Shown here: positions 1-64,000 of the stretch, in pieces
How positions within the stretch are numbered: position 1 is the stretch's first letter
Layout of the letters: each line of letters opens with the position of its first letter
Assembly (NCBI GenBank): GCA_963815095.1
Contig: CAWFFH010000003.1
Span: forward strand, 1,248,001 to 1,312,000
DNA length: 64,000 bases
From: Candidatus Bathyarchaeota archaeon
GTDB lineage: Archaea; Thermoproteota; Bathyarchaeia; Bathyarchaeales; Bathycorpusculaceae
Direction of reading: 5' to 3'
The notes under the pieces: model-generated
Databases searched by the model: none
Told to the model about the DNA's origin: nothing
Seen by the model: the letters and a program-made list of their open reading frames with translations, nothing else
Program-made: the position numbers and the translations under genes

Positions 1-357
1 CCTTTCGCCGCATGGAGCATCATACTTGGCACAATAGCAATAATTGGAATGCCCTTATCAGCGATTTTTCTGCCCAAACTTTCAATTCTTTTGCAATCTG
101 CCGAGTTGTCGCCCTATTTGCTCTTGGGGTTGCTAACAGTTTTCCTGTTTGTTGCCGGCGCATTTGGAGTCTTCCTGATTAAGTTGCTGTCCAAAAAAGA
201 AGAAGATGCTCCAGGAGTGACACGTTATGAAGCTTCGTTGGGCATGAAAATCCCAATCATAATCCTCCTGGTTACTGTTTTTGCTTTGGGAATATTCTTC
301 CCGCAGCAACTAACAAACTTACTCAATAGCATTGTGTCTGAATTGGGAATTAGGTGA
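1..357 (+). CDS. 3' part of a HyfF/NuoL-like proton-translocating membrane subunit of an Ehr complex (partial)
   Basis: Hydrophobic ORF open from the window edge (..AIIGMPLSAIF..); its stop overlaps the start of the large-subunit gene. Confidence 0.7.
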   Translation, partial: PFAAWSIILGTIAIIGMPLSAIFLPKLSILLQSAELSPYLLLGLLTVFLFVAGAFGVFLIKLLSKKEEDAPGVTRYEASLGMKIPIIILLVTVFALGIFFPQQLTNLLNSIVSELGIR

Positions 358-1922
358 CACAAATGAACCTGAACGAAGTACTCGAAATCTTATCTGGACA
401 AAAGCTCCCCTTAACTGAAGGGTTGAACTACGAACTTTATTTACCAATCAACGAATCCGACTTGCAAAAAGCCATAAACATCTTTGATGAAAATAGCTTT
501 GAACTCATTAGTCTATTCTGTGTTGAAAATTTTGCGGAAAAAGGATTCACACTTTTCTATGCCTTCGAGGTACCAGGTTTTGAGCAAATTCTGATTCTGC
601 AATACCTTTTAAGCGGTAATCAGGCAGTTTCTATCGCCAAAACTTATCCTTCTGCATGTTGGTACGAGCGGGAAATTGTTGATGGATTCGGAATAGAATT
701 CCAAGACGCCTTTGACAAAAGAAGATTGTTTCTACATGAGACGTATCCATTAGATTTTCATCCACTTTTGAAATCTTTCAAAAACGGTAAAATAGAAAAC
801 TCAACGCCTAACGACCAAAAAGAATACCTCTTTAAGCAGGTCGAGGGCGAAGGCGTCTACCAGATTCCAGTCGGACCAGTTCACGCGGGAATCATTGAGC
901 CTGGGCATTTCAGGTTCAGCGTCATTGGCGAGACCATCTTTAACTTGGAAGTGAGGCTTTTTTACAAGCACCGAGGATTAGAAAAACTCGCCGAAGGAAT
1001 GAAGCCTCAAGAATGCGTTCGAATTGCCGAAAGCATAAGTGGAGACGAAACGGTCGCTAACGTGGTCGCTTTCTGCATTGCGGTCGAGAAAATCTGCGGC
1101 TTGACATTGCCGAAAAGAGCTCTGCAATTAAGAACCATAATGCTGGAGCTTGAACGCATCTACTCTCACTTGGGCGATTTGGCAGGTATGTGCGTGGACG
1201 TGGCTTATCCTGTTGGCGCAAGCCCATTCTTCATTCTAAGGGAAGAAATTTTTAGGCAAAATGACACACTTACAGGTTCTAGATTCCTTAAAGGAATTGT
1301 CGGATTGGGAGGGTTAACTAAGGATGTTCCCGATGGCGCTCTCAAAAACCTCTCAACGTATTTTCTATCGTTTTCTGAGCGGCTAAATGTCGCCACAGGA
1401 ATCGACAGCACATACTTCTCAGTGGTTGACAGGTTTGAAACCACGGGTAAAGTTAAAACCGAAATTCTTTCACCTCTACATATTACTGGTCCAGTTGCGA
1501 GGGCTTCAGGCAAAATATCTGACAACCGAATCTCCCATCCATACGGAATATACAGAGAGTTAAAGTTGAAAGAAAGGACACAGACAAATGGAGATGTTCT
1601 TGCTCGATTCAACCTTAAAGCCAAAGAAGTTCTCGATTCCGTCAAAATTATTCAACACCTAATCAGCGAATTGGACAACGGCGAGATTTCTGTACTCTGT
1701 CAAATCAAAGATGGCCACTCGCTATCGTTGGTAGAGGCGCCAAGGGGACAGAATTTCCACTGGGTCAAAATCAAAAATGGCGCTATCGACCGCTTTAAAG
1801 TTCGGACAGCTTCTTTCTGCAACTGGCAAGCCATGGAACACGCGGTCCTTGGAAATATAGTTCCAGATTTCCCCCTAATTAACAAGAGCATGAACTTATC
1901 GTATGCAGGAACGGACATGTGA
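354..1922 (+). CDS. Ehr large subunit (NuoC-NuoD/HycE-like fusion) without NiFe ligands
   Basis: YEREI, GPVHAGIIEPGHFRF, HRGLEK, ELERIYSHL and EAPRG motifs; ESISGDE and DFPLINKSMNLSYAGTDM replace the two CxxC NiFe motifs. Confidence 0.9.
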   Translation: MTQMNLNEVLEILSGQKLPLTEGLNYELYLPINESDLQKAINIFDENSFELISLFCVENFAEKGFTLFYAFEVPGFEQILILQYLLSGNQAVSIAKTYPSACWYEREIVDGFGIEFQDAFDKRRLFLHETYPLDFHPLLKSFKNGKIENSTPNDQKEYLFKQVEGEGVYQIPVGPVHAGIIEPGHFRFSVIGETIFNLEVRLFYKHRGLEKLAEGMKPQECVRIAESISGDETVANVVAFCIAVEKICGLTLPKRALQLRTIMLELERIYSHLGDLAGMCVDVAYPVGASPFFILREEIFRQNDTLTGSRFLKGIVGLGGLTKDVPDGALKNLSTYFLSFSERLNVATGIDSTYFSVVDRFETTGKVKTEILSPLHITGPVARASGKISDNRISHPYGIYRELKLKERTQTNGDVLARFNLKAKEVLDSVKIIQHLISELDNGEISVLCQIKDGHSLSLVEAPRGQNFHWVKIKNGAIDRFKVRTASFCNWQAMEHAVLGNIVPDFPLINKSMNLSYAGTDM

Positions 1923-1926
1923 GACT

Positions 1927-2445
1927 ATGGCAAAAGCAATCTCTAATGTTTTCAAAAAACCCTCAACAGATACTTTCCAGTTTAAAGATGCAGAATTCGA
2001 AGCCCTCGGTATGCAGCTGAAGGAAACAGTGGATAAAGTTTTTGCCAGAAGCCTGGCTATTCGCGAATTAGACGCAGGCAGCGACAACTCAACTGAAATA
2101 GAACTCAATAACCTTTCAACCCCTTACTACGATGTTGAACGTTTCGGCATATTTTTCGTGGCTTCCCCCCGGCACGCTGACGTTCTCATCGTTACCGGCG
2201 TGGTCACTCTAAACATGGAAATTGCAGCAAAAAAAACATTCGAAGCCATGCCTAACCCAAAATTTGTTGTAGCCGTAGGCGACGATGCTTGCGGATATGG
2301 AATCATGAACAACTCTTACGCCGTGTTGGGAGGCGCCGACAAAATCTTTGACGTGGCTCTAAAAATTCCTGGTAATCCTCCATCTCCCCGAGAGATACTC
2401 AAAGGCATTCTTGCTCTCATGAGTGTTATAGAGAAAAGACCCTAA
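1927..2445 (+). CDS. Ehr small subunit (NuoB/HycG-like) with degenerate Fe-S ligands
   Basis: RSLAIRELDAGS, YDVERFGIFFVASPRHADVLIVTG, PKFVVAVGD and IPGNPP motifs; start taken at ATG 1927. Confidence 0.9.
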   Translation: MAKAISNVFKKPSTDTFQFKDAEFEALGMQLKETVDKVFARSLAIRELDAGSDNSTEIELNNLSTPYYDVERFGIFFVASPRHADVLIVTGVVTLNMEIAAKKTFEAMPNPKFVVAVGDDACGYGIMNNSYAVLGGADKIFDVALKIPGNPPSPREILKGILALMSVIEKRP

Positions 2446-2451
2446 AAACGC

Positions 2452-2490
2452 CTTTTTACGTTTAAAATAATTTTTTATTTTTTGTTTGCT
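2452..2490 (+). terminator. T-rich archaeal-type terminator of the Ehr operon
   Basis: Several oligo-T runs directly after the stop, between convergent genes. Confidence 0.5.
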
Positions 2491-2611
2491 AACCTTTAGA
2501 TCAGGCATGTAAATGCTTAGTTGCTGTTGTGGAAAGCCTGTGAAGCTATTAATAAACTCCACTTCCTTTCGAAGGGGTTTTTCAATCACCAAGTAGGGGC
2601 AGACTCGCCAT

Positions 2612-3043
2612 TTACCCTCGGTTGCCATAACTTTTGTTCATGCAATCCTGACAATAATTCCTCTTAAACCTCTTTATTCGCTTGGGCTGGAAGAGTTTTC
2701 CGCATGAACTGCACTTTATTTGGTTAACTGTTTTGGGATCCAGGAGTTTGAGTCGTCGTTCAATTTCGTTTTTAACGTCTGAATCGTTTTCACTTACCAA
2801 CGCATGGGTGAGTAGTGTTTTGGCTTGTTCTTCACTTTGTTCACCAAACATCTTGGAAAATACATTGTTCTTTTTCTGATCTACGCTTATCTGCGAAGGC
2901 AACATGCAGATAAAATTTGAAGGATAACTCTTCGATTTATCAGAATCAACCACGGCGAAACGGTAGTGCCTGCCTACATAGTTGCCCTCAATGTTATCTT
3001 GAGTAAATATCTGTAACTTGAACTTCATAACCTTCCCACGCAT
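2612..3043 (-). CDS. hypothetical protein with C-terminal C4 zinc ribbon
   Basis: CSSC...CQDC motif; the start may be at 3028. Confidence 0.75.
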   Translation of the reverse strand: MRGKVMKFKLQIFTQDNIEGNYVGRHYRFAVVDSDKSKSYPSNFICMLPSQISVDQKKNNVFSKMFGEQSEEQAKTLLTHALVSENDSDVKNEIERRLKLLDPKTVNQIKCSSCGKLFQPKRIKRFKRNYCQDCMNKSYGNRG

Positions 3044-3397
3044 ATAGAATGTATCTGCCCAGCTAATATCTATACTTCTTAAAAAAATTTAATTTTAATA
3101 TGAAAATTATTAAATTTGGGCGTTTTTAGGCAAATTTCCAAAAATAGCTTCTATATCAGAGTGCAAATGATCTTAGAACAACAAATAATCCTTCTATGCG
3201 TCAAAAACTCGCCTAAACACACAGAAAACTTCAAGATATGTGGGCGGGCGGGAGTAAGTTGAAGCACAAATTAGTTTTGGTGTTTAACATTTTGGCGTTA
3301 ATTTTAGGGAGCATCCGATTTTAAGCTGCTTTTCTCTCTGGAATTGCATTAACATAAACGAGGTTTTTTTTCTCTTTCTCTCTCTCTCATAAATAGT

Positions 3398-4318
3398 TCA
3401 GTTAATTTTTGAGCTGTTTACTTTACCTATAGCTCTTTTGTGGTTGAATGCAGCCACAAGCTCTTTAAAGTTAACAACAATGAGCGCCAGCAAAGTGAAA
3501 AAGGGTATGTACGAGTAATAATAAAGAGGTGTGGTGAGCCCTGAACCAAAAATCATGCTCATGAACCCAGAGCCCAGGCCGGGGTAAAGAAGCATCAAAT
3601 TCGATAAAGCCAGCGCGGCTGCTACACTTGTCAATGCAAGCTTGAGGTTTTTGCGATTATACAAAATGAACAGAGGGATTGAAAGTAAACCAAATCTTAC
3701 GTCAAAGAACCCAAAAGCCAACACAATTCCCGACAGGACTGGTTTGCCTCTGCTACCCAGATAGAAGCTAAGGAGAAGCAAAAAAGTGAGGAAGACTTTA
3801 GCTTGCCCTTCGCCCCACTGCCAATAGTAACTTGGAGATAAACCCCAATTTGCGGTTGGAAAGGGCAGCAGTAAAGCGATAACCATGACTGTCATCGAGA
3901 TGGCAAGATGCTTATCCTCTAAGAGTTTGTAAAGCATGAACGCAATAATTGGAAGGAGCATGATTTGGATTATGTCAAATGATAGCAATGCTTGCTGATA
4001 ACTTAATAATAGAAGGGGCGAGGTGATGAAAAGGAAATTGGGAAGGTACTTGTATGCTTCAGGGTACGGTGGAGTGATTGGTTCTGCGCCGCCTAGGGCT
4101 CCGAAATGGTAAACCTGTGAGGGATTATTCCAGAGTCTCCAAGCGCCTACATAGTAGGCTGAAAAGTCTTTTGCTAATATGCTGCCTGAAGAAGTTATGC
4201 CTGGAGTAAGCGTGTAAGTTTCTGGATAAGCTACTGTGAAGGTGTATAGATTTAACGCAATGAGAACAGCGACACTGATAATTATGGCAGTTTGGCCTGG
4301 GCTTGGTTTTTTAGTCAT
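3398..4318 (-). CDS. GT87/DUF2029-like polytopic membrane glycosyltransferase (GT-C)
   Basis: DFSAYY, YKYLP and GQ motifs in a multi-TM protein. Confidence 0.7.
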   Translation of the reverse strand: MTKKPSPGQTAIIISVAVLIALNLYTFTVAYPETYTLTPGITSSGSILAKDFSAYYVGAWRLWNNPSQVYHFGALGGAEPITPPYPEAYKYLPNFLFITSPLLLLSYQQALLSFDIIQIMLLPIIAFMLYKLLEDKHLAISMTVMVIALLLPFPTANWGLSPSYYWQWGEGQAKVFLTFLLLLSFYLGSRGKPVLSGIVLAFGFFDVRFGLLSIPLFILYNRKNLKLALTSVAAALALSNLMLLYPGLGSGFMSMIFGSGLTTPLYYYSYIPFFTLLALIVVNFKELVAAFNHKRAIGKVNSSKIN

Positions 4319-4499
4319 TTTGTCTCAGCGATTAGCCTGTTTATGATTTTATTTCACTGTGTTGGGAACTTTTATACTTGGTTGTTGTTCCGTTGTTAAT
4401 TCTTTTCCTTTCCGTTGTATTACTATCGTCTTACGAGTGAAAATGCTTTTATTCAGTTCATGCTTTCAAGCCCTCATGCTCTCAAAATAGAAGGAAGGA

Positions 4500-5120
4500 T
4501 TGGAAATGATGCCTCAACAAAGTAAAGCAAAACAAGTTGCAATAACCGCCATGGTAGCCGCAATTTACGCCATACTATTCTACGGATCCGCACCAGGCAT
4601 GTTGCCAGGATTTACTCTTATTTACCTTCCAGTCATTCTACTGGGTGTTTTTCCCATATGGTTTGGCTGGAGTGGCCTCGCAGGCTGTATGATAGGCGCT
4701 TTTATTGGCGGCGTGTATGTTGAGCAAGTAGCACCTTACGCAGCATGGGTAGAATCAATTACGGCATTAATTATATTCGGGTTAAATTGGCTTCTCATGC
4801 CCAAAAACGCAGTAGACGGGAAATCAAAAAGAAACCTCATTCTCCTAATCGCAGTCTACGCTGTTACACTATTTATTGGAACCGCATACATCCTTTGGCA
4901 ATACACCTATCTCTTTAACATAGGAATAATGACATTCCCCATTTTAGGGGCGTTTTCATTTGGAACTGTCCTTGCCGCAACCTTTGGTCTCAACTTCGTA
5001 ATCCAAATTGCGGTATGTCCAGCTCTATTAAGAACAGTTACTCCGCGGTTGAAAGGATGGGGCATGTATTCAGGCAACTTTGCTGAATGGCGAAGTCGCC
5101 GAAAAGCAAAACCCACATAA
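4500..5120 (+). CDS. QueT-like ECF transporter S-component
   Basis: About 200 aa with about 6 TM segments; AITAMVAAIYA and GCMIGAFIG patterns. Confidence 0.55.
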   Translation: MEMMPQQSKAKQVAITAMVAAIYAILFYGSAPGMLPGFTLIYLPVILLGVFPIWFGWSGLAGCMIGAFIGGVYVEQVAPYAAWVESITALIIFGLNWLLMPKNAVDGKSKRNLILLIAVYAVTLFIGTAYILWQYTYLFNIGIMTFPILGAFSFGTVLAATFGLNFVIQIAVCPALLRTVTPRLKGWGMYSGNFAEWRSRRKAKPT

Positions 5121-5200
5121 AACTCCTCCGCCTTTCTTTTTCATCAAGATAGAAAATACTTTTAAGTTATCGCTCACCTAAGCAACCTAAGTGTCCAAAT

Positions 5201-5731
5201 ATGAAAATCCGAATCCTAAAACTCACCCCTGAATCCCTCACTGGGTTGCTACAAGGAAAACCATCTACTTTCACTTCTAACATTCCAATCGACGCTGAAA
5301 TTTTAGACATAAAAATGGACCTTTTTACTAAGCAAGTTTCTATGGTGATTAGAAGTGAGTGCTTTGAGGATATCGCCGAAGCCATTCCAATCCCTGAATT
5401 CGAGTTGGCAAAAACCGCTGACTCAAAAGCTCCACCTAAACCAGCAATGGTGCTTATAAAACCTCAAGTCATGCAAGTTCCAGAGCCTAAATCTAACGTT
5501 GCAAAGTTGCCTCAGATGCAACCAAACAGGATGGCTTCAAAAATGGAAAACGAATTCAGCCCCGAACAACGTAAACTGCTCAGCTTCACCGTTAAAGAGG
5601 ACTGTGTGGAAGTTAAGCCGGTGATGTTTTTGAAGGCTGAATGGGACGATATCAACGAGGTAGTTAAGGGCATAGGCGGGAAATGGGTTAAAGGCGACAT
5701 AATCAGTTACTGGGAAATTCCTCTCCATTAA
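5201..5731 (+). CDS. hypothetical two-domain protein with Pro/Gln/Lys-rich linker
   Basis: 176-aa ATG ORF preceded by a TTTAAG TATA-like box. Confidence 0.7.
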   Translation: MKIRILKLTPESLTGLLQGKPSTFTSNIPIDAEILDIKMDLFTKQVSMVIRSECFEDIAEAIPIPEFELAKTADSKAPPKPAMVLIKPQVMQVPEPKSNVAKLPQMQPNRMASKMENEFSPEQRKLLSFTVKEDCVEVKPVMFLKAEWDDINEVVKGIGGKWVKGDIISYWEIPLH

Positions 5732-5807
5732 GGCGGCGGCGCGATTGAGTAAGAAACGAAAAAACTTTAAACCAGACAAGGCTAATCAAAAGGGTAGTGA
5801 GCCAAAG

Positions 5808-6194
5808 ATGGAAAAAACTGATAAACCTCTAACAAGAGACGCATTAGTCTCGATGCAAGTAATAGACGCTAAAGGACGCTTGGTAGGAAAAGTTAAGGAT
5901 GTTGCTTTTGCCGTTGGAAAAATGGGCATAGCACTAACCGTGGAAAACGAAAACGGAGAAACAACGAACGTCGCATGGGAAGAAGTTCAAGCAGCCGCAG
6001 ATTTCATACTCTTAAAACCCCAAATGGCCCAGCAAACCACATATCAACCACAGCAGGCAAAATCAGGCCAAACTGTAACTCAACAAGCGCAACAACAGAC
6101 TACTCAACCAACGTGCCCAACATGTGGAAGACCTCTAACTTGGATTCCGCAATATCAACGATGGTACTGCTACAACGACAAAAAATACGTCTAA
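5808..6194 (+). CDS. PRC-barrel protein with Gln/Thr-rich linker and C-terminal zinc-ribbon-like motif
   Basis: MQVIDAKGRLVGKVKDV is a PRC signature; C-terminus CPTCGRPLTWIPQYQRWYCYND. Confidence 0.8.
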   Translation: MEKTDKPLTRDALVSMQVIDAKGRLVGKVKDVAFAVGKMGIALTVENENGETTNVAWEEVQAAADFILLKPQMAQQTTYQPQQAKSGQTVTQQAQQQTTQPTCPTCGRPLTWIPQYQRWYCYNDKKYV

Positions 6195-6336
6195 AAACTC
6201 CAATCTTTCTCAATTTTTTATTTTTATCTTTTTTGAATATTGTTTGTCCATTAGACTAACTTTAGTTCTCGCAAAAAACTAAAGCTTATTTAAGTAAAAG
6301 CCAATGGCTGTAGATAAAAGAAAGATTTTTTCCGAG

Positions 6337-6963
6337 CTAATTGCCAATAGGCTTTTCTAGGATGGTAATTGTGCCGTTCTTTCCCAGCCGCAGCTGCTTT
6401 TCGCCTTTAAACATCGCTACATGCGCGTTCTTGATTTCTATAGAGTCACCAGTATGCACAGAATTTATCTGTTGGTCCCAAAGGCACAGGAGGATTTTTC
6501 CTGTTTCATCCCCGACGGAGGCGTTGGAAACAACTGCGTTGTCTCGGAATTGGGTGTGGACTTTGGCTGGCTCTGCAGTTTTTAGAACTTCGGCGGTGAC
6601 GTTTATTTTTTTCATACCGACCCGCAAGTTTTCTATTTTGAAATGTGAGGGAGCAGGGTTTTGGCGGGCGATTTCTTTGCGTACTTTGCTGGTGTCCATG
6701 GAATGGTCGAATGAAACGTCGGTTCTTGCGAGTGTTTCTTCAGGCACTCGGAACTGGGCAATTACTTTGGTGTCTTTTGTTATTAGGAAGATTGCTTGGT
6801 TGGTTACGTTTCCGCGGTACTCAACCGTTAAATCTGAAACAGGTACCGATTTACCGTGTTCTTTTGCTGTGATTAAGGCTTGGAAGAGCTCGGTTGGGTA
6901 AACCTCATGCTGTGTAGCAATGAAGGCAAGCTGGTCTTCTAAGGTGGGCTTTTTTGGTTTCAT
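6337..6963 (-). CDS. OB-fold single-stranded DNA-binding protein with an N-terminal domain of unknown function
   Basis: KIENLRVGMKKINV, VGDETGKILLCLWD and IKNAHV..FKGEKQLRLGKNG match archaeal SSB/RPA OB folds. Confidence 0.8.
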   Translation of the reverse strand: MKPKKPTLEDQLAFIATQHEVYPTELFQALITAKEHGKSVPVSDLTVEYRGNVTNQAIFLITKDTKVIAQFRVPEETLARTDVSFDHSMDTSKVRKEIARQNPAPSHFKIENLRVGMKKINVTAEVLKTAEPAKVHTQFRDNAVVSNASVGDETGKILLCLWDQQINSVHTGDSIEIKNAHVAMFKGEKQLRLGKNGTITILEKPIGN

Positions 6964-7233
6964 ACTCTATTCTATTCTCCTTTAATTAGCGAATAATCTT
7001 GAAAATAGCAAACTAAGTTAGCCCTAAAATTTACCTTTTCTAGATTAACTTCCGCAATTTACTAGTAATGCCCCACTAGGTATATAGGTGTAACTGCTCA
7101 AAAATTGAATTTTTACGATAAAATGTCTGGTTTTATGTATTAGGTCGAAATCATATTAAACTAAAAGGTTCCAAAAAGCAAAAAGGCAACTTCCTCATTA
7201 GATCTAGATAGCGCTTATTTTCGGAGCAAAACA

Positions 7234-8109
7234 ATGACAGAAAAACTCAAAGACCTCACAAAAGTTGACTTGAAAAACCTTGACAAAGTCTTCTACCCTA
7301 AAAACAATATAACCAAAGGGCAAGTTGTCGAATACTACATCAAACTCGCTCCAAAACTGCTCCCCCTCATAGCGGACCGCCCCTTAGTTTTGACAAGATA
7401 CCCTGACGGTATAGAAGGGGAAACGAAGAGTTTTTTTGCAAAAAACGCTCCCGAAGGCACCCCCAGCTGGGTTAAAACAAAAATCATCTACTCCTCCGCT
7501 TCAAAGCGGGACGTTTCCTATATCGTTTGTAATGACCTCGACACGCTTATTTGGCTAGCCAACTTGGCTGCGCTCGAAATTCACATGCCCTTCTCCAAGG
7601 TTGATGCCTTAGACAAGCCTGACCTGCTGTTCTTTGACGTTGACCCTGAACCGCCTGCTACTTTAAGCGACGCCGCAGAAGCCTCGCTACTGCTTAAAGA
7701 TAAACTTCTTGAATTAGGGCTCACACCGTACATTAAAACCTCGGGCAAAAAAGGCTTACACGTCGTAATCCCCATTGAACCCGAACATACCTTCGAGAAG
7801 ACTAGGGCTTTTGTACATAAAATAGGCGTCGAACTGGCAAAAGAAAGCGACATGATAGTTTCCGAATTCAAGGATACCAAGAAACCCGGCAAAGTTTTCG
7901 CCGACTACCTTCAGAATTCTCCCATGCGAACCATGGTGGTTCCTTACAGTTTGCGTCCTACGCCTGACGCTACTGTTTCCACACCTTTGGAATGGAGTGA
8001 GGTGAAGAAAGGCATAAACCCTTCGAACTACACTATTTTTAATGTAGCAAAACGGCTAAGTAATCCGTGGAAAGATATTTTTGAAAAAAGATGCAAATTG
8101 GAGATTTAA
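7234..8109 (+). CDS. ligD: NHEJ primase-polymerase (stand-alone LigD Pol domain)
   Basis: NLDKVFYP, RYPDGI, PDLLFFDVDP, KTSGKKGLHV, DYLQN and PYSLR motifs. Confidence 0.95.
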   Translation: MTEKLKDLTKVDLKNLDKVFYPKNNITKGQVVEYYIKLAPKLLPLIADRPLVLTRYPDGIEGETKSFFAKNAPEGTPSWVKTKIIYSSASKRDVSYIVCNDLDTLIWLANLAALEIHMPFSKVDALDKPDLLFFDVDPEPPATLSDAAEASLLLKDKLLELGLTPYIKTSGKKGLHVVIPIEPEHTFEKTRAFVHKIGVELAKESDMIVSEFKDTKKPGKVFADYLQNSPMRTMVVPYSLRPTPDATVSTPLEWSEVKKGINPSNYTIFNVAKRLSNPWKDIFEKRCKLEI

Positions 8110-8111
8110 TT

Positions 8112-8939
8112 ATGGAAGAACAAGAAAATGTAGAAGAATCCTCTTCTGAAAAAACCAGTGCTTCTGCCCCCAGCAGGTCTATTTGGTCAGGAAACATTAC
8201 TATCGGCTTGGTGAATGTTCCCGTCAAATTGTTCTCGATGATTTACGATAAGGGCATAGCATTTCATTTTTTGCATAAAACTGATGGTCAACCCTTAAAA
8301 TACGTTAAAATGTGCACCAAAGACGACAAGATAGTGCCGTGGAATGAGGTTGTTCGGGGCTACGAAGTTGCCAAAAACGAATACATCACCTTCGACCAAA
8401 AAGAACTCAACGAGGCAAAACCCGAATCTGATAAACGCATCCGTATCAGCAAGTTTGTCGATTACTTTTCGGTAGATCCCGTTTATTTTGACCGAACCTA
8501 CGCTTTGTTGCCTGATAAGAGTAAAGACGCCTACGGATTGCTGCTTAAGGCGCTTGAGAAAACTAACAAGGCTGGTGCTGGACGCATAACCCTGCGAACT
8601 AAAGAGTATCCCGCGTTGCTGCATACCTACAAAGGCGCATTAGTTCTTACAACATTACGTTATGCCTACGACGTTGTGAATCCCGCAGATTTTGAACCCC
8701 TCCACAAACTTGAAACCCCCCAAAAAACAGAATTAGATCTTGCCGTAAGAATCGTTGCTGACCTCTCTGGCGAATTTGACATAACAGACTTCAAAGACAC
8801 TTACATGGAAAGAGTACAAGAACTCGTAAAGCAAAAGGTGAAGGGTGAAAAAGTCCATATCGAAAAGCCTCCAGAAGTCGAAGCGAAAGGTCTTATGGTT
8901 GCCCTGCGGGAAACCCTCAAGCAGTTGGAGCAGAAATGA
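8112..8939 (+). CDS. ku: NHEJ DNA end-binding protein Ku
   Basis: RSIWSGNITIGLVNVPVKL, VVRGYE, DPVYFDRTY and LMVALRETL motifs. Confidence 0.95.
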   Translation: MEEQENVEESSSEKTSASAPSRSIWSGNITIGLVNVPVKLFSMIYDKGIAFHFLHKTDGQPLKYVKMCTKDDKIVPWNEVVRGYEVAKNEYITFDQKELNEAKPESDKRIRISKFVDYFSVDPVYFDRTYALLPDKSKDAYGLLLKALEKTNKAGAGRITLRTKEYPALLHTYKGALVLTTLRYAYDVVNPADFEPLHKLETPQKTELDLAVRIVADLSGEFDITDFKDTYMERVQELVKQKVKGEKVHIEKPPEVEAKGLMVALRETLKQLEQK

Positions 8940-10396
8940 GTCGCCACATCTACCAGCCTATGCTTGCAAAGGTTGTCGAGGAAGCTTTTTCGGATAAGGA
9001 CTGGGTTTTTGAGGTTAAATGGGATGGGTTCCGCGCAATCGCCTACGTAGAACAACCTTTCAGCCTCAAAAGCCGAAATGAGAAGGAACTAAAACAAAAT
9101 TTTCCTGAACTTCAGGAATTAAACAAGCTTGCCAGCAACATTGTCGTGGACGGCGAAATCGTGGTTATGCGGGAAGGCAAACCCGACTTCCAATCCTTAT
9201 TGGAACGCGGACAGGCGGTTTCGACAAGAGAAATCCAACGACAAGAGGATCGTGCTCCCGCTGTCTACATCGTTTTTGACATATTGGAAAAAGATGGCAA
9301 ATCTCTAACCAAATTGCCTCTGATGAAGCGCAAAGCAATCCTCAAAGACTCCTTGAAGGAGGGCTCAAACGTGCTTTTATGTGATTTTATAGAGGAAAAA
9401 GGCGAATCTTACTTCAAGTTGGCGTTGGAGAAGGGTTTGGAGGGAGTTGTGGCAAAGAGGAAGGACAGTGAGTATGAGGAAGGTTTGCGTACTGGGAGTT
9501 GGTTGAAGATTAAGAAACTCAAAACTTGTGACTGCGTAATTTTTGGTTATACTCGGGGGGAGGCGATTAGGGCAAAAACTTTTGGTGCCTTACTGCTTGG
9601 TGTTTATGATAACGAGGGTAAACCTGTCTATGTTGGTAAAGTTGGCACAGGTTTTACTCAGCAGATGATTGGAGTTTTATCGGATAAATTTAAGAAAATA
9701 AAGACAGATGTTGCCCCGTTTAAGCCTGAAGCTGGCGACGTTGTGACTTGGCTTGAGCCCAAACTTGTCTGCGAAGTAGCTTATCAAGTATTAACGAGGG
9801 ACTTGAGGTTGCGTATGGCACGTTTTAAACGGTTAAGAGATGACAAACCGCCTGAACAATGCACAATTGACCAAATAATCGAAAGCAAACAAAAAGAAGT
9901 CGCATCCCCTGAACAAAAAAGCGATGCAAAGGAAAAAGATGTGGATCAAAAGCTATCTGAATACGCAGCAAAAAGGCATTTTGAAGAAACCCCCGAACCC
10001 AAAGGCGCCCCAGAGAAAGAAGGCGACAAACTCATCTATGTAATCCAAGAACACCATGCAAGGCGACTGCACTATGATTTTAGGTTGGAAAAAGACGGTG
10101 TCCTCAAAAGCTGGGCAGTCCCAAAAGGGATGCCTGAAGCTGGGCAAAAGGTTTTGGCGGTGGAAACCGAAGACCACCCATACGAATACGGAAGTTTTGA
10201 AGGCGAAATCCCAAAAGGACAGTATGGCGCGGGAACCGTGAAAATCTGGGACAAAGGAACCTACGAAACCAAACTTTGGGAGAGCGACAAAATCGAAATC
10301 ACTCTAAACGGAAAACGGCTTAAGAGTCGCTATGTTTTGGTGCGCCTAAAGCGCGCTGGCGACAAAGATTGGCTGCTGTTGAAAGGAAAAGAATAG
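8936..10396 (+). CDS. ligD: ATP-dependent NHEJ DNA ligase fused to a C-terminal 3'-phosphoesterase domain
   Basis: Ligase motifs EVKWDGFRA, DGEIV, FDIL, EGVVAK, WLKIK; phosphoesterase motifs QEHHARRLHYDFRLE, SWAVPKG, EDHP, YGAG. Confidence 0.95.
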   Translation: MSRHIYQPMLAKVVEEAFSDKDWVFEVKWDGFRAIAYVEQPFSLKSRNEKELKQNFPELQELNKLASNIVVDGEIVVMREGKPDFQSLLERGQAVSTREIQRQEDRAPAVYIVFDILEKDGKSLTKLPLMKRKAILKDSLKEGSNVLLCDFIEEKGESYFKLALEKGLEGVVAKRKDSEYEEGLRTGSWLKIKKLKTCDCVIFGYTRGEAIRAKTFGALLLGVYDNEGKPVYVGKVGTGFTQQMIGVLSDKFKKIKTDVAPFKPEAGDVVTWLEPKLVCEVAYQVLTRDLRLRMARFKRLRDDKPPEQCTIDQIIESKQKEVASPEQKSDAKEKDVDQKLSEYAAKRHFEETPEPKGAPEKEGDKLIYVIQEHHARRLHYDFRLEKDGVLKSWAVPKGMPEAGQKVLAVETEDHPYEYGSFEGEIPKGQYGAGTVKIWDKGTYETKLWESDKIEITLNGKRLKSRYVLVRLKRAGDKDWLLLKGKE

Positions 10397-10397
10397 T

Positions 10398-11141
10398 ATG
10401 GAAAACCTCCATTTGGGCACTATTGGCTGGAGCTATAACTTTTGGAAAGAAATCTTTTATCCTAAAAAAACTGCCTCAAAAGACTACCTAGCATACTATG
10501 CCACACAGTTCAATACGGTTGAAGTTGACAGCACCTTCTACCGAATCCCTATCCAGTCGACTGTTTCCAATTGGAAACAGCAAACTCCCGAGGGCTTTAG
10601 GTTTTCACTCAAGTTTCCTCAAATGATAACGCATGTTAAAATGCTTAGGGATTGCGAATATGAGACAGGCATTTTTCTTGAAAGGGTAGGGTTGCTTGGA
10701 GAAGAGCTCGGTGGCTTGCTTTTACAGTTTCCTCCGAACTTCGGTGTTGACCGCCTATCCGACTTAGAGGCTTACTTAAAGAAACTCCCAAAAGAGCACA
10801 GATACGCTGTTGAAGTTAGGAACAAAAGCTGGCTAAACCAAACATTTTATTCCGTTTTAAGAACTAATGCAATTGCTTTGGTTTGGGCAGATAGTTCCTT
10901 AATGGCTGAAATCAGGGAAGTTACCAGCGATTTTTTGTACGTCCGCTGGGAAGGTGATCGGAAAAAAGTTAACGGCACCTTAGGAAAGATAGAAGCCGAT
11001 AGGGTTGAGGACCTAAAGTTGGAGGGAGAAAAACTCAAGCCTTTACTAAAAAAAATAGAAATCTTTGGCTATTTTGGTAAGTATTATTCTGGGTATCCGC
11101 CCTCAGACATCGCAAATATGCAAGACATCTTGAACAAGTAA
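10398..11141 (+). CDS. DUF72 (YecE-like) protein
   Basis: GTIGWSY, FNTVEVDSTFYRIP, LLQFPP and AVEVRNKSW motifs. Confidence 0.92.
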   Translation: MENLHLGTIGWSYNFWKEIFYPKKTASKDYLAYYATQFNTVEVDSTFYRIPIQSTVSNWKQQTPEGFRFSLKFPQMITHVKMLRDCEYETGIFLERVGLLGEELGGLLLQFPPNFGVDRLSDLEAYLKKLPKEHRYAVEVRNKSWLNQTFYSVLRTNAIALVWADSSLMAEIREVTSDFLYVRWEGDRKKVNGTLGKIEADRVEDLKLEGEKLKPLLKKIEIFGYFGKYYSGYPPSDIANMQDILNK

Positions 11142-11179
11142 ATATTCAACCAAAAGAATCTAATTTGAAGGTCAGACAA

Positions 11180-11686
11180 ATGGACACTAACAAACTGTTT
11201 GAGTTAGCAACTCCAGTTTTGGAAAAAAACGATTTCGGAGTCGGCCACACTAAGCGGGTTTTCGAGATTGCGAAACAAAACTTTCCCGTAAAAAGCGATC
11301 TCCAAGACTTAACCTACGTCGCCATAATTCTGCATGACATTGGGGGAAGCACCATACAAGAACAATACGAAAAAGGGCCCCAAATCGCAACCGCCCTGTT
11401 AAAAAAACTAGGCTGCTGCTCTGAATCATTCATTAAACAGGTCTGCTACATAATCAGCACCCACCACGAACATCCCACCAACCCCTCAGAGCCGTTCCTT
11501 TCACTGTACGATTCGGATAAGCTGGTTATGTTTTCTCCAGAAGAGTACCCGTACTATAATGCGCGAGAAGGGTTTGACTGGAACAAAATAATCAACCTCA
11601 TATATTCTAAAAAAGGGCAAGAAATAGCAAAAAAGTCTCTGGCTCAGAGAAGAAAAGATCAACCTCCAAAAGGTAGACAGGTTTAA
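11180..11686 (+). CDS. HD-domain phosphohydrolase
   Basis: HTKRV...LHDIG...HHEH...YDSD motif series. Confidence 0.85.
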   Translation: MDTNKLFELATPVLEKNDFGVGHTKRVFEIAKQNFPVKSDLQDLTYVAIILHDIGGSTIQEQYEKGPQIATALLKKLGCCSESFIKQVCYIISTHHEHPTNPSEPFLSLYDSDKLVMFSPEEYPYYNAREGFDWNKIINLIYSKKGQEIAKKSLAQRRKDQPPKGRQV

Positions 11687-11688
11687 AC

Positions 11689-12303
11689 ATGTTCTTTAAG
11701 CAAATCCAACAGCACAGCGACAACTTCTCATATATCATAGCAGACGAAGACATCAAAGAAGCAGCGGTTGTCGATTCAAGCTTCAACGCTGACGAAATCA
11801 TAAAAGTCATAAAAACCCAACAACTGCACCTAAAATATGTTTTAATCACTCATGGGCACTCTGACCACACCGCAGGTAACACAGAATTGCAATCTATCTT
11901 TGGAGCCAAAGTGGTTGCGTATAAACAATCCAAAATCCCCTACGACATCCCCCTTAACGAAGGCGACCTATTGATGGTTGGCCAAATATCCATAAAAACT
12001 ATTTACACACCTGGACACACCGCGGATAGCATTTGCCTACTTGTCGACAATCAAAAGCTGCTAACAGGTGACACATTATTTGTTGGCGAGTGCGGAAGAA
12101 CCGATTTTCCTGGGGGCAACTCAAAAAGCATGTATGAGAGTTTGTTTAACAAACTTCTAAAACTAAACGACGACGTGGAAGTTTATCCTGGACATGACTA
12201 TGGAGCTAAGCCTTATTCAACTATCGGGGAAGAAAAAAAATCAAACTATACTCTGCAGCCCCGAAGCCTCAAAGACTTTATGGAGTTCATGAGCCAACTT
12301 TAA
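11689..12303 (+). CDS. MBL-fold metallohydrolase (glyoxalase II-like)
   Basis: THGHSDH, TPGHT, TGDTLF and PGHDY motifs. Confidence 0.92.
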   Translation: MFFKQIQQHSDNFSYIIADEDIKEAAVVDSSFNADEIIKVIKTQQLHLKYVLITHGHSDHTAGNTELQSIFGAKVVAYKQSKIPYDIPLNEGDLLMVGQISIKTIYTPGHTADSICLLVDNQKLLTGDTLFVGECGRTDFPGGNSKSMYESLFNKLLKLNDDVEVYPGHDYGAKPYSTIGEEKKSNYTLQPRSLKDFMEFMSQL

Positions 12304-12664
12304 GACGTTTGCAGGCATCAAATATGCAAGAACTCGCCGCTAACGCTAATAATTAACTTCAAAAATTCTTTTCAGCTTTAATTTCTGAGCTAAATATGTC
12401 ACGTTTATTGAGATACTTTTTTATTGCTCTTGTTCTAAACAGTGGGTTTAAAAGGCTTCAACCCAATACTCGAAGAGAAAACAAACCTTAAAAGTTTAGA
12501 TAAAGTATATGTGAGACTGTAATGGAAAATACATTTATCTTCACTAGCGTAGCTCGATTAGTAAGCTTTAAGCTTGAAAGTTCTGGGTACCTCGAATCGC
12601 TCTTAAAGGCAAAATCTGCAGGCCAAATGTTATCCAGTAAACGACTAAATGAGGCTGGATACAA

Positions 12665-13900
12665 ATGATATTTACCGACATCATTTCCATAATTTTGCTT
12701 TCAGTTTTGCTTTTCTGGACCGCCTACAATGGCTCAATAATCTACTTGGGAATAAGAGCGAAACGCAAACAAACAACAATTTCAACAACTACCCAGCTTG
12801 TTGAGTTCCCAAAGTTTTCAATAATTGTCCCAACCAAAAATGAAGAAAACGTCATCCGACGCTGCCTAGACGGCATATTCAACATGGATTACCCAAAAGA
12901 CAAACTCCAAGTAATAGTCGTGGACGGAAAATCCACTGACAATACACCCCAAATATGCTCAGAGTTCTCCGAGAGATACCCCGAAAACATCAAAGTTATC
13001 TCCGAAAAAACTGTCAAAGGCAAGCCCGCAGCGCTCAACCTTGCCCTAAAATATGTAATTGGAGATATAGTGGGTACTTTTGATGCTGACAGCCTTCCAG
13101 AGAAAGATGCACTCTCAAAACTTGCCTCATATTTCACTGACAAAAAAGTGATGGCTGTTCAAGGAAGAACAACCGCAATTAACGAAAAAAGCAACGTCCT
13201 AACACGAATCACCGCGATGGAAGAAAAAGCCTGGTACCAAGCCTTAATTACCGGAAGAGAAAGCCTACAATTATTCGTTCCACTTAACGGAAGCTGCCAA
13301 TTCGTAAGAACTAAAGTAGTTGAAGAGCTTGGCGGCTGGGATGAAAATTCCTTAACTGAAGATGTAGAATTTGCATTAAGGCTCGTTGAAAAGAAACATC
13401 TCATAAAATATGCTCCGGATGTTTGCTCGGGGCAAGAAACACCAGGCAATCTGGGTTCTTTGTTTAAGCAACGGGTGCGATGGTACCGAGGATATATGGA
13501 AACATCCCTAAAATACGGTCGCCTCCTAGACTCAATAAATAGGCGGACACTTGATGCAGAAATTTCTATGGCTGGACCATTTATGATGGTTGTGTCACTG
13601 TTAAGCTACATAAACTGGTTCTTGGTTGCACTATTTTTCCAAAGTACTCCCATCATAAGCTTTACAGGCTTGGTGATAGCTCTTACAGCTGTTTCTATTG
13701 TTTCAGTTGGCGTTGCTTTATTGGCGACCGAAAAACCCATAAAAACGCGAAACGTTCTCTGGATACCATTTATTTATGTTTATTGGCTTTTCCAGATGTG
13801 CATTGCTGGTTGGGCATTTCTTAAATTCGTATCTAGAAGCAAGCGAGATTGGACAAAAACAGTTAAAAAAGGTACTATTGCTCCTGGTAGCATTATTTGA
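12665..13900 (+). CDS. processive GT2 glycosyltransferase (cellulose-synthase-like)
   Basis: DAD, TED and QRVRW (QxxRW) motifs; N- and C-terminal TM helices. Confidence 0.9.
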   Translation: MIFTDIISIILLSVLLFWTAYNGSIIYLGIRAKRKQTTISTTTQLVEFPKFSIIVPTKNEENVIRRCLDGIFNMDYPKDKLQVIVVDGKSTDNTPQICSEFSERYPENIKVISEKTVKGKPAALNLALKYVIGDIVGTFDADSLPEKDALSKLASYFTDKKVMAVQGRTTAINEKSNVLTRITAMEEKAWYQALITGRESLQLFVPLNGSCQFVRTKVVEELGGWDENSLTEDVEFALRLVEKKHLIKYAPDVCSGQETPGNLGSLFKQRVRWYRGYMETSLKYGRLLDSINRRTLDAEISMAGPFMMVVSLLSYINWFLVALFFQSTPIISFTGLVIALTAVSIVSVGVALLATEKPIKTRNVLWIPFIYVYWLFQMCIAGWAFLKFVSRSKRDWTKTVKKGTIAPGSII

Positions 13901-14211
13901 CTGCTGCAAAACTTTTTCTTATCAAAAGTTCAATTGACAAATTGAGGAGCGACTGGTTGTGGAAAGGGAAATCGCAACTAACAAGACCAAAACACATGTT
14001 TCATATTACATCCAGTTTAGTCAGTTTCAGGCGACTTCATCCACAAGTGGTTTGTAAAAATCTTTTTTCCAAGGCTCGACTGGCACTGAATTGAAAGCAA
14101 AGTTTTTGGGCATCGTTCAATACTCAAAATCATCTTTATGATATCGACCTCATAATCTAACAAAAATTGCAATTAGCTTCCTTGCTTTAACTAGCAAATT
14201 TCTTTTTTAAC

Positions 14212-14364
14212 ATGGTTGTTTATCTTGAGTGGGCTCTTCCTGACCCTGTACACGGGTACAGTGAAGGCGTTGATGAAGCTGGGAACCAGCTTACAAGTGC
14301 TGGCAGCAACACAAACGGTTTGATTATAGGCGCCGCAAGATATGCACTTCAGATCCACCCTTGA
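14212..14364 (+). pseudogene. 50-codon ORF resembling the C-terminus of DUF3131-like proteins (gene remnant)
   Basis: Translates to MVVYLEWALPDPVHGYSEGVDEAGNQLTSAGSNTNGLIIGAARYALQIHP; in-frame TAA upstream at 14188; family resemblance is from recall only. Confidence 0.4.
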
Positions 14365-14486
14365 TGAGAGGTTAGTGGATTTTGAACTTTGTGCTCCCAA
14401 TTTATTTCTGGTAAGCGTAAGGCATTTAGGATGGCACTTAACAGTCTATAAAACAATAATTTCGTGGCATCTTTGGAGAATAAGAA

Positions 14487-15989
14487 GTGACTCAAACTCG
14501 TAACCACCTCAATTGGATTCGCCAAAACCGATACATCTTGTTTCCTTTGTTGGCGTTTGCCATACCTTTGCTGGTTCGAGCGATACCTGAGATTTTGATG
14601 GGTCCATACCTTACGGGATTCGATACCATGGGTTACTATGTACCAAACACTCTTGATTGGCTCAGCCACGGAGGCAACATTTGGGCTTTTTTGTCCGATG
14701 CCCCCTTAATGTATCTGATTTTAACAAGCGCAACCTTCGTTGGAGCCCCCATCATCCTCACCCTCAAAGTTCTATCCCCCATGCTTTTAGGTTTTCTAGG
14801 CCTCACAATCTATTTCTACTCCCACAAAACCCTCGCATGGTCATCTAAGAAGAGTTTACTTGTGGTTTTGTTTGCAACCCTGTATTTTGTAGCCCTAAGA
14901 ATATCATGGGATATGCTTCGCAGCGAACTTGGACTAATATTTTTGTTTGCAGCGCTCATTTATCTCAAAAGCGGAAAGTCTCTATCCAACAACACTTTGC
15001 TATTGGTGTTCTTGGCACTGATCGTTCTTTCCAATCAACTTTTAGCAGTTATCATGCTTGGAATAGCTTTTGCCTCCATCGTCCGCTTTTACCTTGACAA
15101 GAAAAAATTTGAATTCAAAAGACTCATTATTTGTACCGCAATCGTAGGTTCCTTGTTTCTCCTATTGGTTTTTGCTATGAGTTCGATTTTACATTTTTCT
15201 GTAATAGGCGGCATTCCAAGTCAATCTTCAGGCTCGGACATGGCACTACTGGGATTTACTTCCTACGGTGACTTTGTTTTTGACACGGCTGGGTTTCTTG
15301 TTTTTTGTTATTTGCCCCTCTTGCCTTTGCTGATTATAGGTTTTAGATATTTCAAAAGCAACATACAACTCAAAACATGGATCGCCTTGATTTTTCTCTT
15401 ATTACTAATATCTATTATTAGCCCGAATGCTTCTTTTGCTGTCTATCCCTACCGCTGGGTCTTGCTATTAACTTATCCTTTGGCTTTTTATGCCGTCGAG
15501 GTCTTTAGTCGCGTTAGACGGAACCTATACCGAATTGGAATGGGGATTGGGGTGGGTTTAATTTTGGCAACCTTAAGCATCGGCTTTATCGCCATACCAA
15601 ATAGTCAAGCTTTTCCTTATATCAGCGTCTTTCCTTCATACGTGCCAACATCGATGCTGCAAAACACAGTCCAATCAAGTGACTGCGCCGACACCTCCAA
15701 CGCTTTGCTCTGGGCAAAAAACAATATTCCTAGTAGCGGTATCCTGCTTGTTCACGACGTATTTCATGGTTGGGCTAGGTTAACATTTGACAGCAATCGA
15801 TTATTTCCCTATGTATTTGATAATCCTGCTATAGTCGCTCAAACCTTCTCAGCAAATGATTCATCAACTCCCTTGTTTTTGATTTGGTGGGTAAACGGTA
15901 AAGGATGGTACGGGCAACCAACAGTCGATGCATCTTTTAAAGAGATTTACCATAGCGGAGACATCGCAATCTATCAATATAGCCCCTAA
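14487..15989 (+). CDS. polytopic membrane protein, GT-C-like
   Basis: About 12 TM segments, acidic first loop GFDTMGYY, C-terminal extracellular domain. Confidence 0.65.
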   Translation: MTQTRNHLNWIRQNRYILFPLLAFAIPLLVRAIPEILMGPYLTGFDTMGYYVPNTLDWLSHGGNIWAFLSDAPLMYLILTSATFVGAPIILTLKVLSPMLLGFLGLTIYFYSHKTLAWSSKKSLLVVLFATLYFVALRISWDMLRSELGLIFLFAALIYLKSGKSLSNNTLLLVFLALIVLSNQLLAVIMLGIAFASIVRFYLDKKKFEFKRLIICTAIVGSLFLLLVFAMSSILHFSVIGGIPSQSSGSDMALLGFTSYGDFVFDTAGFLVFCYLPLLPLLIIGFRYFKSNIQLKTWIALIFLLLLISIISPNASFAVYPYRWVLLLTYPLAFYAVEVFSRVRRNLYRIGMGIGVGLILATLSIGFIAIPNSQAFPYISVFPSYVPTSMLQNTVQSSDCADTSNALLWAKNNIPSSGILLVHDVFHGWARLTFDSNRLFPYVFDNPAIVAQTFSANDSSTPLFLIWWVNGKGWYGQPTVDASFKEIYHSGDIAIYQYSP

Positions 15990-16129
15990 TGCCTCAGTTT
16001 CAATTTGAGTCGAATTTTCGTTTTTGTTCCCTTAATTTGTTGTACGTTTTTATGATAAAATGCGTAATTCATAAATACATATTGAATCGATGCTATGCTA
16101 CTAGAAAAGACATAAGAGAATAGAACCAA

Positions 16130-16516
16130 ATGGTTAAACATCTCTCTAACAGTAACATGCTCCAATTTGACAAAAGACAATTGTTGAATCTGAAAACTAG
16201 AGCGATGCGTTCGGGCGCATGGTTCAGATCATTGAAGCGAATAGACCGAGTGTTGATTGATTTAACGATAAAAGTTGTTGAAAACATTCGCAGTTCAAGG
16301 CTAGCAAAAAGCATACAAGCGCTTGCAATCAAGTTGGAGTACGTTATGAAGAGCGGTTTTTCGCAAAGAGTCCAAGAGATCGGTTTTTCTTTGGCTGAGA
16401 AAATTAGTTCAGTAGGCCAAATAATTGGTAACTCCTCTGCTGCTGGCTGGGCGTTTGACTCTTCCTTTGCAGTTTTCTTAGCTGTGATGCATATAAACAA
16501 TTCAGCGGAAACTTGA
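16130..16516 (+). CDS. conserved basic hypothetical protein (paralogue of 59407-59781)
   Basis: Shares the A.R.G.WFRSL.R..R..IDLT.K.V.NI.SS.LAK pattern with its paralogue. Confidence 0.8.
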   Translation: MVKHLSNSNMLQFDKRQLLNLKTRAMRSGAWFRSLKRIDRVLIDLTIKVVENIRSSRLAKSIQALAIKLEYVMKSGFSQRVQEIGFSLAEKISSVGQIIGNSSAAGWAFDSSFAVFLAVMHINNSAET

Positions 16517-16653
16517 AAATAATCTTAGTGCTAAATCGGTGATAAAATAAAGTTAATGTTTGCCTTTGTTAGATTAGCCCGTCCCATAATTATGGCAAAT
16601 GTTATATTGGGTATGTCTGCTTCTACTATCAACGAATAGTAGGCTCTATCTGT

Positions 16654-16899
16654 ATGGCAAAAATTAATTTTATAGACTTCCAGATTAGAGTCAAAGGCTA
16701 TGTTAAAGAAAACTGGGGCTCCCCTTTTGTGGTGAGCTTTATTTTTCTTTTGCTTAGCGCCGCAACTTTGCTGTCTTTGGGAATATCTTATTGGGCCGAG
16801 CAAATAGCAGTCTACGCTTATTATGCTTTAGTTATCGGCATTGTGCTTCAGATTTTATGCTACATAAAATACAAAAAAATTAGCGCTGAGGCTGATTAA
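16654..16899 (+). CDS. small 2-TM membrane protein
   Basis: 81 aa with two hydrophobic helices; its stop abuts the next ATG. Confidence 0.75.
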   Translation: MAKINFIDFQIRVKGYVKENWGSPFVVSFIFLLLSAATLLSLGISYWAEQIAVYAYYALVIGIVLQILCYIKYKKISAEAD

Positions 16900-17673
16900 A
16901 TGGAGCAAATAGAATTATCCTTTGTTATCCCAGCGTACAATGAAGAAGATTTTATCGAAAATACACTTGGTTCTATTGACACAGTTATTCAAGGAAGGCA
17001 CCTGCCGTATGAAATTGTTGTCGTTGATGATGGAAGTCAGGACAAAACTTTTGATAATGCAATGCGTTACGCAAAAAGAAACGGGCATGTTAGAGTTTTA
17101 ACCTACCCCAAAAATGTGGGCAAAGGGTATGCTGTACGAACAGGTTTCATGAAGGCTAACGGTCACGTTGTGGTTTTTGCGGATGGTGACATGGAAATAG
17201 ACCTGAAAACGATTTCAAATTATCTTGATGCACTTAAGAACGGCGACATAGTAATTGCTTCTAAAAGGCACAGCGATTCTCGGGTAGAAGTACCTATATC
17301 TAGAAGAATTTTGAGTGAAACTTTCAACGGACTTGTTCGGCTCCTAACTGGGGTTCCACTCAAAGACACTCAGTCTGGTCTTAAAGCTATGAAGAAAAGT
17401 GCTTTTTTGGAGATTTTTCCCAAATTAGCTGTTAAACGTTACGCTTTCGATGTTGAGTTGCTTGCTGTGGCGCACCTTCACGGCTTAAAAGTAATTGAGA
17501 TGCCAGTGACCATTAAACTGAACGCCTCGTTTAAGGTTCATAATATGTGGCACATGTTTGTTGATTTGCTCGGAATTGCTTACCGTTTAAAGGTAGTGCA
17601 TTGGTATCAACGCCAGATTCCCACAAGAGATGGGTTGCAGAATATGGCTGCATTTGTTTTTCGTGAAGCTTAA
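16900..17673 (+). CDS. GT2, dolichyl-phosphate glycosyltransferase-like (DPM/DPG synthase)
   Basis: IPAYNEE, VDDGSQD, GKGYAVRTG, DGD, DTQSG and FDVELL motifs. Confidence 0.88.
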   Translation: MEQIELSFVIPAYNEEDFIENTLGSIDTVIQGRHLPYEIVVVDDGSQDKTFDNAMRYAKRNGHVRVLTYPKNVGKGYAVRTGFMKANGHVVVFADGDMEIDLKTISNYLDALKNGDIVIASKRHSDSRVEVPISRRILSETFNGLVRLLTGVPLKDTQSGLKAMKKSAFLEIFPKLAVKRYAFDVELLAVAHLHGLKVIEMPVTIKLNASFKVHNMWHMFVDLLGIAYRLKVVHWYQRQIPTRDGLQNMAAFVFREA

Positions 17674-18629
17674 TGACTTTCAAGGGTATTGTTACAATTA
17701 TTATTCCTTGTAAAACCATTGACGAATATACAGTGGGGTGCATCAACTCCTGCAAATCTTTAGATTATAGAAACCTCGAAATAATCATTCTTCCAGACAA
17801 TCTTGATAGGACTAGAGATGGAGTTAAAACGATATCTACTGGCCCAGTCTCTCCTGGAGCAAAAAGAAACATAGGCGTCGAAAATTCAAATGGTGAGTTC
17901 TGTGCATTTATAGACAACGATGCCTATCCAAGAAGCGATTGGTTAACCAATGCCTTGAAATATTTTGAAAACCCTCAAGTGGGCGGTGTAGGAGGTCCTG
18001 GATTGACCCCAGAATCAGACGGGTTTATGCAAAAAGCTGGGGGCTACGTTTTGTCTTCATTCATGGTTGGTAGCCTCTCGACCAGATACAAAACACAAAA
18101 CTGCTTTGAATCCGACGATATCCACTCATGTAACTTTATTGCAAGAAAATCAGTAATCAAGGAAGCTGGCGGATGGAATGAAAAATATTGGCCTGGAGAA
18201 GACACATTAATGTGCCTTGCAATAAAGAAAACTGGCAAAAAACTAATCGAGTCATCAGACGTCGTCGTGTATCATCATCGTCGTTCACTTTTTGGTCCTC
18301 ACATCAAACAAGTTTCCCGATTCGGTGAACATCGAGGCTTTTTTGTTAAAAAATATCCAGAAAATTCGATAAAAGCAACCTATTTCTTACCTTCAGTTCT
18401 TATATTTTCACTTGTTATCGGAATTTTGCTTTCAATTCTCCTCCCGCAGTTTCTCTACATCCTGCTTCTAGGAATCTTGGGTTATTCGATTTTAAGCCTG
18501 ACTGCGGCAGCCCTTCAAGTAAAAAACATCAAGCTGATTTTTTCTATCTGGTTAGGCATAATCGTAACCCATTTAGTCTACGGCTCATACTTTCTGTTCG
18601 GTTTAGCAAAGCGTGACCTGAAAAGATGA
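17673..18629 (+). CDS. GT2 glycosyltransferase with C-terminal TM helices
   Basis: KRNIG, FIDND and GED motifs. Confidence 0.88.
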   Translation: MTFKGIVTIIIPCKTIDEYTVGCINSCKSLDYRNLEIIILPDNLDRTRDGVKTISTGPVSPGAKRNIGVENSNGEFCAFIDNDAYPRSDWLTNALKYFENPQVGGVGGPGLTPESDGFMQKAGGYVLSSFMVGSLSTRYKTQNCFESDDIHSCNFIARKSVIKEAGGWNEKYWPGEDTLMCLAIKKTGKKLIESSDVVVYHHRRSLFGPHIKQVSRFGEHRGFFVKKYPENSIKATYFLPSVLIFSLVIGILLSILLPQFLYILLLGILGYSILSLTAAALQVKNIKLIFSIWLGIIVTHLVYGSYFLFGLAKRDLKR

Positions 18630-20095
18630 AAATTAGTATTTCGTATCCACCGATACATTCGGAAAAAGGTGTCCCATTACTTAGTCAGAACAGGCAATTC
18701 CAGTATTTCCGGTCACCAACATACATTTTCCCAGTAGTTCCATCTTACGCCGCTACATTGCTGAAAAATGCTGGCTACGATGTAATCTGGGATGATGGAA
18801 TCGCAGAAGAAAAAACTTACAACCAATGGCTAAAAGACATCGAGCAAAAGAAGCCAGATGTAATCGCTATTGAAACCAAAACACCAGTTGTTAAGAAACA
18901 TTGGTCAATCATTAGTGACGTAAAAAATATTCTTCAACAAACAAACGTTGTCCTATTTGGTGACCACGTAACAGCGTTGCCCCATGAATCAATGGCGAGC
19001 AGCCCCGTCGATTTTGTCTTAACGGGCGGAGACTATGACTTTTTATTGCTTAACTTGGCAGATTACCTAAGTGGCAAATCAAAACTTGAGCCTGGCGTTT
19101 GGTACCGTGAAAATAAAGTAATCAAGAATACAGGGCAGTTTAAACTGAGTCACAGCTTAGATAGTCTCCCGTTTATCGACCGCGAATTGGTCCATTGGCG
19201 ACTCTACAATGAACGTAATGGTAATTTTAAGGTAACACCTGGCGCTTACACAATGGCGGGGCGCGATTGCTGGTGGCGAAAAGATGGGGGCTGCACTTTC
19301 TGCTCTTGGCCAACACTCTACCCGACTTTCCGTTCAATGAAGCCTGAAAGATTAGCTGATGAGGTTGGATTGTTAATTGAAAAGTACGCCGTTAGGTCAG
19401 TTTTTGACGACACTGGATGTTTCCCTGCTGGCGAATGGCTAAGACGTTTCGCCAACCTAATGATTGAGCGAGGATACAATAAAAAAGTCCAATTCAGCTG
19501 CAATATGCGCTTTGGCGCATTAAATAGAGAAGATTACCGATTAATGAAGAAGGCTGGTTTTCGGATGCTTCTCTTTGGTGTAGAATCTGGAAGCCAAACA
19601 ACACTTGACAGGCTTAACAAAGGAACAAAAATTGCTGATATTATGAATGAATGCAGAATCCCCCGCGAAGAAGGATTAGAACCGCACATAACAATTATGG
19701 TAGGGTACCCATGGGAAACACGCCAAGATGCCCAAAGCACCCTTGCCGCAGCGAAAACAATGATGCAGAAAGGCTGGGCAGTCACATTGCAATCCACAGT
19801 AGTCATTCCTTATCCAGGAAGTAAACTGTATGCTGAAGCAGTGAAGAACGGTTGGTTCCGTGTTGACCCCACAGATTATGAACGATTTGACATGAAAGAA
19901 CCCGTAATGACGACACCCGACATGACGCCTGAAGAAGTAATGAAACTCTGCGACGAAATCTACAAAGTATTCCTAACACCACAATACATGCTAAAGCAAC
20001 TATTCAGGATACGGTCAGCAAAGGATGTAAAATATTCAGCTAAAGGTCTTGCTAAAGTTTTAGGGCATGTAAAGGATTTTAAAAAAAACAAGTAA
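18626..20095 (+). CDS. cobalamin-binding radical SAM protein
   Basis: N-terminal B12-binding-like domain; GRDCWWRKDGGCTFC cluster motif; FGVESGSQ and PYPGS motifs. Confidence 0.88.
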   Translation: MKISISYPPIHSEKGVPLLSQNRQFQYFRSPTYIFPVVPSYAATLLKNAGYDVIWDDGIAEEKTYNQWLKDIEQKKPDVIAIETKTPVVKKHWSIISDVKNILQQTNVVLFGDHVTALPHESMASSPVDFVLTGGDYDFLLLNLADYLSGKSKLEPGVWYRENKVIKNTGQFKLSHSLDSLPFIDRELVHWRLYNERNGNFKVTPGAYTMAGRDCWWRKDGGCTFCSWPTLYPTFRSMKPERLADEVGLLIEKYAVRSVFDDTGCFPAGEWLRRFANLMIERGYNKKVQFSCNMRFGALNREDYRLMKKAGFRMLLFGVESGSQTTLDRLNKGTKIADIMNECRIPREEGLEPHITIMVGYPWETRQDAQSTLAAAKTMMQKGWAVTLQSTVVIPYPGSKLYAEAVKNGWFRVDPTDYERFDMKEPVMTTPDMTPEEVMKLCDEIYKVFLTPQYMLKQLFRIRSAKDVKYSAKGLAKVLGHVKDFKKNK

Positions 20096-20111
20096 TTCTC
20101 TAGGTTTTCTC

Positions 20112-20945
20112 ATGTCCCCAATTTCCTCAAAAGAAACAAAAAGTGCTCCATTGGTTTCTGTTGTTGTAACAACAAAGAATGAAGAAAAAAACATCGAAAA
20201 CTGTCTAAAATCAATAAAAAATCAAACTTTCAAGAACATAGAAATAATTGTAGTTGACAATTTTTCAGAAGACAAAACTCGCGAACTTGCGAAAAAATAC
20301 ACCACCAAAGTCTATTTTAAAGGAAATGAGCGTTCTGAGCAAAGAAATTATGGCGCCAAAGTTGCTCAAGGCAAATATCTAATTTATTTGGATGCAGACA
20401 TGATTTTAAGCCCAACTGTAATAGCTGAATCCGTCGCAAAGTGTGAAAATAACATTATTGATGCGCTATATGTTCCGGAAAGAATAATTGGCAAGGGTTT
20501 CTGGATTAAAGTTAGAGATTTTGAAAGAAGCTTCTACACAGGTACAGTTATAGACGCCGTACGATTTATCAGAAAAGATTTATTCGAAAAAATAGCTGGG
20601 TTCGATGAAAGTCTGAAGGGACCTGAAGATTGGGACCTTGATAGGAGGATTAGAGCGATTGCCCAAGTGGGCGTAATTATCTCTGCTCTAAACCATAACG
20701 AGGGACAATTCAATATAGAGCGATATCTTGGGAAAAAAAAATATTATCTCCAATCTTTCGATAAATATGTTCGCAAATGGGGCGAAGATGACCCTGAAAT
20801 TAAAAAACAGCTTGGAATTTCTTATAGATTGGCTGGTGTTTTTATTGAAAATGGTAAATGGAAAAAACTTCTAAAACATCCAATTCAGACTTTAGGAATG
20901 TTTTACTTAAGATTCATGGTAGGACTCTCCTATTTGAGATCGTGA
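20112..20945 (+). CDS. GT2 glycosyltransferase
   Basis: TTKNEE, VDNFS, LDAD and EDWD motifs. Confidence 0.9.
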   Translation: MSPISSKETKSAPLVSVVVTTKNEEKNIENCLKSIKNQTFKNIEIIVVDNFSEDKTRELAKKYTTKVYFKGNERSEQRNYGAKVAQGKYLIYLDADMILSPTVIAESVAKCENNIIDALYVPERIIGKGFWIKVRDFERSFYTGTVIDAVRFIRKDLFEKIAGFDESLKGPEDWDLDRRIRAIAQVGVIISALNHNEGQFNIERYLGKKKYYLQSFDKYVRKWGEDDPEIKKQLGISYRLAGVFIENGKWKKLLKHPIQTLGMFYLRFMVGLSYLRS

Positions 20946-21041
20946 AAAATTTATGAACATACTCCCATGTGACAAAGAAGTTTTGATGACCAACGGAAAA
21001 TCTTTTCTGACATTCGACATCTTTATTTTAAACTTAAAAGT

Positions 21042-22223
21042 ATGCTTAAATTCACAATGGATTTAAGATTGATGGTTGACAATCGAATGCAGAAGAAAAA
21101 AATCATTTTCTTTTTCAACTCTTTTGTTACTTTAAGTGGAGGCGACATCCGTCTCATTGAAGTCGCCAAACGGATTCACACTTTCGACAAAATTGTAGTA
21201 ACCTCACCAAAAGGTAAACGTGTCTGCGAGACCAATGAATTAGCCGCTAAATACCTACTAACTGCAGGTAAAAGCGACAGGTTGTTCAAGAATGTATTTT
21301 TGGCATATTTCATTCGCACGGTACATGCATTGTTTTTAAAACTAAGATTTTCTGGTCAGCATATTTTATATTCTTCTTCTGATTTCTTGCCCGATGTTTT
21401 TCCAGCTTTTGTATTAAAAAATACAAACAGGAATTTTAAATGGGTTCAAGAAATATATCACTTAATTCCCCCTCCTACTCGCAGAGAGGGCCCTTTTGTT
21501 ACAAATTTGTTATCGTTTACAGCGCAAAGGTTTAGTCTTAACCTGATAAAACGAAACGCGGATTCTATTTTTGTTCTTAACACATTGATAAGAACTCAGC
21601 TTGTCAAATTGGGCTTTTCAGAAAACAAAATATTTGTTACAGGCGCAGGAATAAACTTTGATAAAATAGGTCAAGTACAACCAGCAGAAGAAACTATTTA
21701 TGATGCTTGTTTTTTGGGGCGTTTGCACAAATCAAAAGGAATTTTTGATTTGATTGAAATCTGGAAGCTGGTTACCCAAAAAAAGAAAAATGCAAAGTTG
21801 GCAGTAATTTATGTTGGTCCAAAAGATTTAGAATCGGCTATGATAAAGAAAATTCAGGATACTGGTCTTTATTCCAATGTTTTTATGCTACCAGTTACGG
21901 GAAATAAGGCTTTGAGTGTAGTTAAGTCTAGTCGCGTCTTCGTTTTTACCAGTCATGAAGAAGGGTGGGGAATTGCAATCGCTGAAGCTATGGCTTGCGG
22001 CCTACCTGTAGTGGCGTACGATTTACCGGTATACCGCGAAATTTTTCCACAAGGTATGATAAGGGTATCGTTAAATGACATTAAACGATTTTCTGAGGAA
22101 ACATTGAACTTGCTTGAAAATGATGAGACACGAAATATTTTAGCTAAAAAGGGAAAAGCTCAAGTAACCATATATGATTGGAGTCACGTGGCGGCCAGAG
22201 AATTATCCGTGATGGACAGGTAA
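21042..22223 (+). CDS. GT4 glycosyltransferase
   Basis: GRLHKSKG and EEGWGIAIAEAMACG motifs; the true start may be slightly downstream. Confidence 0.9.
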   Translation: MLKFTMDLRLMVDNRMQKKKIIFFFNSFVTLSGGDIRLIEVAKRIHTFDKIVVTSPKGKRVCETNELAAKYLLTAGKSDRLFKNVFLAYFIRTVHALFLKLRFSGQHILYSSSDFLPDVFPAFVLKNTNRNFKWVQEIYHLIPPPTRREGPFVTNLLSFTAQRFSLNLIKRNADSIFVLNTLIRTQLVKLGFSENKIFVTGAGINFDKIGQVQPAEETIYDACFLGRLHKSKGIFDLIEIWKLVTQKKKNAKLAVIYVGPKDLESAMIKKIQDTGLYSNVFMLPVTGNKALSVVKSSRVFVFTSHEEGWGIAIAEAMACGLPVVAYDLPVYREIFPQGMIRVSLNDIKRFSEETLNLLENDETRNILAKKGKAQVTIYDWSHVAARELSVMDR

Positions 22224-22415
22224 GCGTTGCGAATACTGGAAGTATCTTGCAATTTCTAATCGAATTTTTAAAAATCATAGTTCGTAAATATTTTGTTTAG
22301 AAGTATTTTAATATCTGAATCGAAATAACTGTCTAAACTTCAACTTTACATCTTAGGGTCTTAACCTTAGGTCCTTAATCCTCTCTAAAGGATACATCTG
22401 GAATGGTAGAATAAT

Positions 22416-23423
22416 TTGAGCGCTCTTAAAAAAGAATTATATTTCATAATTTGTATACCGACCTATAATGGCGCCTCGTTTATTGGACCAACACTCCAAA
22501 GCATCCTCGCTCAGGATTTTCAGAATTACAAAATTATTATTTCAGACGACAATTCAATCGATAACACAATAGATGTAGTAAAAACCTTTAAGGATGAACG
22601 GATTAAAATTTTTGAGAATAAAGAAAACTTAGGTTACGGTAAAAACCTCGAAGTTTTAAGAAAACAAGCAAAAGGTGACATTCTTTTTCTAATGGGGCAA
22701 GATGATATCCTAAGGGAAGGCGCTCTTTCGAAAACCCACAGCGCATTTTTATCCGATGAAAATGTGGGGGTTGTAACTAGACCCTATTTTTGGTTTGATG
22801 AAGATATTTCTCACCCTGTGAGAGCAGTGAGACCCTATGATAAAAATCAGGATTCAGAAATATCAATCTTTGATGGCAAAAAAGCGATACAAAAAATTTT
22901 CGAATCTGTTGGTCAGTTATCAGGATTAGCCTACCGAATAAAATATATGGATATAGGTTTCCATGAGGACATTTTTCCAGCTCATATTTACCCTTTCGCT
23001 TCGATTTTGAAAAAATATAAAGTCGTCTTTTTGAAAGACTATACCGTAGCTGTAAGGATTGGAAGCAGCGTAACCAGACACAATTCCCGAATTTATGATA
23101 TATCTCCCGCTGAGAGCTGGATAAGAATGTTTGAAACGGTTTACAGCGGAAAGGAATATGTAAATCTAAGGAAGGATTGTATAGAGTTTATAACAAGAAC
23201 TCATTTTGATGGATTAGTTCAACTAAAAACTTCTGCCTCAATGAAAATATTACTTCGCGAAATACTCATTTTAATTAGATATCGCTGGCTCAATATTTTT
23301 AGTATTAAGTTCTGGTTGTTTGCTTTAGGAACAATATTAGTGCCTAGGAAAATACTTAGGGTATCGGTTGATGGATTTAAAAGAAATATTCTCTCAAAAA
23401 CATTGAACGACATTATTATTTGA
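22416..23423 (+). CDS. GT2 glycosyltransferase
   Basis: IPTYNG, SDDNS and GQDD motifs. Confidence 0.88.
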   Translation: MSALKKELYFIICIPTYNGASFIGPTLQSILAQDFQNYKIIISDDNSIDNTIDVVKTFKDERIKIFENKENLGYGKNLEVLRKQAKGDILFLMGQDDILREGALSKTHSAFLSDENVGVVTRPYFWFDEDISHPVRAVRPYDKNQDSEISIFDGKKAIQKIFESVGQLSGLAYRIKYMDIGFHEDIFPAHIYPFASILKKYKVVFLKDYTVAVRIGSSVTRHNSRIYDISPAESWIRMFETVYSGKEYVNLRKDCIEFITRTHFDGLVQLKTSASMKILLREILILIRYRWLNIFSIKFWLFALGTILVPRKILRVSVDGFKRNILSKTLNDIII

Positions 23424-23448
23424 GCTATCGATAGGTAGATAAGTTATC

Positions 23449-24588
23449 ATGAAAATCGCTATTGTTTATTTTCGTTATCCGCTTTATCTGAAAGGTTCTT
23501 ACTTTCAAGAATTTTTAAATAAACTTGCCGGATCAATCGACGAGATACAACTAATTGCTGCCCATTATCCTAAAGGCGCTTTTATTAAACCGTCGAATGT
23601 TAAAATTTCTTGGGTTCCTTTATTTAAAATTCGGTTTGTTGAAGACTTTTTTTTCATGTTTGCAACTCTGTTAAAAGTTATGTTTGTAAGAACACTTCGA
23701 GATGTTGACTTAGTTAATACTGTTGGCCCGCGTGGGCTTTTAGCGGGCTGGTACCTAAAAAAGGTCCATCGGGTGCCTCTTGTTTGTACAATTGAAATGA
23801 TTAATGAAAAAGGTTCTTTGTTGAATAGTATTTACTACGAAGTTGTTAGGTTCTTAATGACTAAAGCGCCTGTTGACAAGTTTATTTGTTGGTCAAATTA
23901 TTACTGGGAAAATCACTTAAAAATGTGGGGTATCCCTCGAGAAAAGGTTGCTATTATTTCAGGGGGAATAAATACTGATGTTTTTAACCCCGCAGTTGAT
24001 GGAAGTGCAGTGAAAAAGAAATATGGCTGCGATTGTCCCCTCCTTGTATTTGCAAAGCCCCTCTATTTTCCTAACACGGAATCAGCAAAAATCTTAGTTC
24101 AAGCTATAGCGAGGCTAAAGCCAAAAATTGCCATGAAACTTTTGGTAGGTTCTGGGGAAGGGGCAAAAGAGGTAAGCAATTTGGCGAGAAGTCTTGGAGT
24201 TCAGGATTGCGTTGAATTTATGCCACCAACACCTTTTACCAAGATTCCCAAGTATATTGCAGCTGCAGACTTGGTCGTTTTGCCATTCACTTATTCAGCT
24301 ACCACTTCCAGATCTCTTCTAGAGGCGATGGCAATGGGAAAAGCGATAATTACTACAAAAGTGGGGGAGATACCAAACATCATCGAAAATGGCAAGGAGG
24401 CGCTTTTAGTGGACCCGAAGATGGAAGACATTTCAGATGCAATAGCCTTGGTGATAAGCGATCAAAACCTTGCAACTTCACTTGGTAATCACGCAACAGA
24501 TTTAGTTAGACGGAAATATTCCTTGTCAACAATTGTCGATGAGACTGTTAAATTGTTTTTATCCGTGAAATCTAAAAGAGACAATTGA
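23449..24588 (+). CDS. GT4 glycosyltransferase
   Basis: LLEAMAMGK motif and GT-B-like C-terminal half. Confidence 0.88.
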   Translation: MKIAIVYFRYPLYLKGSYFQEFLNKLAGSIDEIQLIAAHYPKGAFIKPSNVKISWVPLFKIRFVEDFFFMFATLLKVMFVRTLRDVDLVNTVGPRGLLAGWYLKKVHRVPLVCTIEMINEKGSLLNSIYYEVVRFLMTKAPVDKFICWSNYYWENHLKMWGIPREKVAIISGGINTDVFNPAVDGSAVKKKYGCDCPLLVFAKPLYFPNTESAKILVQAIARLKPKIAMKLLVGSGEGAKEVSNLARSLGVQDCVEFMPPTPFTKIPKYIAAADLVVLPFTYSATTSRSLLEAMAMGKAIITTKVGEIPNIIENGKEALLVDPKMEDISDAIALVISDQNLATSLGNHATDLVRRKYSLSTIVDETVKLFLSVKSKRDN

Positions 24589-24653
24589 TCCTATATATTC
24601 AGATCAAATTATAGGAGAAAGATATTACTGATTGTAATCGCCATATCTTCGCT

Positions 24654-26777
24654 TTGATCAACCTGCGTGGCCATGGGGATAGAACTATTACTAAACTGCA
24701 AAATACAACTCTCGTTGTCAAATCTTTTCTATCCAGAGAATGGGCTGCCCACGGTATTTTACTACTTGGATATTCTTTAATCGCCTGTTTTTTCCTCTTC
24801 GGGGTTTTAACCAGCAGAGGCAATGCCGCACAACAGGATTGGACATTTCCAGTGACCGCTAACAGTTCCTGGGACAATCTTTACCAACACTTCTTTATCT
24901 GGCACTTATTTGGTTTTGGAGGTGTCGTGACATATTTTGATTTATTATTTAGTTTACCTAGTGCTTTATTCGCGCAAATAGGTTTTTTTGGTGGAGCCGA
25001 AATCAAGATTCTGGCTGTTGGTCTTGTCGCAATTGGTGGTTGGTTCGCATATTTAATGTGCAGGTCATTTGGAATAAGTAGATCTTCATCTTTCTTGAGC
25101 GGTCTATTCTTTATGACTACGGCTCTTGTTTTTGACTATCTAATGTTTGGTTGGACATATAACATGATTTCTTATGATTTGTTACCTTTATTTATCTTGA
25201 TTACAAAAAAAGGTCTTGAGACAGGGGCATTGCGTTATGCTTTAGCTGGCGGCATTATCTTAGCACTTGCTTTGATGTATCCTCAGGCTGCAATATTCTA
25301 CATACCTGTACTAGCATTGATCGTAATTTTTGTTGCCGGAACTAATTTTAAAATAATATTAAAAGGGTTGCTGCATTCGATTATAACGTTAGGAATAGGT
25401 GCGTTGAGTTATACTTACTTTTTCACATCATACACCGGTATATTCTATTCTTTTAGTTCAGATGTAGTCAGTGCTATAAATGAAAATCTAACTCTTGCGA
25501 ATGTGGCTAGATTCTGGGGATCAACATACAACTATCAGTTTGAGACGTATTTTCCTAAGAGCTTGCTATTGTTTTCCTTCATCCCACTGGTCATTGCAAG
25601 TCTCTCAATAATTCTGAAGCCCCGAAATAAATGGCTTTATTTCTTTGCATTTTTGTACATTTTTTCGCTGCTTCCTGAATTAGCTGGAAACGCAGTATTC
25701 TCGTTGCCGTTTGGTTTTGCGTTCAGAATTCTGAGTCTTTTTCTTATTCCTTCAGCCCTTGGAATTGCTGCTTTAATAGGATTTAGTTCTGATGCAATTT
25801 TAATTAAACTATCAAGCTTAAGAAATAATAGGCTAAAGAAATATGCGGGTAAATTTTTAGTGCTTGCAATTCTACTGCTCATAGTTCTATCGGGTGCTCC
25901 TTGGTGGCTGGGTCAGACATCGGGAGCTGTGGCTTCTCCTCAAGCTACTAAGTTGAATTTGGTTGAATTGCCCCATGGATTTGTGGATTGGAACAAATTT
26001 GTGCCAAGCAATGATTCCGGTATGTTTGTGCTTTATTGGCCGATTTCTTCATACATTCAATTTGAGAATACTTTGTATTATTCTGAGACTTTTCAGGGAG
26101 TTAACAATCCGTTTTTCCAACCGGCGACGAATTTTTCACCCGTCTTGGGTAGTGCCGCGTTTTTTTCGTCAATGTCTCGTTTCTTTAATGGGAATTATTC
26201 CCAGTTGGGTGAGGTTTGGGGTAATATGAGTATAAAATATATTGTGGTTTTTACGAATACGTCTTCATCGAACTTTAATTATGCAACTGCTGACGATTTG
26301 CTGAATGGACTTTATAAAGTGAATGGCGTTGTTGAAATTTACCAGTCTCAAGGTGTTATTGTATTTGAAGACCAATATGCAAAACCTGTTGTTTATTCCA
26401 ACAATACAAATGCGTCTATCGATATAATCTCTCGAAATCCAACATATTACAAAGTTGCGGTCAACGCTTCTTCACCGTTTACTCTTATCCTAAATCAACA
26501 ATACGACCAAGGCTGGACCGCCTCAATAGACGGCAAAGCAATTCCTGTTTCTGATCACTTCGCGTTCGACGATTCTTATAATGCTTGGCAAGTAAATTCT
26601 TCTGGGCAACTTACTATTGAGCTTTATTATCAACCTCAAACAAACTACCTCGCTGGAGTCTTAATCTCTATGATAACTTTCTATGGCGTCTTTGCTTACC
26701 TGATTGCGATAGCAATAAAAGATTTAATCGTAAAAAGAAATAAAAAGGTTAGACTTGAAAAAGCAATAACTCAGTAG
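24654..26777 (+). CDS. large polytopic membrane protein, GT-C/YfhO-like (paralogue of 35660-37726)
   Basis: QQDW first loop, about 12 TM segments, extracellular domain with LNQQYDQGW and a final TM helix. Confidence 0.7.
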   Translation: MINLRGHGDRTITKLQNTTLVVKSFLSREWAAHGILLLGYSLIACFFLFGVLTSRGNAAQQDWTFPVTANSSWDNLYQHFFIWHLFGFGGVVTYFDLLFSLPSALFAQIGFFGGAEIKILAVGLVAIGGWFAYLMCRSFGISRSSSFLSGLFFMTTALVFDYLMFGWTYNMISYDLLPLFILITKKGLETGALRYALAGGIILALALMYPQAAIFYIPVLALIVIFVAGTNFKIILKGLLHSIITLGIGALSYTYFFTSYTGIFYSFSSDVVSAINENLTLANVARFWGSTYNYQFETYFPKSLLLFSFIPLVIASLSIILKPRNKWLYFFAFLYIFSLLPELAGNAVFSLPFGFAFRILSLFLIPSALGIAALIGFSSDAILIKLSSLRNNRLKKYAGKFLVLAILLLIVLSGAPWWLGQTSGAVASPQATKLNLVELPHGFVDWNKFVPSNDSGMFVLYWPISSYIQFENTLYYSETFQGVNNPFFQPATNFSPVLGSAAFFSSMSRFFNGNYSQLGEVWGNMSIKYIVVFTNTSSSNFNYATADDLLNGLYKVNGVVEIYQSQGVIVFEDQYAKPVVYSNNTNASIDIISRNPTYYKVAVNASSPFTLILNQQYDQGWTASIDGKAIPVSDHFAFDDSYNAWQVNSSGQLTIELYYQPQTNYLAGVLISMITFYGVFAYLIAIAIKDLIVKRNKKVRLEKAITQ

Positions 26778-26786
26778 GAGCCATCG

Positions 26787-27875
26787 GTGAGAATACTGAA
26801 CGAATTAAATAACCAACCGCTAGTTTCTGTAATTATGTTGAATTATAATGGTGTGGCGTTAATAGAACGCTGTCTAGGGTCAGTCTTAAATTCAGATTAT
26901 CCAAATTTTGAAGTTTTATTCGTCGATAATGCCTCCACCGATCAGAGTGTTACCTTTGCAAAAGAAAAATTTGGACGTGATCAACGGTTGAGGATCGTTC
27001 AATATCGAGAGAATTTTGGTTTTGCTCAAGGAAACGATAAAGCCGTAAGGGAAGCTAAAGGAGAATACTTAGTCTTCTTAAATACCGATACAGAGGTGAC
27101 TCCTCCTTGGATAAATGAACTTGTAAAAGTTATGGAGTCTGATAGGACTGTAGGTTCAGCGCAAAGTAAACTATTGGGGTTGGCTGATCGAGAGATTTTT
27201 GATGGAGTTGGCGATGTTATGGACTTTTATGGTGGTGCATTTTCGCTAGGGCATGGGGAGAAAGATTTAGGTCAATACCAGACTTTAAGAGAAATTTTTA
27301 GTGCTCGAGGCGCCGCATTTATAGTCAGAAGGAGCATTTTTGAAGATGTAGGGATGTTTGACCCAAAGTTCGTTTCCTTTCTTGAGGATATAGATTTAGG
27401 GTGGAGGATTTGGCTTAATGGTTATAGGGTTGTGTATGTGCCGAAATCGGTTGTATATCATCTCGGCGGAGCTACTCTTAAAAAACTTAACAAAGTGCTC
27501 GTTGTCCGCACGGATATACGCAGTCGAAGAAACCAAGTTGTGATGATGATAAAAAACTATGACTTAAAAAACATAGTGAAATACGTCCCTGTTCGTATCA
27601 TTGTTAACATGATTATTGTATCATTTATATCTATTACCAACCCGATTGAAGCAACAAAAGTTTTGAAAGGTTATCGTGACTCTATAAAGCTTAGAGAGAT
27701 TTGGGTTGAACATTTAAGAATTCAGAAATACATAAGGAAAGTTCCAGATGATGTTGTTATGAAGCACATGCTGGAAACTAAGCTTGCCTTGTTTCTACGC
27801 TATATAGTCAACATAATTGTTTATGGTGAAGAATATGCAATACGAAACTATTTCTTTAAACAAAGAAGAAACTGA
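26787..27875 (+). CDS. GT2 glycosyltransferase (rhamnosyltransferase-like)
   Basis: LNYNG, VDNAS, LNTD and EDIDLGWR motifs. Confidence 0.9.
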   Translation: MRILNELNNQPLVSVIMLNYNGVALIERCLGSVLNSDYPNFEVLFVDNASTDQSVTFAKEKFGRDQRLRIVQYRENFGFAQGNDKAVREAKGEYLVFLNTDTEVTPPWINELVKVMESDRTVGSAQSKLLGLADREIFDGVGDVMDFYGGAFSLGHGEKDLGQYQTLREIFSARGAAFIVRRSIFEDVGMFDPKFVSFLEDIDLGWRIWLNGYRVVYVPKSVVYHLGGATLKKLNKVLVVRTDIRSRRNQVVMMIKNYDLKNIVKYVPVRIIVNMIIVSFISITNPIEATKVLKGYRDSIKLREIWVEHLRIQKYIRKVPDDVVMKHMLETKLALFLRYIVNIIVYGEEYAIRNYFFKQRRN

Positions 27876-27934
27876 CTGCTTTAAACCGTTAAACAAACTA
27901 TTGTAAACTAAAGTAACAAAGGTTAACTCGAAAA

Positions 27935-29032
27935 TTAGCGAATTAAGGAACTTAATCCAGCTTTTATTTTTTCGGGAGCAGGCAAAAGTAAAATACTTTT
28001 GAGCAAAGCCCAATTGGGAATGGTTAAGACTATCCAAAGGTATTTTTTGAAACCAGGTTCATAAAAAATGTATTTCCTGACCATTTTTCTATCAATTGTA
28101 CCATAGGAGTTCTTGATTTTTGTCTCAGCAATTTTTCTTCTTGCGAATGGTAACTCTTTTCCTATGCTGGCAAGGAGGTTGCAATAAGAAATTATATCTT
28201 TGAACGAAGAAACGGCGACAGCTCCCATAGTTCTTTCGTCGAAACTGTTCTGCCTTAGGAAAACGGATAAACGTTGCAAATTATAGATACGATCGAATTG
28301 GAATCTTTTAGATATTGATTGAGAATATTGCCGATAAAAATACGAGCCTTGGCAAAAGACAACTTTATTAGAGTTAAAAAGCAAGATGCGAGTGGAATAT
28401 TCGTCGCTGTACGTCCCGAATTCTTCGAATCGCACCCTTCGTATTAAGCTTCCACGCCATAATGCATTTCCATGAATTGTCCAGTCAATGCTATGAAAAA
28501 CGGCTTGCCGATTTGTTAACAATACCCTTCTGTTACCGTTTAGTCCAACTAAGGACCTTATCCAGTCGCCTTTTTCTGAGAAAAATATCAAGTCAGGGGC
28601 CACGCAATCTGCGTTTGTTTCCTTGGCTCGATCGTACATGTTTTGTAAAATATCATCACTTAAGTAGTCGTCCGCGTCAAGCACGAACACATATTCACCT
28701 GCAGATCTATCGATGCCGTAATTCTTGGTTATTGACGGAATTCCGGTGTTGGGTTTGTTATAAACGGTTATTCTGGGGTCTTTGGACCTGTATTGCTCCA
28801 AAAGTCGTAAACTCCCATCTGTGGAGCCATCGTTTACACAGACTATTTCAAAATCTCGAAAGCTCTGTTTCAATACTGATTGGATGGTCGAATGTAGATA
28901 CGACTCGGCATTGTAGACTGGAATTACAACTGATATCTTAACCGAGTTCTTTATGTCGTTTTTTTCCAATATCTTCAACCTTGAGGTCTTTAAATTTAGA
29001 TGAGTGAAATTATTTAATGATTTTGCAGGCAT
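27935..29032 (-). CDS. GT2 glycosyltransferase, inverted relative to its neighbours
   Basis: IPVYNAE, VNDGSTD and LDADD motifs. Confidence 0.9.
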   Translation of the reverse strand: MPAKSLNNFTHLNLKTSRLKILEKNDIKNSVKISVVIPVYNAESYLHSTIQSVLKQSFRDFEIVCVNDGSTDGSLRLLEQYRSKDPRITVYNKPNTGIPSITKNYGIDRSAGEYVFVLDADDYLSDDILQNMYDRAKETNADCVAPDLIFFSEKGDWIRSLVGLNGNRRVLLTNRQAVFHSIDWTIHGNALWRGSLIRRVRFEEFGTYSDEYSTRILLFNSNKVVFCQGSYFYRQYSQSISKRFQFDRIYNLQRLSVFLRQNSFDERTMGAVAVSSFKDIISYCNLLASIGKELPFARRKIAETKIKNSYGTIDRKMVRKYIFYEPGFKKYLWIVLTIPNWALLKSILLLPAPEKIKAGLSSLIR

Positions 29033-29201
29033 GTACCCGAATAGCTAAGAATAATAATTAATTTCGCGAATTTGCCACTGGCAGTTGCTCAAAAGAAAGA
29101 TTGTTCAAACAATTTAAGTAAGTTTTTCTTAAAGGAGCTATAACCTTATAAATTAATAGTTCCAATGCATGTTTTAGTTTGCAATTTAAACGTGAGTCAC
29201 A

Positions 29202-30248
29202 ATGATACTTGATGGAAAAAGAGTCCTTATAACGGGCGGTACCGGATCACTTGGTAAAGTGCTTGTCCGTCGCCTTCTAACTTGTGAGTTGGGTAAGCCA
29301 AAGAAAATCATTGTTTTTTCACGTGACGAAGCAAAACAGCATTTTATGCGTCTTGACTATCTGCATAGACAATCCGCGACAGACGATATAATTTATCACA
29401 ATTCACAAGAGTTGTTGACATTCCGTATAGGAGACGTTCGAGATTTTCATAGTGTTTCGGCGGCTATGCGCGAAGCAGATATAGTTTTTCAAGCAGCAGC
29501 ATTGAAACAAGTGCCAACGTGCGAATATTTTCCTTTCGAGGCCGTTCAAACTAACATTTGTGGAGCTGAAAATATAGTTCGATCCATAAAAGAGTACCAG
29601 TTGCCTGTTGAGACAGTAATAGGTGTATCTACTGATAAAGCCTGCAAGCCTGTAAACGTGATGGGCATGACTAAAGCTATACAAGAAAGAATTTTTATTA
29701 ATGCCAACATCAACTGTCCCGAAACGCGATTTGCATGTGTACGCTATGGAAATGTTTTAGCTTCTCGCGGCTCTGTAATTCCATTATTCCATGACCAGAT
29801 TCGAAAAGGCGGACCTGTAACGATAACTACTCCAGAAATGACGCGGTTCCTCTTATCCCTGGACCAAGGTGTTGACACAATCTTCGCAGCATTAAAAGAA
29901 GCAAATCCGGGAGAAACTTACATTCCTCGCATTCACTCGGCAAAGGTTGTTGACATTGCTGATTTGTTGATTGGAAATCGTCCAATAAAAAAAATCTTCA
30001 CAAGCATAAGGCCTGGCGAGAAAGTTCACGAAATCTTGGTTTCCGAAGAGGAAATCAGTAGAACCGTTGACCGAAGAGAGTATTTTGCGATTAAGCCTAT
30101 TCTTCCAGAAATAATTCAAAATTCTGAAGAAAAACCTGCAATTCAAAAGGAGTTCAGTTCAGCTGATTTCGTAATGACTACAAAACAGCTTGAAGAACTG
30201 CTTAAAAGGAATCAGTTAATGATAAATGAAAAAATTGCTTTCGATTAA
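29202..30248 (+). CDS. UDP-GlcNAc 4,6-dehydratase/epimerase (FnlA/CapE-like)
   Basis: TGGTGSLG, FSRDEAKQ, AAALKQVP, STDKA and RYGNVLASRGSV motifs. Confidence 0.9.
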   Translation: MILDGKRVLITGGTGSLGKVLVRRLLTCELGKPKKIIVFSRDEAKQHFMRLDYLHRQSATDDIIYHNSQELLTFRIGDVRDFHSVSAAMREADIVFQAAALKQVPTCEYFPFEAVQTNICGAENIVRSIKEYQLPVETVIGVSTDKACKPVNVMGMTKAIQERIFINANINCPETRFACVRYGNVLASRGSVIPLFHDQIRKGGPVTITTPEMTRFLLSLDQGVDTIFAALKEANPGETYIPRIHSAKVVDIADLLIGNRPIKKIFTSIRPGEKVHEILVSEEEISRTVDRREYFAIKPILPEIIQNSEEKPAIQKEFSSADFVMTTKQLEELLKRNQLMINEKIAFD

Positions 30249-30262
30249 AGTCTGATGATCAT

Positions 30263-31357
30263 ATGAAAATCCTAACAATCTTGGGAACGCGACCGGAGAT
30301 TATTCGTTTAAGCAGAATAATCCCGATGCTTGATGAACATTGCAATCACATATTAGTTCATACTGGGCAGAATTATGACCGCAATTTAAACGAGATTTTT
30401 TTCGGAGAACTTGGAATTCGTGGTCCAGACTACGTATTTGATGGCAAAGCCAAAACTTCGACAGCCGCGATAAGTCAAATTCTTGTTGATTCCGAAAATG
30501 TTCTTGCCAAAGAAAAGCCTGATCGTGTGCTGATTCTGGGCGACACAAATAGTGCCTTATCAGCTTTTGTTGCAAAGCGTATGGCGATCCCCGTATTCCA
30601 TATGGAGGCAGGCAATCGCTGTTATGATGACCGTGTTCCAGAGGAAGTAAACCGTCGAGTTATTGACCATTGCAGTGATGTTCTTATGCCCTACACGGAG
30701 AAAAGCAGATTTAATCTTTTGAAAGAGGGCATTGCATCTAACAGAATTTTCGTTACAGGAAATCCAATCAAAGAAATACTTGATTATTATTCTACGCAGA
30801 TAGATAACAGTAAAGCTTTGAATGACCTCAATTTAGAACCAGGGTAAATATTTTCTTGTTACACTTCATCGGGCCAAAACGTCGATATTGAAGAACGCTT
30901 GAAAAATTTTATTAAGGCACTGAAAATGCTGTATACTAAGTACGGTATTCCTATTGTATGTAGTCTCCATCCTAGAACCCGTTCTCAATTGAAAAAACGA
31001 TCACTCATAATGAATGGAGATGGCATTATAACATCGGATCCTTGGGGTTTGTTCGACTTTGTGCGGCTCGAAAAGAATGCAGCTTGCGTTTTAACGGATA
31101 GCGGAACCGTTCAAGAAGAATGTTGTATATTCAAAGTTGCTAATGTAACTCTCAGAGATGTAACTGAAAGACCTGAAACCTTGGAAGTGGGCAGCAACAT
31201 ACTTAGCGGTGCCAATCCGGAATCAATTCTTAGATGCGTAGACCTAGTTTTTAACCGACCTAAAGTTTGGGTGCCTCCGCCAGAATATCTTGTGAGCAAC
31301 GTAAGCAGTATTGTGACAAAAATAATTCTTGGAAACCTGACCAAAATGTCTAATTAA
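30263..31357 (+). CDS. UDP-HexNAc 2-epimerase (FnlC-like), split by two compensating indels near 30843 and 30876
   Basis: GTRPEIIRL, HMEAGNR and TDSGTVQEE motifs; both halves are in the same frame, and removing one G and restoring one G gives EPGKYFLVTLHRAENVD. Confidence 0.85.
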
Positions 31358-31450
31358 ACTGATCAAGCATGGTTTTGTTAGCAATCATTATGGCTATGTT
31401 GAAGAGTTTAAATCTGTGTAGATTGAATATCGAATAGGCTGGAACAAAGT

Positions 31451-32176
31451 TTGAAGATATTAATCACTGGAGCTTCTGGAAAACTGGGAACTGAACTACT
31501 CAAAGTCATTCCCTACGCACTTCACCCATCTAGTCAGGAGCTGGATATAACCGATCAGAAACAGGTTTTTAAGTTTTTAGAAGCAGAAAAACCTGAGTTA
31601 ATAGTGCATTGTGCTGCAATAACGGGGGTAAGAGAATGCGAGGAAAATCGGGAGAAAGCTTGGCAGGTAAATGTTGAAGGAACTGAGAACTTAGTTTCTG
31701 CTCTTGAGAAAACCAAAAACGAGTGCTATTTAGTTTATGTTTCTACTGCTTGCGTATTCTCCGGTGACCGAGGTAATTACGTTGAAACAGATCTACCTTA
31801 TCCGAAAAATTTTTACGCATTAACTAAATTACTAAGCGAATCAGTAGTCCAACACTCAAAAGTGGGAAAATGGCTAATAATAAGAACAAACTTTGTGGGA
31901 AGAGAGCAGTGGCCATACGAACGTGCATTCGTAGACAGGTTCGGCACCTATCTTTTCGCGGATGACCTATCTTTGGCTATAGCTGAGGTTACCAAAAAGG
32001 GGCTCACAGGGATCGTACATGTTTGCGGGGAAGAAAAGATGTCCATGTTTGATTTGGCTAAAATAACTACCCCTGATGTGAAGCCCATGACTCTGTTAGA
32101 ATATAAAGGTCCACCTTTGACAGTAAATATGACTTTAAAGTCCATAAAAATAGGTGCCTTCAAAATAACAAAATAG
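31451..32176 (+). CDS. RmlD-like NDP-4-keto-6-deoxyhexose reductase
   Basis: GASGKLG, HCAA, STACVF and YALTK motifs. Confidence 0.85.
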   Translation: MKILITGASGKLGTELLKVIPYALHPSSQELDITDQKQVFKFLEAEKPELIVHCAAITGVRECEENREKAWQVNVEGTENLVSALEKTKNECYLVYVSTACVFSGDRGNYVETDLPYPKNFYALTKLLSESVVQHSKVGKWLIIRTNFVGREQWPYERAFVDRFGTYLFADDLSLAIAEVTKKGLTGIVHVCGEEKMSMFDLAKITTPDVKPMTLLEYKGPPLTVNMTLKSIKIGAFKITK

Positions 32177-32366
32177 CTGTTAAATTTCATACTTGAAGAT
32201 AATTGGTATGCTTTCAAAACAAAGGCTACCTGTAAAAATGCAATAAAAGATATTAAAAAATTAAGCTTTAACCTAAAAAAACAACCTTTTCGTTTTCTTC
32301 ACGAGAAGTAGAAAGGCTATTAAAGGTTAAACCAGTTTAACACCAATTTGGAGCTTTGGGAAAAAT

Positions 32367-33266
32367 ATGACTTTAGATGTAAGTATAGTCATTCCAACCT
32401 ACAACCAAGATCCGGAATATTTGACCCAAGCAATTGAAAGTGTAGTGCAACAGTCGTATCCAAAACAGAAGTATGAAATTTTAGTTGTTGATGACGGAAG
32501 TACAAAAATTCTACCTGATTCTGTCATCGAAAAGTTTCGCAATGAAAAAAATCTGCGTCTAATAAAGAAAAAACACGGTGGAACAGGCCACACTTTAAAC
32601 GTCGGAATTATGCATATGCGAGGCAAATATTTCAAGTGGCTCAGCTCTGATGATGCTTTGCTTGAAAATTCGTTGGAAATCTTCATGAGCCAATCCCCTC
32701 ACGAAAAAAAAATTTTGTACGGTGATTGGCTAAAAATTAATGAAAAAGGAGAAATATTCACGGTCCAACATGAACCTGCATTTGAGACTGCAGAAGCTGC
32801 TGAACGTTACCTTTGGTGCTATTTTTTTGGTAATGGAACTGCATCCCTAATCCCAAAATCCGCTTTCGTTGAAGTTGGTCTTTTTGATTCTTTGCGATAT
32901 TTCGAAGATTACGATTGGTGGCTAAGGGCAATGTTCCTGCACAATTATTCCTTTAAACACATCGATAAGATTGTTGCGAAATATCGTTTTCATTCTTCTC
33001 AATTAACATCGAACGTAGAAGCTCATCCTATAGACAAGGCATTGGTTAATTGGATGATTAGGAGACGAGTGTATTTGGCTATGGACGAAACTAAACGCTC
33101 AAATGTTAGTCCAGTTCCATCGCTCGCTTTCCTAAGCAAACGGTTACTGTTTATAAAAGGCTCTACATTGTACAGTAAAATAACCGAATCTGCAAATGAA
33201 GCTTCCAAAATTAAATTGGCAAAAGTTCCCGCTCTATTGTATTCGGCACTTCAATCGCTTGCGTAA
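32367..33266 (+). CDS. GT2 glycosyltransferase
   Basis: IPTYNQ, VDDGS, LSSDD and EDYDWW motifs. Confidence 0.9.
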   Translation: MTLDVSIVIPTYNQDPEYLTQAIESVVQQSYPKQKYEILVVDDGSTKILPDSVIEKFRNEKNLRLIKKKHGGTGHTLNVGIMHMRGKYFKWLSSDDALLENSLEIFMSQSPHEKKILYGDWLKINEKGEIFTVQHEPAFETAEAAERYLWCYFFGNGTASLIPKSAFVEVGLFDSLRYFEDYDWWLRAMFLHNYSFKHIDKIVAKYRFHSSQLTSNVEAHPIDKALVNWMIRRRVYLAMDETKRSNVSPVPSLAFLSKRLLFIKGSTLYSKITESANEASKIKLAKVPALLYSALQSLA

Positions 33267-33830
33267 CTATGTTACGGGTTCTTCGTTAGCTTGCAGTCTT
33301 TCATTTGTGAAGCCCTATTTGTCTATCTAAGCTTCCAAGGTTTTCATCGATGCGGATATAGGATTAGTCGTTATCATAAGTTTGCTTAGATCTATGCCGC
33401 TAAAATTTCCAGAGATAGATTTGGAAATGAGAACTCCCTTTGTTCGCTTACTTCAAATCAGGTTTTGTAAAGTAGTCATTTTCCTTTTTTCAATATAAAT
33501 TTTCAGTATGGGTTAACTTACGTTTCAGTTACTTCTACGTCCAGGCTTCATTTCCATTTTACTTTTGGCTAGGCTAATTTTAATAAAAGAAATAAATTTT
33601 CAGAATTGCTTTGTGGAGTTGATGTTCAATTTAAATCCCGAAGAGTTAGGTCACAAACACAAAAAGGCGCAAATAAATGTTCAAACAGAATCATAGTTCA
33701 AAAAATAAAAAAGGGATGATGTGGCATCACTCTTCAGGTATCTGGGATTTAATGTTGACTATAACGTGTTAATCGGTGATTCCATCATTTGTTTGCTAAA
33801 AAAGTTAGAGAAGGAATTTTCGGCAAGATC

Positions 33831-34793
33831 CTATTTTTGGTTCTTTAGGTTTGCGATTACCTTGTCTAGTCCTTCGCTTAAAGTATATTTTGGTGACCAG
33901 TTGACGTCTTTCTTAATTTTCTCAGCATCAAGCACTAGGTAGGGTTGGTCAGATGATAGTGGTCTAAGCGGGTACCCTGGAGGATAAGATCCGAATTTTA
34001 TCCTCTTAGTCTCGTATCCTAACTTCTTGGCTATCATTTCAACCAGTTGCCTATTTGTTACTCCGATTCCAGTGCCTGCGTTGTAAACTTGTCCATCTGC
34101 TTTTGGATTTTTGGCGACAAGAAGATAAGCATTAACGTGGTCATCCACATACATGTAATCCCTCACGGAGTCAGGGGCGCCAATATACAAGCTACCGTCT
34201 TTCAGCATCTGAGTGATTAAGTATTCAATCATGAAATTCCTTTCAAATTTCCTGCCGTAAGAGTTGGTTGGTCTCATTACCGTGCCATGGAGATCAAAGG
34301 AATTAAACATCATCTGCAAGTACAAGTCCCCTGCGGCTTTAGTTACCGCGTAAGGACTTGACGGTTTTAGCGAAAGTGTCTCTTTTAGTGGCTCATTTCC
34401 TTGTATACCATACACTTCAGCGGTTGAGGCGGCAATCAACCTTCGTTTTTGTGGGTCAGGTAACTCTAATAATGAATGAGCTACGTTCATAGTGCCTGTG
34501 AAATTCGCCTGTTGATATTCAAATGGACGCTCGAAGGAATCGCGAACTGGACTTAGGGCGGCTAAGTGAAACACAACATCGGGGTTTGAAATTTTCAGGG
34601 CATTCCGGGTAGATGCATAGTCTGTGATGTCTCCTGATACTAGTGTTACGTCTTTGACAGTTTTACCGAGTACATCCAAGTTTCTGCTAGCTACGCGACG
34701 GACAAGTCCATAAACCTCGTTTCCCTCATTCACCAGTTTCTCTGCAAGATTACTTCCAATGAAACCCAGTATTCCTGTAATGAGCGCTTTCAT
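33831..34793 (-). CDS. NAD-dependent nucleotide-sugar epimerase/dehydratase
   Basis: GILGFIG, HLAA, STAEVYG and YAVTK motifs. Confidence 0.88.
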   Translation of the reverse strand: MKALITGILGFIGSNLAEKLVNEGNEVYGLVRRVASRNLDVLGKTVKDVTLVSGDITDYASTRNALKISNPDVVFHLAALSPVRDSFERPFEYQQANFTGTMNVAHSLLELPDPQKRRLIAASTAEVYGIQGNEPLKETLSLKPSSPYAVTKAAGDLYLQMMFNSFDLHGTVMRPTNSYGRKFERNFMIEYLITQMLKDGSLYIGAPDSVRDYMYVDDHVNAYLLVAKNPKADGQVYNAGTGIGVTNRQLVEMIAKKLGYETKRIKFGSYPPGYPLRPLSSDQPYLVLDAEKIKKDVNWSPKYTLSEGLDKVIANLKNQK

Positions 34794-35509
34794 TTTTTAG
34801 GACCTCGTATAGATTCAAATTCTTTTTCCGCTACTGATAAGTCTTTAATGCTATTAATGGTTAGCCATCGCTCATTCTTGCTAAAGCGGTATGCTTTAAG
34901 GAGTCTTTTTTCTGCGAGCGCTGGAAAAGCTGTTTTCTCAATAGCTCCTGTAGTTGGCAAATAGTCACAAATGGCATGATTGAAAACATAAATACCTGCA
35001 TTTATCAACTTGTCCTCAAGCAAAGGCTTTTCTTTGAATTCCACAATGTCATTCCCATTTAACTCAAGCACTGCGAATGGTGATTGCATGGGTGACACCG
35101 CGATTGTTGCTATGCCTTTTTGGCAAAAATGGAAATCGACAAATTTCTCAAGGTTCAAGTTTGTTAGTTCGTCGCCGTTCATAGCGAGGAAATTTTCGTC
35201 GTTCACGTGTCTTTTAATGGCTAGTCGAAAACCTTCTCCCGTTTCACCTTCTTGAGTATGCTCACTGAAATCAACACAGATTCCAACGGGGTTTTCTTTA
35301 ACATAGTTAATTACTGCTTCTTTGCGGTGAGAAACGCCTAGAACCACATGTTCAAAGCCCTGGTCTCGAAGCCAACTGAGTGTCCAATGCAAAAGAGGTT
35401 TTCCACGTAAGGGGATCATACATTTAGGCAGGTCTTCTGTGAGAGGTCGCATGCGAAGCCCTGATCCACCCACAAGAACTACAGCAGTTCGAATTTTCAG
35501 CGTCATCAT
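34790..35509 (-). CDS. sugar-phosphate nucleotidyltransferase (mannose-1-P guanylyltransferase-like)
   Basis: GGSGLRMRPLT..PK, NGD and FKEKP motifs. Confidence 0.85.
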   Translation of the reverse strand: MMTLKIRTAVVLVGGSGLRMRPLTEDLPKCMIPLRGKPLLHWTLSWLRDQGFEHVVLGVSHRKEAVINYVKENPVGICVDFSEHTQEGETGEGFRLAIKRHVNDENFLAMNGDELTNLNLEKFVDFHFCQKGIATIAVSPMQSPFAVLELNGNDIVEFKEKPLLEDKLINAGIYVFNHAICDYLPTTGAIEKTAFPALAEKRLLKAYRFSKNERWLTINSIKDLSVAEKEFESIRGPKK

Positions 35510-35659
35510 TGGTCACTTTAGAGTTTCCTGAATTATTGGAAGCACTTTATACACTTTGAAGTCTTTAAGGTTTATGTGATTATACCTAAATTCAAACAAA
35601 TGTTTTTAGCGCCATTTTATTTATTAGAAGGCTGCTTTCTAAATAGAAAATGGTGCAAC

Positions 35660-37726
35660 ATGAAGATAATCAACTTGTTAACTGGTAGAGAATTTGGGGT
35701 TTTATCAGTATCTATTCTTTACGTTGTACTTTCTGTTTTCTTTCTTTTTGGTTTAATAGTTAGCTCTGGAGACGTAGCACAGGGCGATTGGGGAACTCCT
35801 TTAACTGCAAGTGCAGCAGTGAACGATTTTAGCTCCCGCCTGTTTGTTCATTCATACAATGGTTTTGGTGAACCAAGTATGGGACGTTTTGGTCTTCCTT
35901 TTTTCCAGTTTTTTAATGCTGCTTTGGCTCCACTTGGTTTCGTGGGTGGAGTTGAAATCAAAATTTTATCAGTTTTCCTTGTTGCTTTGGGAGGAATAAC
36001 TGCTTACATCCTGGCAAGATCATTTCGGTTAAACAAACTTTCTTCTTTTTTGTGCGGATTATTTTTCATGACTACCCCCGTAGTTTTCAACTGGCTTATG
36101 TTCGGATGGATCTACTACTTAATTGCCTACGACCTTTTTCCGCTCATGATTCTCGCATCCAAGAAATTCATAGAAACAAATCAAATACGCTTTGCGTTAA
36201 TTAATGGCTTGATTTTGGTGGCTGCTACCTCTCAGCCTGCTTTTCTCTTGGTTTTCCCAACGGTGGGTTTTCTTTTTGTTTTGTTTGAATGTCGAGGCTT
36301 CTTTAATGCTGTGTGGAAAGGGTTGTCCTTCACTTTTGTTTCTTTATCCGTTTGGTTTTTATCAGCTCTGAGCTTTTTTACATCATACAATAATGGTGAA
36401 ACATTATCTTTCTACCATGGTGACTATTTTGGAGTAATTCAGGATCAATTTAGAAATTTCGCGAACATCATAAATCCAACCCGATTGTGGGGAAGCACGT
36501 ATAACTTTCAGTTTGAAACCTATTTTTTCCATGATCTAATTATTTTGTCTTTTGTTCCAATAGTTTTGGCTGCGGTGGCGTTGTTGTGGAGACCGAAAGA
36601 TAAGCGGGTGCTTTTCTTCTTTCTGACTTATCTGTTTGCCCTTTTTGCTTATGTTATCTATAATAATCTGCAATTTTTGGTTTTTAATTTGCCCTTCGGC
36701 GGCGTATTTGAGGCTCCGAGTGTTTTTTTGGTTCCCGCAAGTCTTGGTTTAGCGTTCTTAATTGGTTACTTCAATAATATTCTTCCTTCTTGGAGCAAAT
36801 TTAGTCGCATCTTCCGTGTTCGCTTGGTCAAGCACGCCTCTTTTCTCTTGCTTTTAGTTGTAGTTATCTCTGTTGGCATTCCATGGTGGAGTGGTCAAAC
36901 TTCAGGTGAGCCACTTCGTGGTCCTACTACAAAATTGAATTTGTATTCTATGCCTTCTGGTTTTACAGAATGGAACAAGAATGCTTCAAGTAACGGGGAC
37001 TACTTTGTGCTTTATGTGCCCTTTGATACTAATCTGCAGATTGCAAATAGTACTTATTTCTCTCAAACGTACGAGGGCGTTAACATGGGCGTTTTTACAG
37101 AAGTTAATAATTTGCCTTATGTTTCTGTTACTAATTCTTCCTTGTTTTTGGGTGAGTTGATGAGTGGAGCTTCGGGCCTTGCTGAGAGCTGGGGCAACTT
37201 TAGTATAAAGTATGTAGTGGTTTACACTGATGTTTTGAGTGCTTATAATATGACTGATATTTTGGCTCATTTATCCATCGAGGAAGGATTGGTGGAGATT
37301 GAGCGTTTACCGGGGGTTGTTGTTTTTGAGAACTCGTTTGCTAAACCAGTAATTTATACCGACAACAATAGTGCTGAGATGCAAATCACATATTCTGACC
37401 CGACTTTGTTTAAGATCCAAGTTAACTCAACCATGCCCTTTTCAATAGTATTTAACCAGCTTTACTCTAACAGTTGGCGTGCTTGGGTTAACAACACTGC
37501 TTTGTCTGATTCAGCCCACTTCAAAAACCCCGATGGCTTTAATTGTTGGCAAATAAACCAAACTGGAAATATGACTATTGACCTTTACTACGAGCCGCAA
37601 ACAACCTACTTGATCAGTACAATAATATCAATAAGTACTCTAATTGTTATTTTGGTTTATCTATTACTTGTACTTATCCGAAAAAAGCTAAGCGTTACGC
37701 TTGTAGGTCGCTTGAGAAAAGTTTGA
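35660..37726 (+). CDS. large polytopic membrane protein, GT-C/YfhO-like (paralogue of 24654-26777)
   Basis: Shares QGDW, EIKIL, LMFGW, WGSTYNFQFETYF, PWW.GQTSG and YYEPQT blocks with its paralogue. Confidence 0.7.
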   Translation: MKIINLLTGREFGVLSVSILYVVLSVFFLFGLIVSSGDVAQGDWGTPLTASAAVNDFSSRLFVHSYNGFGEPSMGRFGLPFFQFFNAALAPLGFVGGVEIKILSVFLVALGGITAYILARSFRLNKLSSFLCGLFFMTTPVVFNWLMFGWIYYLIAYDLFPLMILASKKFIETNQIRFALINGLILVAATSQPAFLLVFPTVGFLFVLFECRGFFNAVWKGLSFTFVSLSVWFLSALSFFTSYNNGETLSFYHGDYFGVIQDQFRNFANIINPTRLWGSTYNFQFETYFFHDLIILSFVPIVLAAVALLWRPKDKRVLFFFLTYLFALFAYVIYNNLQFLVFNLPFGGVFEAPSVFLVPASLGLAFLIGYFNNILPSWSKFSRIFRVRLVKHASFLLLLVVVISVGIPWWSGQTSGEPLRGPTTKLNLYSMPSGFTEWNKNASSNGDYFVLYVPFDTNLQIANSTYFSQTYEGVNMGVFTEVNNLPYVSVTNSSLFLGELMSGASGLAESWGNFSIKYVVVYTDVLSAYNMTDILAHLSIEEGLVEIERLPGVVVFENSFAKPVIYTDNNSAEMQITYSDPTLFKIQVNSTMPFSIVFNQLYSNSWRAWVNNTALSDSAHFKNPDGFNCWQINQTGNMTIDLYYEPQTTYLISTIISISTLIVILVYLLLVLIRKKLSVTLVGRLRKV

Positions 37727-38127
37727 TGGGTTTGTCTCTGTTTGTGGTTTTATCGGTGAAATTCTAAAATAATGTTACCTTTGCCCCTTCGTTTCATTAA
37801 TGATGTTTATCATGTTCATCGCGGTTGAATTAATCAAGAAATGCGGTTTTGTGCTTGGATAAAATTAGCCTTCGTTATTTGAAAGTATATAATAATATAT
37901 ATTTAACTTCACATAACGATTGCACTATTAACTGATTTGGGCAGGTTGATAAACAAGTTTGAATAAACTTTCAATATCAAGTGCACGAACGGGTCAAACC
38001 CTACAGCTCAGCAATCAATTGTTTCAATTAACTCAGTTATTTCAATTGGCGGTGACTGAGTAATTAACAGTTTTTCAAGAATTGAGGGAATTTCTCCCTA
38101 TTTATTTTAAGCTCATTTGGTGATTTA

Positions 38128-39209
38128 TTGAACATTTGCCTTCTAACCAACAACGCAAATATGAATACAGGTCACGGCATTGATAGGTACGCTTTAGAAT
38201 TAATCAAGAGGATAAACCATAATCACGATTAACAGTTTTAAATCAGGGTAATTTGTCGAACGGTATTTACTGGGCTTTGAATGAGTTGATTCAGCCTATG
38301 AGAGCCATTTCTGTTCATGCTGATATTTATCATGCTGTTTCTCAACAAATCGCTAAAGCAGCACTATTTACAATGAAGCGGCCGTTGGTGACGACTATTC
38401 ATGATTTAATTCCATTCAAAAATTCATTAACTGCATTCTATACGGATAAAGACTTATCGGGTGATTCTCTTCGCTTTAAGTATATGCAATTTTGTACTTT
38501 GATCGCTGCAAAAAGTGACTTAATAATAGCTCCATTTGAAATAACTCGTAAAGATATTGTCTCTGAGTTAAAAGTTAGTAATAAGAAAATTAGGGTAATT
38601 TCTTACGGAGTAGACACTGTATTTTTCAAGCCTCTTGAATTATCTAATGCTGAAAATAAGAAGAAAGGCGGGAAAAGGGTAGTTCTCACTGTTGGTGGTT
38701 TTAATCCTCGAAAAGGTACCGACAAGTTGATGGAGGCATTTGCAAAAGTTGTAAGAGAACACCCCAATGTTGAATTGTGGATTTGTGGGAAATGGAATTT
38801 TTATCATGGTAACGCTCTAGCGAAAGAACTTGGCATTATTGACAACGTGAAAATACTAGGTCATGTTCCAGATTCCTTACTTCCTACATACTATAATTTG
38901 GCCGATTTAGTTGTTTTGCCCTACAGAATCGGTTTTTCCTTACCTGTTCTGGAAGCCATGGCTTGTGGAAAAGCTGTTATTACAAGCGATACAGCTGATT
39001 TGAAGGAGATTGTTGGTGGTTTTGTCGAGATGGTTTGTCCTGTTGATGTGGATAAACTTGCAGAATCCATGAATAATTTACTTTCTGACGATACTGTGAG
39101 AGAAGAGTTGGGTCAACGTGCATTGAGCAAAGCCCAATTATTGTCCTGGGATAAGATGGCAATAAAAACTATGGCGGTTTATTCTGAATTGTTTTCTTCA
39201 AAATTATAA
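38128..39209 (+). CDS. GT4 glycosyltransferase, frameshifted near 38229
   Basis: TTG start after GGTGA gives MNICLLTNN..GIDRYALEL; continues in another frame to TIHDL, RKG and LPVLEAMACG. Confidence 0.8.
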
Positions 39210-39417
39210 TCTTCGAATTAATTCGAAAAACTTCCACATTTGGTTTTTTTGTTTTTCGTTTAATTTTTTCATGGGTGAAAAGATATAATAAGTAAAATAT
39301 TCATAGAGAGCCAAAGAATAGCTCTTTAGGAGAAATATTAAGCATGATGGCAGTTACCAAGTTGCAGGGAGAATTACACGCTCATCCTAAGTTATTAGAT
39401 CAAAATGGTGAGTAAAC

Positions 39418-39819
39418 TTGGAAGAAATCAAATCTAGCACTGGTTCTACAATTGCTATTGTTGTAAGAAGAGATTTCAATAGAGAAGGTGCAAACTTTTT
39501 GTCAAAAGAAACTTTTCCTTTTCAGTTAGGGGTTAGCAGTTATAAGGAAGGACATAAAATTAAAAGTCATTTTCATAAAAAAAGAGAAGTTGTGGTTAAT
39601 AGTATTCAAGAAGTAATTTATTTTAAGAGCGGGAAAGCACTCGTGACCCTCTATGATTTGGATAAGAAGTTGATTAAATCGTTAAGCCTATCGGCAGGAG
39701 ATCTGATATTTCTAGTTGATGGTGGGCATGGATTTGAAATGTCTGAAGATACAACTTTCATTGAAGTGAAGCAAGGGCCTTATTTGGGGAAAGATAAGGA
39801 TAAAGAATTCATCGAGTAA
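39418..39819 (+). CDS. small cupin-fold protein
   Basis: HFH...QE and GGHGF...EVKQGPY motifs. Confidence 0.7.
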   Translation: MEEIKSSTGSTIAIVVRRDFNREGANFLSKETFPFQLGVSSYKEGHKIKSHFHKKREVVVNSIQEVIYFKSGKALVTLYDLDKKLIKSLSLSAGDLIFLVDGGHGFEMSEDTTFIEVKQGPYLGKDKDKEFIE

Positions 39820-39860
39820 GTGAAATGAATATATGGATGCAGATTTGGGTGCGTGATTAA

Positions 39861-40976
39861 ATGATTCCTGTATGTGTTCCATTGTTGATAGGAAACGAAC
39901 TTGAATACCTCAAAAACTGTATTGATACTAACTGGATATCTTCAAAAGGACGTTTCGTTGATGAATTTGAGAAAAAGTTTTCACAGTATTGCAACTGTAA
40001 TTATGGAATAACCACTACTAATGGAACTTCGAGCATACATTTGGCTTTAGCGTCGATAGGTTTGGAAAAAAGCGATGAAGTTATCGTGCCGGCTTTTACA
40101 ATGATTGGCTCTGTTTTTCCGATAATCTACTGCGGCGCAAAACCGGTATTGGTGGATTGTGAGCCGCAAACATGGACCATTGATGTAAATCAGATAGAGG
40201 CAAAAATTTCTGAAAAAACCAAAGCAATAATGCCCGTTCACATATATGGTCATCCGTGCGACATGGATCCAATCCTTAGAATTGCGAAAAAACACGGTTT
40301 ATTTGTAATTGAGGATGCTGCTGAAGCACACGGTGCCGAATACAAAGAAAGAAAAACAGGCGGGATAGGTGATATTGGATGTTTCAGTTTCTATGCCAAC
40401 AAAATAATCACTTGCGGAGAAGGAGGCATGATGGTTACAAACAATGAAGCCTTAGCAAAGCATGCGAGGTCTCTTAAGGACCTGTCTTTTGAAAGTGGGA
40501 GAGGTAGGATTTATTTACATTCTGAGATAGGTTACAATTATAGGATGACAAATCTTCAAGCTGCTGTTGGCTTAGCTCAATTTGAGCATATTGACGAGTT
40601 TGTTAAGATGAGGCGGCGTAATGCAGAAATTTATACTGAGTATCTAAAGGATGTTCCTGGTTTGAGTTTACCTGTGCAGGAAAAATGGGCGAAGAATGTA
40701 TATTGGATGTATTCTATTTTGGTTGAGCCCAATTTTGGTTTGAGTCGGGATGAACTGATGAAGGAGTTAGCGAAAAGGGGTGTGGAGACAAGGTCATTTT
40801 TTGTTTCCATGAGTGGGCAACCTGTTTTTAAAAATATGGGTTTGTTTGAAGGAGAACAGTATCCTGTGGCTGAGGGTTTGTCAAGGAAAGGGTTGTATTT
40901 GCCTTCGAGTTCAGGGTTACGAAAAGATGAAATCCAGTTCGTATGTGAATCAATTGTTGATATTAGTTCGAAATAA
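39861..40976 (+). CDS. per: DegT/DnrJ aminotransferase, perosamine synthase-like
   Basis: NWISS.G, EDAAEAHG and SFYANKIITCGEGG motifs; adjacent to gmd. Confidence 0.85.
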   Translation: MIPVCVPLLIGNELEYLKNCIDTNWISSKGRFVDEFEKKFSQYCNCNYGITTTNGTSSIHLALASIGLEKSDEVIVPAFTMIGSVFPIIYCGAKPVLVDCEPQTWTIDVNQIEAKISEKTKAIMPVHIYGHPCDMDPILRIAKKHGLFVIEDAAEAHGAEYKERKTGGIGDIGCFSFYANKIITCGEGGMMVTNNEALAKHARSLKDLSFESGRGRIYLHSEIGYNYRMTNLQAAVGLAQFEHIDEFVKMRRRNAEIYTEYLKDVPGLSLPVQEKWAKNVYWMYSILVEPNFGLSRDELMKELAKRGVETRSFFVSMSGQPVFKNMGLFEGEQYPVAEGLSRKGLYLPSSSGLRKDEIQFVCESIVDISSK

Positions 40977-41088
40977 TTTTTGTGTTTTGTTATTGTATAG
41001 TTGCGTGCGTTATCCAAAATAAAAAAGCTTGATTATGGAAACTGTTAAATTTGTTCAATATCAATAAAACCTAACGAATTGGGTTAAA

Positions 41089-42144
41089 ATGGCTAAACGT
41101 GCTTTGATTACGGGAATTACAGGTCAAGACGGCGCATACCTAGCTAAGTTGTTGCTAGATAAAGGATATGAGGTATTTGGAACTTTCAGGCGACTATCAA
41201 CGCCGAACTTTTGGCGATTACAGTATCTTGGAATTTTTGACAAAATTACTTTTTTTTCAGCAGATTTGGTTGATTTTACCTCGTTAATTGAAGTTGTCAA
41301 AATAAATAATCTTGAAGAAGTTTATAATTTGGCGGCTCAAAGTTTTGTTGGGACTTCTTTTGAACAGCCTATTAGCACAAGCGATATTACCGCTTTGGGT
41401 GTTACCCGCATATTGGAAGCCATTCGACATACTAACCCTAAAATAAAGTTTTATCAAGCTTCAACAAGTGAACTCTATGGAAATGGTCATTGTGAGAGTT
41501 TAACTGAAGAATCCTCTTTTAAGCCCTCAAGCCCCTATGCCGCAGCTAAACTTTATGGTTATTGGGCGACCAGGATTTATCGAGATGGGTATAATCTTTT
41601 TTCTTGCAATGGTATTTTGTTCAATCATGAAAGCCCAATTAGAGGCTTAGAATTTGTTACCCGAAAACTGTCCAATGCGGCTGCGAAAATTGCTCTCGGT
41701 TTAGAAAAGGAGGTTTCTTTAGGCAATTTAGATACTTCAAGAGACTGGGGGTATGCACCTGATTATGTCAATTCAATGTGGTTAATGTTACAACAAAAAA
41801 CTCCCGGTGACTATGTTATTGCTACAAATGAAGCGCATTCGGTGGGGGAGTTTGCCCAAAAAGCTTTTGAAGTTGTTGGGTTAGATTGGCAAAAATATGT
41901 GAAAGTAGATCGAAGATTTATGAGGCCTTTGGATGTAAAGTTTTTGCGCGGCGATTTTTCGAAGGCAAAAAAGGAGCTAGGTTGGACACCTACTGTGAAT
42001 TTTGAAGCGCTTGTAAAAATTATGGTTAAAGAAGATCTTCATCGTTGGGAGCGCTGGCAGAAGGGTGAGAGTTTTCCTTGGGATGCTTCCTGTTACCCTG
42101 ATGAAAGCAAAATTATATCTAGATATCAAAGCCTTGACAGATAA
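41089..42144 (+). CDS. gmd: GDP-mannose 4,6-dehydratase
   Basis: GITGQDGAYL, NLAAQSFV, YQASTSE and GILFNHES..RG.EFVTRK motifs. Confidence 0.95.
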   Translation: MAKRALITGITGQDGAYLAKLLLDKGYEVFGTFRRLSTPNFWRLQYLGIFDKITFFSADLVDFTSLIEVVKINNLEEVYNLAAQSFVGTSFEQPISTSDITALGVTRILEAIRHTNPKIKFYQASTSELYGNGHCESLTEESSFKPSSPYAAAKLYGYWATRIYRDGYNLFSCNGILFNHESPIRGLEFVTRKLSNAAAKIALGLEKEVSLGNLDTSRDWGYAPDYVNSMWLMLQQKTPGDYVIATNEAHSVGEFAQKAFEVVGLDWQKYVKVDRRFMRPLDVKFLRGDFSKAKKELGWTPTVNFEALVKIMVKEDLHRWERWQKGESFPWDASCYPDESKIISRYQSLDR

Positions 42145-42160
42145 CTCAGAGGAATTCTCA

Positions 42161-42919
42161 TTGAAGCCCTGCAAAAGTTTTGATTTTTCTTCTGAGTTCT
42201 ACGATTTACTCTATAGCGACAAGGATTATGAAAAAGAAACTGATTTTGTTGAGGAGATTTTTTCGTTTTTTGGCAAGCCCGCAGTCGTTCTTGAGGTTGG
42301 TTGTGGTACGGGTAATTATACGCGGATTTTTCGTAAGAGAGGTTATGAAGTTTCTGGACTCGACATCTCCGAAAAAATGATTGATGGGGCGAAAGTGAAA
42401 TGTGATTGTGCTTTTCAGGTGGGTGATGTTCGTAGTTTTTCTTTGGAGCGCAAGTTTGACGCTTGTGTTGCATTGTTTGCTGTAATGGGTTACATGACTG
42501 AGAATTCGGACGTTATGAATGCATTCCGTAATGTTCGCAAACATTTGAAATCGGATGGCTTGTTTGTATTTGATGTATGGAATGGGTTGGCGGTTTTACG
42601 TACTCTTCCAGAAACAAGAGTTAAAGAAGTTGAAGATGCCGATACAAAGATTTTGCGGGTTGCATGTCCCACTTTGGAGTCTTTCAAACATCTTTGCGTT
42701 GTAGATTACAAATATTTCGTTCTGGACAAAAAAAATCGGACTTTCCAGGAATTAAGCGAAAGTCACGTTATGCGTTTTTATTTTCCTCAAGAGATAAAAT
42801 TCTTTCTTGAACAATCTGGGTTTGAGGTTTTGAAGGTTTGTCCTTTTCTTGATTTTTCAGGTGTTGTTGATGAGACGGTTTGGAATATGACTGTGGTTGC
42901 CCGAGCTAGTAAGTTATAA
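42161..42919 (+). CDS. class I SAM-dependent methyltransferase (TylM1/DesVI-like)
   Basis: YDLLYSDKDYEKE and LEVGCGTG motifs; TTG start at 42161. Confidence 0.85.
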   Translation: MKPCKSFDFSSEFYDLLYSDKDYEKETDFVEEIFSFFGKPAVVLEVGCGTGNYTRIFRKRGYEVSGLDISEKMIDGAKVKCDCAFQVGDVRSFSLERKFDACVALFAVMGYMTENSDVMNAFRNVRKHLKSDGLFVFDVWNGLAVLRTLPETRVKEVEDADTKILRVACPTLESFKHLCVVDYKYFVLDKKNRTFQELSESHVMRFYFPQEIKFFLEQSGFEVLKVCPFLDFSGVVDETVWNMTVVARASKL

Positions 42920-42927
42920 TCGTCAAT

Positions 42928-43962
42928 CTATTTTTTAATTTTGGTAGAAAACCATGTGATGGTTCTCTTTAATCCTTCTTCAAGTTCTACGTTTGGTTTC
43001 CAGCCAGCTATCTCTTCCAGTTTGCTTGTGTCTGGGCAGCGTCGTTTTGGGTCATCTTTGGGCAGTGGGAAGAATTCTATGTTTGATTTGCATTTTGTAA
43101 TTTCTTTAATCTTTTGCGCCAACTCTATTATGGTGACCTCTTTGGTGTTGCCGATGTTTACAACTTCGCCCTTTGCCTTTGGATTTGTCGTTAAAAGCAT
43201 CAACCCCGTCACGGTATCAGTTACGTAACAGAATGATCGTGTTTGCTTTCCATCTCCATAGACCGTTATAGGCTGATTAGTCAATGCCTGTAGAATGAAA
43301 CGTGATAGAGCTCTACCGTATAATCCGTCTTCTCTTAAGCGTGGACCATACGAATTGAAAATTCTTGGTACCCGCACATCCAATCCATGTTGCTTACTAT
43401 ACGCCATAAGGAGCGCCTCGGCAAAGCGCTTTCCTTCATCGTAGCATGATCGAGGACCAATGGGGTTTACTTTGCCCCAGTAAGTTTCAGGCGTGGGAAT
43501 TACTTCTGTGTCGCCGTAGGTTTCTGATGTTGAGGCAAAAAGTAGGGTGGCATCGTTTTTTCTGGCTAACTCTGCCATGTTAAATGTCCCCAAGGCGCTT
43601 GTTTGTAGAGTCTCGATTGGATGTTTTTGGTATTCGTCTGGTGATGCGTGGCCTGCTAAGTGTAGAATATAATCGAATTTTTCTTGGCTTTTGTAAGAGC
43701 AAACGTCCGACTGTATAAATTTAATCCTTGAAGTTTTGGTTAGATGTTCAATGTTTTTTATTCTTCCAGTGGACAAATCATCCAAGACTGTCACGTCAGC
43801 GCCAAAACCCACAAGTACATCGCAGAACCAACTGCCTATAAATCCAGCTCCGCCAGTAACGAGCGTTTTCTTTCCCTTGAAAACATCGCCTTTAGCGACT
43901 TTCATTATCCTTTCAATGTCTTCACTTATAATGGGGTCGATCATGTTGTTGATCTCTTGCAA
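42928..43962 (-). CDS. UDP-glucuronate decarboxylase (UDP-xylose synthase)
   Basis: GGAGFIGS, ASP, STSETYG, YWGKVNPIGPRSCYDEGKR and DDPKRRCPD motifs. Confidence 0.92.
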   Translation of the reverse strand: MQEINNMIDPIISEDIERIMKVAKGDVFKGKKTLVTGGAGFIGSWFCDVLVGFGADVTVLDDLSTGRIKNIEHLTKTSRIKFIQSDVCSYKSQEKFDYILHLAGHASPDEYQKHPIETLQTSALGTFNMAELARKNDATLLFASTSETYGDTEVIPTPETYWGKVNPIGPRSCYDEGKRFAEALLMAYSKQHGLDVRVPRIFNSYGPRLREDGLYGRALSRFILQALTNQPITVYGDGKQTRSFCYVTDTVTGLMLLTTNPKAKGEVVNIGNTKEVTIIELAQKIKEITKCKSNIEFFPLPKDDPKRRCPDTSKLEEIAGWKPNVELEEGLKRTITWFSTKIKK

Positions 43963-44813
43963 AATTGTTTATATGATAATTCTAGGGCTTCCCAATATCT
44001 TTCTGGGCTTCCAATATCCAAGTGAGAATAGTTCTTATCTAATTTTACCGCGTAGACCTTCAAGTCCCAGTCAACCAGTTTTTGGATTGCATCGGTAAGC
44101 TGGATTTCTCCGTTTTTTCCAGGTTTAGTCGCTTCTAAGGCTTTGAAGATTATTGGGTGAAAAATATACATGGCCATGATTGCCAAGTTTGTTTTGGGCT
44201 TTTCAGGTTTCTCAACTACCGACTTTACCTTAATTATTCCTTTTTCTATTTCGTCTCCTTCAACAATTCCGTATTGTTTAGGATTTTCAATTTCAAGTAC
44301 CAGAAAAGCGGCATCTGCATTGAACCGGTCAAAAGCGTCGAGGAGTTTTTTTAGGTAATCCATATTGGTTGATATTATGCAGCTGTCTCCTGCGTGAACT
44401 AAGCAGCTTTCGTTCTGTACGAAGGGTTGAGCCATTAAGACGGCATTGCCAAATCCTTTTGGTTCAGGCTGGTTAACCCACATGATTGTCGAAGATTCTA
44501 GTTTTCCATAGAAATCTTCTAGGTCTGAGGCTTGTCCGTTTTTGCCCATTCCTTCAAGTGTTCTAATGCAGTGTGCGTCGGGTGTGAAGTGGTCTTCTAT
44601 TCCGCGTTTGCCTCTTCCAACGATGTAGCAGAATTCTCTGAGTCCTGCCTCGTGTAATTGCTCAAAAACTAATTGCACTACTGGTTTTACCATCATGTCG
44701 CCTTGGGATGTTTTTGAGAATATGGGGAGCATTTCTTTGGGTTGTTCTTTGGTGGCTGGGAATAGGCGTGTTCCTAAGCCTGCTGCGGGAATTATGACCT
44801 TACGTATCATCAA
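43941..44813 (-). CDS. galU: UTP-glucose-1-phosphate uridylyltransferase
   Basis: PAAGLGTRLFPATK..PKEMLP, VEKP and GEIQLTDAI motifs. Confidence 0.9.
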   Translation of the reverse strand: MMIRKVIIPAAGLGTRLFPATKEQPKEMLPIFSKTSQGDMMVKPVVQLVFEQLHEAGLREFCYIVGRGKRGIEDHFTPDAHCIRTLEGMGKNGQASDLEDFYGKLESSTIMWVNQPEPKGFGNAVLMAQPFVQNESCLVHAGDSCIISTNMDYLKKLLDAFDRFNADAAFLVLEIENPKQYGIVEGDEIEKGIIKVKSVVEKPEKPKTNLAIMAMYIFHPIIFKALEATKPGKNGEIQLTDAIQKLVDWDLKVYAVKLDKNYSHLDIGSPERYWEALELSYKQFCKRSTT

Positions 44814-44884
44814 ATATCCTCTGCATTTCTTTTCTTATGTTAACCCATATATATTTAGTATTATAATTTAATCCAAATTAGCAT

Positions 44885-46246
44885 TTGACTTGGGGTTTGA
44901 CTTTGAAGAAACAACCTAAAATTTCTGTCATAGGCGCTGGTTATGTAGGTTTATGTACGGCTGTGGGTTTTGCGAGCAAGGGTTACAGTGTTGTTGCTTG
45001 CGATGTAGATGAAGAAAAAATAGCGAAAATAAACAAGGGGGTTCCTCCTTTTCATGAGCCTGGTCTTCAAGAGAAACTTTCCCAGAGTCTTCAAAGTGGG
45101 AACCTTAGAGGAGTAGTTGGTCAAACAGACCAGGTTATTTTGGATACTGATTTAACATTCGTTGCGGTCGGGACCCCAAGTAAACCTGACGGCAGCATTG
45201 ACCTAAAATACATCGAATCTGCTGCAAGCAACATTGGAAAAGCACTCAAACAAAAAGAATCCTACCACGTTACAATAGTCAAAAGTACAGTTGTGCCGGG
45301 AACAACCCAAAACACCGTCAAACCTATCCTCGAAAAAGAATCCAAAAAAGCTGCAGGCAAAGATTTCGGGTTATGTATGAATCCTGAGTTTTTACGTCAA
45401 GGCTCAGCATTCCAAGACACCATAAACGCAGACCGCGTCGTCATCGGTTCATATGATGCACGTTCGGGTGATGTTGTGGAAGATTTGTACAAAGGCTTCT
45501 ATAGTGCACACGTTCCAAAGATTATTAGGACAAGTCTTTCTACGGCTGAATTAATCAAGTATGCAAGTAACTCGATGCTTGCCACAAAAATCAGCTTCAT
45601 AAACACGATAGCTAATATTTGTGAGAAAATTCCTGGCGCTGACGTAAAAGTTGTGGCTACCGCGATGGGTTTGGACAAACGTATTGGTCCCCTTTTCTTG
45701 GATGCGGGCTTAGGTTATGGGGGCTCATGTTTCCCAAAGGACATCAAAGCGCTTATTGCTTGTTCGAAGAGTTTGGGTTATGATCCTGAACTTTTAGATT
45801 CCGTTGAACAAGTGAATAAAACTCAACCGTTGAAAGCTGTCGAGTTCTGCAAAGAACAACTAGGTAGTCTTGAGGGCAAAAAAATCGCGGTTTTGGGGTT
45901 AGCGTTCAAGCCAGATACCGATGACATGAGAGAAGCACGGGTAATTCCCATCGTAAACCAGCTGCTAAAAGATGGCGCCACAGTTACCGCTTATGATCCA
46001 GTTGCTATGCCGATGGCAAAAACAATCTTTAGCGACAAAATCAGTTATGCCCCTTCAGCGCTTAACTGCATAAAAGACGCAGACGCCTGCATAATCGTTA
46101 CCGAATGGGAAGAGTTCAAAAAACTAACCCCCGAAGACTTCACAGAAAACATGAAACAACCAATCCTCATAGACGGCAGAAGAATCTACAACCCAGAAAC
46201 TTTCCAAAGCAAAATGAGATTTACTGCTTTGGGTCTTGGGATATAG
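44885..46246 (+). CDS. ugd: UDP-glucose 6-dehydrogenase
   Basis: GAGYVG, KSTV, NPEFLR and GYGGSCFPKD motifs. Confidence 0.93.
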   Translation: MTWGLTLKKQPKISVIGAGYVGLCTAVGFASKGYSVVACDVDEEKIAKINKGVPPFHEPGLQEKLSQSLQSGNLRGVVGQTDQVILDTDLTFVAVGTPSKPDGSIDLKYIESAASNIGKALKQKESYHVTIVKSTVVPGTTQNTVKPILEKESKKAAGKDFGLCMNPEFLRQGSAFQDTINADRVVIGSYDARSGDVVEDLYKGFYSAHVPKIIRTSLSTAELIKYASNSMLATKISFINTIANICEKIPGADVKVVATAMGLDKRIGPLFLDAGLGYGGSCFPKDIKALIACSKSLGYDPELLDSVEQVNKTQPLKAVEFCKEQLGSLEGKKIAVLGLAFKPDTDDMREARVIPIVNQLLKDGATVTAYDPVAMPMAKTIFSDKISYAPSALNCIKDADACIIVTEWEEFKKLTPEDFTENMKQPILIDGRRIYNPETFQSKMRFTALGLGI

Positions 46247-46433
46247 GTTTTTTTCTTCTCTTCTTCCTTTGTAATGCTTCTTCAAAAGGACCCTCATTTT
46301 AAGCAAATTAAGAAAATAGAAACCGAATGGGTTTAAAAGACTCAGCCAAGGCAGCTTACAAATATCCCATTTCCCTAATCAATCCCGCTTCAACGTTGGC
46401 CCTTTGCATTTTGTTGGTTCCTTGCTGTAAACA

Positions 46434-46450
46434 TTTATACGTATCGTATA
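46434..46450 (+). promoter_or_regulatory. TATA box overlapped by inverted repeat TATACG-tat-CGTATA (putative antitoxin operator)
   Basis: TTTATA at 46434; 6-bp inverted repeat at 46436-46450, upstream of the antitoxin start. Confidence 0.55.
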
Positions 46451-46476
46451 CATACTATTGTAAACGGTGAAAAGCA

Positions 46477-46785
46477 GTGACAGAAATAGTCTCAACACGA
46501 GTTCCTGAAGACATGGCTAAAGACTTAGAAGAGATCGAAAAAGAAGAAAAGGCAGACCGTGCCACTGTGGTCAGAAAACTATTAGCGAAGGCAATTGCCG
46601 ACAGGAAACTCGAAAGGGCATTAGCGCTCTACAGTAGCGGAAAAGTAACCCTTTGGAAAGCTTCAAAGATTGCTGGTTTATCCCTTTGGGAAATGATGGA
46701 GATAGTTAAGCAAAGAAAAATTTCTTTCCAATCCTCATATGAGGACTTCCGCGAAGACTTCGAAAAAGCTTTGAAGGAACAATAA
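46477..46785 (+). CDS. UPF0175-family antitoxin with N-terminal RHH
   Basis: VSTRVPE..DRATVVRKLL and YSSGKVTLWKASKIAGLS motifs. Confidence 0.85.
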   Translation: MTEIVSTRVPEDMAKDLEEIEKEEKADRATVVRKLLAKAIADRKLERALALYSSGKVTLWKASKIAGLSLWEMMEIVKQRKISFQSSYEDFREDFEKALKEQ

Positions 46786-47318
46786 TGTCTAAACCGATGG
46801 TCTTCGACTCAACTCCTCTAATTTACTTGACTAGGGCTTCTTTAGCTGAGTTCCTTAAGGAAATTTCTCAACCAAAATTTACGACGGCATCCGTGTTTGA
46901 AGAAATAGTCCGCGAAGGTAAAAGGAAAAAAGCTCCTGAAGCGTCGCTTTTAGAAACATTATTCGAAAAAGAAATAATCAGGGTTCATAATATTAGCGAC
47001 AAAGAGTACCTCAAATATGTGAAGGAAATGGCTGCATTAAGTGAAATGCAACCATTACATGAGGCAGAAGCTGAGGTTCTCTGCTTAACAAAGGAACAAA
47101 ATGGAGTGGCTGTAGCTGATGATAAAGTGGCCAGGTCAGTTGCAAGGATTCTGGGAATAGAACTTCACGGAACCGGATACATCTTGGGTAAAATCTTTGC
47201 AACTGGAAAAATCGATAAAGAAGCGCTAGTTGAGAAAGTTAAGGAAATGCGCGACAGCGGTTGGTATGTTTCGGCTGAAGATTACTTAAAAATAATCGAC
47301 TATCTCAAAAACCTTTAA
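46785..47318 (+). CDS. DUF3368 PIN-domain toxin
   Basis: VFDSTPLIYL, EAEVL, ADDKVAR and GTGYIL motifs; coupled to the UPF0175 gene. Confidence 0.85.
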   Translation: MSKPMVFDSTPLIYLTRASLAEFLKEISQPKFTTASVFEEIVREGKRKKAPEASLLETLFEKEIIRVHNISDKEYLKYVKEMAALSEMQPLHEAEAEVLCLTKEQNGVAVADDKVARSVARILGIELHGTGYILGKIFATGKIDKEALVEKVKEMRDSGWYVSAEDYLKIIDYLKNL

Positions 47319-47541
47319 GGTTCGAAATTAAACCGTGAAAATAGATTGCGTCTCATGAAAACCACGTTCCCGTTCTTTGAGTCCGTCTTTAAAGCCAAGT
47401 ATAGTTTCCAGCCAAACAAGCCTTTCTAACCTGCTTGTATTTGGAGTCATTTTGTTCCCAACCCAAAAAAGACCAAAACATATCAATCAAATATTTCAGA
47501 CTCTTTGACATGATAATGGAAATTGCAGGTATGCTTATCTA

Positions 47542-47553
47542 CTTGTATACAAG
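47542..47553 (+). promoter_or_regulatory. perfect palindrome CTTGTATACAAG (putative VapB operator)
   Basis: 12-bp palindrome about 20 nt upstream of the antitoxin ATG. Confidence 0.55.
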
Positions 47554-47573
47554 AAACTATTTGAGGATATTTT

Positions 47574-47783
47574 ATGAATAAGTCAACTACCATTCGGGTT
47601 TCAAAGAAAACAGCCGAAACGCTTGAACACTTGCGTGAAAAACTAAACGCGAAAAATCTTGACGAGACAATACAATTACTGGTTAAAAAACAGCGCAAAT
47701 TAGTCCTAGACAAAGCCTTTGGTGTAGCCAAGAACAAAATAAAACCCTTTACTGAGGAAGACCGCGGTGAAGATCGTAATTGA
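47574..47783 (+). CDS. vapB: VapB-type RHH antitoxin
   Basis: TTIRVSKKT...LDETI pattern; overlaps the PIN gene. Confidence 0.8.
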   Translation: MNKSTTIRVSKKTAETLEHLREKLNAKNLDETIQLLVKKQRKLVLDKAFGVAKNKIKPFTEEDRGEDRN

Positions 47784-48174
47784 CACCTATGCTTGGGTTG
47801 AATTGTTAATTGGTAGCGAAAAAGGCAAAAAAGTGAAAGAACTAATCGAAAACGCTGACGAAGTGTATACTCCAAGCACAGTTTTGGCTGAAACTGCACG
47901 AAAATTTCTCAGAGAAGGAGCCGACGAAAAAACCATCACTTCGTGGCTTGAAATAATTACTTCCACCTCGGTAATAACCCAAATTGGTTCAGCAATAGCC
48001 TTAGAAGCAGCAAAATGCCACCTTGAACTTACCCAAAAAGCAAAAATTTCAAAACTAAACACTCCTAGCTTATTTGATTCTATTGTTTATGCCACTGCGA
48101 GAATGTATGTGTGCAAAATTCTTACTGGAGATGAGCACTTTAAGAATCTACCCGAAACCGTTTGGATAAGCTGA
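47767..48174 (+). CDS. vapC: VapC PIN-domain toxin
   Basis: VIDTYAWVE, VLAE, SLFDS and LTGDEHF motifs. Confidence 0.9.
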   Translation: MKIVIDTYAWVELLIGSEKGKKVKELIENADEVYTPSTVLAETARKFLREGADEKTITSWLEIITSTSVITQIGSAIALEAAKCHLELTQKAKISKLNTPSLFDSIVYATARMYVCKILTGDEHFKNLPETVWIS

Positions 48175-48294
48175 CATAGGAGTTTTTTCAAGCCTTCCAA
48201 GAATGTGCTTAGTTGTCCCAAACAACTTCGAAATTACGCCTAAGCTTATTAATCCCAAGCACAAAAAACACTACCCATCAGGAGTACCATTAAA

Positions 48295-49374
48295 TTGAAA
48301 ATTGCCGTTATTCTGGGAACCCGACCAGAAATCGTAAAGTGCTCACCTATCATTCGTGAATGTGAACGTTTGGGTTTGGATTTTTTTATTTTGCATACGG
48401 GTCAGCATTATTCTTATCTTATGGATAAGGTGTTTTTTGAACAGTTAGAGTTGCCGCCTGCCAAGTTTAATCTTGATGTGGGTTCGGGGGATCATGGGAA
48501 ACAGACTGGTTTGATGCTTGCTGGTATTGAGAAAATTCTGCAGTCTGAGCGTCCGGATGTTGTTTTGGTTCAGGGCGACACGAACACTGTGTTGGCTGGT
48601 GCTATTGCCGCGGTGAAGCTCGGAATCAAAGTTGGACACATAGAAGCTGGGTTGAGAAGCTATGATAGGCGAATGCCTGAAGAGATTAACAGGGTTTTAG
48701 CGGATCATTGTTCCGATTACTTGTTTGCACCTACTCCGAATTCAGAGAAGATTTTGCTGCATGAAGGCATCGAAGCAACTAAAATTTTCATGGTGGGAAA
48801 CACCGTTGTCGATGCCGTTAACCAGAATTTGGAAATCGCTAAATCAAAATCTAAAGCTTTGGAAAGTCTAGGTGTTGAGTCTGGTAAGTTTATTTTGGCA
48901 ACGGCGCATCGGGCAGAAAACGTTGATGACAAAGTCAGGTTCTCTGGGTTAATTGCGGGTTTGCAGAAGGTGCAGAAAGAGTTTGGGGTGCCTTTGATTT
49001 ATCCAATTCATCCTCGCGCGAAGAAGCAGCTGGAGACTTTTGGCTTAGATACCTCTGGGATTAGGTTGGTTGAGCCACTGGATTATTTGGGTTTTCTGCA
49101 GTTGGAAGGCATGGCTAAGTTGGTTTTGACTGATTCGGGAGGTGTGCAAGAGGAGGCTTGCATTTTAGGGGTCCCGTGCGTGACGCTTCGGGATAATACG
49201 GAGCGTCCAGAGACTTTGGATGTGGGTGGAAATATTTTAGCTGGTACGGATCCGAACCGTATTTTGGCTGCTGCAAGGGATGTCATGGGTAGAAGGAAGG
49301 GTTGGAAAAATCCGTTTGGTGATGGCAAAACAGCCCAAAAAATAATTGGTGTCCTGAAAAAGGGCCTTGTTTAA
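48295..49374 (+). CDS. wecB: UDP-N-acetylglucosamine 2-epimerase (non-hydrolysing)
   Basis: GTRPEIVK, QGDTNT, HIEAGLRS and TDSGGVQEEA motifs. Confidence 0.93.
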   Translation: MKIAVILGTRPEIVKCSPIIRECERLGLDFFILHTGQHYSYLMDKVFFEQLELPPAKFNLDVGSGDHGKQTGLMLAGIEKILQSERPDVVLVQGDTNTVLAGAIAAVKLGIKVGHIEAGLRSYDRRMPEEINRVLADHCSDYLFAPTPNSEKILLHEGIEATKIFMVGNTVVDAVNQNLEIAKSKSKALESLGVESGKFILATAHRAENVDDKVRFSGLIAGLQKVQKEFGVPLIYPIHPRAKKQLETFGLDTSGIRLVEPLDYLGFLQLEGMAKLVLTDSGGVQEEACILGVPCVTLRDNTERPETLDVGGNILAGTDPNRILAAARDVMGRRKGWKNPFGDGKTAQKIIGVLKKGLV

Positions 49375-49489
49375 GTTCAGAGACTTCTTTTCAAGGTCAT
49401 AAACGCTAACTGATCTTTTTAAATTGACCAAAAGTGATAAACGGCACTTCACAAACAACACTTAGAATACACAAAACAGGTAGAGGGAT

Positions 49490-51070
49490 TTGTCTAAAGC
49501 TTCAGAGATGGCGAGGGTTTCAGCTAAAGGCGGCTTTCACCTACTCTGGGGTCTAGTTTTATCTACAGTTATCTCAGCTATTGGAACAATATTTATTGCG
49601 AGAATTTTAGGCTCAGACAACATGGGCTTATACGCTATTGCCATTGCTGCACCCAACCTTATTTCCACATTCAGAGATTGGGGAATAACAACAGCTATGA
49701 TAAAATATTCGGCTGAATACAACAGCGCAAATGATGTTTCAAAAATAAGAAGTGTCTTTGTTTCGGCACTCTCCTTCGAAATCATGATTGGCTTAGTTCT
49801 ATCAGTTCTATCTGTCGCGCTCTCACCTTTTCTGGCAGGACTATACGGTCGACCAGCTATAGCTCAATTAATTCAGATTGCTTCCCTTTTCATTTTAACT
49901 GGTGCTTTGGTTAATGCTGCGACTGCTGCCTTCACAGGCATGGAGAAGATGCATCTAAACAGCATCATGTTAATTGTTCAATCAGTAGTTAAGACTGCAC
50001 TGACACTTGGGCTTGTGATTTTTGGGTTTGGTACTCTTGGCGCTATTGATGGCTTTTCCTTAGGGGTTTTAGTGGCGGGAGTTACTGGAGTGTTGCTCGT
50101 GTTTACGATGTATCGATCGTTGCCCAAGCCAACTAATGGTAAATTGGAGTTTATGAAAACCATAAAGATGATGTTAAAATATGGGTTGCCGCTTTCGATT
50201 GGCTCTATTTTGGCTGGATTTTTGACTCAATTTTACAGCTTTATCATGGCAATTTTTGTAACAGACAATTCACTGATTGGTAATTATACGGTTGCTGTAA
50301 ATTTCGTGGTTTTAATCACTTTCTTTGCAACTCCTGTAACAACTATGCTGTTTCCCGCTTTCTCGAAACTAGATGCAAAGAATGATCATGAAACGCTCAA
50401 GAACATTTTCCAGTATTCAGTAAAATATGCGTCACTTATAGTTGTGCCAGTCACGGTGTTGGTTATGGCTCTTGCTCAACCTGCCATAGGCACTATTTTT
50501 CAAGGAAAATATGTTCAGGCTCCTCTCTACCTTGCACTGTTAGCGGTGATTTACATTTTTACTGCTCTTGGCAGCCTGAGCTCGGGTAACATCATAAACG
50601 GTCAAGGATACACAAAATATAACCTAAAATTAACCCTGGTTACTGTTACAATTGGATTTCCGTTGAGTTTTGTATTGACTTCTCTATTCGGCATTATTGG
50701 TTTGATTGTTGCAACAACAATTGTTGGACTTCCAAGCCTATTTTTAAGTTTACGCTTTATTAAGAAAAACTTTGGTGTATCTGTGGATTGGGTTTCTTCT
50801 GGGAAGATTATGTTTTCTTCGGGTGCCGCTGGAGCGATAACCTATGTTGCTATTTCATTGTTACCTTTTAGTAATCTTGTACAACTTGTTGTGGGCGTGA
50901 TTATTTTTGTGGTTGTTTTTATAGTTCTGGCTGTGGTTTCTCGAACCATAAATAAGGCTGACTTAGTCAACATTCGGGCTATCAGTAATTCTCTTGGACC
51001 TCTAAGAAAACCACTGCATTTAGTGATTAATGTAGTTGAGAAGTTGATGAGTATCTCAGGCAACAAATAA
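49490..51070 (+). CDS. oligosaccharide flippase (Wzx/MOP family)
   Basis: About 14 TM segments; ARILG...GLY and LFPAFS patterns. Confidence 0.88.
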   Translation: MSKASEMARVSAKGGFHLLWGLVLSTVISAIGTIFIARILGSDNMGLYAIAIAAPNLISTFRDWGITTAMIKYSAEYNSANDVSKIRSVFVSALSFEIMIGLVLSVLSVALSPFLAGLYGRPAIAQLIQIASLFILTGALVNAATAAFTGMEKMHLNSIMLIVQSVVKTALTLGLVIFGFGTLGAIDGFSLGVLVAGVTGVLLVFTMYRSLPKPTNGKLEFMKTIKMMLKYGLPLSIGSILAGFLTQFYSFIMAIFVTDNSLIGNYTVAVNFVVLITFFATPVTTMLFPAFSKLDAKNDHETLKNIFQYSVKYASLIVVPVTVLVMALAQPAIGTIFQGKYVQAPLYLALLAVIYIFTALGSLSSGNIINGQGYTKYNLKLTLVTVTIGFPLSFVLTSLFGIIGLIVATTIVGLPSLFLSLRFIKKNFGVSVDWVSSGKIMFSSGAAGAITYVAISLLPFSNLVQLVVGVIIFVVVFIVLAVVSRTINKADLVNIRAISNSLGPLRKPLHLVINVVEKLMSISGNK

Positions 51071-51120
51071 TAAACAAAAAAGTATTTTAACTGAAAAAAA
51101 CTCAAAATGAAAAATTGGAT

Positions 51121-51327
51121 TTATTGTTGGACTTCAATTAAATATTTGTTTGGTTGGCCCAAGTTTTCTACGGAGCTACTGAGTTTTCTGTATTTGCCGC
51201 AGTAGGTTCCTCCTGTATGTGTGCAGGTGTAACTTGCATTTGAGTATAGCCTGCATGAAAGAGTGAATTTGCATTTAGCTTTCCGATAAATCAACGACGA
51301 CAATAACATTTCTTTGGTGTTTTTCAT
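51121..51327 (-). CDS. small Cys-rich hypothetical protein
   Basis: 68 aa with four Cys; purine-rich RBS-like sequence upstream; fills the intergenic gap. Confidence 0.6.
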   Translation of the reverse strand: MKNTKEMLLSSLIYRKAKCKFTLSCRLYSNASYTCTHTGGTYCGKYRKLSSSVENLGQPNKYLIEVQQ

Positions 51328-51487
51328 AATTTCTTTCCCTCTTTACTTTGGGCAGATTAGGGCTTGGTATTATACTGGTTTTTTTGTTAATAGAAGTATG
51401 TGGTTGTATCTGTGCAACCACAATTGGCGAGTGTAATTATTTAATAGGGAAAGCAAGTGATATTATTGCTATTCATGAGGGATTGAA

Positions 51488-52546
51488 ATGAAAGCACTAG
51501 TTCTCAGCGGCGGTAAAGGAACCCGGCTAAGGCCTCTAACATTCACCTGCGCCAAACAACTGATTCCTGTAGCAAACAAACCCATCTTGGGCTATGTTCT
51601 TGACCAAGTAGCGTCAACAAGCGTTAAGAAAGTAGGCATTATCACTGCGCATGAGACTGGGCAGTTTGTTGAGGATTATGTTAAAGACGGTTCAGACTGG
51701 AACCTTGAAGCTTGTTATATCCCTCAAGAACCACTTGGGTTGGCTCATGCAGTTAAGACAGCTAAGCGTTTTTTGGGGCAGGATTCTTTTGTTATGTGTT
51801 TGGGCGATAACGTAACAGGTCAAGGCTTAGAAGCATTTGTTAAAAAATTCAAAAATGAGCATCTTGACGCACTAATAATTCTTAAAGAAGTTGATAATCC
51901 CTCAGCTTTTGGAATAGCCCAATTGGATGACAAGGGCAATATAACCAAACTCGTGGAGAAACCTAAAACTCCCATGGGCAACCTAGCCATTATTGGAACT
52001 TACTTGTTCTCGAACAAAGTCCATCAAGCCATCGAGCGAATCAAACCTTCATGGCGGGGCGAACTCGAAATTACAGATGCCATCCAAGAAATGATTAACA
52101 TGGGCTTTACGGTTAAAGCTGAGATCCTGAAATCTTGGTGGTTAGATACTGGCAAAAAAGACGATATCTTATCCGCTAACGCAAAAATACTCGATGAATT
52201 CATTGAGCTCGACGTTAAGGGCACGGTAACTAACAGTACATTGGATGGTCGGGTTAAAGTGGAGCCGGAAGCAAAAATCATAAACAGCACCATAAGAGGA
52301 CCCTGCATCATTGGAAAGAACACTCTTATTGAAAACTCGTTTATTGGACCATACTCAAGCATTGGCGACAACTCTAAAATTCTCTGTTCAAACGTTGAGT
52401 ACTGCGTTATACAGGATAGCGTAACTGTGAAAGACATTGAACGCTTAGAAGACAGCTTAATTGGAAAAAACGCTAAAGTGACCCGTAACCAGAGGAACCG
52501 AACCATAAAGTTGCATGTGGGCGATTACTCGGAAGTGGAAGTTTAA
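51488..52546 (+). CDS. rmlA: glucose-1-phosphate thymidylyltransferase (long form)
   Basis: GGKGTRLRPLT...KQLIPVANKP and RGELEITDAIQ motifs. Confidence 0.93.
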   Translation: MKALVLSGGKGTRLRPLTFTCAKQLIPVANKPILGYVLDQVASTSVKKVGIITAHETGQFVEDYVKDGSDWNLEACYIPQEPLGLAHAVKTAKRFLGQDSFVMCLGDNVTGQGLEAFVKKFKNEHLDALIILKEVDNPSAFGIAQLDDKGNITKLVEKPKTPMGNLAIIGTYLFSNKVHQAIERIKPSWRGELEITDAIQEMINMGFTVKAEILKSWWLDTGKKDDILSANAKILDEFIELDVKGTVTNSTLDGRVKVEPEAKIINSTIRGPCIIGKNTLIENSFIGPYSSIGDNSKILCSNVEYCVIQDSVTVKDIERLEDSLIGKNAKVTRNQRNRTIKLHVGDYSEVEV

Positions 52547-52612
52547 CCCCGAAAAATAGGAACCATTATAAAGTTTTTTAAATGATATGTCAGAGGAAAG
52601 CAAGGAATCGCC

Positions 52613-53116
52613 ATGTTACAAGGAATAAGAATTAAACCAATACGTCGATTTCCAGACGAAAGAGGCTTCTTCTCAGAAGTTATGCGTAAAGATTGGAAAG
52701 ACCTTTTTGGAGACGACACTGTTGCTCAAGCAAACTTTTCGTATTCGTATCCCAATGTTATTCGTGCCTGGCATAGACATGTTAAGGGTCAAATTGACTA
52801 TTTTTTGGCGCTCAAAGGCATGATTAAGATTTGTGCTTTTGACGATAAGACAGAGGAAGTTGACGAGATAGTTTCAAGTGGCTTTGACTTGCAAGTTGTT
52901 CGTATGCCTGGACATTACTGGCATGGGTTTAAAGCTGTCGGAAATGAACCTGCTATGCTGCTGTATTTCACTACTAATCTCTATGACCCTGCAAATCCAG
53001 ATGAAGAACGCCGCGAGTGGGATGATCCAACACTCATTCCGAAAAGTGTAAACGGCAAAAAGAACGATGAACGTGTTGGTAAACCTTGGAATTGGAACCT
53101 TCCACCCCACAAGTGA
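52613..53116 (+). CDS. rmlC: dTDP-4-dehydrorhamnose 3,5-epimerase
   Basis: DERGFFSE, RAWHRH and WHGF motifs. Confidence 0.9.
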   Translation: MLQGIRIKPIRRFPDERGFFSEVMRKDWKDLFGDDTVAQANFSYSYPNVIRAWHRHVKGQIDYFLALKGMIKICAFDDKTEEVDEIVSSGFDLQVVRMPGHYWHGFKAVGNEPAMLLYFTTNLYDPANPDEERREWDDPTLIPKSVNGKKNDERVGKPWNWNLPPHK

Positions 53117-53122
53117 TAAACT

Positions 53123-54130
53123 ATGAAATTGTTAGTTACTGGCGGTTTAGGTTTTATCGGAAGCAACTTTTGCAGGCTTATTCTTGCAAATTACCCTGAC
53201 TATGAATTGATAAACGTTGATAAGATGGGCGTGGGCGCTAGTCCTGCTAACCTGCATGACATTGAAAACGATAAGCGCTACACCTTCATCAAAGGCGACA
53301 TTTGCAACCCACAGCTTATGAACCGTTTGGTTCACCAAGTGGATGCGGTGGTGAACATTGCTGCGGAAACACATGTTGACCGAAGCATCGCTGACCCCAA
53401 TGTTTTCTTGCAGAACAACACCATTGGCACCTTCACGATTCTTGAAGCTATACGACGGCATAATCATAAAGCACGGCTTTTGCAGGTTTCCACAGATGAG
53501 GTTTACGGGGAAGCCTTGGAAGGTTCATTTACGGAAAACACTCCGCCTAAACCATCCAATCCTTATTCAGCTTCAAAAGCAGCCGCAGACATGTTTGTTC
53601 TATCTTACCACAAAACCTTCGGTTTGAACGTTTCAATTACGCGTTGCACCAACAATTTTGGACCATATCAACTTCCGGAAAAGCTAATTCCTAAAACCGT
53701 TATCCGCGCATTAAGAGATCTGCCAATCCCAATTTATGGGCAAGGGACAAACATTCGCGATTGGATATATGTTCAAGATCACTGCGAAGCTATAAGAACG
53801 GTGCTTGAAAAGGGCAAAGCTGGAGAAATCTATAATGTTTCCGCTGGAAACGAAGTCCAAAATATCGAAATTGCCAAGAAAATACTTTGTTTGCTCCACA
53901 AGCCTGAAAGCCTAATAACCTTCGTTGAAGACCGTCCTGGACATGATGTACGTTACAGTTTGGATTCCACAAAAACCAGAACAGAGCTTGGTTGGAAGCC
54001 TAAGTTTAGTTTCGAGAAGTCTTTGGAGTCAACGGTTCAATGGTACCTTGAAAATGAGCATTGGTGGACGCCTTTTGCCACAGAAGTTATTCTGCATCCA
54101 ACTCCCTGGAAAATCGGTGGCCTTCATTGA
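53123..54130 (+). CDS. rmlB: dTDP-glucose 4,6-dehydratase
   Basis: GGLGFIGSNF, AAETHVDRSI, STDEVYG and YSASKA motifs. Confidence 0.95.
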   Translation: MKLLVTGGLGFIGSNFCRLILANYPDYELINVDKMGVGASPANLHDIENDKRYTFIKGDICNPQLMNRLVHQVDAVVNIAAETHVDRSIADPNVFLQNNTIGTFTILEAIRRHNHKARLLQVSTDEVYGEALEGSFTENTPPKPSNPYSASKAAADMFVLSYHKTFGLNVSITRCTNNFGPYQLPEKLIPKTVIRALRDLPIPIYGQGTNIRDWIYVQDHCEAIRTVLEKGKAGEIYNVSAGNEVQNIEIAKKILCLLHKPESLITFVEDRPGHDVRYSLDSTKTRTELGWKPKFSFEKSLESTVQWYLENEHWWTPFATEVILHPTPWKIGGLH

Positions 54131-55017
54131 AGCTCTTAATCACAGGCGCAAGTGGACTGTACGGTTCAAAACTCGCTCGGCTCGCACTTGCCAAAGGCAT
54201 TGAGGTTTACTCTTCAGATATTCAGAGCTTGTCGGTTTACGGTAACTTTGTTAAACTCGACATTTCTGGCAAAGAGGCGGTTGAGGAAGCATTCAAAGCC
54301 ATAAAGCCCGACGTTGTAGTCCATGCAGCGACCTTGACAGATGTGGATAAATGCGAGACCAACAAGGAACTTGCTTGGAAGGTAAACGTCGAAGGCACAA
54401 AAAATATTGCTGAAGCAGCCAAGAGTGCGGGTTCATTTTTAATTTACATTTCAACAGACTACGTTTTCAGCGGCGAAAAGGGAAACTACAAAGAAACAGA
54501 TGTGCCTGACCCCATCAACTATTACGGCTTAACTAAGTTGAAAGCAGAAGAAATCGTCCAAACTCAAGCCGAATACTTCATCGCGCGTCCAAGCGTCATC
54601 TACGGTTCCACTCCTGCAGCTGGAAAAGTCAACTTTGCTCTCTGGCTAATCGAAACCCTCCGAAAAGGCGAACGCGTCAAGATTGTTACTGACCAATGGA
54701 ACACGCCCACTCTCAACACTAACCTAGCCGAAATGACCCTTGAGGTTATTGAACGGAGATTAACTGGAATTTACCATATGTGCGGCGCCACAAGGGTAAG
54801 CCGGTTTGAGTTTGCAGAAAAAATAGCGGACACCTTCAGCTTAGATAAGAGCTTGATTGACAAGGTCCTGTCTTCTCAATTCACTTGGCCAGCTAAACGC
54901 CCCATGGACTCCTCGCTCGATACGTCAAAAGCACAGATGACTTTGCAGAGCAAGCCACTTGATATGACTGAATCTTTAAAGAAGTTGAAGGTTGAGCTTG
55001 CCCAAAAAGGCTCTTAA
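54127..55017 (+). CDS. rmlD: dTDP-4-dehydrorhamnose reductase
   Basis: TGASGLYG, STDYVF and YGLTK motifs; TTG start overlaps the rmlB stop. Confidence 0.92.
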   Translation: MKLLITGASGLYGSKLARLALAKGIEVYSSDIQSLSVYGNFVKLDISGKEAVEEAFKAIKPDVVVHAATLTDVDKCETNKELAWKVNVEGTKNIAEAAKSAGSFLIYISTDYVFSGEKGNYKETDVPDPINYYGLTKLKAEEIVQTQAEYFIARPSVIYGSTPAAGKVNFALWLIETLRKGERVKIVTDQWNTPTLNTNLAEMTLEVIERRLTGIYHMCGATRVSRFEFAEKIADTFSLDKSLIDKVLSSQFTWPAKRPMDSSLDTSKAQMTLQSKPLDMTESLKKLKVELAQKGS

Positions 55018-55073
55018 TCTAAGCGCAAGCATTATGTTCAGTGAACAGAACCTTTCGGAGTGTTTGGTAAGCG

Positions 55074-55436
55074 ATGAAGCAGCAATCTAATATTAAGCTA
55101 ATTGCGCGGCAGCGAATCCAAATACTCTTCGAACAGGCAAAAAAGGTTGCCAAAGCTGACCCTAAGCTTGCGTCTGTGTATGTTTTGTCGGCACGAAAGA
55201 TTGCAATGGCCGCTAGAATTCGCATGCCTCTTGAATTTAGGCGGGAAACATGCAAAGAATGCAACGCGCTCTTTGTGCATGGTGTTAATTGCCGTGTTAG
55301 GATAAAACAAAAAAGGGAGCCTCACGTTGTAGTAACATGTTTAAACTGCGGTAACCAAACTCGTATACTATTAAAAGGGAAAATGGAGCACAAGGAACTT
55401 GAGCAAAATAACTACTCGCATGAAGCGCCACGTTAG
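55074..55436 (+). CDS. rnp4: ribonuclease P protein component 4 (Rpp21)
   Basis: IARQRIQILF, ARKIAM and CKEC...CLNCG zinc ribbon. Confidence 0.92.
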   Translation: MKQQSNIKLIARQRIQILFEQAKKVAKADPKLASVYVLSARKIAMAARIRMPLEFRRETCKECNALFVHGVNCRVRIKQKREPHVVVTCLNCGNQTRILLKGKMEHKELEQNNYSHEAPR

Positions 55437-55707
55437 ACACGTTTTGAAAGATGAGGACCCTACGATTTGGGTTGGCAAAGAAGGGTTAACGCCTCAACTA
55501 GCCGCGGAGATTGAGAAGCAGTTGCAGAGAAACAAGATGGTTAAAGTAAGGATTTTGCCCGCTGCAATGCAGGGTGAAGTTACCGCTCAAGCGATTGCAG
55601 TTAACGCTGCCGAAAAAACTAACTCAGCATTAGTTGAAGTTAGAGGTCATGTGTTTATACTCTTTCGGAAACGGAAAGCGGAAGAAGAAGCGCCGCCTTC
55701 TCAGTAA
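55399..55707 (+). CDS. yhbY: YhbY/CRM-domain RNA-binding protein
   Basis: PTIWVGKEGLT, MVKVR and VEVRGHVFILFR motifs. Confidence 0.92.
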   Translation: MSKITTRMKRHVRHVLKDEDPTIWVGKEGLTPQLAAEIEKQLQRNKMVKVRILPAAMQGEVTAQAIAVNAAEKTNSALVEVRGHVFILFRKRKAEEEAPPSQ

Positions 55708-55954
55708 AATCATTTTTTTGGGTACAAGGTAATTGAATAGTTTCGGCTCACAAGAGCATTTTTTTGATGTTCTTAATGTTTTTCTCAAGATTATATTTGG
55801 TTTTTTCATTGAATTCGACTTGAAACCATGTTGCATTTTGGTTAAATTCTTGGAAGCCATGCTGTATTTTGCTTTGGTTGTGGAAAAACTGGTTTGTGTA
55901 TCTGCAGTATGTATTTGTGACTAGTAAACTTTTAAACGGTATGTTGCATTTACA

Positions 55955-56479
55955 GTGACCTATAGGGTATGCTGTGTCATGTTAGAACGGATAAGTAAAA
56001 AAACATTATTGATCTGGGCAGCAGCGGTTCCACTTGCCATCTGCTTAGTCTACTCATTGTTATATTCAGCAAGTAATTTTGGTCTCTCTTTAATGGCATT
56101 TACCAACAAAACTGTAGTCGGGCAAATCGGCGTCTTGTCGGCTCCTGCAGACGCTGCCATTTGGGGAATCGCGATCTTTTCTGTTTTGGCTTGGCTAGGT
56201 TACGCTTTAGAATCAAACCTTGTCAGAGGATACCTTCGTACTTCTTTAGGTGCAGGCTTGTTGGGGATAATCTGCGGTGCAGCTATCGGGACATGTTTAG
56301 TTGTCTTTGGTTTCGTTGGTCTTGTAGGTTTGGTTCCAATTAGTCTTCTGCTCATAGGTTTGTGTATCGTATTTTCCGTTGATTTCTTCAATGTGGATAG
56401 GATGCCTTTCGCTTTGAAGCTGCTCATTGGTGGGTTAGTAGTTGGTTTGGTGGTTGAGTTGGCCGGTTTTCTTGTTTAA
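55955..56479 (+). pseudogene. truncated tandem copy of the N-terminal third of the next membrane-protein gene
   Basis: Colinear with 56535-57080 (LAICL.Y.L.Y.AS, D.A.WGIAIF.VLAWLG, ELA.F); stops where the partner continues. Confidence 0.6.
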
Positions 56480-56534
56480 TTCTCTGGTTCAAGGGTATCA
56501 TATCTAGCAAGATTTAAGCGGTAAACTACAACTC

Positions 56535-58498
56535 TTGTATCCTATTAAATGGTTAATGGCTATGTTGCCGACAAAACTCAACGACAAGAAAAGACTGCTG
56601 CTTTGGACAGCATACTTCTCCCTTGCCATATGCCTAATCTACGCATTGTTCTACCTAGCCAGTATCCTTGGTCTTCAATTTTATGTTCTGTCCAATAAAG
56701 CCATGATTGCACACACAGCAAGTGGCAGCATATTGTCTGGTCCTTTGGATATTGCGGTTTGGGGAATCGCTATCTTTGTCGTCCTTGCTTGGCTTGGTTT
56801 GCATTTAGAGTTAAAGAATGTTAAAGAATTTTCTCGCACATTTTCAGGAGCAGGTCTACTTGTTCTTTTGTGTGGTCTGGGTGTTTGGGTATGTTTGGTT
56901 TTTCTTGGTTTCGTTGGCGTGTGGTCTTTGGTTTTGGTTAGTGGTTTGCTTTTGGGTTTGTGTTTTGTGTTTTCTGCTGGTTTCTTCGGTGTTGGTCGGT
57001 TGGTTTTTTCTTTGAGGGTGCTTTTTGGCGGGTTACTGCTGGTTTTGTTTTTTGAGTTGGCAAGTTTTGTCTTGTTTAATGGTCCGCTTGCTTTGGGTTT
57101 AGAAACTGGCGGTTTAGGTTTGCATTGGAGTGGGGTTGAGTTGGTTTTTGCGAATTTGACCTATCCCTTTTTGCCTTATGTGTATTTGTTGTTTGTCTTG
57201 TTTGGGGTTGGTGCTTTTGTTTTTCGGGTTTTTCCTAAAGGCTGGTCATGGTTGGTTGGCTAAGGTTGGGGGTGGGGTTGTTGTTCGTTTGAGGGGTTTG
57301 TTTTTGTTGACTGATGGTGGGTTTGGGTTTTTGCGTGGTCGATGGGTTGTTTTGGCTGTTGTGGTTTCGTCGGTTGTTTCGTGTTTGTTTGTTTTGTTCA
57401 CTGTTTTGCCCTGGGCTAATCCAACGAACATGTTGGTAAGCGTGGATTCACCTGTTTACTATGCTTGGGTCAGCCACATGCGTACGGTCGATGTTAATTC
57501 TGCCCTCTCGTTTGCTTTGGGCAATGATAGAGCTTTGTTCTTGGTTTTGTGTTATGTCGTGTCTTTCTTTACTTCGATGGTTAATATTTTTCAATTTGCT
57601 ACCTGCGTTTCTGACTGTGTTGCTTGGTATAGTTTCTTTGTTTATTCTACGGTTGTTAAGCCGGGACAGGATGGTTTGGGTCTTTGGGGTGTTGTTGGTG
57701 CCGTTTTCTTTTCAAAGTTTAGGCTTAATCTACTCTGGTTACTTCGCCAACATGTTGGCTCTAATCCTGGTTTTTGTGTATGTTGTTTTGTTTTTTAAAA
57801 TTTTGACTTCTTGGTCTATTTTGGGTTTCTTTGCTTTGTTGGTTGTGTCGGTTCTGGTTTTGTTTTCGCATTCTTGGACCTGGTTTGTTTTTGCGTTGAG
57901 TCTTGGCTTGTTTTTGTTTATGCAGTGGCGATTGGCAACTCATGATAGAGGGTTGTGGGGTCGGTTTAAAACGCAGGTCCTTCTCGTCGGTGCAACTGTT
58001 GGCATTGGGTTATTGAGCGATTTGATGCGCAGATTTTTGTCTCCTGCTTCATCTACGGCCTCTGTTGTCTCGACTGCACAGTCAGCTATCGGTCTACCTA
58101 ACCCCGCTTATCTTCTAAGCGGAATGCAGCATGCTGTGGATATTACTTTAGGTGGGGTTTTTGCCTGCGGGCTTTTGGTTTTTCTGTCAATTGCAGGGTT
58201 TTTTGTTTTGTTGAGGCTGAAGTCTGAGGTTTCTAGTTTCTTTGTTGCTTGGATTTGTGTGGTTTGTGTGGTTATTTTGTTTGCTGCTGATGATTTTGTT
58301 TTTAATCGGTTTTTGTTTCTGTTGCCTTGGGTAGTTTTGTCTGGTTTGGGGTTGTCTTGGGTTGTTCAAGTTGTTTCTCTTAGGGTTGGGGGTTTTAAGG
58401 GTTGGCGTTTGTTGGATGATTGCGTTGGTGCTGGGTTTTGTCTTTTTGGTTCTGTTAAATGGCAGTTTGAGGTACCTTTTTAATATCAATATTTGGTG
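56535..58498 (+). CDS. large polytopic membrane protein, GT-C-like, with at least three frameshifts
   Basis: Overlapping hydrophobic ORFs 56535-57263, 57178-57798 and 57461-58483 join into one protein with SVDSPVYY and HSWTW motifs. Confidence 0.6.
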
Positions 58499-58579
58499 AT
58501 TTTGTTTGGAAAATGAATTGTGGATTCGCAAAGCTTTTAAGGGAATCGTACGATATTAGCGAGTCAACGGGGCAGAAAA

Positions 58580-59205
58580 ATGAACAATAACAAAACAAAA
58601 ATGTTTGCAATATTATCATTATTGCTATTAGCTGTCTCTATTTCATCAGTTGCAGCACTATCACCATATGATGGCGCCGTAACCACCGACATCGCAGTTT
58701 CCTCTAGCGGAACTTGCACTGTATGTGATGACTTATGGGATTACCTTTAACATCCAAGGCACTCCAGGCTCTACTGGAACAGTATCCACTGCCGTTCTCA
58801 CGGAAAATCCTCAACCGAATGCAGCTCCAGCCGGGGTTTCTTTAACTCGTTTCATTTCCGTAATTTTCTATATGGATGCTGCTGATTTCACCCAAGCACA
58901 AATTATAATACCTTACACTGATAGTGACATTCAAGGGCTTCAGGAGCCATATTCGATTTACAAGTATGTGCCAGCTACAGATACCTACACACAGATACCT
59001 GCAGTCATTGATGCCAATGCAAAAACCTTCACTATTACAGTTAATAGCGTTGAAGATCCAATATTTGCCATAGGCGGCGCAAGCAACTGTGGGTCAAACC
59101 AACGGTGTTTCGACAATCATGTGGGTTGCACTTGCTGCATCTGTAGCAGTTATTGTGATGTTGGTTGTCGTTGGCGTTTGGTATTTTAAGCGATCTTCAT
59201 CGTAA
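58580..59205 (+). CDS. secreted, C-terminally anchored surface protein (PGF-pre-PGF-like), frameshifted near 58730 and 59085
   Basis: Signal peptide MNNNKTKMFAILSLLLLAVSISSVAA; domain ending DPIFAIGG; an alternative frame gives TM anchor MWVALAASVAVIVMLVVVGVWYFKRSSS. Confidence 0.65.
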
Positions 59206-59213
59206 AATTCCCT

Positions 59214-59245
59214 TTTCAGTTTTTTATTGTTTTTCTATTTTTTTA
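59214..59245 (+). terminator. T-rich terminator
   Basis: Multiple oligo-T runs after the stop at 59205. Confidence 0.5.
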
Positions 59246-59406
59246 AACGTTTTAGCCAATTTATTGATTTAATTGATATTTATTTAGTAAATTTACTTAT
59301 ATTTACCTGTATTTTGTTTTTGTTCTTCTTTATGTATGAATTAGAAATTCATAAGTCTTTTAAGTAACGTATGAAGTAAAATGTCTCATGAGAGAGGGCT
59401 CAATTC

Positions 59407-59781
59407 ATGCCAAATCCAAAGCTACACAATTCATTGACTATTGCAAAGCTAACTGAAGCAAAGAAAACTGCCTTACGACGCGGCATTTGGTTTAGATCCC
59501 TCAACCGGGTAGAACGCGGAATAATAGACCTCACCGTAAAATACGTTGACAACATCAAAAGCTCAAAGCTGGCCAAGGTAGTGACGGCCATAATTCAAAA
59601 ACTGCAGACTACAATGGAAAGCAAGGTTGAGCAGTTGGTGAGAACTGTTGGTTTGGCGTTAGCCCAAAAAATAAGTGAAATAGCTGTTAAATGGGGAAAT
59701 CGTTTAGCTTCATCTTGGGCCAAGGACCGCGAGTTTGCTAGGTTTTTGGTTCTCAATCTTACTAAGGTTGGAGGCAATTAG
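59407..59781 (+). CDS. conserved basic hypothetical protein (paralogue of 16130-16516)
   Basis: KKTALRRGIWFRSLNRVERGIIDLTVKYVDNIKSSKLAK aligns with its paralogue. Confidence 0.8.
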   Translation: MPNPKLHNSLTIAKLTEAKKTALRRGIWFRSLNRVERGIIDLTVKYVDNIKSSKLAKVVTAIIQKLQTTMESKVEQLVRTVGLALAQKISEIAVKWGNRLASSWAKDREFARFLVLNLTKVGGN

Positions 59782-59783
59782 GT

Positions 59784-60780
59784 TTGGTTTTAGTTGAAAA
59801 ATCCGAAAGTATCTACGAGAACGCTATAGTTTCTGAAGTGCAAAAACCCTTCGTTGCCGTGGGTATCCCAGCTTTTAACGAAGAACACTCCATCGCACGC
59901 ATAATCATTGAAGCACAAAAATATGCTGACACAGTAATCGTTTGCGATGACGGTTCCAGCGACTTAACTGCAAAGATTGCAGAGCGTTTAGGCGCTGATG
60001 TAATTCGTCACGAGGAAAATTTAGGGTATGGCGCCGCCATAAAAAGCTTATTTTCTAGGGCTTTGGAGTCTGGCGCAGACGTACTGGTTACTTTAGATGG
60101 CGATGGACAACACACAGCCACTGAAATTCCCCAAGTAATTGACCCAATCATAAAAGGCAACTCCGATGTCGTGATTGCCAGCAGATTCATAGATGACAAA
60201 GGTACCGCTGAAATGCCTTTCTACCGCAAAGTAGGCGCCAAAGTAATAACAAAACTTGTTAACAGCTCATCCCAAAATGGTGTCAGCGATTCACAGAGCG
60301 GATTCAGAGCCTACAATCGCCAAGCCCTAGAACAGCTCAGTGTTTCCGAGGCAGGTATGGGTGCAAGCGTACAAATACTTCTAGATGCCAGCAAACATAA
60401 CTTAAGAATAAGTGAAGTAACAGGCACATGCAAATACGAAACCGGCGACATCTCCACCTCAACAGAAAACCCAATAACACATGGCTTAGGCCTAATAATG
60501 TCTATTGTTAAACTTGTCGTCGAAGAAAACCCCTAATGTTTCTCGGATTACCAGGAATAACATGTTTGGTTATGGGGTTTTGTTTGGCGCCTGGTTAATG
60601 AACCTATACGTCGAATTAGGACAGAATAGTTACAAACATTGCTTTAGCATCTATAGGATTCTTACTACTAGGCTGCTTCATGATATCAACAGCCATAACA
60701 CTATATGCAATATCGCGAATTACACAAAGGATAGGCGCCCGCAAGTCAACCATTCTTATTCAGTTATTTTCCAACACTGA
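59784..60780 (+). CDS. GT2, dolichyl-phosphate glycosyltransferase-like with C-terminal TM helices (frameshifted near 60530; end approximate)
   Basis: IPAFNEE, CDDGS, LDGDGQH and DSQSGFRAY motifs; one extra A restores EEKPLMFLGLPG. Confidence 0.8.
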
Positions 60781-60829
60781 AGTTTTTTTTTATCGGTAAC
60801 GCGTAAATTAGTCAAGCTTTGGTGACAAT

Positions 60830-62046
60830 TTGAATATTCTTATGGTGACTACTTTCTATCCTCCACACATCGGAGGAATAGAATATCATGTTGAGAACCT
60901 TTCAAGAGCAATTGGTAAAAAGAGGTCATAAAATTACTGTTTTGACTTCGATGCTTCCTGGAAAAAAGCAGTCTTGCTCACGATATATCTTCTAATGGAA
61001 TTGATGTATTTAGGGCTAAAACATTTTTCCTTCTAGATAAGATTTATCCTTCTTTGTCAAGTCAAGGAATCACCTTAAATATACAAGAACAATTGAGACA
61101 AATAGTTAATGAAAAAAATATAGACATTATTCATGCTCACGGTCACCATTATTATCCTACTTGGAGAACAATAGATGCAGCGAAAAAATTGGGTATACCT
61201 GCAGTATTAACCCTTCACGGTTTATATGCGCTTAAACCCTCTAGACCCGATAGCCCAAATAGGAGAAGAAATTTTTAATCGACAATTTTTACACGAGAAC
61301 TTAAACAAAGTTGCCGCTACAATTGGTTTAACCAAAAATAATACTAATTATGCAAAGAAATATTGGCCTCGATCAAATAATTATTTCACAATTCCAAATG
61401 GTGTTAATCAAAAGTTTTCAATAATAATAAAAAAAATCGATCTAATATAGAAGAAAATATAACATTAGCCGAGGATAAAATTGTTGTTTTATTTCGAGGT
61501 AGATTTGCATCAATAAAAGGTGTCTTGAACTAGCCCAAGCGGCAAAACTCGTTGTTAAACAAAATAGTCAGAGTTTTCTTCCTTTTTGTTGGCGGAGGTC
61601 CATTAGCGTGCAGAATTAGCCAAAATATTAAACCATAAACGAAAACTATCAGATTATTGGTTGGACGCCAGTCAATGAAATACATGAACTATACATCGCT
61701 TCAGATATATTCGTTTTACCTTCAAAATCAGAAGCTTTGCCCCTTACAATTCCTAGAAGCAATGGCGGCTAACCTGTACATAGTAGCTACTCCTGTGGGT
61801 GGTATTCCTGACGTCTTAAAGGATTATCCATTTAAAACCTTTATCAAAAAACTTGATCCTTTATCAATAAGTATGGTTATTGTTTCAGTTGCTCATGCCC
61901 ATAAAAATTTGTTTACGTTGAACCAAAAAGAGCCTGAATATATGAAAAATTTTGATTGGCAAAATATCGCCTTTAATGTAGAAAGAAGTACATTTTACTG
62001 CTTTAAATCGGCTAAACTAAAAACCAGAGTAGTTCTTAATTATTAG
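60830..62046 (+). CDS. GT4 glycosyltransferase, multiply frameshifted
   Basis: Fragments MNILMVTTFYPPHIGGIE, IHAHG, TIPNGV and LEAMAA..VATPVGG lie in different frames. Confidence 0.75.
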
Positions 62047-62069
62047 CCACAATAAACAAAAAGCATTAA

Positions 62070-63200
62070 ATTCAGTGTTACTGACCGCTAGTTTGCTGAA
62101 TGTCCCCGAGTTTGGAAAATGGGCTCAACTTTGGCAGAAAATAACTACAAAGTGACTAGACGAAAGATGGGATAGAAGTTCAAAATTGCAAACAAAAGAA
62201 GATATATCCGGTATTTTTGTGCAACGCATGAGATTGAAAGCACCTTACGGCTTAAAGTTATTCTTTATGATCCCCATATGGTGGGCATACGTATTTACTT
62301 ACATATTTTTTAACGGTTTTAATGTGATTCAACCACAAAACCTTGATAATTTGATTCCAGTATGGATATTTGCTCCAAAAAAAAAACGAAGATTATTTAT
62401 GATATTGCCGATTTCTATGGTGATTCTTATGTTTCTCAAGAAATGAGTTTCCTAAGGCCATTTGTATCCAAGATAGAACGAATCCTTACAAGAAGTGTAA
62501 ATGCCGCAATAATCGCTGACGAGTTGCGAACGAAGCAAATGTGTATGGATGATTACCCTTTTAATGTAATATACAATTCTCCACCGGATACTTACAGAGA
62601 AACTAAATCCAGATTAATATCCTCAAAATCTAATCCAAAATTGACTCTTTTTTATGCCGGAGTCCTTGAAAATGACCGTGGATTAGATTTCATAGTTAGA
62701 GCTGTTCATAATATGTCAGACGTTGAACTTATAATAGCAGGTTTTGGTCGTTTGGAGAATGAAATTCTTAATTTGATTAAAGGAAGTGATAACATTAGCT
62801 TTTTAGGGCGCATTCCGTATCATACTGTTTTGGATTTGGCCTCGTCATCTGATTGCATTATTGCGTTCTATGACCCTAAAATTCAGAATAATCTATTTGC
62901 CTCACCAAATAAATTGTTTGAAGCCATGATGTGTGGAAAACCGATAATTACAAACTCTGGAACAACTATGGCTAACAGAATAAATATTGACAAATGTGGT
63001 TTTTTAGTGACATATGGCAATGTTAATGAATTGAGATATGTTCTGAATACCGTTAATAAATACACTGAAAATTATTGCTATCCTTGGAAAAAATGGGCGA
63101 AAAAACTATCTGCAGAAATATGCTTGGTATTTTATGAAATGTAGGTTACTAAGCCTATATGCCTCTGTGGTAGATTCTTTTTTCTTACGATCTTTACCCC
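62070..63200 (+). CDS. GT4 glycosyltransferase, multiply frameshifted (ends approximate)
   Basis: IIYDIADFY, YAGVL...RG and SPNKLFEAMMCGKP motifs. Confidence 0.72.
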
Positions 63201-63229
63201 CAAAGTCAATGCATTATGGAGGTTGCTTA

Positions 63230-64000
63230 ACAATAGTAACTGTTTCTTATATTTTACCTACTTACAACAGGAGTTTCACAATTACAACTTATTTAGAGTC
63301 ATTACAACTTGCCCAAGTCTTATCACGACTGGGAACTTGTAATCATCGATGATGCCTCAGATGATGATACCTTTAAAATAGTTTCCGAATACGCTCAAAT
63401 CGATAATCGTATCCGTGTTTTTGAAAAAAAGCTCATTCTGGTCTGCCAGCGGCCCGTAATTTCGGAATACATGTATCACATGGTAGATTAATTTTTTTCG
63501 GTGAAGATGATGTAGTTTTTCATGATTCAAATGATTTTAACATACTTGTTAACACTTTTATAGAACTTGAAAAAAAACAGAGCGTTGGAGCTGTCTGTCC
63601 TCGTTTGCGAGGCGAAGGATATAACTGGTTAGAATTTGTTGTTGAAATTGGTCCTATAAGTGGATGGATTTACCACAATTTTTATTATGACTCACAGACT
63701 GTCATTGAGGTCCCTGCTCTTCATGCGTGTTCTCTAATTCTCAAGAAAGCCTGTCAAGAAGTGGGAGGTTATGACAGCAAATTATACATAGGCACACACG
63801 CTAAAGAAGAAGTTGATTTTTATTACCGTTTGCGACTTCAAGGTTATAAATTATATTTTCAGTCCAAATCGATTCTTTACCATAATCATGTGAGTAGAGG
63901 TGGATGTCAAAAGAAAAGCTTGTTACGAGTGTACTATTATGAATATAGAAATAGTCTGATGTTTTTTTGAGGTTTAATGGTTTCCCCTTGTCGTTAAGAC
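63230..64000 (+). CDS. GT2 glycosyltransferase, multiply frameshifted, runs off the window
   Basis: Fragments VSYILPTYNR, IIDDASDD, FGEDD and EEVDFYYR. Confidence 0.72.

Follow-up and report, generated by a model that had tools for sequence, protein, structure and literature searches.

A Bathyarchaeia genome carries a six-gene operon of the ehrABCDLS type whose final pair, ehrL and ehrS, is predicted to encode the peripheral subunits of an Ehr complex with no recognisable NiFe or Fe-S cluster site. The Ehr family is already known, and the Cys-less small subunit is a variant within it; missing canonical ligands are not in themselves proof of a missing cofactor. The window analysed here is a stretch of 64,000 nucleotides of contig CAWFFH010000003.1 (assembly GCA_963815095.1), and coordinates refer to its forward strand unless noted otherwise.

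Gene content of the operon and the former metal sites

Based on ORFs and domain matches, the operon has the Ehr-type composition and order, namely: ehrA (NuoL/HyfB-like), ehrB (NuoH/HycD-like), ehrC (HyfE-like), ehrD (NuoM/N/HyfF-like), ehrL and ehrS. The 3′ end of ehrD, which encodes the second antiporter-like membrane subunit (NuoM/N-, HyfF-like; Pfam Proton_antipo_M), lies at 1..357 (+). At full length the gene encodes 491 aa and starts upstream of the window (14882-16357 in locus L003), and its product scores 598 bits against NCBIfam NF006427 ‘hydrogenase membrane subunit’ (cut-off 511). ehrL (354..1922, +; 522 aa) encodes a fused NuoC/NuoD-like (HycE-like) large subunit without NiFe ligands, matched by PF00329, PF00346 and PF00374 (Complex1_30kDa, Complex1_49kDa and NiFeSe_Hases). 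It is followed by ehrS (1903..2445, +; 180 aa), whose NuoB/HycG-like small subunit without [4Fe-4S] ligands matches PF01058 (Oxidored_q6) and nothing else; translation from the next ATG, at 1927, yields the 172-aa form found in the protein database. The reading frames are open, overlapping and translationally coupled. In databases, such genes are labelled ‘Ni,Fe-hydrogenase III small subunit’ or ‘NADH-quinone oxidoreductase subunit B’.

A reading of the window from its letters alone (the sequence-only reading) had proposed that the two genes are joined to antiporter-like membrane subunits and have no ferredoxin domain. Both points are borne out, as the operon encodes two antiporter-like subunits along with one NuoH-like and one HyfE-like subunit, and Pfam finds no Fer4 domain in EhrS, EhrL or any of the other four operon proteins, including those encoded upstream, which that reading had suggested inspecting for Fe-S subunits. 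A conserved cysteine cluster is likewise absent from the six proteins: EhrL has four scattered conserved cysteines (80-94%), and EhrS has a single one.

The closest solved relative of EhrL is HycE (7z0s_E, E 1e-62). When EhrL is aligned to HycE and to the genome's own paralogue, the L1 motif RxCGxCxxxH is replaced by SISGDETVAN and the L2 motif DPCxxC by NLSYAG, so that the four NiFe-cysteine positions are occupied by S229, E232, S516 and G519 and no NiFe cysteine is left. The former N-terminal motif, S229-G230-D231-E232 (C-G-x-C in hydrogenases), is encoded at 1038..1049 (+), and the former C-terminal motif, N514-L-S516-Y-A-G519 (D-P-C-x-x-C), at 1893..1910 (+). This agrees with the earlier assignment of EhrL as an Ehr large subunit without NiFe cysteines. 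The SGDE sequence is invariant across the 49 clade rows aligned, and D231 and E232 are conserved at 95% or more in the clade. The SGD and N-x-SY-[AS]-G motifs are also common to the NiFe-less large subunits of loci with a four-Cys small subunit.

EhrS was aligned to E. coli HycG (7z0s_G, E 4e-26), bovine PSST and the canonical NuoB-like paralogue from the genome's own nuo-like operon (L004), to which it is 46% identical. As the sequence-only reading had claimed, all four ligand cysteines of the small subunit are replaced, namely by D61 and T64 in GSDNST (canonical GSCNGC; 2083..2094, +), by D128, which follows D127 in GDDAC (2281..2292, +), and by N158 in IPGNPP (canonical PGCPP; codon at 2374..2376, +). 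The codons (GAC, ACT, GAT and AAT, respectively) are also as described, each being two bases away from TGT/TGC. The one remaining cysteine, C130, does lie two residues past the third ligand position; however, it is not a displaced ligand, because the paralogue and 13 of the 15 related loci with all four small-subunit cysteines also have Cys there. The only conserved histidine, H91, belongs to an SPRHAD motif that is also present in the paralogue and in the solved relatives used in the alignment. The AlphaFold model of EhrS (pLDDT 80.7) is uncertain at residues 61-64 (pLDDT <50) and superimposes on MbhJ (6cfw_J) with an rmsd of 2.5 Å over 136 columns, and by this model EhrS keeps the NuoB/HycG-type fold.

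The membrane subunits, as judged by alignment, retain the Glu, Lys and His residues through which complex I, MBH and Mrp conduct ions. In EhrA, E144, K221, H228, K252, K348 and E403 align to TM5/7/8/11/12 residues of HycC, MbhH and MrpA, while Glu138, Lys225, Lys344 and Lys399 of EhrD are conserved at 95% or more in the clade. The MrpA/MrpD-type TM5 Glu, TM7 Lys and TM12 Lys/Glu are present in the two antiporter-like subunits; EhrD has Ser at the TM8 Lys position of MbhH and MbsH. EhrB keeps the HycD-type run of Glu and Asp residues.

Conservation and distribution of the Cys-less small subunit

The replaced positions are conserved among relatives. In the 120 best homologues of EhrS, D61 and C130 are found in all 120, D128 in 119, D127 in 118 and N158 in 117, whereas position 64 is variable (T in 74, A in 24, V in 21 and I in 1). 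Thus, close relatives do not keep the cysteines. The sequence-only reading had named cysteines kept in close relatives, along with relaxed selection, as fatal to its proposal, and relaxed selection is not seen either: dN/dS is 0.040-0.136 across the six genes (41 computable of 42 pairs) and 0.06-0.13 for ehrL and likewise for ehrS, the peripheral genes being as constrained as the membrane genes.

The small-subunit pattern D-x-D/E-N/D is present in 61 of 80 related genome loci, with N158 kept in 58 of the 61. This clade spans Bathyarchaeia, Methanosarcina, Methanoregula and Dehalococcoidia, which takes in a good number of anaerobic archaea along with some bacteria, and it is carried by cultured Methanosarcina strains. 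Of the 61 loci, 51 have the full set of six genes arranged as ABCDLS, an order shared by Bathyarchaeia, methanogens and Dehalococcoidia, and seven more are cut by contig ends. A survey of 120 further genomes sampled from this class, three of them of the same genus, turned up no additional copy of the operon; the operon is therefore an accessory trait for its host, and the survey describes patchiness among the genomes searched rather than absence from the class.

All four cysteines are kept in 15 of the 80 loci and in 92 of 132 cluster representatives of the small subunit. To that extent the earlier premise that Ehr small subunits keep four cysteines stands, but it does not extend to the rest of the family. 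At most one of the four is left in 25 of the 132 representatives, and 18 of these 25 have two or three Asp/Glu residues at the four ligand positions. A single origin of all the Cys-poor rows is rejected (p-AU 0.0002) on a hand-picked set of 52 rows, in which every Cys-poor group and its neighbours were kept and 96 of 148 rows were left out. The minimum-change counts of 13 and 14 come from poorly resolved trees and are not usable as numbers of events. Judging from these comparisons, cysteine loss happened again in other Ehr branches, and independent Cys-less lineages appear to converge on carboxylates in two or three of these four positions. The portrayal of the Cys-less state as a rarity was thus overstated, since it defines a large clade in both domains and recurs elsewhere in the family.

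In order to survey the neighbourhood, 520 flanking ORFs from the 61 clade loci were clustered. No conserved partner gene was found, no flanking family being present in more than 11 of the 61 loci. The larger families either follow the synteny of a lineage (GT87 glycosyltransferase, ferredoxin-thioredoxin reductase/rubredoxin and ferritin in Methanoregula) or are generic histidine-kinase or ABC-ATPase domains joined across taxa. In a third NuoD-like gene, selenocysteine at an in-frame TGA was considered and rejected, as the paralogue has Trp there and a nonsense change or base error is more likely. Four soil DNA runs from one study contain about 0.26-0.32 of the sampled words from positions 1-2600 of the window, and no RNA dataset matching these positions was listed.

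Candidate functions of the complex

We consider it about an even call that the complex is a redox-independent cation/proton translocator in which selection maintains an acidic site where the cluster pocket used to be. It would run without electron transfer, as an Mrp-like antiporter or a gated ion path, and the L-S cap would not be mere ballast. The former cluster pocket would have become an acidic one, formed by D61, D127, D128 and N158 with C130 adjoining, while the former NiFe site carries the invariant D231 and E232; at both sites, a bound cation, protons or a fixed network of charges is most likely. The acidic sites would then stand in for the cluster and the active site, which have a structural or switching role in redox enzymes. 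As a precedent, Na+/H+ antiporter activity is reported for the deactive form of mammalian complex I (PMC3464577, available text). With at least four CPA-type Na+/H+ exchangers already encoded in its genome, this host has no obvious need of an antiporter for simple housekeeping. Both former pockets and the HycE-like ‘GPVHAGIIEPGHFRF’ loop are strongly conserved, a pattern that a catalytic or sensing role would explain no worse than a passive antiporter cap.

A more specific proposal for the pocket may be made only tentatively, as we think it rather doubtful. The carboxylates (D61 and D127/D128, together with N158 and C130) might act as a charge mimic, or as a proton/cation sensor, replacing cluster N2. 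A [4Fe-4S] centre with four thiolates has a net charge of about -2 to -3.

That the complex is still a redox enzyme seems unlikely. The Asp/Asp/Asn/Cys pocket would then bind an unconventional metal centre (mononuclear Fe, Mn or Zn, or an oddly ligated cluster), or a partner encoded elsewhere would feed in electrons, with redox-driven translocation as in Ech or MBH. A metal could plausibly be ligated by carboxylates, an amide and one thiol, and the replaced positions are invariant rather than drifting, apart from ligand position 2, which varies freely (T/A/V/P) and speaks against such a centre. EhrS has a single conserved Cys and a single conserved His, and we are aware of no cubane whose ligands are one Cys and carboxylates. 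The Ehr ancestor probably did handle electrons, because the sister lineages, which make up 15 of the 80 loci, retain the complete set of four cysteines alongside a large subunit that is also without NiFe ligands. In the available text of the Methanospirillum hungatei genome paper, ehrABCDLS is treated as hydrogenase-type and ‘likely reduce[s] Fd’ (PMC4704411), but the present operon has no NuoI/HycF-type ferredoxin subunit and the 61 loci have no conserved neighbouring redox gene. An input of another kind, in which the cap catalyses a non-redox reaction that drives or is driven by ion movement, e.g. CO2/bicarbonate interconversion or another hydration or hydrolysis, is proposed by analogy and strikes us as improbable. 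NuoL-like subunits are coupled to carbonic-anhydrase-like proteins in the DAB and cyanobacterial Cup systems, and the acidic, strongly conserved pockets and the equal constraint on peripheral and membrane genes would be expected of a catalytic cap; however, no carbonic anhydrase or SulP-type neighbour is conserved in the clade, no His/Cys zinc-type triad is evident, and no domain match suggests a substrate.

There is little to recommend a role in fluoride stress, in which the complex would lower fluoride accumulation via the pH gradient, like the riboswitch-controlled ‘formate hydrogen lyase’-type operons of many bacteria. Genes ‘encoding formate hydrogen lyase’ are reported to be preceded by the crcB motif (PMC2864571, available text), but the riboswitch family RF01734 has no match in the 19-kb locus holding the operon (E <= 1) and does not reach gathering score anywhere in the roughly 407 kb of 23 related loci, and the sole fluoride riboswitch of the genome directly precedes crcB, about 320 kb from the operon. 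The fluoride link is accordingly rejected for the D-x-D-N clade. We give virtually no credence to the remaining explanation, decaying remnants or a sequencing or assembly artefact, to which the missing ligands and the split genes in some related loci from long-read bins might point. The frames are intact and coupled, and decay is ruled out by dN/dS of 0.04-0.14 and by the identical substitutions in 61 loci, which come from independent assemblies.

Relation to known systems and significance

The preferred reading, a redox-independent translocator, would give the Ehr complex one Mrp-like feature, operation without redox input. Mrp (CPA3; PDB 6Z16, 7QRU) and Ehr both have two MrpA/MrpD-like subunits, but Mrp is without homologues of NuoB/C/D/H and the Ehr operon without mrpB, C, E, F and G genes; PF03334 (MnhG) has no match anywhere in this 98%-complete genome. 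The E. coli Hyc/Hyf complexes (PDB 7Z0S) provide the best solved relatives (EhrA-HycC 1e-73, EhrB-HycD 1e-41; EhrC is HyfE-like), yet they have a NiFe site, a proximal cluster and the ferredoxin-like HycB/HycF, none of which the Ehr operon has. Similarly, MbhJ of P. furiosus MBH (PDB 6CFW) is the nearest structural match of the EhrS model, and MbhH aligns to EhrA and EhrD, MbhL to EhrL and MbhM to EhrB, but MBH has three [4Fe-4S] clusters, NiFe and an Mrp-type Na+ module (PMC8165549, available text). Complex I and the nuo-like operon L004 share the B, C/D, H and L/M/N modules with Ehr, which, in contrast to complex I/NDH-1/Fpo, is without the N2 cluster, NuoI and separate NuoA/J/K genes. The features of a group 4 [NiFe]-hydrogenase (Hyc/Hyf/Ech/Mbh), i.e. 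NiFe cysteines, a proximal [4Fe-4S] cluster and a 2x[4Fe-4S] ferredoxin-like subunit, are all lacking.

Ehr clusters (ehrABCDLS) with a NiFe-less large subunit and unassigned function are described in the available text of four papers (PMC7894505, PMC4704411, PMC6349859, PMC10284858). The clusters of Geobacter sulfurreducens (GSU0739-45) and Methanospirillum hungatei (Mhun_1817-1822) have the same six genes, of the same types and in the same order. The large subunit of known Ehr is likewise without NiFe CxxC motifs, and it is by gene order and large subunit that the Bathyarchaeia operon is likened to them. As far as that text goes, the four papers deal with the loss of the NiFe ligands only and still discuss electron transfer or ferredoxin reduction, whereas the Bathyarchaeia EhrS is without cluster ligands too. 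We found no statement in the literature covered that an Ehr small subunit is without cluster ligands; the founding papers, Coppi 2005 and Marreiros 2013, lie outside this coverage and may contain one.

For complex I and related enzymes, there is as yet no agreement on how the chemistry of the peripheral arm is linked to ion translocation through the membrane arm. According to the available text of a 2021 review, the mechanisms of the superfamily have yet to be worked out in detail, and a chain of three [4Fe-4S] clusters is common to all of its complexes (PMC8165549). The clade described here keeps the whole coupling architecture, namely the NuoB/C/D cap, the NuoH-type channel and two antiporter-like subunits, under strong selection and without a recognisable redox centre. 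It is thus a minimal natural test case: either the architecture works on non-redox inputs, or the cap has an overlooked role. Under the doubtful charge-mimic or sensor proposal, if protonation of, or cation binding to, the pocket and D231/E232 switches the NuoH-type channel, the complex would be a natural machine of the complex I type that uses charge changes other than redox ones to gate or drive ion translocation. The cultured Methanosarcina carriers make the question open to experiment. The available text of PMC4704411 counts one methanogen's ehr cluster, likened by gene order only, among ferredoxin-reducing hydrogenases; when the metabolism of Bathyarchaeia and methanogens is reconstructed, the Cys-less clade should be credited with neither hydrogenase nor NADH dehydrogenase activity.

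An ehr operon without canonical metal ligands

The window spans G000:C3:1248001-1312000, and its start falls within an operon. The 3′-terminal part of ehrD, which encodes a membrane protein, occupies 1-357; next comes ehrL (354-1922; 522 aa; Pfam Complex1_30kDa, Complex1_49kDa and NiFeSe_Hases), which is followed by ehrS (1903-2445; 180 aa; Pfam Oxidored_q6 alone). The nearest NCBIfam models of this pair are NuoD/NuoCD and NuoB, every score being below the curated cut-off. Together with the adjoining upstream stretch, six closely spaced or overlapping genes lie on a single strand, the other four being ehrA (646 aa; Proton_antipo_M/N; NCBIfam NF006418 ‘hydrogenase membrane subunit’, above cut-off), ehrB (318 aa; NADHdh/NuoH-like, with HycD as best solved relative), ehrC (238 aa; without a Pfam match; HyfE-like NF008556, below cut-off) and ehrD (491 aa; Proton_antipo_M; NF006427, above cut-off). 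A gene for pyruvate kinase, in divergent orientation, precedes the operon. Published ehrABCDLS clusters have the same gene set and order (PMC4704411; PMC7894505).

EhrS was aligned to E. coli HycG, bovine PSST and the canonical NuoB-like paralogue of the same genome, to which it is 46% identical. The cluster-cysteine positions are occupied by D61, T64, D128 and N158 (codons GAC, ACT, GAT and AAT), while the flanking SPRHAD and PGxPP are intact. In EhrL, compared with HycE and the paralogue, SISGDETVAN replaces RxCGxCxxxH and NLSYAG replaces DPCxxC. No ferredoxin domain is present in any operon protein. The sequence-only reading, which had described an Ehr module lacking the NiFe cysteines, the small-subunit cluster cysteines and a ferredoxin domain, is therefore correct in its description. 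Its proposal that the one remaining Cys of EhrS is a ligand shifted by two residues was rejected: a Cys stands at the place of C130 in the paralogue and in 13 of 15 related four-cysteine loci.

The genome has a second operon of complex-I architecture (G000:C7, ~87.4-97 kb; L004 9436-19000), with NuoA, B, CD, H, I, J, K, L, M and N-like genes. Both [NiFe] motifs (RICGICNSIH and DPCFSCTDR) are intact in its NuoCD-like subunit, as are the four cysteines in its NuoB-like subunit, and HypD is encoded elsewhere in the genome; the operon may encode a [NiFe] hydrogenase whose membrane arm is of the complete nuo type. A third NuoCD-like gene (G000:C6; L089 1270-2883, minus strand) has intact NiFe motifs and an in-frame TGA at the paralogue's Trp (LFQYF-W-RDREP), for which a nonsense change or a base error is more probable than selenocysteine. 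The 3.5 kb around the gene contain no nuo-type genes.

Distribution and selection of the D-x-D-N clade

The 120 best database homologues of EhrS are 71-100% identical to it, and these close relatives do not keep the cysteines: D61 is found in 120, D127 in 118, D128 in 119, C130 in 120 and N158 in 117, position 64 being variable (T in 74, A in 24, V in 21, I in one). Scanning a single genome for each species gave 80 loci, 61 of which have the D-x-D-N pattern (D61 in 61, D128 and C130 in 60 each, and N158 in 58, its exceptions being two Asp and one position off a contig end). The hosts are Bathyarchaeia, Methanosarcina (cultured strains too), Methanoregula, other Methanomicrobiales, Dehalococcoidia/Chloroflexia, and bins labelled Altiarchaeales, Aenigmatarchaeota and Nanoarchaeota. 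Another Cys-poor pattern occurs in 4 of the 80 loci (Scalindua, two Patescibacteria and Syntrophaceae), with the small-subunit gene first in the three that have the rest of the operon on the contig. All four cysteines are kept in 15 loci, from Gammaproteobacteria and Bradyrhizobium, where the large subunits recovered (11 rows) are likewise NiFe-less.

The complete set of six, ordered ABCDLS, is present in 51 of the 61 clade loci; seven are cut at a contig end, in L042 ehrB lies within an over-long ORF, and L044 and L061 have no membrane genes upstream. In the Altiarchaeales bin L044, a D-x-D-N small-subunit gene (10001-10522) lacks the other five genes upstream, and in one Dehalococcoidia genome, L061 (8397-10546), ehrL and ehrS alone follow 8 kb of unrelated DNA; either a split operon or an assembly/binning fault would account for these. 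At nine loci (L009, L010, L018, L022, L024, L036, L042, L058 and L063), mostly long-read metagenome bins of the MFD series, ehr genes are broken into two to four ORFs, probably by indel errors rather than as pseudogenes because neighbouring relatives are intact.

The cysteine-less clade is under purifying selection and not relaxed, with dN/dS of 0.040-0.136 over all six genes (pairwise against seven relatives; 41 of 42 pairs computable, one having saturated dS). Among 120 further genomes sampled from the class, three of which share the genus, no close homologue was found, and the operon is therefore accessory and patchy. Lateral transfer would fit this patchiness and the 59-68% identity between archaeal and Dehalococcoidia copies.

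Flanking gene families are each common to at most 11 of the 61 loci, the larger families reflecting lineage-level synteny or generic histidine-kinase/ABC-ATPase domains joined across taxa. On the minus strand 3′ of ehrS, one gene (2612-3043) encodes a small protein that belongs to no Pfam family and has two CxxC pairs, and another (3398-4318) a membrane glycosyltransferase resembling GT87, with a score slightly short of the Pfam cut-off; both are kept only in the closest Bathyarchaeia relatives. Further on, an archaeal non-homologous end-joining cluster (7234-10396) encodes a LigD primase-polymerase, Ku and an ATP-dependent ligase that carries a fused LigD 3′-phosphoesterase domain; genes for DUF72, HD and metallo-beta-lactamase-fold proteins come next.

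Cysteine loss among related small subunits

EhrS was scored against 1.84 billion cluster representatives and the best 150 were kept, 132 of which have letters at all four ligand columns: 92 carry four cysteines there, 12 three, 3 two, 5 one and 20 none. In a FastTree phylogeny of 210 rows, the query lies inside a 63-tip D-x-D-N clade (support 1.0), adjoined by a Patescibacteria/Scalindua clade and an N/S-E-G-D clade, and a D-x-D-S/D clade of 10 tips is separate, nested among cysteine-bearing sequences. With the ligand columns removed, an AU test on a hand-picked subset of 52 of the 148 rows rejected a single clade of all Cys-poor rows (p 0.0002, lnL difference 138.6); joining just the D-x-D-N and D-x-D-S groups gave p 0.012, that group having been chosen after seeing a tree. 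Many forks are unsupported, so the claim is limited to cysteine loss having happened more than once. Of the representatives, 25 have no more than one Cys, and 18 of these carry two or three Asp/Glu at the four positions; a Gly at position 3 usually goes with a Glu at position 2. The former cluster pocket therefore tends to stay acidic.

Membrane subunits and possible function

Aligned to HycC, MbhH and MrpA, EhrA has the TM5 Glu (E144), TM7 Lys and His (K221, H228), TM8 Lys (K252), TM11 His/Lys (H344/K348) and, as in HycC, a TM12 Glu (E403), each at least 95% conserved in the clade. EhrD keeps E138, K225, H232, K344 and K399, and EhrB keeps a Glu/Asp run as in HycD. The earlier suggestion that the cap genes are still coupled to antiporter-like membrane subunits holds for EhrA and EhrD, whose ion-path residues are kept except for a Ser at the TM8 Lys position of EhrD. 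The genome encodes at least four CPA-type exchangers and no MnhG. An AlphaFold model of EhrS, confident overall (32-row alignment; pLDDT 80.7, pTM 0.74), superposes on MbhJ at 2.5 Å over 136 columns, with low confidence at residues 18-25 and in the 61-64 loop, the position that would wrap the cluster.

Taken together, the Ehr complex has no canonical redox site, its ion-translocation apparatus is intact, and every subunit, including the cap, is strongly selected. We give roughly even chances to its being a redox-independent cation/proton translocator, in which the cap would have a structural or switching role via two acidic pockets. A metal centre of unconventional type, or a redox partner acting in trans, seems unlikely. 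Clade-wide alignments (46-58 rows each) contain no conserved cysteine cluster: C130 is the sole conserved Cys of EhrS, EhrL has four scattered Cys (80-94% conserved), and EhrA has two that are invariant, both towards its C-terminal end. It is just as doubtful that the cap catalyses a non-redox reaction linked to ion flow.

A role in fluoride stress is still more improbable. A paper on the crcB motif lists ‘formate hydrogen lyase’ genes (PMC2864571), but no fluoride riboswitch (RF01734) was found at the operon or in the 23 related loci scanned, and the genome's single copy (G000:C3:925623-926069, L085/L086; 38 bits) lies ~320 kb from the operon, directly 5′ of crcB. Decay or artefact is left with a negligible chance beside the purifying selection on all six genes, and what probability remains goes to functions outside these readings.

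Six papers characterise Ehr by its missing NiFe CxxC motifs and treat its function as unknown or possibly as electron transfer (PMC6349859, PMC10284858, PMC7304191, PMC4378227, PMC4758237, PMC10432482), and one suggests a role in pH homeostasis (PMC6688271). In the parts seen of the open Ehr literature, no mention of small-subunit cluster loss was found; the founding papers, outside that scope, may cover it. The structural part of the first interpretation is supported, and its functional part is a prediction. The ehr complex of this genome belongs to a known family, as a variant that is real, under selection and poor in cofactors.
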